Assembly: GCA_964016885.1 (NCBI GenBank)
Contig: OZ024747.1
Span: 74,090,001-74,154,000, forward strand
Direction of reading: 5' to 3'
Length of the DNA stretch: 64,000 nucleotides
Source: Eledone cirrhosa
Taxonomy: Eukaryota
Below are positions 1-64,000 of this stretch, in pieces (within the stretch, counting starts at the first letter, position 1; every line of letters starts with the position of its first letter). A model generated the notes under the pieces. It was not told the origin of the DNA, ran no database searches, and saw only the letters and a list, made by a program, of their open reading frames with translations. Both the position numbers and the translations under genes were made by a program.

Positions 1-2555
1 ACAATTTTAAAGAGGACGTGGGTCCCCCCTGCGTCGGGCCCATTAACCGAGTCCTCCTAAAAAACTATCCCACCCCCTCCCCAAACACCCTCACAACTCC
101 AAGCTCCCCAACCACACAACACACTGATGCCCCCACACTTCCACAAACCACCACCCCACCCAACAACCCATCCCCCACCCTAATGGAAATTGTGCAGCCC
201 GATACCCGGGACGCAGAGAGGTAAGTGCCTTTTCTCTTCACCACCAACATGGCTATGCTAAGAGTAGGCTGTTTAAATGCGCGTGGCCTGGGCTCAACTT
301 GGAAGCAAGCAATGCTTCTAAATGACCTCAGGTCACAACGTATAGATGTGATGGTTATTTGCGAGGCCCGGATCAGCAACGTGCGACAGCTGGCCCCCAC
401 CTTTGATGACTTTGAGATGCACGCATCTCTCTGTCAGCCTGGAGGTGGGGGTGGAGTTGTCGTTCTGCTGCAAAAACATCTGGGTCTCGCAACACAGATG
501 GTACATTTGGACCCGGAGGGTCGACTAGTGGTTCTGGACCTTGGCAGTGGTAAAGGCGGAGCGTTTAGGTTGGTAGCCGCCTACGGCCCTTTCGGGTCAA
601 TGCGGCCGGACTTCTTCCATCGTCTGGAGACTTTTCTAGGGACGTCCCGCTCCTTGCTATTAGTGGGGGACTGGAATGGTATCCTAGATGCACGCTGGGA
701 CTACGTAGGGGCCTGCCCCGATAGAGAGGGGTGTAATAGCCTCAAAGGGTTAATCGGTCGATTTGACCTGGCCGATAGATATCGACTAGATTTTCCGACT
801 GCGCCAACCTGGACTTGGGCAAATCGTAGCGGATCATCTAGGTCGTACCTAGATAGGTTCTTAGTTAGAATTAAGGATAAGGACTTTTTAAGTTGTCCAA
901 AAATGCGCATTGTTGGCTATTCAGACCACAAATTAGTGACCTGCATGGTCAACCTTGACAGAACTCATAGACAGGGCCCCGGTTACTGGAAGCTCAACTT
1001 GTCCTTGCCGGCAAGTAGAGCCTACAGGAATCGGATTAGTACGTTAGTTAAGGAACGGTTGACTGGAGCGATCGTCAACAGCAGGTGGTGGGTATCTCTA
1101 AAGAGAGAGATTAGAGTAGTCTCGATAGAATTTAGTAAGGTTCTAGCTGCGGATAGGAATAGGAAGGAAAGGGAGCTAATAGATAGAGTAGAAGAGGCAA
1201 TTAGAAGCGGCGACGTGGCCAGAGTGCTAGCGTCGAGAACGGCTTTGAGCCAGTTTTTCGACGCGAAGCACGAAGGCTGCGTTGTCCGAAGTAAAATACG
1301 TGCTCTAGGGAACGAGGGGACCAAAGCTGTTAGCTGGGCCCGCGTGACAGAGGCCAACAGTGGAACTAAATCCACCATCCGGTCTTTGCGAGACCTGGAT
1401 GGACGGGCGATTCTTGAGCCTAAGCAGATGTGTGAGGCCTTTCAAAGGCACTTTGCCCGACTGTTCGGGAGGGGCGGGGAGCCGGTTGGGAACGTGGACT
1501 TCGGTCCATACCTCGACGGCCTGCCGCGCCTCTCGGACAGGGAGGCGAAGTCCTGCGAGGAGCCGATTTCGGCCGCTGAGATAGAGGACGTGCTGAGCCA
1601 ATGCGGCAAACGCAAATCCCCGGGTCTCGATGGTCTTCCTTACGAATTATATCTAGCTATGCCGGACTTGTTCCCCGATCTCCTCGAGGCGGTCTACTGC
1701 AACTGGCAACAGAACGGGAGAATTCCCTGTACTGTGACCAAGGGCGTAGTCACGCTAGTGAGGAAGGACGAGAACAAGGGGGACGAAATAAGTAACTTCA
1801 GGCCCATAACACTGCTAAATACAGAGTTACAGATTTTGGCCAAGGTGCTAGCAAAGAGGTTGGCGCTTGTCGTGGGCAACCTGGTGGGAGATGCGCAGAC
1901 ATGCGCTATCCCGTCCAGGTCCATCCATGACAACCTCCACCTCATGCGATACATCATAGAGAGGGTTGGGAACGAACCCGGCTTTGGTGGGGCTCTGATC
2001 AACTTGGATCAATCTAAGGCGTTCGATAGGGTCGACCATGGTTACCTGGATGCGGTGCTAGCGGCGGCAGGCTTCGGACCCGTTTTCAGGGGCTGGATCA
2101 CTGCTATGCACAGCAGCCGCATCTGCTCTAGGGTCAAGGTGAACGGCTACCTCTCGGAGCCGTTCAAAATCGCGCGGTCCATCCGACAAGGGTGCCCTCT
2201 CTCCTCCCTTCTGTATGTATTGACTCTCGAGCCACTACTGCGGAAGTTGGAGTTGTTGCAGGGCATCCCTTTGGAACCGGGATTGCGGAAAGCGGTGTCG
2301 GCCTACGCCGATGACGTGACAGTAATGGTGTCGACGGCCTCCGAAATCGAGGCGGTCGGCACCTTACTGGAGGAGTACGAAAAGTTCACAGGGGCTAAGC
2401 TGAACCGGGACAAGTCGATCGGTTTGCAACTCGGCACGTGGAGGGGCAGACCGATGCCCTCCGATAGCGTCGTCGGACGCTGGACGGAGGGCCCGGTGAA
2501 GTTGCTCGGGGTCTGGTTCGGACCGGACCTCCAGGTGGAGAAAAACTGGGCGGAT
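1..2555 (+). mobile_element. Tx1/L1-clade non-LTR retrotransposon, 3'-truncated (probable end of ORF1 plus most of ORF2)
   Basis: GC-rich block with a Pro/Thr-rich ORF ending at 224, then an APE+RT ORF. It stops abruptly at a GATA/TA/TG microsatellite at ~2555. Confidence 0.88.
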
Positions 2556-2561
2556 AGATAG
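249..2561 (+). CDS. ORF2 apurinic-like endonuclease + reverse transcriptase (Tx1/L1 clade), C-terminus missing
   Basis: ATG at 249 (MAMLRVGCLNARGL). APE motifs GDWN, SYLDRF, SDH. Tx1/L1 motif GPGYWKLN. RT motifs KSPGLDGLP, NFRPITLLN, LDQSKAFDRV, RQGCPLS, YADD, KLLGV. Confidence 0.9.
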   Translation: MAMLRVGCLNARGLGSTWKQAMLLNDLRSQRIDVMVICEARISNVRQLAPTFDDFEMHASLCQPGGGGGVVVLLQKHLGLATQMVHLDPEGRLVVLDLGSGKGGAFRLVAAYGPFGSMRPDFFHRLETFLGTSRSLLLVGDWNGILDARWDYVGACPDREGCNSLKGLIGRFDLADRYRLDFPTAPTWTWANRSGSSRSYLDRFLVRIKDKDFLSCPKMRIVGYSDHKLVTCMVNLDRTHRQGPGYWKLNLSLPASRAYRNRISTLVKERLTGAIVNSRWWVSLKREIRVVSIEFSKVLAADRNRKERELIDRVEEAIRSGDVARVLASRTALSQFFDAKHEGCVVRSKIRALGNEGTKAVSWARVTEANSGTKSTIRSLRDLDGRAILEPKQMCEAFQRHFARLFGRGGEPVGNVDFGPYLDGLPRLSDREAKSCEEPISAAEIEDVLSQCGKRKSPGLDGLPYELYLAMPDLFPDLLEAVYCNWQQNGRIPCTVTKGVVTLVRKDENKGDEISNFRPITLLNTELQILAKVLAKRLALVVGNLVGDAQTCAIPSRSIHDNLHLMRYIIERVGNEPGFGGALINLDQSKAFDRVDHGYLDAVLAAAGFGPVFRGWITAMHSSRICSRVKVNGYLSEPFKIARSIRQGCPLSSLLYVLTLEPLLRKLELLQGIPLEPGLRKAVSAYADDVTVMVSTASEIEAVGTLLEEYEKFTGAKLNRDKSIGLQLGTWRGRPMPSDSVVGRWTEGPVKLLGVWFGPDLQVEKNWADR

Positions 2562-2801
2562 ATATATATGTGTGTGTGTGTGTGTGTACATGCATATATA
2601 TGTGTTCGCATGTGGGTGCGTATGGGTGATGGGATATTACTGAAGATGTAATTTCTCGCTATATTTGTCACTAGCTACTTTTTAAATATTTATAACTTCA
2701 TATTTCAATTAATCAAACAACCAGTACAACATACACATTACTTGGATATCTATTGTTATAGCCAGATATAATCACAGAACTATGTGTGTATTTATATAAG
2801 G

Positions 2802-3958
2802 ACTAGCAGCAGTACACAGCGTTGCCTGGGTAGGTAAAATAATATCTGCTTTGATGAAAATGTGTTGATCTTAGCGACTGCTTCTCGAAGACTCATCTAT
2901 GGCCACACACAGGCCATGCGGGGGTGGGTGGTGATGACCTCTATCACTGAGAAACGCGGGTGACTGACGAAGGGGCATGCTGGGGGAGGGAGGTAATGAC
3001 CTCTAACACTAAGCCAAATTTCCTCGCGCTACTTGATTGGAAACCGATGAATTCTTAAATACACAACTAAAAGCTCAGACGACGTCAGTGGCCATCGTTT
3101 TGCCTTTGACCATCTATAAGATGTGCAATGATAGGTTCTATCGTAAAAGTTTAACGAAATAAATTGATTTATGTGTGAGGTGGAGCTGAAGTTTCGAATT
3201 TGAACGAAATCGGTTTTAAAATGTGAGAGCTAATGATAGGTCGCCGTCCCTGAACAAAAAATGCAAAGTGTAAAGCTACTATAAGATGTGCAATGATAGG
3301 TTCTATCGTAGTATAAAAGTTTAACCAAATAAATTTATTTATGTGTTAGGTGGAGCCGAAGTTTCGAATTTGAACGAAATCGGTTGAAAAATGTGTGAGC
3401 TAGAGCCGAAAAGGCGGAAATTTTTAGCGAAAAGGTGGTATTTTCGAATATTTAAGCGGCTGCCACGCCGTTCCTGAAGAAAAGTCCAAATTGTAAAGCC
3501 ATTTTAAGACGTGAAATAATCAGATCTAACGCTAGAGCCGAAAAAGTGGAAATTTGAGTCTAAAAGTGGTATTTTTGAATATTTAAGCGGCTGCCACGCC
3601 GTCCCTGAACAACATGCAAAATATAAAGCGAGTACAGGATGTACAATGATAAATTCTATTTTGCTTTAAAATGTGAAACTAATCAGTGGCAAAATGTGGG
3701 AGCTAGAGCCAAAACTCTTATTTTTCGATACCAAAAAAAAAGGTGATCCCCCCCCCCCCCCCCCTATCGATTTTTATCTGCAGAATGACCCTGGAATAAA
3801 AAACGATACGCTGATATATAGAAAACACTCCCCGATGACTAATCTATGAGTCTGTAAAGATTCATGAAAATCGGTTGTAAGACGTCGGCCCCTATAGGTA
3901 ATACACAGACACACAGACACACAGACACACACATACTTAATTTTATATATATACAGAT
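2802..3958 (+). mobile_element. Probable non-autonomous Helentron-associated (DINE-1/HINE-like) element
   Basis: Starts ACTAGCAGCAGTACACAGCGTTGCCTGGG. Has internal direct duplications (3114-3240 vs 3279-3400; GCGGCTGCCACGCCG twice). Ends GAAAATCGGTT...(ACAGACAC)n...TTTTATATATATACAGAT, the usual HINE layout. Confidence 0.55.
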
Positions 3959-4085
3959 AATTGCAAATGAAAGAAAATTATGAATATTACAAGCTTATGT
4001 CCAAGGGGGTATTAATATAATTCTTGACTCTACTCAGATGACACATACAAATAGAACACGGTGTATATATATATATATATATATA

Positions 4086-4172
<87 letters not shown>

Positions 4173-4914
4173 AGAGAGAGAGAGAGGGGGGGGAGAGAGA
4201 GAGAGATTTAATATATAATCTGGGAAATTCCAATTGTTATGCGACTACATTGCAGAAGACATTCCCTCATTGTATTTTTTCTTTAATATGAAATAATTAC
4301 TATCAGATATATTGTCTTGCTATTAAATACTAGACACATGATGTAATCGATTGAGAAGTCAATAAGTGGATATCTAAGTTTACTTGACTTTCTTCCTGAT
4401 TGATTTCTTTCTGTCGAGAATTATTTGCAATGATGATATAATTGTACATTTCCTTTGTTGCTTTTCTCATTATGTTAGAAGACAATATCATTAATATGTT
4501 GGCCCTCCTCAACTAGAGATGGGTTAATGAGCTTTAGCGAACATATATTGTTACACGATGTACTTATGGAAGACAATGATATGTTTGTGGCTGCCTCGTC
4601 GACATATTAATATAGATCATAATAGTTGAGCTGTTTGATTCCAAGATAGCAGAAAAGTAAAGTAATCTCTTCTTATTCTGCATAATGCTGTCGACATTGC
4701 GGTTTGTATTCGCTCCAGTTCTGTAGTTATTAGGGACGGCTATCGTGAAATATCTTCCAACCATGTCCATCTCATCTGTTTGTCAACCATACCTTGTATA
4801 CGGCTGTATCATTTAGTGTTTCCATGTGATTTTAAAATATGTTTAATATAATAGAATGTGCTGAGAGAAAGATTTCAGACTTCGTTGGAAGACATTATAT
4901 TTGTTGATTTTATT

Positions 4915-5105
4915 GCAGTGGATTGGTAATATCGGTAGAGGGTTAGACACCATGCTTTGCAGTATAGAGTTACGGCCCTTTGCGGTCTGAGTTCAAATCC
5001 CGCCGAGGTATAACTTTGCCTTTCATCCTTATGTGGTCGATAAAATAAAACACCAGTAATGCACTGGGGTAATTGCCGGCCTTGTGCCAAAAGTAGAAAT
5101 AATTA
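4915..5105 (+). mobile_element. tRNA-derived SINE, octopus-type (family S1)
   Basis: A-box-like head, B box GAGTTCAAATCC, core TTTGCCTTTCATCCTT, tail GGCCTTGTGCCAAAAGTAGAAA. Many copies in the window. Confidence 0.85.
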
Positions 5106-5258
5106 TATTGGTTCTTCTCTTGGTTGGTTCTTCTCTTAGTAAGTACAATAAGTATTTTGCCGATATATTCATTAAGAGCCTTTAGAGAAGCAGATGTGTG
5201 TGTTCCCAAGAGGTCAGCAATGTGAGTTCAGACAGCTCTCTCTCTCTCTCTCTCTCTC

Positions 5259-5391
<133 letters not shown>

Positions 5392-5514
5392 ATAATAATA
5401 AATTTGAAGACTAAAATCCAAAGAGGGCTCGATAAGGATAAATATATATCAAATATATAAGAACCGTAGAGCAAATATTTATTAAAATAGGTTATTTTAA
5501 AATCTGTTATTTTA

Positions 5515-5560
<46 letters not shown>

Positions 5561-5564
<4 letters not shown>

Positions 5565-5768
5565 CGAAGGAAATGTGGTAAGGAACCAGATGGACCATAA
5601 CGCACCAAAGTACTCAATACTTAGGGTAGTAGAGTGGGTAATAGGAACGAGTAGGACCCCGAGGGCTGAGCTCAAGCCGTTTCGACGGCTAATTCTGGAC
5701 TAAATTTAGTCCAGAATTAGCCGTCGAAACGGCTTGAGCTCAGCCGTCGGGGTCCTACTCGTTCCTAT
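5561..5768. mobile_element. Fold-back element (family P1) in (TA)n carrying the 3' half of a hammerhead
   Basis: Near-perfect palindrome 5641-5768 centred at 5704/5705. Contains GAAA-CGGCT-TGAGCTC-AGCCG-TC-GGGGTC. Related copies at 45328, 46258, 51929 and 53531. Confidence 0.75.
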
Positions 5769-6404
5769 ATATATATATATATATATATATATTCATTTTT
5801 AACATGAATGTATACATGTACATATGCATACAACGATGTGTTACATGTGTTATGTGTGTGTCTGAATGCATATTTAGTTTGCATTTTATAAGTTAAAATG
5901 CTTTATTCTTTAACGTCATAGTATTGTCCTTCGTCTTGTCAGTTGCATCAAGTAATTTGTATTGAAAATATTTATTAGCTCTGAATATTTATCTTAACAT
6001 TACTACCGTTGTTCACATTAGTCAAATATGTCTGTTGGCAATTACTGTTAACAGATGTTCAACAAAGGCGTGTTACCTTTTTCTGTAAACGATAACAATA
6101 CATATTTGTATTAAATATATGTAATAGGATATTAGAATACAAACATTTTTTTTGGCTGCCACTAAATGTACATAGGGGACAATGGAAATATTACCCGATG
6201 TTTGTATATAGTTATGGCATTGTGTATAGCTGAAGATTTATACAATTGTAAGTAAGGTGACGCGGATCCGGGGTTTTGTGTTATTCTTTTCGTCTCTTTA
6301 TTTTCTGAATTCAAATTCCACCGAAGTCACTTTTTGTTGTTATTTTGACTAATTTTCTTGTTAATATACGTCCCTCTTTAAATAGAGAGAGACATAAAAC
6401 AACA

Positions 6405-6580
6405 AATGTAGTCACTGGGGAGTTCACAGAATGTGTGATGAAAGAGCTTTCATACCAATCAACAAATAAACAAATATCCAGTTATTAAATCACTCGACTG
6501 ACAAATTATAAGAAATTGAAGTGAAATCCAACATGTGCGTGCCTTTCTTATTGGCAGAACACTCCTCCCAAATTATATAA
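6405..6580 (+). mobile_element. Decayed hammerhead-bearing tail (family P2)
   Basis: GTCA-CTGGGGA-GTTCAC-AGAATGT-GTGAT-GAAA, followed by AAATTGAAGTGAAA..GTGCGTG..TTCTTATTGGCA, shared with 9196-9330 and 10642-10907. Confidence 0.5.
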
Positions 6581-6674
6581 ATATATATATATATATCGAC
6601 TGCTCGTCTTCCACAGGAACCCTGCTCCGACTTGTGCAAATCCCATGGTCACTCATGACCGAAGATTATCTTTA

Positions 6675-6723
<49 letters not shown>

Positions 6724-7233
6724 CTGAACCAGATCAATTATGATATATAGTCATCTGATCCAGAAATATTATATGGAGTAGCGAAACAATTGTAAACGGA
6801 CATTATCATTATTAATATTATTATTATTATTATTCTCTACATTCCTTACATCAAACTAAAATATGTTGACAATCTTTTAATAATGTCTTCCTTGTGAAAG
6901 TTGTGGTCTTGTTTTGCCTAACTGATGAATATTTCCAGCTCTGCGCACCTAACTTCTGCATGAACCCAGCCACCTAGCTGCTTTCTACTGCATATTGCAC
7001 ATTGAGCACATGCCTTTACGCTTTGGCTTCTAACTAACTCACCAATCTCTCCTCTCATATCTCCTCTACTATCTCCATCTCTCTCTTTAAGATTGGTTAC
7101 TCTTGAACTGTGTATATATATATATATGTATGTATGTAAAAGGTAAACAGAATTAACAACACTATCGGTACAGTATATGGAAGTGATATATTAGGTTATA
7201 CACACATACACACACACACATACACACACACAT

Positions 7234-7309
<76 letters not shown>

Positions 7310-7549
7310 ATGTATGTATCCCTGAATCAGCTACGTTGTATCATGAAAGATATAGATGTGGAAAACGAAACTCATTATTCCTTCCACTAGAAATGGTTTG
7401 CACACGGCATTAGCAGCATCTAGCTACTGAAAGAAACCTCTCAAGGGCTCGTCCATACCACAGAAAAAAATTAATTAATAACAATAAAAAAATAAATGAT
7501 TCATAATGAAACCATATAATGTCACTCAGGAATTAAACTAGTTTTATAT

Positions 7550-8950
7550 GTACAAGACTGAATTTGAATTCTATATTTCGAAATAATTTCATTGATAATC
7601 GATTTCCATTTCAGGTCTTTTGATCTCTGTGTGATATATGCTGTTTACGATATGTGTAAGATAAGTTTACTTCTGTTGTCTCTGAACATTTTTGAAGAGA
7701 ATTGCTATACTGAAATTGTCTTCATTAGTTGTTGGTTTTTTGTGTTTAGATGTGTTAGACGTGCTTGTAATTCAGTTTGTATAATGGATCTTCAATCGCA
7801 CTCAAATATATGCTACTGATGCAGTAGTTGTTCATCGTATGCTGTTCAATACCAGATCATGAATGGAGAAAGTGAGTTCCAGGTTTGAGAAAAGAAATAA
7901 CATCTCTTTGGACCTCCAAATTCTCTGTGTACTGCTGACTGACTTCAAGCCGATAAATAGGTCGTATGCATGGATATCTGCTGCATCCAATTTAGGTCTT
8001 AAGTGAACTCTGTAAGTTATCAATTAGAAACTAAATATTTCCTAGTAGTGAATATGCAATTCAGAACTTTCTGATCAGAAATGTTGAGTGTTTGAGAATA
8101 ATATGAATGTTCGGTTTTTCTGTTTGAGTATAGAGTGTATAGGGAAGGGAATATTTCCTTGATGCGTGAAGTCCTCATTGTGTAGATTACTTGGATGTAT
8201 GGTAACTTTGGTATCCTTTAGACAATGTTAGACTGCATGTAAATGTACAAGTGATGAAGGAAGTGTCAAATTGGGCTTCCTCTGCATGGCTGCTTCTTAA
8301 AGTGAGTAGCAACAGTCAGAATCTGATTACTTTAGAGAATAAAGAATCTGGGAGACATCTAATTAAGAGATTCCAATTAAAGTGTGATGCAACATGAATT
8401 TCCAATCAAGGAGACGAAAGATATGTTCGTCTCTACATTGCCAACATTACTGAATCTAGGCGCATTTAACGTAGCTTCGTCTTGCAAGGAAGTTCTTTAT
8501 GTAAACAGAAAGGAATTTATATGTGTCTAGTTTCCCATTTAGTAAATATTGCAAGACACTAGTATATATGATAAAGTATGTGTGTAGGTTGCTGCAATAG
8601 GGTAAAATTGATTTGCTAACTTTTCCTCTCTTGCTTTCATAGTAATGACTTATAAACACTTAAAAACTCTTCTATATACATTCCTCCATTAATCTGCTGA
8701 ATATTTGTATAGGTCTATAGAATCTTGTATTTAGTTGCCTCTCAAAAATGTATAATATATGAACATCTACTGAGTTCCACAGTTGAAATAAGATGTGCTT
8801 CTTCCTTAAAGTTATTCTGTGTTAGTGACGTAAGCAAATATATGTATGCAAATATATTCTCTCTTTCCACCTTTAAGGCAAGCTGTCATCCTTGTCACTT
8901 TTAAACATTTAAATCAATACAATTTGGTAACTTCCAGGGGATTTGAATTT
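7550..8950 (-). pseudogene. Possible highly decayed Penelope-like RT/GIY-YIG relic
   Basis: Complex non-repetitive sequence with minus-strand fragments (KSILPYCSNL; RSKEMLFL) weakly recalling PLE C-terminal motifs. Lies between two P2 tails and has many stops. Confidence 0.25.
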
Positions 8951-9195
8951 GAAATGAACAAGTGAATAGTTAAAAGTATATATTAATAATGACGCACAAG
9001 AGATAGATTTATAAATCATTATTAAACATATTTCTTGGAAGATTTTAATATTTCCATTTTCCTTACACTCTTTCCACATACAAAAAGTATTCAACAATGG
9101 AATCAGCAGATAAAGGAGATCCGACGATTTTAATTATGATTATGATATTTTTAGTGTGTGACTCAAATGTGGGGAGAATTTGTAGCAGGTCATCA

Positions 9196-9330
9196 TATCA
9201 CTGAGGAGGTCACAGAACGTGTGACAAAAGATATTTGACAATATATAAATAACCATCCGGTTACCAAACTAACCAACCAAACAGAATTTTATAATAAATT
9301 GAAAACCAACAGGTGCGTGTGTTTATGAGG
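9196..9330 (+). mobile_element. Decayed hammerhead-bearing tail (family P2)
   Basis: ATCA-CTGAGGA-GGTCAC-AGAACGT-GTGAC-AAAA (GAAA box mutated), then the P2 terminal motif. Confidence 0.55.
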
Positions 9331-9391
9331 CTGTTTGTTTGCAAAGGAATCGAATATTAATAATATTATTATTATTCATTCACAAATCATA

Positions 9392-9475
<84 letters not shown>

Positions 9476-9477
9476 CA

Positions 9478-9565
<88 letters not shown>

Positions 9566-10100
9566 CTAGCGCGAACTTGCCAACTTAAAGATACCCTATA
9601 TATTGTGTTAAATCAACATACCTATAGAAGCAGGCAAAGATAGAAAGGTGAGAGAGAGTGAAATTGTTGAAAGACGAACAGATATGGTTAGACAGAGGGT
9701 AGAAATTGAATAAATAATCATAGACTATGTTGAAAACTGACCTCATCAAATGCTTGTTTTAAAACACCTCCATTGTTACGCTTATTCTAACAGTAAACTG
9801 CAATTATTTACTACTTTCAATAAAATATATCGTAGAATATTTCCCCGGAATTCTACGAGATGTATTTTATGAGGCGTCAATTGATTAAACAGTTATCTAT
9901 AGATTAGATAAACATCGCGTTTGTAAACTCAACTGAATCTATAAATATAAATTTTGAATCTTTTCTGTTTGGCATTATAAAAAAAATATATTAGCTAGAA
10001 ATAGACAATACATATTTACGTAAGTAAATATGTATATGTAGATAGATGTGTGTGTGTGTGTGTGTGTGCATATACATACATACAAACACACACACACACG

Positions 10101-10210
<110 letters not shown>

Positions 10211-10265
10211 TATATTAACATATATTAACATATGTACTATAAGACAGATAGATTCGTATGGTCCA

Positions 10266-10455
10266 AATAATTGTTTCTACTTTAGGCACAAGGCCAGCAA
10301 TTGACCAGTACATTACTGGTACTTTATTTTATCGACCCCGTAAGGATGAAAGGCAAAGTCAACCTCGGCGGGATTTGACTCAGATCGTAAAGGGACGTAA
10401 CTATGCTGGAAAGCATGGCGTCCGACCCTTAACCGATACTGCCAATCCACCTCCC
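10266..10455 (-). mobile_element. tRNA-derived SINE S1
   Basis: Reverse complement of the S1 consensus, full length. Confidence 0.88.
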
Positions 10456-10556
10456 TTATGTATCATACATACACTAGTTTCTAATTCATACACAATTGGT
10501 CTTTCTTTTCCATGTATTATATATTCTGTATAATTTGTGTGTATGTATATATATAC

Positions 10557-10640
<84 letters not shown>

Positions 10641-10646
<6 letters not shown>

Positions 10647-10908
10647 ATACTTCGGGAGGGTCATGTTGCCAATAAGAAACACACGCTCCAGTTGCTTTCA
10701 CTTCAATTTATTATAATAAATTTATAAATTTAGGAATTTATAAATTACGCCATCTTGTTTTTGTGTTTCAAAAACAAGATGGCGTAGGACAGAAAACCGG
10801 AAATTTATAAATTCCTAAATTTATAAATTTATTATAATAAATTGAAGTGAAAGCAACTGGTGCGTGTGTTTCTTATTGGCAACATGACCCTCCCAAAGTA
10901 TAACAATA
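10641..10908. repeat. Inverted repeat (~105-bp arms) of the P2 terminus enclosing an 18-bp perfect hairpin
   Basis: 10641-10745 is the reverse complement of ~10803-10908. The centre holds TACGCCATCTTGTTTTTG-TGTTT-CAAAAACAAGATGGCGTA. Confidence 0.85.
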
Positions 10909-11353
10909 TCGGTTTCAACACACGTTTTCAGATAAAGAATCTTGCTAAACAAATTCAGAAACGAAATATATATATATACGAAGAGATGCTGAGACGCTTC
11001 TGGCTTTGTGTTAAAGAAAATAGAGGAGTATCAGTTAATTATGATTTTAATCGACTAACATCCCTCTTAAATTCACACACTTATTGCAGCAATCCTACCT
11101 CCCCTGTAAATGTAACAGGACCTAGAAATAGAGACCAACCTTGTGTGGTGACCGTAATAGGACCATTAGGATTAAAAGCCGAATCATCAGACTTCACCTT
11201 AGTGTCCTTCCCTGCAAGATCAGTAAATATGAGCTACAGAACAGCACACATTCTAATACCAGTTCTCTCTCTATAATCAAAACCTCTACTGCCCTAGATT
11301 GAAGGCCTGAACCCGGCAATAGAGAAACAGAACCGTGCTAAACGAAATAGCAC

Positions 11354-11404
<51 letters not shown>

Positions 11405-11406
<2 letters not shown>

Positions 11407-14400
11407 GACTAACATAATTCTCAAAAACATTATCATCACAAACAAAATAAACATTACTGACTTAAATCATCTCTATTATGCATCGGCTAAAGTCACCACT
11501 CACTTATGTGGAGTGAAGATGAAAAAACAAAGGAATTCCCACAAGAAATCTACTTGGCAAGATAACATCAATCGCCAAATAAACCTTCTCCGATCTGACA
11601 TAGAAATTTTAACAAACTATAAAGTAGGTGAACATGTTAAACAAACTAAACTTAGAAAATTAAAAAAAAAGTACAGTATAAGATCAACATGTGACATAGA
11701 CATGCTGATAGAAACAATCAAGCAAAAAGTGTCGGCCAAAGCTGCTCGTATAAGGCGCTTTGAAAAACGATCTAGATTCTATAAGGACAATAATATGTTC
11801 AAAAACAACCAAAGAAACTTCTACAGAAAAATTGGTAAGTCAACAATAACTGCTAAATCAATACCACCCAAGGAGGAAGTGCAAGAATTCTGGGAAAAGA
11901 TCTGGGCCGAAGAAAAAGTTCATAACATACATGCCCCATGGATAGACAGACAAATGAAAGAAACAGCTCACCTTGAAGAACAAACATGGGAAAATATAAC
12001 AGTTGAACAGCTGCGCTTGGCTCTAAGAAAAACCAGCAAATGGAAATCCCCAGGAAAAGACAAAATACAAAACTTTTGGATAAATGCCTTCACAGAGTCT
12101 CATGAGCTGTTAGCCCAACTTTACAATGAAATAGTTAAGGAGCCAGAAAAGATACCATCATGGCTAGTTAACGGCATTACATTCCTGCTACCGAAGAATG
12201 ATGAGACAAACAATCCCAAAAATTACAGACCGATAACCTGCTTGACCACAATGTATAAAATTTTAACATCAGTCCTAACTGAATACACATATGACCACCT
12301 GATAACAAATGACCTATTTCCCATTGAGCAGAAAGGGTGTAAACGAGGCTCATATGGCTGTAAGGATCAGCTTCTGGTTAACAAAATGATACTGGAAGAT
12401 TGTCATAATAGACACAAAAATCTATCGATTGCTTGGATAGATTATAAAAAAGCATTTGATAGTTTGCCACACAGTTGGATTGAAAAATGTTTAGAGATTT
12501 TCAAAATATCCCCCGTTGTCAGGAGGTTTTTGTCATTCAGTATGAGGACATGGAGAACGACACTCCTTTTGAATAGTGAAACAAAATCACTGGAAGCTGG
12601 AGAAGTTAACATTAATTGTGGAATTTTTCAGGGTGACTCTTTATCACCGCTTTTATTCTGCATCGCACTTATACCATTAAGTAAAATGCTCAATGAAACA
12701 AAACATGGATATAGAGTCTATGACAAAACCATTAATCACCTGTTCTACATGGATGACCTGAAACTATTTGCAAAAAATGATGAACAATTGCAAGGGCTAT
12801 TATCCACTGTGAAGCAGTTCAGTGATGACATTAAAATGGAGTTTGGACTGGATAAATGCGCCAAAGCAACGTTCACCAGAGGAAAGCTGCTGAAGAGTTC
12901 AGACATTAATCTTGATCGGGGGAACGTGATAAGAGAGCTTGATCAAGAACAAACTTACAAATATCTAGGTGTTTGTGAAGGAGACGGAATCAAGCACTCG
13001 ACAATGAGGGAAAGGATAAGGAAGGAATGTTACCGCAGAGTCAGAGCAATCTTAAGAACGGAATTGAATGCAAGGAATAGGATCGATGCCATAAACACGC
13101 TTGCCATACCAGTAGTAACCTACAGTTACAATGTCATCAACTGGTCAAGCACAGAGATCCGTAGGCTCGATACAAAAATCCGAAAATTCTTAACCATGCA
13201 CAGAATGCATCACCCTAAGGCAGACATAGATAGAATATATCTCCCTAGGAAAGAAGGAGGACGTGGGTTAATCCAGTTAGACATTGCGTTGAAAACTGCA
13301 ACAATTGGATTATCCACATATCTAAGGGAATCACATGATTGGATGATCAAACTCGTTTTGAAACACGAAAGCACCAAAAGATCATATTCCATTACAAAAG
13401 ATGCACAAAGATACAGTAATGGACTACAAATTTCAGAAGTCCCATTTACTGCTGAAATGGAAAACACAGAAAAAGCAAAGCAGGTAAAAGTAACTGCAAA
13501 GAAAGAACTGCTACAGAAACTGGCTAAGAAATGGCAAGAAAAGCCTCTGTATGGAAAATACCCAGAGCGAGCTAACAATCCTGATGTTGACAAAACTTTA
13601 ACCCATCAGTGGTTGGCATCCTCTGGACTGAAATCGGAGACTGAAGGACTGATTATATCCGCACAAGATCAGTGTCTGCCAACAAAAAATTACCAAGCCA
13701 ACATAATAAAAAATGGGTGCAGCCCACTATGCCGTGTATGCAAAAAACAACCAGAGACCATTGACCATATAATTTCAATGTGCAGTCCTATAGCTCCAAC
13801 CGAATACCTAAACAGGCATGACAGAGCTGCACAATACATACATTGGATAATGTGTAAGCATTTTGACCTGCCCCATCAAAAGAATTGGTGGGAGCATCAA
13901 CCACCTCCCATACTTGAAAAAGATCACATCTCAATCTTGTGGAACTTTAGCATCCAAACAGACCGAACAATAGATGCAAATAGACCTGATATAATATTGA
14001 AGGACTTTCAAAGGAGGGTATGCCTGCTAATTGATATGTCTGTTCCAATAGACAAGAATGTATCTATAAAAACATTTGAAAAATTGAGCAAGTATAAGGA
14101 CCTGGAGATAGAAATTGGAAAAATGTGGAAATTGAGAACTAAAACAATACCAGTGGTTGTAGGCGCTCTGGGAATGATACCTAAGGGGTCTAACGACTAC
14201 TTATCGCAAATCCCAGGAAACCCGCGTATAGGAGAAATACAAAAGATAGTACTAATGGGAACTGCCCATATACTAAGGAAGATCCTGTCAATATAAGTAC
14301 ATCACAAGTCTAAACACTAAGGATGCATGTGTGAATATGTGTGTTCTTTCTTGAACATGGCGGACCTTGTTGTCTCTTGAGGTCACTGGTTGTGACTTGG

Positions 14401-14437
14401 TGATAACTCGTATAAACATAAAGCAAGATAAATGCAA
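11405..14437 (+). mobile_element. R4/Dong-clade RLE retrotransposon family A, copy A1 (5'-truncated)
   Basis: Flanked by (AAT)n at 11354-11405 and 14437-14455. Matches copy A3 from ~25610 onward. Confidence 0.92.
11519..14296 (+). CDS. RT + CCHC knuckle + PD-(D/E)xK restriction-like endonuclease, N-terminus lost
   Basis: [79 protein letters not shown]. The frame is open from the truncation point; first ATG at 11519. Confidence 0.92.
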   Translation: MKKQRNSHKKSTWQDNINRQINLLRSDIEILTNYKVGEHVKQTKLRKLKKKYSIRSTCDIDMLIETIKQKVSAKAARIRRFEKRSRFYKDNNMFKNNQRNFYRKIGKSTITAKSIPPKEEVQEFWEKIWAEEKVHNIHAPWIDRQMKETAHLEEQTWENITVEQLRLALRKTSKWKSPGKDKIQNFWINAFTESHELLAQLYNEIVKEPEKIPSWLVNGITFLLPKNDETNNPKNYRPITCLTTMYKILTSVLTEYTYDHLITNDLFPIEQKGCKRGSYGCKDQLLVNKMILEDCHNRHKNLSIAWIDYKKAFDSLPHSWIEKCLEIFKISPVVRRFLSFSMRTWRTTLLLNSETKSLEAGEVNINCGIFQGDSLSPLLFCIALIPLSKMLNETKHGYRVYDKTINHLFYMDDLKLFAKNDEQLQGLLSTVKQFSDDIKMEFGLDKCAKATFTRGKLLKSSDINLDRGNVIRELDQEQTYKYLGVCEGDGIKHSTMRERIRKECYRRVRAILRTELNARNRIDAINTLAIPVVTYSYNVINWSSTEIRRLDTKIRKFLTMHRMHHPKADIDRIYLPRKEGGRGLIQLDIALKTATIGLSTYLRESHDWMIKLVLKHESTKRSYSITKDAQRYSNGLQISEVPFTAEMENTEKAKQVKVTAKKELLQKLAKKWQEKPLYGKYPERANNPDVDKTLTHQWLASSGLKSETEGLIISAQDQCLPTKNYQANIIKNGCSPLCRVCKKQPETIDHIISMCSPIAPTEYLNRHDRAAQYIHWIMCKHFDLPHQKNWWEHQPPPILEKDHISILWNFSIQTDRTIDANRPDIILKDFQRRVCLLIDMSVPIDKNVSIKTFEKLSKYKDLEIEIGKMWKLRTKTIPVVVGALGMIPKGSNDYLSQIPGNPRIGEIQKIVLMGTAHILRKILSI

Positions 14438-14621
14438 ATAATAATAATAATAATAGGGAAGAAGACGCACGAGGTGACAGAGGTCATGAAATCGCTCCCA
14501 TAAGTTTTGAATTTTTAACATATTTAAATCATTTGTGAAATAACAACTCTTAGTACAAATGCTACGTAAAGCACCCGGCTTGAGCCCCAAAAAAATTCGG
14601 ACCCAAAATATATTGTTATAA

Positions 14622-15263
14622 GGCTCAAATATTCAAATATTCAACTTTGTATTGTACACTGTATATCCAAAAAAAAATGGCTATAAATGGAAGAAGAAGA
14701 ACCCCCCGCCCTCCTCTCCTCTGGCTACACTATATAGGACAGCTAAACTCACCAACACCAGAAACTAGATACACCACCCACCCCTTCATCTGTGTACACT
14801 AAACACAACAGCATTTTCACCTTCACCGCCACCGCTCACTACGGCCATCATTACCACCACTATCCCATCACCGCCGCCACCACCCCTTGACTCCTTCACT
14901 GCTGCTGCCACCGCTACAGCACCATCACTACAGTAATACGGCTCAAATATTCAAATATTCAACTTTGTATTGTACACTGTATATCCAGAAAAAAATAAAA
15001 TGGCTATAAATGGAAGAAGAAGAACCCCCCCCCCTCCTCTCCTCTGGCTACACTATATAGGACAGCGAAACTCACCAACACCAGAAACTAGATACACCAC
15101 CCACCCCATCATCTGTGTACACTAAACACAACAGCATTTTCACCTTCACCGCCACCGCTCACTACGGCCATCATTACCACCACTATCCCATCACCGCCGC
15201 CACCACCCCCTGACTCCTTCACTGCTGCTGCCACCGCTACAGCACCATCACTACAGTAATACG
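14622..15263 (+). repeat. ~320-bp tandem duplication in the B1 5'UTR
   Basis: GGCTCAAATATTCAAATATTC starts at both 14622 and 14940. B2 has a single copy. Confidence 0.92.
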
Positions 15264-15833
15264 GTCGCATCACCGCCACCACTGCCTCGGTATCGACATC
15301 ACCACCACCACTGTCTCAGTATCGCCAACGCCGCCAGTCTCTGCTGGCTACCACTTCCACATTATAGAATTCCTACTACTAACAAAGAGGAAGGCATCAA
15401 AATATATAGATAGACTCAAAAGAAAAAAGAAAAAACAAACAACAAAAGCAGCACAGCAACAACAGTAAAAAACGAGAAAAACAGAGAAAAACAAAAACAA
15501 AAAAAGAAACCCCAAAAACGTAAAGAAAATAAGAATGAAGAGAGAAGCAGGCGGACGGACAGAGAAGAGGGGGGAAAAAGTAAAACTTAAAAAACAAAAA
15601 CTAAGTCAGACATTCGAATACTACATTACAATGAAACTTATGCTTATTCATTTTTGGGGCCCTTTCTGCCCGTGTGTTTGTTTGTTTATGTGTGTCCGTA
15701 TACAGCGTGGTGATAATGCCACACAAGGGCCAAGTGGGATGGCGGATCCACAGATGGCTATGTAAACATACATTCGCCAATCCTCGATAAGAGTGTTTAA
15801 ATATCGAACATAAACAGTTCGAATAACGGTGAA

Positions 15834-18800
15834 ATGGAGACTAGAACGTCATGTGACAGACTCTCACCCAACAGGTGCCCCCTGGCTCAGCAGCAGGAAC
15901 CTGACTGTCAACCAAATACTGCTGATGTTGGAGGAAGAAGAAGAAGGAAAGGGGCCAGAACCAACTGGACGAAAGAATTGAATAGAACTGTTATGCAATG
16001 CTACCTGAAAAGTAACCCCAAGGAGAGGGGCTACAGGAGACGGATGCATAACATCTGGAACGAGATTGGTTTATTTAAATTAGATGAACAAAAATTGGCC
16101 GGGCAGGCTCGGGTAATAAGAACTAATGGGTGGATAAGCGAGCTGGAACTGGAGGAACTGAGCAGAGAGAATGGCTTGGATATGGCGGGTGTAGTATGCC
16201 AGACAAGCGAGCCGGCGGGAAATGAAGGTGAGGAGGTCCTGAGAACGGAGGAACCACCCGAAGCAGACAATGATCTGAATACTGAGATAAATAATACCTG
16301 GAACAGAGATACGGCCACTGAGGAGATGAATGCTGACGGGCTAGGACAAGATTCGGTTGACATTCTAAATTTAGTGGTAGATGAGTTGAACAATGATAGT
16401 GGGAGACCTATGAACCTAAGATTTGTAGACAGGAAAAAGTTAAAAGAAACAACAGCTAAGGTAAACAAAGTCATCCCATACCTTGAGGCGAGGAGTCTTC
16501 ACCAGTGCAACAATATCCTCAAAGCAACAGCAAATACGGTGAGGAAACTACTTGGTATAAAAGCGAGAGGAAACAACAGACAAGAAAGAGCAGAGCCGTG
16601 GTGGAAGAAGCGACTGAGTGGGCAAATCGGGGAAATGAGAAATGACATAGGAAAGCTTGAGTCACTACTGAATGGGACACTAAAAAACATAGGCACTAAA
16701 AATAGACTGGAAATAAAATACAAAACTAGGAGTAAAAAGCTAAATATTATCATAGAGGAATTGAAGCAACGCATTGTAGCAAAGAGTGCCAAAATCAGGC
16801 GATACGAGAACAGAGTCAGTCAGTATAAACAGAACCGCATGTTCGACAACAACCAGAAGATGCTGTTTGGACAGCTTGAGGGGAAAGAAAGAGGCAACGA
16901 CTTGATCCCTGGGGCGGAACAAGCTAAAACATTCTGGAGAGGAATATGGGAGCAGGATGTTAGACACAATGCCCAGGCAGGGTGGATTGAGACAGTACAG
17001 AGGGAGATCGGTGAGCAGGCACAGCAACAGACTGATTTGAGTATCACAGTTGAAACTCTTAAGGGGCAAGCCAAAAAACTAACCAACTGGAAATCACCAG
17101 GCCCAGATGGTGTGCAGGGGTATTGGATTAAACATTTAACATCCCTCCACCCGAAGCTGACGGCCATGTTCAATGACTGCTTGGTGTCGGGTGAGGTGCC
17201 AGAGTGGTTGACAAAAGGTACCACAGTTCTGATAATGAAAGACCGAATCAAGGGTAATGATGTTACCAACTATAGACCTATCACATGTCTGCCCGTAATG
17301 TGGAAACTGTTGACGAGCATTGTGTCTGAGGAAATCTACCATCACCTCCACACAAACAACTTGTTGCCGGACGAACAGAAAGGATGCCGAAAGAAGTCAC
17401 GTGGTACAAAGGACCAGTTGCTTATTGATAAGATGGTAATGGGGAATTGCAGGAAGAGACACACTGATCTTGCCATGGGATGGATAGACTACAGAAAGGC
17501 ATTTGACATGGTGCCTCATTCCTGGATCACCAAAAGCCTGGAGATATTCAGGGTGGCAGATAACATCAGACAGTTGCTGGGCAGGAGTATGGGGTCCTGG
17601 GAGACAGAGTTGACATCAACTGGAGTATCCTTGGGAAGCGTGAAGATCAAGAGAGGTATCTTCCAGGGAGATAGCCTGTCCCCTCTGTTGTTTGTCCTTG
17701 CCCTGATGCCCTTGACCATTATGCTGCGAAAAGTGAGAGCAGGATACAAGTTGGGAAGGGGAGAGCTTACCATCAATCACCTCCTCTTCATGGACGATCT
17801 TAAGCTCTTCGGGAAAAGTGAGAAGGAGTTGGATGTGCTTGTTGACACTGTCCGTATTTTCAGCAGTGATATATGTATGCAGTTTGGTATTAGTAAATGT
17901 GGAGTCATTGTGATGAGGAGGGGTAGGTTGAGCAGAAGTAACGGGATCCAGATACCAACAGGTGAGATGATAAAGGAAATTGACTCTGAGGAAGGATACA
18001 AGTATTTGGGCGTTCTGGAGGCTGATGGCATAAAGAACAAAAAAATGAAGGAATTGTTAAGAACTGAATACATTCGGAGAGTAAGGAGCGTGTTGAAGTC
18101 ACATCTGAACAGCAGAAATGCCATAAGCGCAGTAAATTCCCGAGCTGTGTCTATTATTAGGTACAGTGCGGGAATTCTGAGATGGAATGTTGCTGAACAA
18201 AAAGAAATGGATAGGAAGACTAGGAAGCTATTGACTATCTACAACATGTTCCACAAGAGGAGTGATGTCGATAGACTCTACCTAAGGAGATCTGAGGGTG
18301 GAAGAGGTCTTATCAGCATAGAGGACTGTGTTCAGATGGAGAAAAACAACCTATACAAATACGTGACCTATAGTAAGGAGCCAATGCTCAGAGCTGTACT
18401 GAAGGAGGGGACAGTAGGCCAGGGGATACTCAAGGAGGAAATAACATCAAGGAGGAAGAGCAGCCTTAAGGGAAAATCCCTTCATAGTACCTTCTTTGAG
18501 AAAACTGAATTTAGAGATCCACAGACATGGAACTGGTTGAGAAGAGGAGACCTCAAAAAGGCTACAGAAGGAATGCTAATGGCTGCGCAGGAGCAGGCCC
18601 TCAAAACGAAGTGGTTGAAGCACCATATCTACAAGGAGGAGGCTAGCCCACTGTGCAGGATCTGTGGAGAGAGAGAGGAGACTGTGGCTCACATTGTGTC
18701 CGAGTATAAACACCTAGCCCAGACCCACTATAAGGGCTGGAGACACGATGTGATGGGCAGGGTGATCCACTGGCACCTGTGCAAAGTAAACAATCTACCA

Positions 18801-19226
18801 CATTCTGAGAAATGGTATGAGCATAGGCCAGAGGCGGTGATGGAGAACAGTCAGGTGAAGGTGCTGTGGGATTTTAGGATACAGACGGACAAAAAACTGG
18901 AACACAATAGACCTGACCTGGTGGTTGTGGACAAAGAAAAAAGATCGTGCCTGATTGTGGATGTGGCCTGCCCGTTCGACACGAGAGTGCAAGAGAAGGA
19001 GAGGGAGAAAATTAACCGATACCAGGACCTAAAGTGGGAGGTGAAAAGGATTTGGAACTGCCATGAAGTCAAAGTGATCCCGATTGTCATAGGCGCACTG
19101 GGGACTATCTCCAAAGGTTTCCAGGGATGGTTAAAGAAAATCGGCCCCTTCACGCTTTTTGGAACGCTTCAAAGGGCATGCTTGCTTGGAACAGCAAGAA
19201 CCCTCCGATACGTCCTGAATATCTGA
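15834..19226 (+). CDS. RT-RLE polyprotein (1130 aa), CCHC knuckle altered to CCHY
   Basis: N-terminal RTNWTKELN; [57 protein letters not shown]. Confidence 0.95.
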   Translation: METRTSCDRLSPNRCPLAQQQEPDCQPNTADVGGRRRRKGARTNWTKELNRTVMQCYLKSNPKERGYRRRMHNIWNEIGLFKLDEQKLAGQARVIRTNGWISELELEELSRENGLDMAGVVCQTSEPAGNEGEEVLRTEEPPEADNDLNTEINNTWNRDTATEEMNADGLGQDSVDILNLVVDELNNDSGRPMNLRFVDRKKLKETTAKVNKVIPYLEARSLHQCNNILKATANTVRKLLGIKARGNNRQERAEPWWKKRLSGQIGEMRNDIGKLESLLNGTLKNIGTKNRLEIKYKTRSKKLNIIIEELKQRIVAKSAKIRRYENRVSQYKQNRMFDNNQKMLFGQLEGKERGNDLIPGAEQAKTFWRGIWEQDVRHNAQAGWIETVQREIGEQAQQQTDLSITVETLKGQAKKLTNWKSPGPDGVQGYWIKHLTSLHPKLTAMFNDCLVSGEVPEWLTKGTTVLIMKDRIKGNDVTNYRPITCLPVMWKLLTSIVSEEIYHHLHTNNLLPDEQKGCRKKSRGTKDQLLIDKMVMGNCRKRHTDLAMGWIDYRKAFDMVPHSWITKSLEIFRVADNIRQLLGRSMGSWETELTSTGVSLGSVKIKRGIFQGDSLSPLLFVLALMPLTIMLRKVRAGYKLGRGELTINHLLFMDDLKLFGKSEKELDVLVDTVRIFSSDICMQFGISKCGVIVMRRGRLSRSNGIQIPTGEMIKEIDSEEGYKYLGVLEADGIKNKKMKELLRTEYIRRVRSVLKSHLNSRNAISAVNSRAVSIIRYSAGILRWNVAEQKEMDRKTRKLLTIYNMFHKRSDVDRLYLRRSEGGRGLISIEDCVQMEKNNLYKYVTYSKEPMLRAVLKEGTVGQGILKEEITSRRKSSLKGKSLHSTFFEKTEFRDPQTWNWLRRGDLKKATEGMLMAAQEQALKTKWLKHHIYKEEASPLCRICGEREETVAHIVSEYKHLAQTHYKGWRHDVMGRVIHWHLCKVNNLPHSEKWYEHRPEAVMENSQVKVLWDFRIQTDKKLEHNRPDLVVVDKEKRSCLIVDVACPFDTRVQEKEREKINRYQDLKWEVKRIWNCHEVKVIPIVIGALGTISKGFQGWLKKIGPFTLFGTLQRACLLGTARTLRYVLNI

Positions 19227-19312
19227 GGCTGCAGGTAGTGGCTTGATATTCAATCCAACGGACTTTCCAGTTAACCAACATCAATGACTGAGATTCAAGG
19301 AATAACAATAAC

Positions 19313-19346
<34 letters not shown>

Positions 19347-19356
19347 GGAATAATAA

Positions 19357-22300
19357 GGGAAGAAGACGCACGAGGTGACGGAGGTCATGAAATCGCTCCC
19401 GTAAGTTTTGAATTTTTAACATATTTAAATCATTTGTGAAATAACAACTCTTAGTACAAATGCTACGTAAAGCACCCGGCTTGAGCCCCCAAAAATTCGG
19501 ACCCAAAATATATTGGTATAAGGCTCAAATATTCAAATATTCAACTTTGTATTGTACACTGTATATCCCCCCCCAAAAATGGCTATAAATGGAAGAAGAA
19601 GAACCCCCCCCTCCTCTCTTCTGGCTACACTATATAGGACAGCTAAACTCACCAACACCAGAAACTAGATACACCACCCACCCCATCATCTGTGTACACT
19701 AAACACAACAGCATTTTCACCTTCACCGCCACCGCTCACTACGGCCATCATTACCACCACTATCCCATCACCACCGCCACCACCCCTTGACTCCTTCACT
19801 GCTGCTGCCACCGCTACAGCACCATCACTACAGTAATACGGTCGCATCACCGCCACCACTACCTCGGTATCGACATCACCACCACCACTGTCTCAGTATC
19901 GCCAGCGCCGCCAGCCTCCCACTTCTCCCTGCTGGCTGCTACTACTTCCACATTATAGAATTCCTACTACTAACAAAGAGGAAGGCATCAAAATATATAG
20001 ATAGACTCAAAAGAAAAAAGAAAAAACAAACAACAAAACCAAAGCAGCACAGCAACAACAGCAAAAAACGAGAAAAACAAACAGAGAAAAACAAAAACAA
20101 AAAAAGAAACCCCAAAAACGTAAAGAAAATAAGAATGAAGAGAGAGGCAGGCGGACGGACAGAGAAGAGGGGGGAAAAAGTAAAACTTAAAAAACAAAAA
20201 CTAAGTCAGACATTCGAATACTACATTACAATGAAACTTATGCTTATTCATTTTTGGGGCCCTTTCTGCCCGTGTGTTTGTTTGTTTATGTGTGTTCGTA
20301 TACAGCGTGGTGATAATGCCACACAAGGGCCAAGTGGGATGGCGGAACCACAGATGGCTATGTAAACATACATTCGCCAATCCTCGATAAGAGTGTTTAA
20401 ATATCGAACATAAACAGTTCGAATAACGGTGAAATGGAGACTAGAACGTCATGTGACAGACTCTCACCCAACAGGTGCCCCCTGGCTCAGCAGCAGGAAC
20501 CTGACTGTCAACCAAATACTGCTGATGTTGGAGGAAGAAGAAGAAGGAAAGGGGCCAGAACCAACTGGACGAAAGAATTGAATAGAACTGTTATGCAATG
20601 CTACCTGAAAAGTAACCCCAAGGAGAGGGGCTACAGGAGACGGATGCATAACATCTGGAACGAGATTGGTTTATTTAAATTAGATGAACAAAAATTGGCC
20701 GGGCAGGCTCGGGTAATAAGAACTAATGGGTGGATAAGCGAGCTGGAACTGGAGGAACTGAGCAGAGAGAATGGCTTGGAGATGGCGGGTGTAGTATGCC
20801 AGACAAGCGAGCCGGTGGGAAATGAAGGTGAGGAGGTCCTGAGAACGGAGGAACCACCCGAAGCAGACAATGATCTGAATACTGAGATAAATAATACCTG
20901 GAACAGAGATACGGCCACTGAGGAGATGAATGCTGACGGGCTAGGACAAGATTCGGTTGACATCCTGAATCTAGTGGTAGATGAATTGAACAATGATAGT
21001 GGGAGACCTATGAACCTAAGATTTGTAGACAGGAAAAAGTTAAAAGAAACAACAGCTAAGGTAAACAAAGTCATCCCATACCTTGAGGCGAGTAGTCTTC
21101 ACCAGTGCAACAATATCCTCAAAGCAACAGCAAATACGGTGAGGAAACTACTTGGTATAAAAGCGAGAGGAAACAACAGACAAGAAAGAGCAGAGCCGTG
21201 GTGGAAGAAGCGACTGAGTGGGCAAATCGGGGAAATGAGAAATGACATAGGAAAGCATGAGTCACTACTGAATGGGACACTAAAAAACATAGGCACTAAA
21301 AATAGACTGGAAATAAAATACAAAACTAGGAGTAAAAAGCTAAATATTATCATAGAGGAATTGAAGCAACGCATTGTAGCAAAGAGTGCCAAAATCAGGC
21401 GATACGAGAACAGAGTCAGTCAGTATAAACAGAACCGCATGTTCGACAACAATCAGAAGATGCTGTTTGGACAGCTTGAGGGGAAAGAAAGAGGCAACGA
21501 CTTGATCCCTGGGGCGGAACAAGCTAAAACATTCTGGAGAGGAATATGGGAGCAGGATGTTAGACACAATGCCCAGGCAGGGTGGATTGAGACAGTACAG
21601 AGGGAGATCGGTGAGAAGGCACAACAACAGACTGATTTGAGTATCACAGTTGAAACTCTTAAGGGGCAAGCCAAAAAACTAACCAACTGGAAATCACCAG
21701 GCCCAGATGGTGTGCAGGGGTATTGGATTAAACATTTAACATCCCTCCACCCGAAGCTGACGGCCATGTTCAATGACTGCTTGGTGTCGGGTGAGGTGCC
21801 AGAGTGGTTGACAAAAGGTACCACAGTTCTGATAATGAAAGACCGAATCAAGGGTAATGATTTTACCAACTATAGACCTATCACATGTCTGCCCGTAATG
21901 TGGAAACTGTTGACGAGCATTGTGTCTGAGGAAATCTACCATCACCTCCACACAAACAACTTGTTACCGGACGAACAGAAAGGATGCCGAAAGAAGTCAC
22001 GTGGTACAAAGGACCAGTTGCTTATTGATAAGATGGTAATGGGGAATTGCAGGAGGAGACACACTGATCTTGCCATGGGATGGATAGACTACAGAAAGGC
22101 ATTTGACATGGTGCCTCATTCCTGGATCACCAAAAGCCTGGAGGTCTTCAGGGTGGCAGATAACAACAGACAGTTGCTGGGCAGGAGTATGGGGTCCTGG
22201 GAGACAGAGTTGACATCAACTGGAGTATCCTTGGGAAGCGTGAAGATCAAGAGAGGTATCTTCCAGGGAGATAGCCTGTCCCCTCTGTTGTTTGTCCTTG

Positions 22301-23900
22301 CCCTGATGCCCTTGACCATTATGCTGCGAAAAGTGAGAGCAGGATACAAGTTGGGAAGGGGAGAGCTTACCATCAATCACCTCCTCTTCATGGACGATCT
22401 TAAGCTCTTCGGGAAAAGTGAGAAGGAGTTGGATGTGCTTGTTGACACTGTCCGTATTTTCAGCAGTGATATATGTATGCAGTTTGGTATTGGTAAATAT
22501 GGAGTCATTGTGATGAAGAGGGGTAGGTTGAGCAGAAGTAACGGGATCCAGATACCAACAGGTGAGATGATAAAGGAAATTGACTCTGAGGAAGGATACA
22601 AGTATTTGAGCGTTTTGGAGGCTGATGGCATAAAGAACAAAAAAATGAAGGAATTGTTAAGAACTGAATACATTCGGAGAGTAAGGAGCGTATTGAAGTC
22701 ACATCTGAACAGCAGAAATGCCATAAGCGCAGTAAATTCCCGAGCTGTGTCTATTATTAGGTACAGTGCGGGAATTCTGAGATGGAATGTTGCTGAACAA
22801 AAAGAAATGGATAGGAAGACTAGGAAGCTATTGACTATCTACAACATGTTCCACAAGAGGAGTGATGTCGATAGACTCTACCTAAGGAGATCTGAGGGTG
22901 GAAGAGGTCTTATCAGCATAGAGGACTGTGTTCAGATGGAGAAAAACAACCTATACAAATACGTGACCTATAGTAAGGAGCCAATGCTCAAAACTGTACT
23001 GAAGGAGGGGACAGTAGGCCAGGGGATGTCCAAGGAGGAAATAACATCAAGGAGGAAGAGCAGCCTTAAGGGAAAATCCCTTCATAGTACCTTCTTTGAG
23101 AAAACTGAATTTAGAGATCCACAGACATGGAACTGGTTGAGAAGAGGAGACCTCAAAAAGGCTACAGAAGGAATGATAATGGCTGCGCAGGAGCAGGCCC
23201 TCAAAACGAAGTGGTTGAAGCACCATATTTACAAGGAGGAGGCTAGCCCACTGTGCAGGATCTGTGGAGAGAGAGAGGAGACTGTGGCTCACATTGTGTC
23301 CGAGTGTAAGCACCTAGCCCAGACCCACTATAAGGGCTGGAGACACGATGTGATGGGCAGGGTGATCCACTGGCACCTGTGCAAAGTAAACAATCTACCA
23401 CATTCTGAGAAATGGTATGAGCATAGGCCAGAGGCGGTGATGGAGAACAGTCAGGTGAAGGTGCTGTGGGATTTTAGGATACAGACGGACAAAAAACTGG
23501 AACACAATAGACCTGACCTGGTGGTTATGGACAAAGAAAAAAGATCGTGCCTGATTGTGGATGTGGCCTGCCCGTTCGACACGAGAGTGCAAGAGAAGGA
23601 GAGGGAGAAAATTAACCGATACCAGGACCTAAAGTGGGAGGTGAAAAGGATTTGGAACTGCCATGAAGTCAAAGTTATCCCGATTGTCATAGGCGCACTG
23701 GGGACTATCTCCAAAGGTTTCCAGGGATGGTTAAAGAAAATCGGCCCCTTCACGCTTTTTGGAACGCTTCAAAAGGCATGCTTGCTTGGAACAGCAAGAA
23801 CCCTCCGATACGTCCTGAATATCTGAGGCTGCAGGTAGTGGCTTGATATTCACTCCAACGGACTTTCCAGTTAACCAACATCAATGACTGAGATTCAAGG
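19357..23900 (+). mobile_element. R4/Dong-clade family B, full-length copy B2
   Basis: Same 5' end as B1, near-identical sequence, (AAT)n on both sides. Confidence 0.95.
20434..23826 (+). CDS. RT-RLE polyprotein (1130 aa), CCHC intact, YKYLG altered to YKYLS
   Basis: Uninterrupted ORF with the same motifs as B1. Confidence 0.95.
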   Translation: METRTSCDRLSPNRCPLAQQQEPDCQPNTADVGGRRRRKGARTNWTKELNRTVMQCYLKSNPKERGYRRRMHNIWNEIGLFKLDEQKLAGQARVIRTNGWISELELEELSRENGLEMAGVVCQTSEPVGNEGEEVLRTEEPPEADNDLNTEINNTWNRDTATEEMNADGLGQDSVDILNLVVDELNNDSGRPMNLRFVDRKKLKETTAKVNKVIPYLEASSLHQCNNILKATANTVRKLLGIKARGNNRQERAEPWWKKRLSGQIGEMRNDIGKHESLLNGTLKNIGTKNRLEIKYKTRSKKLNIIIEELKQRIVAKSAKIRRYENRVSQYKQNRMFDNNQKMLFGQLEGKERGNDLIPGAEQAKTFWRGIWEQDVRHNAQAGWIETVQREIGEKAQQQTDLSITVETLKGQAKKLTNWKSPGPDGVQGYWIKHLTSLHPKLTAMFNDCLVSGEVPEWLTKGTTVLIMKDRIKGNDFTNYRPITCLPVMWKLLTSIVSEEIYHHLHTNNLLPDEQKGCRKKSRGTKDQLLIDKMVMGNCRRRHTDLAMGWIDYRKAFDMVPHSWITKSLEVFRVADNNRQLLGRSMGSWETELTSTGVSLGSVKIKRGIFQGDSLSPLLFVLALMPLTIMLRKVRAGYKLGRGELTINHLLFMDDLKLFGKSEKELDVLVDTVRIFSSDICMQFGIGKYGVIVMKRGRLSRSNGIQIPTGEMIKEIDSEEGYKYLSVLEADGIKNKKMKELLRTEYIRRVRSVLKSHLNSRNAISAVNSRAVSIIRYSAGILRWNVAEQKEMDRKTRKLLTIYNMFHKRSDVDRLYLRRSEGGRGLISIEDCVQMEKNNLYKYVTYSKEPMLKTVLKEGTVGQGMSKEEITSRRKSSLKGKSLHSTFFEKTEFRDPQTWNWLRRGDLKKATEGMIMAAQEQALKTKWLKHHIYKEEASPLCRICGEREETVAHIVSECKHLAQTHYKGWRHDVMGRVIHWHLCKVNNLPHSEKWYEHRPEAVMENSQVKVLWDFRIQTDKKLEHNRPDLVVMDKEKRSCLIVDVACPFDTRVQEKEREKINRYQDLKWEVKRIWNCHEVKVIPIVIGALGTISKGFQGWLKKIGPFTLFGTLQKACLLGTARTLRYVLNI

Positions 23901-23915
23901 AATAACGACAACGAC

Positions 23916-23961
<46 letters not shown>

Positions 23962-23964
<3 letters not shown>

Positions 23965-24293
23965 GAAATTGGGAAAATGTGGAAATTGAGAACTAAAACA
24001 ATACCAGTGGTTGTAGGCGCTCTGGGAATGATACCTAAGGGGTCTAATGATTACTTATCGCAAATCCCAGGAAACCCGCGTATAGGAGAAATACAAAAGA
24101 TAGTACTAATGGGAACTGCCCATATACTAAGGAAGATTCTGTCAATATAAGTACATCACCAGTCTAAACAGTAAAGATGCATGTGTGAATATGTATGTTC
24201 TTTCTTGAACATGGCGGACCTTGTTGTCTCTTGAGGTCACTGGTTGTGACTTGGTGATAACTCGTATGAACATAAAGCAAGATAAATGCAACT

Positions 24294-24294
<1 letters not shown>
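23962..24294 (+). mobile_element. Family A 3' fragment (A2)
   Basis: Encodes IEIGKMWKLRTKTIPVVVGALG...ILSI plus the A 3'UTR, with (AAT)n on both sides. Confidence 0.93.
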
Positions 24295-24324
<30 letters not shown>

Positions 24325-24325
<1 letters not shown>

Positions 24326-27300
24326 TTGAGAGAGAAAGGGGAAGGTGGCGGTATCACTAGACAAGGAAGAGGCTAGCAAAAGATATAAATAGATTGACTT
24401 AGTGACCTGGCCACCGGCCAAACGTCAACATCAACAACTAAGGCACTGCTGGCTCACCCCTTCCTCACCAACAATATAAAAAGCCCGATCACCACCACCG
24501 ACATAGCCAACAACAATAACAGGCAACTTCAGCAAAAAGTATATTATATTATTGTTTATGCACTGGGTGATTGCTGCCCTTGTGCCTGGAGTGGAGACAA
24601 TTATTAATAATTTCATTCTTAAGCCACGCAATGCTCACATTAAGGAACCACTCATGATAATAACAATTTTAAAAAAACAACAAAAAGAAAACCCCGTGAC
24701 CAAGAAATACCGGGATGGCGGCCGGTGGGGAATAGCCGTGTCTCTAGGGGAGAACGACCCTTCTAGTCTTGGTTGACACTCGTTCTAGAAGTGGTAACAC
24801 GAAATGATTACCCCTTGGCGGATAAGGATAAAACGCGACAAAATAAAGTAAATGTCTAATGATAAAATCTCATACCGGATCGGCCGTCACCCGGGTAAAA
24901 AAGGGCCGCGTCCCTCAGAGAGGAACCAGACTGGGGTCGAAAAATCAGCTAATGGTTCAAACCTTCCGATCACTTCGGAGCTGGAGACCTCCCATAACCG
25001 GAATACTCCTACTGTTGGCCCTCCATGCTCACCACCAAGAAATCCAAAGAAAAGAGAGAAAAATGGTCAAGGGAAGATAATAAAGAAGTCCTTGAGGCTT
25101 TCTACACTGCCATGTACTACCCATCAAATACATCGAATACAGAACAGACATATATCAACTGGAAAAAGAAACATCCCGAAAACAGAGGCTATATTGACAG
25201 TAACAAACTAGCCAATATACAAAGAAATATTGTAAGAAAAAAGTTACTAACTGATATAGAAATTGATCAGATCAAGCTATTAGCACAAAGTCAGCGAAGG
25301 GAAAATGAAACATGTGTCAGCGAAAACGAGGTAAATTGTAACACTTCGAATCCCAGGGTTGGGGCGGAATCACTGGCAACAGAACAAATTAAAGAAAGGA
25401 TCGAAAAAGTGGAGGGAGTGCATGCTCAAGATGAAACCCCAAATGAAAATAATGAGATCGTAAATGATAAAGAAATGAATGAGAATGAACTTGCCAACTT
25501 GAAGGATGAAATTATGATCGAATGGATGAATATGAAAGAATCTGACATGGGGCAACGAGACACCCTCCCTAAGATCCAGAACTCCAAACAGAACCAAAAG
25601 ATAATACACAAGACTAACATAATTCTCAAAAACATTATCATCACAAACAAACTAAACATTACTGATTTAAATCATCTCTATTATGCATCGGTTAAAGTCA
25701 CCACTCACTTATGTGGAGTGAAGATGAAAAAACAAAGGAATTCCCACAAGAAATCTACTTGGCAAGAGAACATCAATCGCCAAATAAACCTTCTCCGATC
25801 TGACATAGAAATTTTAACAAACTATAAAGTAGGTGAACATTTTAAACAAACTAAACTTAGAAAATTGAAAAAATGTACAGTATAAAATCAACAAGTGACA
25901 TAGACATGCTGATAGAAATAATCAAGCAAAAAGGGTAGGCCAAAGCTGCTAGTATAAGGCGTTTTGAAAAACGATCTAGATTCTATAAGGACAATAATAT
26001 GTTCAAAAAACAACCAAAGAAAATTCTACAGAAAAATTGGTAAGTCAACAATAACTGCTAAATCAATACCACCCAAGGAGGAAGTGCAAGAATTCTGGGA
26101 AAAGATCTGGGCCGAAGAAAAAGTTCATAACATACATGCCCCATGGATAGACAGACAAATGAAAGATACAGCTCACCTTGATGAACAAATATGGGAAAAT
26201 ATAACAGTTGAACAGTTGCGCTTGGCTCTAAGAAAAACCAGCAAATGGAAATCCCCAGGAAAAGACAAAATACAAAACTTTTGGATAAATGCCTTCACAG
26301 AGTCTCATGAGCTGTTAGCCCAACATTACAATGAAATAGTTAAGGAGCCAGCAAAGATACCATCATGGCTAGTTAACGGCATTACATTCCTGCTTCCGAA
26401 GAATGATGAGACAAACAATCCCAAAAATTACAGACCGATAACTTGCTTGACCACAATGTATGAAATTTTAACATCAGTCCTAACTGAATACACATATGAC
26501 CACCTGATAACAAATGACCTATTTCCCATTGAGCAGAAAGGGTGTAAACGAGGCTCATATGGCTGTAAGGATCAGCTTCTGGTTAACAAAATGATACTGG
26601 AAGATTGTCATAATAGGCACAAAAATCTATCGATTGCTTGGATAGATTATAAAAAAGCATTCGATAGTTTGCCACACAGTTGGATTGAAAAATGTTTAGA
26701 GATTTTCAAAATATCCCCCGTTGTCAGGAGGTTTTTGTCATTCAGTATAAAGACATGGAAAACGACACTCCTTTTGAATAGTGAAACAAAATCACTGGAA
26801 GCTGGAGAAGTTAATATTAATTGTGGAATTTTTCAGGGTGACTCTTTATCACCGCTTTTATTCTGCATCGCACTTATACCATTAAGTAAAATGCTCAATG
26901 AAACAAAACATGGATATAAAGTCTATGACAAAACCATTAATCACTTGTTCTACATGGATGACCTGAAACTATTTGCAAAAAATGATGAACAATTGCAAGG
27001 GCTATTATCCACTGTGGAGCAGTTCAGTGGTGACATTAAAATGGAGTTTGGACTAGATAAATGTGCCAAAGCAACGTTCACCAGAGGAAAGCTGCTGAAG
27101 AGTTCAGACATTAATCTTGATCGGGGGAACGTGATAAGAGAACTTGATCAAGAAAAAACTTACAAATATCTAGGTGTTTGTGAAGGAGACGGAATCAAGC
27201 ACTCGACAATGAGGGAAAGGATAAGGAAGGAATGTTACCGCAGAGTAAGAGCAATCTTAAGAACGGAATTGAATGCAAGGAATAGGATCGATGCCATAAA

Positions 27301-28641
27301 CACGCTTGCCATACCAGTAGTAACCTACAGTTACAATGTCATCAACTGATCAAGCACAGAGATCCGTAGGCTCGATACAAAAATTCGAAAATTCTTAACC
27401 ATGCACAGAATGCATCACCCTAAGGCAGATATAGATAGAATATATCTCCCTAGGAAAGAAGGAGGACGTGGGTTAATCCAGTTAGACATTGCGTTGAAAA
27501 CTGCAACAATTGGATTATCTACATATCTAAGGGAATCACATGATTGGATGATCAAACTCGTTTTGAAACACGAAAGCATCAAAAGATCATATTCCATTAC
27601 AAAAGATGCACAAAGATACAGTAATGGACTACAAATTTCAGAAGTCCCATTTACTGCTGAAATGGAAAACACAGAAAAAGCAAAGCAGGTAAAAGTAACT
27701 GCAAAGAAAGAACTGCTACAGAAACTGGCTAAGAAATGGCAAGAAAAGCCTCTGTATGGAAAATACCCAGAGCGAGCTAACAATCCTGATGTTGACAAAA
27801 CTTTAACCCATCAGTGGTTGGCATCCTCTGGACTGAAATCGGAGACTGAAGGACTGATTATATCAGCACAAGATCAGTGTCTGCCAACAAAAAATTACCA
27901 AGGCAACATAATAAAAAATGGATGCAGCCCATTATGCCGTGTATGCAAAAAACAACCAGAGACCATTGACCATATAATTTCAATGTGCAGTCCTATAGCT
28001 CCAACCGAATACCTAAACAGGCATGACAGGGCTGCACAATACATACATTGGATAATGTGTAAGCATTTTGACCTGCCCCATCAAAAGAATTGGTGGGAGC
28101 ATCAACCACCTCCCATACTTGAAAAAGATCACATCTCAATCTTGTGGAACTTTAGCATCCAAACAGACCGAAAAATAGATGCAAATAGACCTGATATAAT
28201 ATTGAAGGACTTTAAAAAGATGGTATGCCTGCTAATTGATATGTCTGTTCCAATAGACAAGAATGTATCTATAAAAACATTTGAAAAATTGAGCAAGTAT
28301 AAGGACCTGGAGATAGAAATTGGAAAAATGTGGAAATTGAGAACTAAAACAATACCAGTGGTTGTAGGTGCTCTGGAAATGATACCTAAGGGGTCTAATG
28401 ATTACTTATCGCAAATCCCAGGAAACCCGCGTATAGGAGAAATACAAAAGATAGTACTAATGGGAACTGCCCATATACTACGGAAGATTCTGTCAATATG
28501 AGTACATCACAAGTCTAAACACTAAAGATGCATGTGTGAGTATGTATGTTCTTTCTTGAACATGGCGGACCTTGTTGTCTCTTGAGGTCACTGGTTGTGA
28601 CTTGGTGATAACTCGTATGAACATAAAGCAAGATAAATGCA
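24325..28641 (+). pseudogene. Family A probable full-length copy A3, disrupted ORF
   Basis: ORF pieces 24852-25211, 25025-25885, 25964-27349 and 27401-28501 are separated by frameshifts and stops (TGG>TGA at 27347). Bounded by (AAT)n. Confidence 0.92.
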
Positions 28642-28655
28642 AATAATAATAATAA

Positions 28656-31086
28656 GACAGCTTGAGGGGAAAGAAAGAAGCAACGACTTGATCCCTGAGG
28701 CGGAACAAACTAAAACATTCTGGAGAGGAATATGGGAGCAGGATGTTAGACATAATGACCAGGCAGTGTGGATTGAGACAGTACAGCGGGAGATCGGTGA
28801 GCAGGCACACCAACAAACTGATTTGAGTATCACAGTTGAAACTCTTAAGGGGCAGGCCAAAAAACTAACCAACTGGAAATCACCAGGCCCAGATGGTGTG
28901 CAGGGGTATTGGATTAAAAATATAACATCCCTCCACCCGAAACTGACAACCATGTTCAATGACTGCTTGATGTCGGTTGAGGTACCAGAGTGGTTGACAA
29001 AAGGTACCACAGTTCTGATAATGAAAGACCGAATCAAGGGTAATGATGTTACCAACTATAGACCTATCACATGTCTGTCCGTAATGTGGAAACTGTTGAC
29101 GAACATCGTGTCTGAGGAAATCTACCATCACCTCCACACAAAAAATTTGTTACCGGACGAACAGAAATGATGCCGAAAGAAGTCACGTGGTACAAAGGAC
29201 CAGTTGCTTACTGATAAGATGGTAATGGGGAATTGCAGGAGGAGACACACTGATCTTGCCATGGGATGGATAGACTACAGAAAGGCATTTGACATGGTGC
29301 CTCATTCTTGGATCACCAAAAGCCTGGAGATCTTCAAGGTGGCAGATAACATCAGACAGTTGTTGGGCAAGAGTATGAGGTCCTGGGAAACAGAGTTGAC
29401 ATCAACTGGAGAATCCTTGGGAAGCGTGAAGATCAAGAGAGGTATCTTCCAGGGAGATAGCCTGTCCCCTCTGTTGTTTGTCCTTGCCCTGATGCCCTTG
29501 ACCATTATGCTGCGAAAAGTGAGAGCAGGATACAAGTTGGGAAGGGGAGAGCTTACCATCAATCACCTCCTCTTCATGGACGATCTTAAGCTCTTCGGGA
29601 AAAGTGAGAAGGAGTTGGATGTGCTTGTTGACACTGTCCGTATTTTCAGCAGTGATATATGTATGCAGTTTGGTATTGGTAAATGTGGAGTCATTGTGAT
29701 GAAGAGGGGTAGGTTGAGCAGAAGTAACGGGATCCAGATACCAACAGGTGAGATGATAAAGGAAATTGACTCTGAGGAAGGATACAAGTATTTGGGCGTT
29801 CTGGAGGCTGATGGCATAAAGAACAAAAAAATGAAGGAATTGTTAAGAACTGAATACATTCGGAGAGTAAGGAGCGTATTGAAGTCACATCTGAACAGCA
29901 GAAATGCCATAAGCGCAGTAAATTCCCGAGCTGTGTCTATTATTAGGTACAGTGCGGGAATTCTGAGATGGAATGTTGCTGAACAAAAAGAAATGGATAG
30001 GAAGACTAGGAAGCTATTGACTATCTACAACATGTTCCACAAGAGGAGTGATGTCGATAGACTCTACCTAAGGAGATCTGAGGGTGGAAGAGGTCTTATC
30101 AGCATAGAGGATTGTGTTCAGATGGAGAAAAACAACCTATACAAATACGTGACCTATAGTAAGGAGCCAATGCTCAGAGCTGTACTGAAGGAGGGGACAG
30201 TAGGCCAGGGGATATCCAAGGAGGAAATAACATCAAGGAGGAAGAGCAGCCTTAAGGGAAAATCCCTTCATAGTACCTTCTTTGAGAAAACTGAATTTAG
30301 AGATCCACAGACATGGAACTGGTTGAGAAGAGGAGACCTCAAAAAGGCTACAGAAGGAATGCTAATGGCTGCGCAGGAGCAGGCCCTCAAAACGAAGTGG
30401 TTGAAGCACCATATCTACAAGGAGGAGGCTAGCCCACTGTGCAGGATCTGTGGAGAGAGAGAGGAGACTGTGGCCCACATTGTGTCCGAGTGTAAACACC
30501 TAGCCCAGACCCACTATAAGGGCTGGAGACACGATGTGATGGGCAGGGTGATCCACTGGCACCTGTGCAAAGTAAACAATCTACCACATTCTGAGAAATG
30601 GTATGAGCATAGGCCAGAGGCGGTGATGGAGAACAGTCAGGTGAAGGTGCTGTGGGATTTTAGGATACAGACGGACAAAAAACTGGAACACAATAGACCT
30701 GACCTGGTGGTTGTGGACAAAGAAAAAAGATCGTGCCTGATTGTGGATGTGGCCTGCCCGTTCGACACGAGAGTGCAAGAGAAGGAGAGGGAGAAAATTA
30801 ACCGATACCAGGACCTAAAGTGGGAGGTAAAAAGGATTTGGAACTGCCATGAAGTCAAAGTGATCCCGATTGTCATAGGCGCACTGGGGACTATCTCCAA
30901 AGGTTTCCAGGGATGGTTAAAGAAAATCGGCCCCTTCACGCTTTTTGGAACGCTTCAAAAGGCATGCTTGCTTGGAACGGCAAGAACCCTCCGATACGTC
31001 CTGAATATCTGAGGCTGCAGGTAGTGGCTTGATATTCAATCCAACGGACTTTCCAGTTAACCAACATCAATGACTGAGATTCAAGG
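28656..31086 (+). pseudogene. Family B 5'-truncated copy B3 with in-frame stop
   Basis: Starts GACAGCTTGAGGGG after a short (AAT)n. GGA>TGA at 29168. The remainder (29204-31012) is open. Confidence 0.93.
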
Positions 31087-31119
31087 AATAACAATAACAA
31101 TAATAATAATAATAATAAT

Positions 31120-31619
31120 GTTTTCTTTATTAACCACAAGGGTTCACATAAAGTAGACATTAAGGACAGTACAGGACAATACAGGACGGTACAAATGGGC
31201 ATTTCTGCGTGTAAAAAAACAGAGGTTGAAATAAAATAACAAAGAAAAATTCCCCAATAGGGGGGAGACTTCCAAGGGACATTTGTGGAGAAAGCCCATT
31301 AAAAGACCACAGTTGCCCTGCCCACCAGGGCAAGTGCCCTCTCCCAGTTTTCCACCTTTAATTTACAGACACATACTCAGAGAAGGCCCATTCATTCGGG
31401 CCATACTTGCTTCTCTCACCTATCTTTCAACAAAATGCTGGGAAGAGAGCACTTCCCTCTCTACCCTGATTTTCCTTTTCAAATGAAATTTGAAAAAGTT
31501 AATCAGGGCATCACCGAAGAGGTAAGTGCTCGTCTTCAGCCCTTTCAAACGTGTCCACCATACTATCTCTTTCGCCATGGCCACCAGACAGATAAAAACT
31601 GCCTGCCCTTCCAGGCTAA

Positions 31620-31620
<1 letters not shown>
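31120..31620 (-). mobile_element. 3' end of a Tx1/L1-type element in (ATT)n, antisense to the nest
   Basis: Minus-strand peptide FICLVAMAKEIVWWTRLKG...FFKFHLKRKIRVEREVLS resembles an L1/Tx1 ORF2 C-terminus. It is followed by a 3'UTR with AATAAA and then (ATT)n. Confidence 0.7.
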
Positions 31621-31652
<32 letters not shown>

Positions 31653-31655
<3 letters not shown>

Positions 31656-31886
31656 TACAAAAGATAGTACTAATGGGAACTAAATACAAAAGATAGTACT
31701 AATGGGAACTGCCCATATACTAAGGAAGATTCTGTCAATATAAATAGATCACAAGTCTAAACACCTAAAGATGCATGTGTGTGTATGTATGTTCTTTCTT
31801 GAATATGGCGGACCTTGTTGTCTCTTGAGGTCACTGGTTGTGACTTGGTGATAACTCGTATGAATATAAAGCAAGATAAATGCAAC

Positions 31887-31887
<1 letters not shown>
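31653..31887 (+). mobile_element. Family A 3' fragment (A4) with duplicated 29-nt 5' end
   Basis: AAATACAAAAGATAGTACTAATGGGAACT occurs twice (31653, 31682), followed by the A 3'UTR and (AAT)n. Confidence 0.9.
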
Positions 31888-31920
<33 letters not shown>

Positions 31921-32048
31921 TGGTAAACAACTTGTTTCAATTACTCTAGCAGATGCATAAATAATTTCATTTAACTCAGTAAGATCAGGTTCTAGTTTTT
32001 CTATCATTTCTTTTGTCACAGAATTACCAATCATTATTTGTTTTCTGT

Positions 32049-32234
32049 CGGGCGGTGGATTGGCAATATCAGTAGAGGGTCGGACGCCATGCTTTCCAGC
32101 ATAGTTACGTCCCTTTACGATCTGAGTTCAAATCCCGCCGAGGTTGACTTTGCCTTTCATCCTTACGGGGTCGATAAAATAAAGTACCAGTAATGCACTG
32201 GGTAATTGCTGGCCTTGTGCCTAAAGTAGAAACA
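32049..32234 (+). mobile_element. SINE S1 with 16-bp target-site duplication
   Basis: ATTATTTGTTTTCTGT at 32033-32048 and 32235-32250. Confidence 0.92.
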
Positions 32235-32250
32235 ATTATTTGTTTTCTGT

Positions 32251-32350
32251 TTTGGATTGTATTTTGGATTGTATTTTGGATTGTATTTTGGATTGTATTT
32301 TGGATTGTATTTTGGATTGTATTTTGGATTGTATTTTGGATTGTATTTTT
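32251..32350. repeat. 12-bp minisatellite (TTTTGGATTGTA) x ~8
   Basis: Read directly. Confidence 0.95.
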
Positions 32351-33950
32351 GAAGTGGCTCTCTATCACTAGAATGTCTTACTTCTGCAAGCTCATTCAGT
32401 ATTTTTTGCTTTAATTCTTTTATAGTCTCCCTGTGATCCTCATCATATGTTTGGTTTCCAATTACTATTTCTAAGTCCCTCTCCTGGCTATTTTCAGCGG
32501 GTTCAATAGGGCTTCTCATTTCTACAAACCTATCGGCCCATAACCTGCTATAAACTATTAACCTTTATTCTCATGGAAAAAGCATACGTGTTTTTGGAGG
32601 AGAACAATCTTTTCCCCATTGAACAAAAAGGGTGCCGACGAGGTTGCAAAGATCAACTTTTGATTAATCGTGTGATCCGTTGAGAACTGTCATAATAAAC
32701 ACAGAAATCTCAGTTCTGCATGGATCGATTATAAGAAAAGCCTCACTCATGGATTACTGAAATCATTGGACATCTTCAAAATCTCACTTGTGATCTCAAA
32801 CTTCCTGAAACACAGTATGTCATTATGGAACACAAATATCCAATTGTCTCATTCCACTGGGGTACTGTGCTCTAGGAATATAAACATCAACTGTGATATA
32901 TTCCAGGGTGACTCACTTTCACCCTTGCTTTTCTGCATAGCTTTAATACCCCTTACATCCGAACTTAATAGAACAGGGTACGGTTATAGAATTGACAACC
33001 AAAAAATAAGCCACCTATTTTATATGGAATATTTGAAGCTATATTGCAAAGATAATGACGAACTGGAAGGCCTTTTGCGGACAGTAAAAACGTTTAGCGA
33101 TGACATCAGGATGGAGTTTGGACTTGACAAGTGTGCAAAAGCCACTTTCAAGAAGGAGAAGCTTGTCAACTCAGACTCAGTTGAATTGGATGCTGAAACA
33201 ATCATAAAGGAACTTGAGCAGGAACAAACCTATAAATACTTAGGGATTAATGAGAGCTCTGGCATACAGCATGCAAGTATGAAAGAGAGTATAAGGAAAG
33301 AATGTTACAGGAGAGTACGTGCAGTTCTGAGATCAGAACTAAACGCTCGTAACAAGGTGCTAGCCATAAATTCCTTGGCAATCCCAGTTATCACTTATAG
33401 CTTCGGTGTGTTGAACTGGAATATGAGTGAAATCAAAAGAATCGACACCCAAGTCCGTAAGCTACTGACCTGTAATAGGATGCACCACCCAAAAGCAGAT
33501 TTGGATCGTCTTTACCTTCTTAGAACTCAAAGAGGCCGTGGCCTGATCCAATTTTTAACTTGCTTACAAGACCACCATCATTTGACTGGCCAAATACCTT
33601 GAAACAACTAACGACTGTATGCTGAAACTTGTTGTAAATCATGAGAGAAGTAAGAAGCTTCATTCTATCTTGAAGGAGAGCAAAAAATATGCTACTGATC
33701 TCATGCTTGATACCCAGGCTGGACAGACTAAAGAAACTGTTGCAACTGATGGTGTTAGGCACATAAATTCACTGACAAAAGCAAAAGGGCAAGGACAATT
33801 AGCATCAAATTGGGAGTAGAAACCTCTGCATGGCAAATATGTGGCCCGTAACAAACAAGCTGATGTTGGTCAAAAGCACACCCATCAGTGGCTACGTAGT
33901 TCAGGGCTAAAGGCGGAGAGTGAAGGCTTCATCTTAGCTCCCCAAGATCA

Positions 33951-34950
33951 AAGCGTATTGTTCATTCCTGGTGGGATGCTGGGAATGCGGACCTTTACTG
34001 TCCTTTTACACATGTAGGACGGATGCATGATAATGCGTTCCGTTCTGCAGGGGCTCACCGAGTACTTAATAGCGAGGGCCTCGGTTTTGAACAGTACCGA
34101 GATGGTACCGAACTGTTTGCCTCTTGCTTTATACTCTATGTTACTTCCGATGTACTCCAAAGCAGCCTCGACTTCTGCTTGGCTGGCAAGTTCCCCTTTT
34201 CGTGTCTGCACCGAAATGCATCGAAACTACACCGTCCTTCTTTGCATGGCCGCTATTGCCTCGTCCGGGATGGTCAGGTTTGCCCAGGACTTCCACGCTT
34301 GGGCCAACTGTTCGTCTTTATCGCTAATATAAATATCAATATTCAATAAGCGCTTTGTTTTTGCTGCTGCTGCTGCAGCAAATGTGGTGCTTCTGATGCT
34401 CTTGTTGGTGTCGTCATTCTTGCTGTTGTTATTGGTGTTGTTGTTGTTGTTTTGTTTGTTGACGCTGTTGCCACCGCCATCCGTGTTTATATTGAAGCTG
34501 TCGGTGTTATTGTCGTTATTGCTCTGAGTTGTTGTTGTTGTGGTGGTGGTGGCTGTGGGGGGGGGGGGATGATGTCGTTTTCAGATGATACTGCTGCTAT
34601 CACAGAAGGTTGTGATGGTAGCTTTTGAGTTTTGCCTTCACAATCAGTAGCGTGGACGACAGACATGACTGTAGCAGTCGTAGTCGTGGTGAAATCTACA
34701 GTGGCTGCCTTTATACTTTTGACCTGAACGTTGTTTACCGTTTCAAGGTCGAAAATGTCCATTTGGGGGGGGGCTGAATTTTTTCGAAGTTTTTTAAAAT
34801 AAATCTGAATATTCGGGCTTAAAGCCCGAATATTGAGAGGTATTCATCTCTTTAAATCAAGATATGTACCTTAAGTTTAGTTAACGACAAGAAAATACAA
34901 AAAATGACACTTTAAAACAGCTTAAAGTTACGAAGCTTTTCCCCCGTAGA
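33951..34950 (-). mobile_element. Probable 5' part (UTR + ORF1) of a Tx1-like element
   Basis: Minus-strand ORF pieces MDIFDLETVNN... (low complexity) and ...RGKQFGTISVLFKTEALAIKYS...RTVKVRIPSIPP resemble an ORF1 RRM-like region. It interrupts family C. Confidence 0.55.
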
Positions 34951-34960
34951 TTTGTACAAT

Positions 34961-35155
34961 AATAATTGTTTCTACTTTTGGCACAAGGTCAGGAATTATT
35001 TCAGTGTATTACTGGTACTTTATTTCATCGACCCCCGTAAGGATGAAAGGCAAAGTTAACCTCGGCAGTATTTGAACTCTGACCATAAAGGGCCGTAACG
35101 CTCTGCTGCAACGCAAAGCGTCCGACTCTCTACCGATTCTGCCAATCCACCAGCC
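34961..35155 (-). mobile_element. SINE S1
   Basis: Reverse complement of the S1 consensus. TTTGTACAATAATAAT flanks both sides (TSD-like). Confidence 0.87.
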
Positions 35156-35177
35156 TTTGTACAATAATAATAATAAA

Positions 35178-35636
35178 GAAACCGATCAGATGAAGGTGCT
35201 ATGGGATGTTAGGATACAGACGGACAAGAAATTAGAACACAATAGGCCTGACCTGGTGGTTTTGGACAAGGAAAAAATATCGTGCCTGATTGTAGATGTA
35301 GCCTGCCCATTTGACACGAGAGTGCAAGAAAAGGTGAGGGAGAATATTAACGGAGACCAGGATTTAAAGTGGGAGTTTAAAAGGATTTGGAACTGCCATG
35401 AAATCAGAGTCGTCCCGATTGTCATAGGAGCACTAGGTACTATCTCAAAGAGTTTCCAAGGATGATTAAAGAAAGTTAGTCCAGCCCCGCTTATTGGAAC
35501 ATTTCAAAAGGCATGCTTGCTGGGAACAGCAAGAACCCTCCAATACGTCCTGAATGTCTGAGGCTGCAGGTAGCGGCTTGATATTCATTTCAACAAACTT
35601 TCCAGTTAAATAACATCAATGACTGAGACTCAAAGA
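35178..35636 (+). mobile_element. Diverged family B 3' fragment (B4)
   Basis: [23 protein letters not shown]...PIVIGALG, B-type 3'UTR, (AAT)n on both sides. Confidence 0.9.
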
Positions 35637-35814
35637 ACAATAATAATAATAATAATAATAATAATATACAGTTAAGTGCATGGAACCTGGCTGTGATAAC
35701 GACATCTGTAGGTCCACCTAATCGACGAGTAAATAATATCATATATGTGTATGCGTATGTGTGTGTATGTGTGTGTGTACTTTTGTGTGCGCTTGTGTAC
35801 CTGTGTCTGTTATG

Positions 35815-35930
35815 TGTGTATTATATTGATAAGATCAGAAAATTAATTCCCGACGCGAATGTTTCGCTTAAACAAATTTACAATGCTGATGAAACGTGAT
35901 CATTGTGGCGAAACATTGCAGATAAGTAAA
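35815..35930 (+). pseudogene. pogo/Tigger DDE transposase remnant
   Basis: IDKIRKLIPDANVSLKQIYNADET*SLWR resembles the pogo motif QIYNADETGLFW. Confidence 0.5.
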
Positions 35931-36540
35931 ATAAACCTTCCAACGTTAAATAATCTAAATAAATATATATAAGAACATTTAACCCCTCATACAGGCTGAG
36001 ACCCAGTTGTCAACAGGTGATATGGATTACACTGATATAAGATGTAAGATATAAGATCGATCGATTTCTTTCCTTTCACGCTGACAAAAACATAACAGAG
36101 CGTATGTGCTGTGTACGCAATCTCGAACACCGAACATAGTAAAGTTGTCAATCTAGTTATTGGAAGAAAAGCAAATACGAGTAAACTTGTGCTGGTTGAT
36201 GTAAGCGACTCTTTGAGTGGCTGAATGTTTTATAACTGTGAACTATAGCAATATTACATTCTGTCTGTTTGTTTGTAAATGGCTGCGACATATTGCTAGT
36301 GGGTCAGGATGAACATTTTCAACAATGTTCTTTTTTATGAATTACTAGAAAATGAATTGATCTAAGCTTTATATATGTAGAGAGAACTGGATTAAAAAAT
36401 AAATGCATCAAATCAGTTATTTGAAATATGTTTAATATTTCAAAGTACAGTGTAAACGCACTCGCGCACGTGCGCGCACACCCACACCCTCACACGCGCA
36501 CACGCACACACATACTCGCACACACGCACGGACACACACG

Positions 36541-36642
<102 letters not shown>

Positions 36643-36677
36643 TATTTATATATATATATATTTATATATATATTTAT

Positions 36678-37422
36678 AAGAAGGAAGTACAGCATAATCG
36701 CAGCCCTGGTTGCAGCAAGCTAACGAATGCAGTCGGGATGTGCAGCTAAAGCACGCAATAAGGAATTTTACCTTAGAGTTATAACATTACGTTTAGACAG
36801 CTGTGCAAATTGAAGACAGCGACCGCCAAGCGACCCGCTGGGACCAGAAAAACGAAAATACCGACTCAGGAAAATCTTTGACATACCTGGACCATCGTAG
36901 GTTTCTGTAAATCCATTTGCAGAGGCCTGCAAGTTATTGGTTTTGGAAGATAGAACAGTGGAATTTACTTCGTCAACAAGTTTTCGTTCTGCCGCCACCG
37001 GTTGTAAGAACTAGCAGTAAACACCACCAGTAGTCACGTGGTTTATCCGAAGGGAGGTAACCCCCGGTTTTGGCGGTCAAATTCAAAATTTGAACAAAGG
37101 ATTTATATCCTTTACACAAACCGAATAAAAGCTCTCAACTCGATGTTATTAAACAAACATAAACAATTAAACAATCAATAGAATTGTCTAATTAAATTAA
37201 TCAATTAATCATTAAGTCTAGGAGATAAATTCAAGAAGGAAGTACAGCATAATCGAAGCCCTGGTTGCAGCAAGCTAACGAATGTAGACGGGATGTACAG
37301 CTAAAGCACGCAATAAGGAATTTTACCGTAGAGTTATAACATTACGTTTAGACAACTATGCAAATTGAAGACAGCGACCGCCAAGCGAGCCGCTAGGACT
37401 AGAACAACGAAAAACAACGACT
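36678..37422. repeat. Non-coding element of ~555-bp period (about 1.3 units) flanked by (TA)n
   Basis: AAGAAGGAAGTACAGCATAATCG... occurs at 36678 and 37233. The middle part is homologous to 51640-51830. Confidence 0.8.
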
Positions 37423-37427
37423 CATAT

Positions 37428-37527
<100 letters not shown>

Positions 37528-37905
37528 ATATTAAACTTATGCAAAAATCCCGATTTGTGGGGATGTAAGGTGGACAAAACTGGTTGTGGTGGGGCTGATA
37601 AGATTGTTAGAACACAATGTGTCCTTGAAAGAATGGATGGGGTGAGATTCGGCAGTGTGACCATTGTTTTACGATCGTGTCGGAGGGTTGATTGATCGAT
37701 GGAGATCGATTTATCGACTAACATGGAAGTGGTTAAGTTTCTACCTATTTCTCGTCTCGAAATCCCTGTTCAATCGTCTTCTTCAGACGTGCTTCAACTA
37801 AAGGTTGTAGTTATTTATTGTTATTTATAGCTAATCTCGAAATTACCTACCTTTGAAGTGTTCTTGAATAATCTTCAAAAAAGAAATTGCATTCAAACAC
37901 CGGAG

Positions 37906-37962
<57 letters not shown>

Positions 37963-38321
37963 GTATGTATATTATATACAATATATGTTTATATATTTAT
38001 GTGTGTATGTATGTATCGGTATCAGTCACACTCTCTTTGTTCCCTACTCCCTAGATGTAGATGTATGTATGTGATTTATGTGTGAGTGTCTCGTAATTTC
38101 TCTGTGAGAGAACGTATTTATGTGCTATGTACATAAGACTGTATATGTGAAACTAAAACCTGTTTAGATGTGTATTTACCCTTGTTTCCATGTTGATATG
38201 CAAGTACATATGGACGCAGATGCGATTGAGTGTGGATGATTTTGTGTGCATTTACATGTCACACTGTGTATTTAATACATACTATGTACTTACGTAAATA
38301 TATATATTGCCTAACAAGAAG

Positions 38322-38384
<63 letters not shown>

Positions 38385-38389
38385 ATCTC

Positions 38390-38422
<33 letters not shown>

Positions 38423-38426
38423 GTAC

Positions 38427-38470
<44 letters not shown>

Positions 38471-38557
38471 CTATCTATGTACCTATCTCTCTCTAATTAT
38501 CTATGTATCTATCTACCTATCTAGCTCTTTATCTATATATATATATATATATCTACC

Positions 38558-38595
<38 letters not shown>

Positions 38596-38885
38596 ATAAC
38601 TTTCATGCTACATATATATGAAGTATTTTCGTTAAATTTGATTTACTTCCGCCACAGATTTGTCACACGTTATTGAACGTGATCTAGCTAAAACTATCGT
38701 CTCTCAACATGCCAAGTCTTTGCGTACGTGCTAGAAACGAGTTTCTCGGCATATACCTATATAACTTTCCCTTTTATCGTTTCCCAATAAAAATGTGCTG
38801 AAAATATTCAACAAAGTGATTGTTTGGGAATGTATACTGTGAGATATAAGATGCTTCTAGGAAAATCATATATATATATATATAC

Positions 38886-38981
<96 letters not shown>

Positions 38982-39282
38982 TGAAACAAAATGAAAACGA
39001 AATTTCATTTCTCACTCTTAGTATGGCACTTACTTAAATGTAAGTATGCATGTATACGTACATACATATATGTATACAGACGTACAGTAGCATGCACATA
39101 TATATATATATACATATATACATACATATACATACAGGTACACATACATATATGCACGTATCAGTTTAGCGGCGCTTATTATAACGTCGCTTTGTTCGTT
39201 TGTAAACAAACTGAACAGCCTGAATTTATGCCATACGGTGTTAAGGCAACCACGTCACCTTTTTGTTCAACACTGACACAGG

Positions 39283-39327
39283 AACGATGTACTAGTTTCA
39301 AGCTTGTTAGCTATCATCAGCACCGTT
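39283..39327 (-). ncRNA. Type I hammerhead ribozyme (inverted arm)
   Basis: The reverse complement reads AACGGTG-CTGATGA-TAGCTAACAAGCTT-GAAA-CTAG-TA-CATCGTT. Confidence 0.9.
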
Positions 39328-39699
39328 TACCCATCTGCCAGATAGTTGAACGTTCGAAAGTATATACTTTCCTTATGAAAATTAACGGCTGAGCAGCCTA
39401 ATTTGCATATTGAGTGAGTTAAATCGGTCAGGCATACCGAAAACGATAAATTGAAACAAAATGAAAACGAAATTTCATTTCTCACTCTTAGTATGGCACT
39501 TACTTAAATGTAAGTATGCATGTATACGTACATACATATATGTATACAGACGTACAGTAGCATGCACATATATATATATATCGTTTTCGGTATGCCTGAC
39601 CGATTTAACTTACTCAATATGCAAATTAGGCTGCTCAGCCGTTAATTTTCATAAGGAAAGTATATACTTTCGAACGTTCAACTATCTGGCAGATGGGTA

Positions 39700-39744
39700 A
39701 ACGGTGCTGATGATAGCTAACAAGCTTGAAACTAGTACATCGTT
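39700..39744 (+). ncRNA. Type I hammerhead ribozyme, first of 11 (others start at 40170, 40642, 41114, 41586, 42058, 42532, 43004, 43478, 43950, 44422)
   Basis: Stem I AACGGTG/CATCGTT, core CTGATGA, stem II AGCT-AACA-AGCT, GAAA, palindromic stem III ACTAGT, GUA cleavage triplet (cut after 39737). Confidence 0.92.
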
Positions 39745-42700
39745 CCTGTGTCAGTGTTGAACAAAAAGGTGACGTGGTTGCCTTAACACCGTATGGCATA
39801 AATTCAGTCTGTTCAGTTTGTTTACAAACGAACAAAACGACGTTATAATAAGCGCCGCTAAACTGAAACGTGCATATATGTATGTGTACCTGTATGCATA
39901 TGTATGTATATATGTATATATATATATATATGCATGCTACTGTACGTCTGTATACATATATGTATGTACGTATACATGCATACTTACATTTAAATAAGTG
40001 CCATACTAAGAGTGAGAAATGAAATTTCGTTTTCATTTTGTTTCAATTTATCGTTTTCGGTATGCCTGACCGATTTAACTCACTCAATATGCAAATTAGG
40101 CTGCTCAGCCGTTAATTTTCATAAGGAAAGTATATACTTTCGAACGTTCAACTATCTGGCAGATGGGTAAACGGTGCTGATGATAGCTAACAAGCTTGAA
40201 ACTAGTACATCGTTCCTGTGTCAGTGTTGAACAAAAAGGTGACGTGGTTGCCTTAACACCGTATGGCATAAATTCAGGCTGTTCAGTTTGTTTACAAACG
40301 AACAAAGCGACGTTATAATAAGCGCCGCTAAACTGATACGTGCATATATGTATGTGTACCTGTATGCATATGTATGTATATATGTATATATATATATATA
40401 TGTGCATGCTACTGTACGTCTGTATACATATATGTATGTACGTATACATGCATACTTACATTTAAGTAAGTGCCATACTAAGAGTGAGAAATGAAATTTC
40501 GTTTTCATTTTGTTTCAATTTATCGTTTTCGGTATGCCTGACCGATTTAACTCACTCAATATGCAAATTAGGCTGCTCAGCCGTTAATTTTCATAAGGAA
40601 AGTATATACTTTCGAACGTTCAACTATCTGGTAGATGGGTAAACGGTGCTGATGATAGCTAACAAGCTTGAAACTAGTACATCGTTCCTGTGTCAGTGTT
40701 GAACAAAAAGGTGACGTGGTTGCCTTAACACCGTATGGCATAAATTCAGGCTGTTCAGTTTGTTTACAAACGAACAAAGCGACGTTATAATAAGCGCCGC
40801 TAAACTGATACGTGCATATATGTATGTGTACCTGTATGCATATGTATGTATATATGTATATATATATATATATGTGCATGCTACTGTACGTCTGTATACA
40901 TATATGTATGTACGTATACATGCATACTTACATTTAAGTAAGTGCCATACTAAGAGTGAGAAATGAAATTTCGTTTTCATTTTGTTTCAATTTATCATTT
41001 TCGGTATGCCTGACCGATTTAACTCACTCAATATGCAAATTAGGCTGCTCAGCCGTTAATTTTCATAAGGAAAGTATATACTTTCGAACGTTCAACTATC
41101 TGGCAGATGGGTAAACGGTGCTGATGATAGCTAACAAGCTTGAAACTAGTACATCGTTCCTGTGTCAGTGTTGAACAAAAAGGTGACGTGGTTGCCTTAA
41201 CACCGTATGGCATAAATTCAGGCTGTTCAGTTTGTTTACAAACGAACAAAGCGACGTTATAATAAGCGCCGCTAAACTGATACGTGCATATATGTATGTG
41301 TACCTGTATGCATATGTATGTATATATGTATATATATATATATATGTGCATGCTACTGTACGTCTGTATACATATATGTATGTACGTATACATGCATACT
41401 TACATTTAAGTAAGTGCCATACTAAGAGTGAGAAATGAAATTTCGTTTTCATTTTGTTTCAATTTATCGTTTTCGGTATGCCTGACCGATTTAACTCACT
41501 CAATATGCAAATTAGGCTGCTCAGCCGTTAATTTTCATAAGGAAAGTATATACTTTCGAACGTTCAACTATCTGGCAGATGGGTAAACGGTGCTGATGAT
41601 AGCTAACAAGCTTGAAACTAGTACATCGTTCCTGTGTCAGTGTTGAACAAAAAGGTGACGTGGTTGCCTTAACACCGTATGGCATAAATTCAGGCTGTTC
41701 AGTTTGTTTACAAACGAACAAAGCGACGTTATAATAAGCGCCGCTAAACTGATACGTGCATATATGTATGTGTACCTGTATGCATATGTATGTATATATG
41801 TATATATATATATATATATGCATGCTACTGTACGTCTGTATACATATATGTATGTACGTATACATGCATACTTACATTTAAGTAAGTGCCATACTAAGAG
41901 TGAGAAATGAAATTTCGTTTTCATTTTGTTTCAATTTATCGTTTTCGGTATGCCTGACCGATTTAACTCACTCAATATGCAAATTAGGCTGCTCAGCCGT
42001 TAATTTTCATAAGGAAAGTATATACTTTCGAACGTTCAACTATCTGGCAGATGGGTAAACGGTGCTGATGATAGCTAACAAGCTTGAAACTAGTACATCG
42101 TTCCTGTGTCAGTGTTGAACAAAAAGGTGACGTGGTTGCCTTAACACCGTTTGGCATAAATTCAGGCTGTTCAGTTTGTTTACAAACGAACAAAGCGACG
42201 TTATAATAAGCGCCGCTAAACTGATACGTGCATATATGTATGTGTACCTGTATGCATATGTATGTATATATGTATATATATATATATATATATGCATGCT
42301 ACTGTACGTCTGTATACATATATGTATGTACGTATACATGCATACTTACATTTAAGTAAGTGCCATACTAAGAGTGAGAAATGAAATTTCGTTTTCATTT
42401 TGTTTCAATTTATCGTTTTCGGTATGCCTGACCGATTTAACTCACTCAATATGCAAATTAGGCTGCTCAGCCGTTAATTTTCATAAGGAAAGTATATACT
42501 TTCGAACGTTCAACTATCTGGCAGATGGGTAAACGGTGCTGATGATAGCTAACAAGCTTGAAACTAGTACATCGTTCCTGTGTCAGTGTTGAACAAAAAG
42601 GTGACGAGGTTGCCTTAACACCGTATGGCATAAATTCAGGCTGTTCAGTTTGTTTATAAACGAACAAAGCGACGTTATAATAAGCGCCGCTAAACTGATA

Positions 42701-44706
42701 CGTGCATATATGTATGTGTACCTGTATGCATATGTATGTATATATGTATATATATATATATATGTGCATGCTACTGTACGTCTGTATACATATATGTATG
42801 TACGTATACATGCATACTTACATTTAAGTAAGTGCCATACTAAGAGTGAGAAATGAAATTTCGTTTTCATTTTGTTTCAATTTATCGTTTTCGGTATGCC
42901 TGACCGATTTAACTCACTCAATATGCAAATTAGGCTGCTCAGCCGTTAATTTTCATAAGGAAAGTATATACTTTCGAACGTTCAACTATCTGGCAGATGG
43001 GTAAACGGTGCTGATGATAGCTAACAAGCTTGAAACTAGTACATCGTTCCTGTGTCAGTGTTGAACAAAAAGGTGACGTGGTTGCCTTAACACCGTATGG
43101 CATAAATTCAGGCTGTTCAGTTTGTTTACAAACGAACAAAGCGACGTTATAATAAGCGCCGCTAAACTGATACGTGCATATATGTATGTGTACCTGTATG
43201 CATATGTATGTATATATGTGTATATATATATATATATGTGCATGCTACTGTACGTCTGTATACATATATGTATGTACGTATACATGCATACTTACATTTA
43301 AGTAAGTGCCATACTAAGAGTGAGAAATGAAATTTCGTTTTCATTTTGTTTCAATTTATCGTTTTCGGTATGCCTGACCGATTTAACTCACTCAATATGC
43401 AAATTAGGCTGCTCAGCCGTTAATTTTCATAAGGAAAGTATATACTTTCGAACGTTCAACTATCTGGCAGATGGGTAAACGGTGCTGATGATAGCTAACA
43501 AGCTTGAAACTAGTACATCGTTCCTGTGTCAGTGTTGAACAAAAAGGTGACGTGGTTGCCTTAACACCGTATGGCATAAATTCAGGCTGTTCAGTTTGTT
43601 TACAAACGAACAAAGCGACGTTATAATAAGCGCCGCTAAACTGATACGTGCATATATGTATGTGTACCTGTATGCATATGTATGTATATATGTATATATA
43701 TATATATATATGCATGCTACTGTACGTCTGTATACATATATGTATGTACGTATACATGCATACTTACATTTAAGTAAGTGCCATACTAAGAGTGAGAAAT
43801 GAAATTTCGTTTTCATTTTGTTTCAATTTATCGTTTTCGGTATGCCTGACCGATTTAACTCACTCAATATGCAAATTAGGCTGCTCAGCCGTTAATTTTC
43901 ATAAGGAAAGTATATACTTTCGAACGTTCAACTATCTGGCAGATGGGTAAACGGTGCTGATGATAGCTAACAAGCTTGAAACTAGTACATCGTTCCTGTG
44001 TCAGTGTTGAACAAAAAGGTGACGTGGTTGCCTTAACACCGTTTGGCATAAATTCAGGCTGTTCAGTTTGTTTACAAACGAACAAAGCGACGTTATAATA
44101 AGCGCCGCTAAACTGATACGTGCATATATGTATGTGTACCTGTATGCATATGTATGTATATATGTATATATATATATATATATGCATGCTACTGTACGTC
44201 TGTATACATATATGTATGTACGTATACATGCATACTTACATTTAAGTAAGTGCCATACTAAGAGTGAGAAATGAAATTTCGTTTTCATTTTGTTTCAATT
44301 TATCGTTTTCGGTATGCCTGACCGATTTAACTCACTCAATATGCAAATTAGGCTGCTCAGCCGTTAATTTTCATAAGGAAAGTATATACTTTCGAACGTT
44401 CAACTATCTGGCAGATGGGTAAACGGTGCTGATGATAGCTAACAAGCTTGAAACTAGTACATCGTTCCTGTGTCAGTGTTGAACAAAAAGGTGACGAGGT
44501 TGCCTTAACACCGTATGGCATAAATTCAGGCTGTTCAGTTTGTTTATAAACGAACAAAGCGACGTTATAATAAGCGCCGCTAAACTGATACGTGCATATA
44601 TGTATGTGTACCTGTATGCATATGTATGTATATATGTATATATATATATATATGTGCATGCTACTGTACGTCTGTATACATATATGTATGTACGTATACA
44701 TGCATA

Positions 44707-44773
<67 letters not shown>

Positions 44774-44776
<3 letters not shown>

Positions 44777-45226
44777 AAGTTATATTTAAAATTGTTGGGT
44801 TACAACTAGTAAATATTTATAACTGATATAAAAGCACTCGACAAATATTTGGAGTATATTTACAATATTAAATAAATGGAAAACTATATTTATAAAACCA
44901 TATTTATTTCATTATATATATTTCGGGGATATCATATTAACAATATGCTATGCCTTCATCAGACAAAATACAATATAAACAGTTTTATAGATAAATATAT
45001 TCGACATACCGTAATAAACATCAACTTCATTTGAAGAGGACTGCTAGCGTAAACCTCTTCAAATGAAGTTGATGTTTATTACGGTATGTCGAATATATTT
45101 ATCTATAAAACTGTTTATATTGTATTTTGTCTGATGAAGGCATAGCATATTGTTAATATGATATCCCCGAAATATATATAATGAAATAAATATGGTTTTA
45201 TAAATATAGTTTTCCATTTATTTAAT

Positions 45227-45232
<6 letters not shown>
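44774..45232. mobile_element. Fold-back element (family P3), 179-bp arms, one hammerhead per arm
   Basis: 44861-45039 is the reverse complement of 45054-45232 with a 14-nt spacer, plus an extra tail at 44774-44860. Flanked by (TA)n. Confidence 0.88.
45123..45188 (+). ncRNA. Type I hammerhead ribozyme (mirror copy on - strand at 44905-44970)
   Basis: TATTTTGT-CTGATGA-AGGCATAGCATATTGTTAATATGATATCCCC-GAAA-TATATA-TA-ATGAAATA. Stem I pairs with two G-U. Confidence 0.8.
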
Positions 45233-45287
<55 letters not shown>

Positions 45288-45327
45288 ATATGTATATATA
45301 TATATACATACATATATATATATATAT

Positions 45328-45413
45328 ATAACGAAGGAGTTGTGGTAAGGAACCAGATGGACCATAACGCACCAGAGTACTCAATACTTAGTGTAGTAGA
45401 GTGGGTAATAGGA
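45328..45413. mobile_element. P1 tail fragment
   Basis: ATAACGAAGGAGTTGTGGTAAGGAACCAGATGGACC... matches the 5561 copy. Confidence 0.8.
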
Positions 45414-45880
45414 AAATGTATACCACTCGTATACTTATCTTAAAATATTGTTTTATCGACATAAACACAGGCACATAGACATGAATATATACATCCATAT
45501 ATATATACATACACACTTCCGTCTAACAAGTAACATTGATATGGTATAGATGAAACAGTTGCTATAGTAGAAGACACTTACTAGCGGCGAAAGGAGGCGG
45601 GACTCAACCAACGGCCATGTGACTCCGGAGCGAACTATTCAACCAAGTAATTTCTACCTCGAATCTGTATATAGTAACTGTGGTCGTGGAATTGATTACA
45701 AAACAAAATTAAAATAGACCTATCAAATTGCAACTCTTCCTTTAAACCTGTAGTAATAATATCGAAAACAGCCGCTCTATCTATTTCGTTCTCTTTCTCC
45801 ACTTCTGTCAGGAGTCTTTACTTTTGTAGGAAAATCCTAGAGCATCAAATAAGACAAGGAACTAAATATTATTATATTTG

Positions 45881-46073
45881 AGGGCGGTGGATTGGCAGTA
45901 TCAGTAGAGGTTCAGACGCCATGCTTTGCAGCAAAGATTTACGGCCCTTTATGGTCTGAGTTCAAATCCCACCGAGGTTAACTTTGACTTTCATCCTTAC
46001 GGGGTCTATAAAATAAAGTACCAGTAATATGCTGGGATAATTGCTGGCCTTGTGCCAAAAGTAAAAACAATTA
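45881..46073 (+). mobile_element. SINE S1
   Basis: Full-length match to the other copies. Confidence 0.88.
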
Positions 46074-46212
46074 TATTTTGACAGAAATCTTGCGAAACAA
46101 CTGTACCGAAATAACTCCATATGCTAGTGTAATATTTCTTTCTAAATTAAAATCTCTTTACAGATATTGAGTGCATTCCAAATTTCGGTATTCTTTACCA
46201 CTCTCCTCTCCG

Positions 46213-46257
<45 letters not shown>

Positions 46258-46260
<3 letters not shown>

Positions 46261-46396
46261 AGGTTCAGGACACCAATGGTTCAGGAAAATATTCAGGGGT
46301 CCTCAACCTTTTCCTATTACCCACTCTACTACCCAAAGTATCGAGTACTCTGGTTTGTTATGGTCCACCTGGTTCCTTACCACATTTCCTTCATTA
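46258..46396. mobile_element. P1-related tail with a short inverted segment, in (TA)n
   Basis: CCTATTACCCACTCTACTACCC...CCACATTTCCTTC. GAAAAGGTTCAGGAC pairs with GTCCTCAACCTTTTC. Confidence 0.7.
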
Positions 46397-46418
46397 TATA
46401 TATATATACTGGTGGATA

Positions 46419-46770
46419 AGGCGGTGGGTTGGCAGTATCGGTAGAGGGTCGGACGCCATGATAGGGCGGTGGGTTGGCAGTATCGGTAGAGGGTCGGACG
46501 CCATGATAGGGCGGTGGGTTGGCAGTATCGGTAGAGGGTCGGACGCCATGATAGGGCGGTGGATTGGCAGTATCGGTAGAGGGTCGGACGCCATGATAGG
46601 GCGGTGGGTTGGCAGTATCGGTAGAGGGTCGGACGCCATGCTTTCCAGCATAGTTACGTCTCTTTATGATCTGAGTTCAAATCCCGCCGAGGTTGACTTT
46701 GCTTTTCATCCTTACGGGGTCGATAGAATAAAGTACCAGTAATGCCCTTGTGCCTAAAGTAGAAACAATA
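46419..46770 (+). mobile_element. SINE S1 with its 45-bp head repeated five times
   Basis: GGGCGGTGGGTTGGCAGTATCGGTAGAGGGTCGGACGCCATG(ATA) at 46419, 46464, 46509, 46554 and 46599. The last copy runs into the SINE body. Confidence 0.92.
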
Positions 46771-46932
46771 CTCTAATTAGGCTTAATCTATATATGTAAA
46801 TTATTTATTGATTATATTACTCAAAAAAGAAAGCTCAATGAACATTAAACGCTGAGTATAGTTTTTTTTATAAATGTAAATGATATGCCGAAAAATCTTT
46901 ATCATTTATCAATTTCTCAACTTGATATATGA

Positions 46933-46985
<53 letters not shown>

Positions 46986-47035
46986 TGTGTGTGTATGTGT
47001 ATGTATATGTATATAAATATCTATGTATCTATCTG

Positions 47036-47083
<48 letters not shown>

Positions 47084-48131
47084 AATATCCATATACATAG
47101 GGGATAACTTGTCATTCAAATATAACATATTAAATACGAGACTATGGTTGAGTTTAATCTTATTTTCTTTTGTTATTTTTTAAAGTCTATTTCCTTAGAC
47201 CTTTATGTTTTGTGCGGTACAATACTGTTGCCGAGTTGTTAAGCTATTGTTGTAAACTACAATGCAGTACTTGCAATAAAATTAGATTAAAGAAAGAACT
47301 TTAATAGACATTGCGATTCGATATTGAATTCTTGAAACACAAGCAGCTTTCTTTTCAGGCTACAGTAAGACTGATGGTCGGAAAATATGCAGTTAAGTCA
47401 TGTATTTTTTGTATTTATGTATGTATGTATGTATGTATGTATGTAGTATTATGTATGCATATAAATGTATGTTTTTGTGTGCGTATGCATATAGGTAAGT
47501 ATGTATATGTGTTTGTATGTATGCATATGAATGTATGTTTTTGTGTGTGTATGCATATAGGTATGTATGTATATGTGTTTGTATGTATCTTTGTGTATGT
47601 GTGTATGTATGGATTGATGTATGAATGAATGTGTGTGTGTGTGTATGTATGGATGCATGCATATATCGCTGAGTATATATATGAATGGTGTATGAATATG
47701 AATGTAAGCGTGCGTGCGTTTGTATGCATGTATGTATTTGTGTATGTATACGTGTATGTATGCATGTATGTATATATAGATGTGTGTATATGTGTATGTA
47801 TGTCTGTGTGTATTATGTATGTATATATGTATATATATATATATATATATATTATATATGTATATGTGTATATATGTATATATGTATATATGTATATATG
47901 TATATATGTATATATTATATATGTATATATGTATATATGTATATATGTATCTGTCGTTTTAGATAAGCAGAAGGATTGATAAGAAGTTTAGCAACTAGTT
48001 AAAGACATATAAATGCACGTGTAAATACACAAACACATAGATAGATAGTTAGATTGATAGATATATAGTTATAGATAGAAAGATAGATAGGTAGATACAT
48101 AGATTGATAGGTAGATAGATAGATAGATAGT

Positions 48132-48170
<39 letters not shown>

Positions 48171-48715
48171 ATAGAGATGCAATGAAGTGGTGAATGTAGC
48201 CGCAAGTATTTGGAGAGCATCGTATTATAAAGTTTTATATGTTTATTTATTTCATCTTATGTAATTTTTGCGCCATACATCTCCAACTACATGCTAACCC
48301 TATCAACTGTTTATATAAATAGTGTTTCAAATTTAATACTTGTATATTTACTCACTTCGATATGTCTATAATGATAAACACACGTGATAACAGCAGGCAG
48401 CAGATAATGGTTTGCTGCTTTCTACTATTTTATACTGAAATATTTTTTTCATTTATTTAAACATGGCCAATTATATACTAGGAGATACCATATAAGAGCA
48501 GGCGAATTTAGGAGTGTTAACATGCAATTGGTAGAGTTTACAATAATACTACATAATTCATACAATATTGGTTGAATTTCCGAAACCAATGTTATATATT
48601 TCTTTATATGAAGCAACGAGGCAGACTTTTTAACCAATGCTCAACACTATATCTTTACATAAGAAAATACTAAGCTATATATTATATTACAATTTTTACC
48701 TGATCCTAGGATTAG

Positions 48716-48840
48716 TGGCGGCGTGTGTTCTAGTGATTAGGATGTTGAACTTAAGATCATAATGTCGTCGATCGATTCCTGGGCAAGGTTCTGTGTTGTG
48801 TTATTGAGCAAAACACTTCATTTCACGTTCCTCCGGTACA
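48716..48840 (+). mobile_element. Old tRNA-derived SINE (family S2), 5' part
   Basis: tRNA-like head followed by TTGAGCAAAACACTTCATTTCACG. Related minus-strand copy at 55995-56138. Confidence 0.6.
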
Positions 48841-49070
48841 CAATCTGAAAATAAGTAACAGCAATAGCTGATGGTTTAACACTGCGAAGTACAATGACTG
48901 TTATCAACGACGAATTCAATAAAAGTATCTTATTAGCTCATCTCTTTTATTTTAAATTCAATCTCAGTAAATTCTGTAAAAAAACACGCTCACTCTCAGT
49001 AAAAACGTTTATTATGAAACACTGAAGAATTCTCATCCTACCTGGGAAGTCGGTGTGTAGAAGATTTAGA

Positions 49071-50133
49071 AGTCGACCCTAAGTAGGAACAATAACCTTA
49101 AGAAAGATATGACCGACACCAAATCATTTTGTATTGAAAATGTTGAAAGTAGGTTTATAAGTATGTATTTGCATTAGCTCTACGTAGCTGTCTCAGTGGC
49201 CTAACGGTAGGTACTACAGCCGGTGGAGATCCTGGTCTTGGGTTCAATCCTAGTCAACAAGTACGAGAAAGCTTTTTCAGTTTTTATATTACAACCCATA
49301 GAAGAAAAAAACTGAAAAGGGAACCCTACTCCCGACCAGGATTGAACTTTAGGCTGTGGTTCTTCCAACTACTCCGCTGAGACAGCTACAAAAGTATTAA
49401 AAAAATTAATAATTATAAACCTAATTTCAAAATCAAAGTTAAGAAGATGTGCTGTCGTTCATGGCTTTCCTTGAGCTATTAGTCACATTTATGGTCGACT
49501 TGTCAATCTTCTGGCTCTTTGGTAATATCACAGAGAGAGAGGGTGAGAAATGAGGTACAACAGAAATGAAACATGGATTACAGGTTAAAACATAGTCTAG
49601 ATAGAGGAGAAACAAAACGAGGGTGTAGATTATGGTACACTCAAATAATTTCGAAGTCGACATTAAGTAGGAACAATAACATTAAGACTTAAACAACACT
49701 TTGTTTTGAAAATTTTGAAAGTAGGTTTATAAGTATGAATTTTCATAAGATGTTCGTAGTTGGCTCTGTGGCCTAGTGTTCGGTACTAGAGACAGTGGAG
49801 ATCTTGGGCTTGGGTTCAATCCTTGTCAAGAAGTACGTGTAATCTCTTTCAGCTTTTATTTTACATCCCATAGAAAAAAAACTGAAAACCTTTACCGAGA
49901 ACCCTATTCAGACCAGGATCGAACTTCAGACCAGAATCACCACCGTTTTGAAATTAGGTTTATACTTATTAATTTTTATCATACTTTTGTAGCTGTCTTG
50001 GCGGCATAGTTGGGGGGGGGGGGATCACCACCGCCTATAATTCCCCACCCCACCCCAACCCCCAACTATGCCGCCGAGACAGCTACAAAAGTATGATGAA
50101 AATTAATAAGTGTAAACCTAATTTCAAAATCAA
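49071..50133. mobile_element. Inverted-repeat element with two convergent tRNA-like heads, tandemly duplicated and folded back
   Basis: Units start at 49071 and 49655. TTGAAAGTAGGTTTATAA..TAGCTGTCTCAGTGG pairs with CCGCTGAGACAGCTA..TTATAAACCTAATTTCAA. Palindrome at 49946-50129. Confidence 0.65.
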
Positions 50134-50657
50134 GGCAAAGGATAGGAGACCAAGCTAGATCATGTCAATAAAATCTCCTGCGTACTGTTTAAATACACAA
50201 CAAGTCTACGATATCGAAATGGCTAAGTGCCTGCAGAAGGACACTCAGGGGACATGACCTGGATGTGGCACGCTCGGCCAGACCACATAGACTCTAAGAC
50301 GTTAAGGACTGAAACTCTTGGATGGTGCTTCCCTGAAGACATCCTGCTATCCAGCACACCTGAGAGCCCTATTGTCAGTGGTGTGTCAGAAATGTATTCT
50401 GTTTTCATGAAAATAGCTCCGCAACCAGATTCTTCTGCATCTGATCTTACTGAATAAAATTCGACAATTGTGCTCAACGATAAACCAGATTGATCTAAAT
50501 ATTGAAGAGCACAGCAACTGAAGTTCCTCCCATTGCTAGACACATTTAGGAATTCCCTACCATGTCTATAATTATAGACATATTCTCATCTGTGGAAACT
50601 AAACGTTAAAATGTGGAATTTCAAAGATAATTAAACAACACGTTGAGTATTATTGTT

Positions 50658-50845
50658 AGGGCGATGGATTGGCAGTATTGGTAGAGGGTCGGACGCCATG
50701 TTTGACGCGTAGAGTTACGGCCCTTGCCATTCTGAGTTCAAATCCCGCCGAGGTTAAATTTGCCTTTCATCCTTACGGGGTCGATAAAATAAAGTACCAG
50801 TAATACACTGGGTGTTTTGCTGGCCTTTTGCCAAAAGTAGAAACA

Positions 50846-50875
<30 letters not shown>
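50658..50875 (+). mobile_element. SINE S1 with (ATT)n tail, followed by (AGT)n
   Basis: Full-length match. Confidence 0.88.
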
Positions 50876-50912
<37 letters not shown>

Positions 50913-51278
50913 CATTAACAGAATTAAATAGATATATCAATACAATTATATATCAATATCGATTTCACATCCGTGAATGGTAATATAATGTAAGAGAGTG
51001 AAATAAATTTCAACAGAATTGAAGCTTTAATAATTTTGAAGCGGAAGGGTTTTAGATAATCAATAGAAACCTACGATATTATTACAAACAGATCTTGAAC
51101 AATCTGAATGTAATAGTCATATGGTATAACATATATCTATCTATTTATCTTCCTATCTATATATGTACCTATATATAATTGGAGGCTTAGTAAAATCGAA
51201 TCTTTGGCGGTGTGCAAGCAAATTCGACCTACTATATGAATGAGTTAGCAAAGCACTCGACAAGGTAGGTTCTTAGAG

Positions 51279-51362
51279 TAATAACATATGTTTAAATAGC
51301 TTGACAAATAACATATGTTTAAATAGCTTGACAAATAACATATGTTTAAATAGCTTGACAAA
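51279..51362. repeat. 27-bp tandem repeat x3
   Basis: AATAACATATGTTTAAATAGCTTGACA repeated. Confidence 0.92.
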
Positions 51363-51928
51363 TTGAACATTGTGGTAGGCAAAATCTAACACACAATACC
51401 AAAGTAACGAAAGAACAGGTTGAGAAAAAATACACCTGCACAAATCAAACGTTATACATTTAAACTGTTTCTATGAATCCGAAATCAAATATCAGACTTA
51501 CGTAACTGGCAAGCTCGTTGTATTCATGATCGAACAGAGGATTCATTTCATCAACAGGATTTCGTTCTATCAAAGAACGGGGCGAAATACTAAATGTTGC
51601 AACTAACATCAGAGAATCGAACATTTAGTTGTCATGTGTTATTTCCAACAAGGGAAATAACCCCCGGTTTTTGGCGGGTCATTCAAAGTGTTAGACAAAG
51701 GCAATATTATAATTTCCGCTAACATTCAGAATAAGCTCTCGACCAGATGTTATTAAACAAACACAAATAATTAACCAATCAACAGAATTGTCTAATTAAA
51801 TTAATTAGTTAATTATTAAATCTAGGAGAAAATAATATATATATATATATATAACAAGAGCTGGGTGGAAAAATCGGGATATGACGTGATAGAGTCGGAA
51901 AGTACTCTATTACGGAGGTAGGAGCTAG

Positions 51929-52062
51929 ATAACGGAGGAAGTGTGGTAAGGAACCAGATGGACCATAACGCACCAGAGTACTCAATACTTAGGGTAGTAG
52001 AGTGGGTAATAGGAAAAATTTAGCCCCGACGGCAGAGCCCAAGCCGTTTCGGCGGCTATTTC
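51929..52062. mobile_element. P1 copy truncated inside the hammerhead stem
   Basis: P1 tail followed by CCCCGACGGCAGAGCCCAAGCCGTTTCGGCGGCTATTTC. Confidence 0.78.
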
Positions 52063-52153
52063 TATATATACTGTATATATACTTAGGGTAAACATTGATG
52101 CAATTCTATTCAAGCACTCAACGTACTTTTTCCACATAGGAGTGACGGAGTAA

Positions 52154-52490
52154 ATATCGAATAAGGAAAATCGAAGTAGTTTCAGATGTTCAAGTCTGTG
52201 GGTGTGAATTGGTACTCACTAGGGAACGGATGAAGAACCCAACAGCACACACTTCGTCCGTACCCATGTGGATCCAATTTGGATTGCCTCGGAAACATAA
52301 CCTTATTATGTAACAAGCTGTCTGACGATGTCGCGGCACTGGCGCACGGAGCAGTGTGGCCACTGTCGCCATTGAAATATATATCACAGCATTATTATTA
52401 AAAGACTGTGGCCTTGTGCCAAAAGTAGAAACAATTATTATTAAAAGACTTGAACATCTGAAACTACTTAGCTTTTCCTTATTCGATATA
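52154..52490 (+). mobile_element. Fold-back element (family P4) with a complete hammerhead
   Basis: ATATCGAATAAGGAAAA...GTTCAAGTCT (52155-52198) is inverted at 52446-52489. It encloses a hammerhead. Confidence 0.75.
52317..52390 (+). ncRNA. Type I hammerhead ribozyme with long stem II
   Basis: GCTGT-CTGACGA-[GC-rich hairpin]-GAAA-TATATA-TC-ACAGC. Perfect 5-bp stem I and AUC cleavage site. Confidence 0.82.
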
Positions 52491-52510
52491 CTGTATATAT
52501 ATATATATAT

Positions 52511-53247
<737 letters not shown>

Positions 53248-53471
53248 ATATTCTATTTATATTAGGCTGTATACTAATGGGTAGAACCGGTGGTTGGGGT
53301 TGGTAGACGATGATGCAATAAATTAATTAAAGCAGTGAACGTTATACAAATCATCGATCGTAGATGTGGTATCCCGTGGCTGGTGCAGGAACGAAGTTAA
53401 GTATTCATTAAAAGAACAGAAATGTACTTATAAATTTTAATTCCACAAGAGCACTATAGATATTTCGATGG

Positions 53472-53530
<59 letters not shown>

Positions 53531-53533
<3 letters not shown>

Positions 53534-53730
53534 AAATGTATGACCCCGACGGAGGAGCTCAAGCCGTTTCGACGGCTATTTCTGGACAGAAATAGTCCAG
53601 AAATAGCCGTAGAAACGGCTTGAGCTCTGCTGTCGGGATCATACGTTTTCCTATTACCCACTCTACTACCCTAAGTATTGAGTACTGTGGTGCGTTATGT
53701 TCCATTTGATTCCTTACCACAACTCCTTCG

Positions 53731-53733
<3 letters not shown>
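53531..53733. mobile_element. P1 fold-back copy in (TA)n
   Basis: Palindrome about GGAC-AGAAATA-GTCC plus the P1 tail, in opposite orientation to the 5561 copy. Confidence 0.8.
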
Positions 53734-53799
<66 letters not shown>

Positions 53800-54115
53800 T
53801 GTGTATATTTATGTGTGTATATATGCCTTTGAGATAGCAGCCAACATATACGATGCGTTCTTCCGTTCGTTGTAATTTATCTCTCTCCAATAGGATGATG
53901 TCGCAACCCCGATTTATTTGTAATTAGTTATAATTATTCCATGAGCGATTATAGCGAATTCTTTTCGGCGTAAACAATATGTGATACATTCTGTAGAAAT
54001 CATAGGTATCTTATTATCGCATACATATATACGCGCACACACACACATAGGTATATATAATATGCAATCGTATATACATACATGCACACATACATATATT
54101 TACAGAAACGTGTAA

Positions 54116-54151
<36 letters not shown>

Positions 54152-54247
54152 GTATATATATATATATACATATATACATATATAATTTTTATATAATTTT
54201 TAACGTTCATACGCGGAACAAATGCATACACATATGTAATATATAAC

Positions 54248-54360
<113 letters not shown>

Positions 54361-54678
54361 TTCGTTTTTGTAGAGTGGTTCTATAATGGTTTGTGTATGT
54401 TGCTATGGAGCCCGCATACATTCACAAACCCCTGATCACGGTATACCTCCATCAACGGACCACATATCAATAGCTTTTATTTACTCTCCATTTAGTTAAA
54501 CTCTACACCTCGATTAGAAATAAAAAAAATGCACAAATTAAAAGATACAAACATCGATGCTATGTGATTTCCGAGTGGCAATGGGATCTGGTTTTCTTTC
54601 TTTCGTATTATGTATTAAAATTCGTTGTTAAAATATGGTAATCATATAGGATATCGCTAACAAAAGAATATGTCATTA

Positions 54679-54749
<71 letters not shown>

Positions 54750-54974
54750 TGATATACATATATATATATATTTGTGCTTGTATGTATCTGTGTGTGTATG
54801 TGTGTGTATACATATGCATATATATGCATATATATGTATGTATGTGTACGGATATAAGGAGTATAGCGAATAACGTTCATGATAGATTTAGGAAATGCAT
54901 TGTTGGAAACAAGAGGCACATAAGACATTATGTAAATATCTCAGTAAAAGACATAAAACTCTAACATTTCATTA

Positions 54975-55088
<114 letters not shown>

Positions 55089-55684
55089 GTAGGTAGATAT
55101 TTAGATAAATACATGCCTACACACACATGCATTCATATTTTTATCAATAAATGTGTGTGTCTACCAGGTAGTTGGATATCAATTCAATGATAATGTTCTT
55201 TCTCAGCATGTTTCTGATGAGCAAGGGGCTGAGTTACATGTCCAATGTGTAAAAAACAGACAACCTTCAATCCGTTGTTGGATGAAAGAACTGATTGTTG
55301 CTGTTGGGTTATTGTATTTGACAATAATTCCAGGCTGCTCTTCGATTATTCTGTTGCTAAGAGCGTGGAGGTTCGATCGTTTGCTACCATCATATACAAT
55401 ATTCATGAACACATTGGCATAATTCAGAGTGAGGACACGCTTCGGTAGTCTTTCCCACGAAACGTTATCTAGGATTCGAATATATATATATATATATATA
55501 TATTAGAAAGATCGAGTATCGAAAAATCGGCGCACGAGTTCACGATAAACAATATTCGAAATGAGCGGCAGAGGGCTCAATAATTCAATTGAATCAGAGC
55601 TATAACTATCGTTAAAATACCGTCACACATAGAACAAGTCTACAATCAACCATACGATAAAAAATCGATAATAGAAGATTCGGG

Positions 55685-55720
<36 letters not shown>

Positions 55721-55994
55721 CATATATATATAAAGTCGATCGTTCCTTTAAAAAAAATATATATATATATATGTATGTATATTCATATATATATGAATAA
55801 ATATATATATGAATATGAATATGAATATATATATGAATATATATATGACTATATATATGAATATATATATGAATATGAATATATATATACAGATATATAT
55901 ATATATATATATATTTTTAAAGGAACGATTGACTTTCATCAAATAGAACCGAGGAAACAATGTTTCCGTTGGTTTTTCCAATTGCTAATACTAT

Positions 55995-56138
55995 CTATCG
56001 GTCGCAACTCCAGGTAGAAGGAGCAACGTGAAATAAAGTGTCTTGCTCAAGGACATAACGCATCACCCGGTCCAGGAACTGAACTTACAACCTTACGATT
56101 GTGAATCCAATTTTCTAACCACTCAGCAACACGCCTTC
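55995..56138 (-). mobile_element. SINE S2, 5' part
   Basis: GTGAAATAAAGTGTCTTGCTCAAGGAC...CTAACCACTCAGCAACACGCC is a reverse tRNA-like head plus core. Confidence 0.65.
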
Positions 56139-56177
56139 TTTAATATATATAAATATATATATATACATATATATACA

Positions 56178-56369
<192 letters not shown>

Positions 56370-56405
56370 TATGAATATATATACATATATATATATATAA
56401 ATATA

Positions 56406-56455
<50 letters not shown>

Positions 56456-56583
56456 TATATATATATATATTTATATATATTAAAAAAGAAGTGACATAGT
56501 CACTACTTTAAAATGATAGCGCAAGGTATTCAAAATGTTTTAAATTAAACATACGTTATATTGCCAAACATACTATACAATCA

Positions 56584-56669
<86 letters not shown>

Positions 56670-56936
56670 GAGAGAGAGTACCTTGTTGTCTAATAGTCGT
56701 ATCATTAATGATGCATAGATACACTGCTACTAATCTGTCTCTCCTAGGAGACTAAACTTGGTGAGCTCTTGGACACTTGGAGAGAATAGGATATTTTAGG
56801 TATTGGAAATAGGATGTTAGTGTACCTTTATGTTGAATATAAGTAGGATATTTATTTTGATGGTGTATTGTCTACATGCCCTTATATTGCATACAGCTAT
56901 CACGTTTAATATTAACCTAGAGTGTTTAAGGTAACA

Positions 56937-57560
<624 letters not shown>

Positions 57561-57593
57561 TTTTATATATATATATATATATATAAATATATA

Positions 57594-57621
57594 AACGTGT
57601 GGTGCCTCTTATAGTTATATA

Positions 57622-57653
<32 letters not shown>

Positions 57654-57675
57654 ACTATAAGAGGCACCACACGTT
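57594..57675. repeat. Hairpin with ~23-bp unique arms around (TA)n
   Basis: AAACGTGTGGTGCCTCTTATAGT...ACTATAAGAGGCACCACACGTTT. Confidence 0.9.
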
Positions 57676-58440
57676 TTCCCTTACGTCACATAAAGGTTTA
57701 TGTGTACTTTATGTATTTAATTGCGATAAATTAATGTCTTGACTCTCGTCTCGTACTCAACTGGTCAGCGGATTTCAGTATTTCAGTATGGAAAGAACAA
57801 GATGGTCAGCGTTATATATATTCAGTTTACAGTCTCAATGACTCACTGAACGTTTTAATGTATATTTGATGGGAGGTTGTCTAAAACAATTTACTGAAGG
57901 AAATTACTATCTGGATGACAGCCTTAATTGTTTTAGAGATATTTAATGGTTAGTTGTTAATCTGGAGAGTAGCGTAGACAATTCTCTGCTTGAATAATTC
58001 ACGACATGAAATCATTGATAGCCCCGGATAACACAGATTTTGCTGAATTCTCTATCTTATACCTATTTTGACTAATTTGTGCTGCATTGCTTCCAAAATT
58101 GCATTTTGTTGTTCTATTACGTCAATATATTATATTATTATATATCCACAATGTATTTTTAATCACTGTGAAAAAGAAATTACTTGATTACAATCTTCAT
58201 TGATGACCGGCTGCGTAAAGAGATATTGTCTGACTGATTGTTATTTTGAGGTGATTGTCTGGTAGATGGATGATTAATAATCTGGATATCTATCTAAGGA
58301 ATTTTCTGTCTCATTGAGTGATAGAAATATTTCATGAAGGGTTGTTGGACGTACGACATTCTAAATATTTGTTTCTAAATAATATATAGCCTAGCCTGTC
58401 TTATTGTTTAGTAAATGTGGTTAACGCCCTCTACATGACC

Positions 58441-58545
58441 ACTGAGGTTAACTTTGCCTTTCATCCTTACCGGGTCGATAAAATGAAGTACCAGTAATAC
58501 ACTGGGTAATTGCTGGCCTTGTGCCAAAAGTAGAAACAATTATTA
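58441..58545 (+). mobile_element. 5'-truncated SINE S1
   Basis: Core and tail only. Confidence 0.85.
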
Positions 58546-59280
58546 TGGACTCATGAATGGGTGGGAGAAATAGTTATCTTCGAGGCGGTCCAAGTCTTTG
58601 CAACGATGTATTCTTTGCTCAAACCACACAAGGGACACGTGGCTGTGTTAGTAAGGTTGATGCATAACGTACCCCACCCTTGTAGGTTACAGCAGTATTT
58701 GAACTCTGAATAGAAAGAACAAGATCAAATAGGAGACGGCTACTCGTCTATGTTAAAAATTCAATTATTCTACCGTCCTTAAATGATGTTTTATGTAGCG
58801 ATCATGAAAAGATGGAAAGCAAATTTGACCTCGGCGGGAGTCGAACTCAGAACGCAGAGTGACTGAACAAATACTGTCTCGAGAATTATTATATGCTTAG
58901 TTAAGGAATATTTGTTTGGATAATATAGAGTCTGTCAAGCTGACAGAATGTTTTCTTTGATGGTTTATATATGGTTTATATAAGGTTTATATACGGTTTA
59001 TATAGGGTTTATATACGGTTTATATACTGTACATGGAGCTAAATATATGATATGACTGTTTCACCGTATAGTTTCATGTTTAGCTGACGTGTGGAATTAT
59101 GCAAATCTAAATCACATAAAACTAGATTCGTTTACATTTCTACATAAGGAACTTAATGAGTTCATTATCACAGCTGATTGAGAAGATACTGCCTGTCTAC
59201 TAAAGGTTTAATTCGAAAGTTTGTCTCGAGTCCTTGGGGTTAACAGGTCGGTGCTTTGCCGGGTTTCCGTAGAGTAAAGC

Positions 59281-59366
59281 GACTGAGAGTGCAGTACTCC
59301 CTCAGGGCCGGACTGAGAGTACAGTATTCCCTCAGGACAGGACTGAGAGTACAGTACCCCTCAGGA
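59281..59366. repeat. 30-bp tandem repeat x3 within an old SINE-like remnant
   Basis: GACTGAGAGTACAGTA..CCCTCAGG repeated. Confidence 0.8.
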
Positions 59367-60143
59367 CGGGAAACAAGTCCATTGAATGAAGTGTTTTGCT
59401 CCAAAACCAAGTCAAGGAATCGAACCTACTCTGTCTAGTAATGTTGACAAATGTTCCCATTCCATCTCTAGGCCTACTTTATGTCTACTAATTTTCCTGT
59501 CTACACCACGTTATGAATAGGTGCAACTACGAATGTACAGCTAACAGCTTAAGGTTAGCAAGAGCAGTGTTATTAACACTTATTTCCTACATAATGTTCA
59601 TAGAATACGATAAGTTTATCTGATATATACAGAGCGGATTTCTGATTTTTCTTTAGCAGCTTATAATGTCGAAGTGAAGCATCGCTATGAATATCAAACC
59701 GTGACAGAAACACACATTCTCTAGTAATATTTCAACCAATGATATTATCACTACGCTCCAGTAAACTGTTTCCAAATCAATAATTTCTAGACAATAGGTA
59801 GGCTCGTCTCAGTTTTTGTTCCACTGAAATATTTCATGATTAGCCGATTGGTTGGTTGCTTCGTAGATCAGTAGGGTAGTAAGGTGATTGTTGGCTGGTT
59901 GTTTGGGTGGTTGGATAGGAGACAGCTCGGTTCAATAATAAATTGAATGGTTGGTTTAATCATATTGGTCTTAAAGATATAGTTATTTATGAGGCTAATC
60001 CGGATTGTAGGATAGACAATAATAGTATTGTTGGCAGTGTGTGTGTGTGGGGGGGGGGGTATATTTAGAATAGTGTCGACATTGATATTGGTTATGGAAA
60101 TGTGGTTGATATTGTGAATGGTCCACTGAATAGTTTTGTGGAT

Positions 60144-60350
60144 TACGAGAGTCGGCTGAAAAGTTCATATGCTGGCCAAGATAATCTGAATGACTAAAAA
60201 AGATTTATTTTTCAACATTGTCCCTTGGAAGAAAAGTTGAAATTATTGCATGAAGATTTCACAGCTGTAGCATTACTCCTTCATAGGCTGACCAAAATGT
60301 TAACGTGAAATGATCAAATGAGGTTTAGTTTTCATTAGAGTCCCTAGAAA
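60144..60350. mobile_element. Mariner-like terminal remnant
   Basis: TACGAGAGTCGGCTGAAAAGTTCATA resembles a mariner TIR start (TA + CGAG...GAAAAGT). Partial internal repeat TTCATAGGCTGACCAA. Confidence 0.4.
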
Positions 60351-61089
60351 GTACCAATGCAGTTATTAATGAGAAGAGTTGAAATTAATGCATGCAAGAT
60401 TTCACGGTTGTAATAGTATGTGGTGGTATACGAGGTTGTAGTAGCATGTGGTAGACTAAAACATCATAGTACATTACAGTTGTATGTATAGAAGGTTCTA
60501 ATAGTGGGTGATGATATAGAAGTCTGGAGTTTAGTGTGGTTGCATGGCATATTGTAGGAGGTAGTGTGTGGTGGTTTAAGATGTTGTAGTAGTGTATTTG
60601 ATGACATAGGAATCAGCAAAATAACTAGATCCCTGGTTATTTTACACTTACTTTTTCAAAGGCCGATTCCCACAGTTATTTGAGATAGAAATCTGACAGA
60701 GTAAAGGCCCAGTTAACTCTATATAGAAATCGAAGCTACAGTTATTTTGACCTCACTAATCCATTGATCAATCGGTCTGCTCTATACACATCTTACCTAT
60801 AATCACGTTTACAGTCAACATTGCATTGATTTATTGGTTCATTTCATTAACAGCTTCAATCTTCCTACAATTACTACCGTACACTATTACAACTTCTTAT
60901 ATTACCACACACTAATATCAACCAGGAATGTATGTGTCTATATGGTTGTTTGACCTGTTGGAAATAGCAACAACATTCAGCGCATTACTTCGCAAAGTCT
61001 ACTGCAAAGTCTACTGCAAAGTCTGCAGGAATTAACAGTCAAATCTCTCCCAAATCTCACCCTGATTTTTTAGAAATGAAAGACATTAA

Positions 61090-61269
61090 ATAATTGTTTA
61101 TACTTTTGGCACAAGGCCAGCAATTACCAGTGCTTACTGGTACTTTATTTTATCGACCCCGTAAGGATGAAAGGCAAAGTTAACCTCGGCGAGATTTGAA
61201 CTCAGAATGGCGAGGGCTGTAAATCTCTGCGTCAAAGCATGGCGTCTGACCCTCTACCGATACTGCCAA
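61090..61269 (-). mobile_element. SINE S1
   Basis: Reverse complement match to S1. Confidence 0.85.
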
Positions 61270-62839
61270 TGGCTTCTGATTTAGGTAAAGGGCGAACGAT
61301 TTGGGGAGGAGGGTTGGGGAAAGGTGATTACATCGACCCCAGTGCGTTACTGGTACTTCATTTTAACAACACCATAAGGATGAAACGTAAAGCTTCCTAC
61401 CACAACATCGCAACTACCTGCCCCACCCTACACCACAACACGTTACAACTTCTCTTTATTTTCTGAACATTACTCAACATCATATCCCCCCCACACTGAT
61501 ACACACTACTACCAACTACGAAAGAAATATTAGTTCTTACATCTTGCTATACTAACATTAACATTAGTAACACTACCATCACTAAAATACTATACTGCCG
61601 CCTACACAACCACAACACATTCCTATAATACACACGTGACTAGATTGAGCTCTTAGCGTGCCCCGCGTATTTCAGGTCAGGTGAGCCCCTCATATAACAA
61701 CACGTGATGAGGGGAGACCAGGTTATTCACTGCCACCACACTCCACTAATTTCGGCGCTGAACATACAACATAGCCTATAACCTGTCTATCGTTCTACAC
61801 TAACACCGTTTACTAACATAGAGAGCCGTCACTACACGTTTGAACAAACATTTAGAAATACCAACTAAATTTAGCTCATAATTCCCAGTCCGCAGTAAAG
61901 AACTACCATTAAAGAAGACTCAACCATGACACACGACTTGCTAGAAATAGATGTTAAATCTCCATCTAGCAAACTTCTTATATAAGGGATGATACTCGAT
62001 AGATGCTAATTAAAATTTCGACGTTTACTTTCCTTCATTTTACTTAGAATTTTGGACGAACGAATAAAGGATAATAATAATAAATAACTGATAAGAGAAA
62101 TGTTTTCGTTGCCTTCATCTAAACTAATTCTTACCCACATGTCACATTGTCTTCTTGAACATAGGTGGACATCAAACAAGGAGCGGGGACTAACTGCTGA
62201 TATAATAATAATTGATTAAACTATTGATCGCATCCATAATGAATGGAAGATGGATTGACCCGTCTTTATGAATTGGGTTGAAAATTCGGAATTATATGAC
62301 AGACACTTTTACAGTACTGAAGGAGTTGAATTTTATGAATGAATTTTAGATTTTGAGATACTTTTGAAAAGTAAACACCAAATATTCCGAATCCTCAACC
62401 TGAAGAACGCCTGAGGTTTTGTATTCAATATGGAGATGAAAACGATTTCTTCTGTTGAAGAGAAGTTATTTAGTTAAAACTCACTATTACAAATTCAATT
62501 ATAACATGTGACCGACATTTCCGCAAGTTGAAATTGATTTATGATATTTGAGACCTTCAATAAGTCAAGGAAGACCTCCGGCCTTAGCCATACTCGGCAG
62601 GAAACTGAAAACTCCCATATATTATTTTTGCATGAAGTAAAGTACATTTTTAAAATGAAGTTGAATATTTTCATAAAACTACCTAAATATTTGTGCAAAC
62701 AACACATTTCTTTTAAAGAGAAGCACAGTATAGCATTTTAATATATATATATATATATGTGTGTATGTGTTAGGTAATTCCGAAGGAAAAGCAAAGAAAA
62801 AAAGAGTGCTCTATGTATAGAACAGAGCTATTTAATTAG

Positions 62840-63120
62840 AAAGTGAACAACACAAAATATAACTACTCCATTACCAAAGGTTTCTGGTTCCCTATTGCTA
62901 TATATTTTTATTTATTATTTTTCTTACCCTTGTTTTCTTATGTATATTTCCCGTTATTTTTCCAGCCGCACTTCCAAATTTTAACAGATTTTAAATCTCA
63001 TTTCACATTTTTTATCCATAACATCTCTGTCTGAGGACCGATCTAGACGTATATTATTATTGTCTGGGATCCAGAAACCTTTGGTAATGGAGTAGTTATA
63101 TTTTCTGTTGCTCACTTTTT
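62840..63120 (+). mobile_element. Fold-back element (family P5) ending in (TA)n
   Basis: 62840-62892 is an inverted copy of 63066-63119. Confidence 0.78.
63025..63092 (+). ncRNA. Type I hammerhead ribozyme
   Basis: CTCTGT-CTGAGGA-CCGATCTAGAC...GTCTGGGATCCA-GAAA-CCTTTGG-TA-ATGGAG. Stems I, II and III all pair; GUA cleavage site. Confidence 0.82.
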
Positions 63121-63190
<70 letters not shown>

Positions 63191-63393
63191 GTGAGGTTTT
63201 TTTTATAAAATGAAAAATAACCGAGATGTCCTACACGAGTGAAAGTATAAAGAAAAAGAGATGAAATCGAAAATGCAACTGGAGTCTTATTTTTTTTTTT
63301 TTAAATATATATATTTATTTGGTTCCTTTACCGGTTTCGCAGTTCTTCTGCTTTTCAAAAGGTGAGTTGAGATGGAGGGTCTGTGGTTTTTCT

Positions 63394-63427
<34 letters not shown>

Positions 63428-63617
63428 TATATTTTGATTATATTTTTCTTCCCAAACTACCAAACCACACATTTATTTGTATATGCGCTATACGTTATGT
63501 ACATGTTATATTTATCGCATATCGAAGTATTTTTATATCATGGTTGATATTTGATAATATATTATGTTAACCTTCATAGTAAAATGTTGGTCTTGTCATA
63601 ACTTTTTCTCCATATAT

Positions 63618-64000
63618 TTGCCAATGCCTAGTATGTGTATTGCCAGTTGGTAGTATGCCTATTGCCAATTGGTAGTATGTGTATTGCCAATTGCTAGTAT
63701 GTGTATTGCCAATTGCTGGTATGTGTATTGCCAATTGCTTTTATGTGTATTGCCAATTGGTAGTATGTGTATTGCCAATTGGTAGTATGTGTATTGCCAA
63801 TGGCTAGTATGTGTATTGCCAATTGGTAATATGTGTATTGCCAATTGTTAGTATGTTTATTGCCAATGGCTAGTATGTGTATTGCCAATTGGTAGTATGT
63901 GTATTGCCAATTGCTTGTATGCGTATTGCCAATTGGTAGTATGTGTATTGCCAATGGCTAGTATGTGTATTGCCAATTGGTAGTATGTGTATTGCCAATT
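63618..64000. repeat. 22-23-bp minisatellite (TAGTATGTGTATTGCCAATTGG), runs off the window
   Basis: About 17 units read directly. Confidence 0.95.

Follow-up and report, generated by a model that had tools for sequence, protein, structure and literature searches.

Inverted copies of a tandem hammerhead-bearing repeat in Eledone cirrhosa end at two fixed sites, as a rule one on each arm

Two inverted insertions beside (TA)n tracts

The window, by which we mean the whole 64,000-nt stretch of Eledone cirrhosa DNA analysed here, contains two insertions of one tandemly repeated, non-coding family with a unit length of 420–484 nt. Each insertion consists of two arms in inverted orientation, with the ribozyme-sense 3' ends pointing outward and (TA)n adjoining all four ends. 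One arm ends at a unit position that we denote P1 and the other at a position P2, and the segment between the two positions is referred to as the tail. The two loci comprise the following features.

38868..38978, no strand: left (TA)n target tract of locus 1, with two CATGTG interruptions
38976..39581, minus strand: short arm of locus 1, subfamily A, 606 nt (~1.3 units), with its sense 3' end at P2 and the tail included
38976..39040, minus strand: tail of locus 1, P1 to P2, 64 nt; a predicted hairpin ends 8–12 nt before P2
39283..39328, minus strand: minimal type I hammerhead motif of the short arm of locus 1, predicted cut after 39290
39576..39581, no strand: inversion junction of locus 1, a 6-nt TA overlap; the plus arm begins at about P2+1
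39576..44710, plus strand: long arm of locus 1, 10.9 tandem 472-nt units, 3' end at P1, no tail
Within the long arm, plus strand: 11 hammerhead motifs of locus 1, predicted cuts after 39737, 40207 and so on to 44459
44711..44773, no strand: right (TA)32 tract of locus 1
52492..52513, no strand: left (TA)10 tract of locus 2
52511..52984, minus strand: arm of locus 2 with the P2 end, subfamily B, 474 nt (1.1 units)
52511..52573, minus strand: tail of locus 2, within the P2-ending arm
52779..52824, minus strand: hammerhead of locus 2; its stem I differs from that of locus 1 by compensatory changes
52983..53139, plus strand: arm of locus 2 with the P1 end, 157 nt, no hammerhead; it overlaps the other arm by 2 nt
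53138..53210, no strand: right (TA)36 tract of locus 2

Direct reading and alignment agreed on the inverted two-arm architecture at both loci and on the termini beside (TA)n (38976 and 52511 on the left, 44710 and 53139 on the right) that a sequence-only reading of the window had proposed. Both left ends begin with ATAAA, as that reading had it, but the spacer from there to AAAATGAAA, which it gave as one motif for both loci, is 7 nt long in locus 1 but 5 nt in locus 2; the right ends read CATACTTA at both loci. Upon alignment, P1 and P2 were found to lie 64 nt apart on the locus 1 type of unit and 61 nt apart on the locus 2 type, within the ~60–65 nt estimated earlier, and the internal inversion points were likewise found to differ (39576–39581 vs. 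52983–52984). Comparison of arms and flanks rules out that one locus is a segmental duplicate of the other: the arms of the two loci are 78% identical, their left flanks have no sequence in common, and the sole common part of their right flanks is a dispersed 184-nt repeat ~500 nt away, in opposite orientation. Target-site duplications cannot be read inside the (TA)n flanks, and in the short-read data examined no read or contig bridged the inversion junction of locus 2.

All 13 units in the window carry a predicted hammerhead with a 6–7-bp stem I, a conserved core, a stem II and a palindromic stem III, and its stem I shows compensatory changes between the two loci; the unit had no match in Rfam at the gathering score. 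No open reading frame of at least 150 aa overlaps either locus, and the unit, being non-coding, lacks the RT and GIY-YIG frame of an autonomous Penelope-like element (PLE). Subfamilies A and B have units that are 81–83% identical, while subfamily C (L177:3238-5001 (-), L042 and L313) has a 467-nt unit of ~66% identity, a 76-nt tail and homologous end sites. With its short non-coding tandem unit and a predicted type I hammerhead in each, the family fits the animal non-LTR retrozymes, which are likewise described as non-coding tandem units of a few hundred nt with one type I hammerhead each, low GC and thousands of copies, and for which mobilisation by PLEs has been proposed (Cervera and de la Pena 2020, PMC7229834; Li, Clavereau and Pollet 2026, bioRxiv 10.64898/2026.07.22.740005). 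The hammerhead of the present family differs in being of the minimal PLE type. The 5' ends of arms fell at the predicted hammerhead cut in 5 of 134 cases against 5.4 expected, which is compatible with cleavage or with none.

Within the locus 1 array, units 6 and 10 and units 7 and 11 have private variants in common (41938–44710), and this 4-unit period suggests that a block was duplicated, either in the source or once inserted, rather than that one monomer circle was copied repeatedly; unit 1 of the array has six private substitutions. Directly after locus 1 lies a TA-bounded, near-perfect palindrome of 384 nt (44855–45238, 97%), probably another two-armed element. Near locus 2, a second dispersed repeat (51925–52062 and 53540–53740) forms a fold-back structure (87% over 139 nt). 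The unit's internal (TA)n tract has itself been a target of later insertions that split arms (L005, L033 and L206), and in L005 the sequence inside the tract resembles this fold-back repeat.

One of each end site per inverted copy

We examined the ends of further copies in 210 stretches from one contig, merged into 171 regions (813 kb) and taken from among the matches listed for the hammerhead 18-mer and for the P2–TA and P1–TA junction patterns. Genome-wide (3.0 Gb), the ribozyme 18-mer has 28,868 matches, and the exact junction motifs occur 3,717 times for P2–TA and 2,711 times for P1–TA. The sequence-only reading had asked for a tabulation of termini across copies, with random end points as the outcome that would speak against it; instead, within regions containing a hammerhead-anchored stretch, 74 of 93 arm ends lay at P1 or P2, with 4 of the 93 at the unit's internal TA tract, among the matches listed. 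Three ways of calling ends were dropped: k-mer blocks fell short of P1, alignment with cheap gaps extended into the flanking TA and gave false P1/P1 pairs, and motif pairing was defeated by the near-palindromic sequence of the tail motif. The final counts come from a landmark walk along the arms.

This walk sorted 114 inverted entries, among the matches listed, into 83 with mixed ends, one P2/P2, no P1/P1 and 30 others, in which an end was unresolved, truncated, at a region edge or in the unit's TA tract, or the call was spurious. After removal of one false call (L146) and three duplicates, and with one mixed copy (L001) left uncounted, independent inverted copies with both ends resolved carried one P1 and one P2 end in 79 of 80 cases among the matches listed (binomial p ~1e-22 against free choice). 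An alignment-free check on coordinates, with 100 P2 and 89 P1 places among the matches listed as input, yielded 16 P1/P2 divergent pairs within 3 kb and neither a P1/P1 nor a P2/P2 pair. Even a copy of the distant subfamily C (L313, 66% identical) has one end of each kind. Family-wide, there are two fixed end sites, and nearly every resolved inverted copy has one of each. Single-arm copies use either site (31 ending at P1 and 49 at P2, among the matches listed). In a sample partly chosen by TA junctions, TA stood on both flanks of 78 of 82 inverted copies and at the 3' side of 78 of 80 single arms.

There are three copies with like ends (L149, L271 and L286). The only P2/P2 copy, L149:3385-4005, runs at both ends into (TC)n and not (TA)n, and L271 has identical flanks on its two sides, as a later duplication would give. 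A P1/P1 reading of L173 and of the second element of L192 was abandoned, as their ends proved on inspection to lie inside the unit's TA tract.

A match to (TA)n does not suffice to choose these sites. In the subfamily B unit the match at P1 is 5 nt long and that at P2 3 nt, and matches of 6–14 nt are present at other unit positions; one internal 6-nt match had 13 ends against 7,591 read-throughs genome-wide (0.17%), compared with 3,717 ends against 4,562 read-throughs at P2 (45%), so that the longer match is used ~270-fold less. Hence, the suggestion of two AT-rich microhomology priming sites stood as regards two fixed sites on the RNA, one per side, and was not supported, as stated, as regards microhomology being what defines them. 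In all three subfamilies the tail carries a predicted hairpin that ends 8–12 nt before P2, and inspection by eye showed a U-A to C-G change in that of subfamily C; the hairpin is weak, with folding z between -0.3 and -3.4.

A common source for the two arms, and a coding family with the same end rule

The arms of a copy were found to be related to each other in sequence and independent in length. They copied overlapping bases in 71 of 79 inverted copies among the matches listed, and in the same 79 copies their lengths were uncorrelated (rho 0.16, p 0.15). An arm's own partner was the closest sampled arm in 21 of 41 cases (1.6 by chance), median divergence was 4.3% from the own partner vs. 8.7%, and none of the 56 typed copies among the matches listed mixed subfamilies A and B. 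Judged by these sequence comparisons, the two arms of one copy share one source; gene conversion, or subfamilies active at different times, could also produce their similarity or add to it. In 32 of 79 copies (among the matches listed) the P2 arm was longer than the P1 arm by over 61 nt, and the length limit expected of two simultaneous polymerases on one RNA is therefore absent.

Among the matches listed, 92 junctions between arms comprised 38 with an overlap of 1–8 nt, 15 with at least 11 nt, 7 blunt and 32 with extra bases, the overlaps of 1–2 nt being within chance expectation. Fold-backs, in which the junction lies at the same unit position for both arms, made up 8 of 67, compared to 1.1 expected. 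For P1 arms and P2 arms alike, 2 of 67 began at the other end site, with 2.7 expected for a P1 arm at P2+1. The plus arm of locus 1, which starts from about P2+1, could be read as twin priming in the style of L1; this reading does not hold generally, given the chance-level 2 of 67 and the frequent overlap of arms. Twin or dual priming in L1 (Meyer et al. 2010, PMC2837659) resembles the present copies in having two cDNAs from the two strands of a cut and a head-to-head inversion. In L1, the second site is described as variable and the arms as free of overlap, with an internal deletion, whereas here the sites are fixed and overlap is the rule.

A GIY-YIG fragment in a flank of a sampled copy led to a young coding family, Q (L297:1435-5277 (-), L298 and L299), with a ~4.3-kb tandem unit and a frame of 1,270–1,281 aa that contains RT motifs, a CxxC linker and GIY-YIG. 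Pfam and PDB returned nothing for the whole frame, and the RT assignment is motif-based. In Q, the hammerhead precedes the frame by ~150 nt, while the tail falls within the beginning of the frame; this tail is not homologous to the tail of the retrozyme-like family, and the hairpin is absent from it by MFE. The arms of Q end beside (TA)n at two sites 60 nt apart (Q1 and Q2), and inverted copies had mixed ends in 19 of 21 cases and the tail on both arms in 2 of 21; these are corrected figures, the automatic count having collapsed three loci with TA-only flanks. The own partner arm was the best match in 12 of 15 (1.1 by chance). Tails thus measure 60–64 nt in two unrelated families, and 76 nt in subfamily C.

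Family Q, as far as its sequence tells, follows the same end rule and, its tail being unrelated, serves as an example of that rule rather than as an established partner of the retrozyme-like family. The earlier suggestion of an autonomous PLE with a similar hammerhead and tail found no support, since none of 100 GIY-YIG-anchored stretches (150 of 10,596 candidates scored) held an element with the family's hammerhead or tail. Copies of the family near GIY-YIG matches (L314 by reading, L313 by coordinates) were considered as partners and set aside as separate insertions.

How the two ends may arise

Inverted copies with a one-sided tail in 79 of 80 cases, (TA)n targets and the same rule in a coding PLE family bear out the earlier proposal of a PLE-type footprint. 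For endonuclease-bearing PLEs this footprint has been described qualitatively (Craig et al. 2021, PMC8557442; PMC3846280): partial tandems, an adjacent inverted and 5'-truncated copy, a tail at one end, (TA)n targets and a hammerhead upstream of the tail are common to those elements and the present family. Unlike the PLEs described in PMC8557442, the family has no reading frame and has a tail of 61–64 nt, compared to 30–40 nt there, and the one-sided tail, termed "often" or "optional" in these papers (PMC8557442, PMC3846280), is by count near-obligate in the two-armed copies here. The Poseidon PLE of Anolis in vitro (Frangieh et al. 2024, PMC11167929) is similar in several respects: it nicks and extends both strands, it has two adjacent RT start sites that bracket the tail downstream of the hammerhead, and its targets are AT-rich. 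It differs in that its start sites are reported as not homologous to the target, and no start-site difference between strands was reported in bulk. What is added here to a qualitatively known footprint and two start sites in vitro is the near-strict pairing; the literature searched contained no count of tail pairing and no common-source test for arms, although the supplement of PMC8557442 may already list related families.

We infer priming in this family from the geometry of its ends. As the sense 3' ends point outward, synthesis of each cDNA would start from the adjoining flank and proceed inward. The explanation that we favour, and to which we give an even chance, is that a Penelope-type RT/GIY-YIG enzyme cuts both (TA)n strands and primes twice on RNA from one source, the RNA read twice being probably the same molecule. 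A double-strand cut in the (TA)n target would provide two free 3' ends, one priming at P1 and the other at P2 on the one-source RNA; protein binding to the tail RNA would fix these sites, while the 3–5 nt of TA pairing would only set the register. The inward cDNAs would stop at random and then be joined at their 3' ends, such that either could serve as primer for the second strand of its partner. Once primed, a site is no longer available, and one RNA read twice would thus explain the one-each rule most simply. PLE proteins are not known to carry an RNase H, so the RNA would survive for a second reading by strand displacement, and a multimeric or circular template would be needed wherever an arm exceeds one unit. 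The three copies with like ends, the absent length limit, the weak hairpin and the bulk result on strands in the anole system count against this explanation.

Instead, a dimer, either an asymmetric one of protein or one formed by hammerheads, might hold together two sibling RNAs of one locus, one of them being primed at P1 and one at P2. Such dual priming would yield overlapping arms of independent lengths without strand displacement, and it gains from the palindromic stem III, which suits dimer formation (PMC4209133), and from the predicted dimeric state of the anole PLE protein (PMC11167929). We consider it unlikely, as an extra asymmetry is required to force one site each and as Naiad PLEs are described as having inverted copies and one-sided tails yet no canonical hammerheads (PMC8557442). 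Strict asymmetry would follow at once if both arms began at the same site and the endonuclease resolved the intermediate at a constant offset of ~60 nt, so that only one side kept the tail, a reading given in PMC8557442 that agrees with the similar tail lengths in two unrelated families. Yet two RT start sites that match genomic tail ends were mapped in vitro (PMC11167929), single-arm copies end at either site, and P1, P2, Q1 and Q2 each lie at a short TA match, which makes a single start site with processing quite unlikely.

Snap-back, whether by a folded cDNA that serves as its own template or by self-priming of an antisense RNA (proposed in PMC3846280), would account for the common source of the arms and for the excess of fold-back junctions. 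It requires one arm to be contained in the other, yet 31 of 79 copies here and 7 of 19 in family Q lack such containment, and it gives no cause for stopping exactly at the other site; these points refute it as a general route and leave it improbable overall, with the minority of palindromic junctions possibly arising by it. That microhomology with (TA)n alone chooses the sites appears very improbable: P1, P2, Q1 and Q2 do all lie at 3–5-nt TA matches, and the few ends at other TA-like sites (13 genome-wide and the 4 of 93 at the internal tract) fit it, but longer matches are used far less, free pairing would be expected, and the anole PLE starts at non-homologous sites (PMC11167929). Least probable of all is an artefact of assembly or a rearrangement after insertion, through fold-back reads or inverted or segmental duplication. 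The unbridged junction of locus 2 and the identical flanks of L271 would suit it, while the arms within copies differ (median 4.3%) and have different fixed ends, there are ~80 different junctions, raw reads of other samples contain opposite-strand joints within the family, and the window loci are only 78% identical with unrelated adjacent flanks.

The origin of tandem and inverted PLE copies and of their one-sided tails is treated as an open question in the PLE literature cited here (PMC8557442, PMC11167929). The present counts turn a loose description into a rule: each side has its own start site, and a single source supplies both arms. This rule eliminates snap-back and L1-type twin priming as general routes, places a testable constraint on PLE transposition and makes a sharp prediction for the existing in vitro PLE system. 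They also offer direct footprint evidence for insertion of a tandem animal retrozyme by PLE machinery, a link hitherto argued from co-occurrence and pLTR similarity; local tandem growth is favoured in bioRxiv 10.64898/2026.07.22.740005, whereas the arrays here are bounded by PLE-type ends. More tentatively, and with clearly less confidence than in double priming within this family, we suggest that two-armed Penelope insertions, coding or not, may all stem from a single RNA double-primed at two protein-fixed sites ~60 nt apart, one per DNA strand, with each cDNA serving as primer for the second strand of the other; in that case the tail would span the distance between the two active sites of a dimer, and mimicry of this tail element alone would let animal retrozymes spread.

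Elsewhere in the window, an isolated hammerhead-like core at 35886 belongs to another family, and a cluster of LINE-type RT frames occupies 225–33600, including two frames of 1,141 aa at 15801 and 20401.
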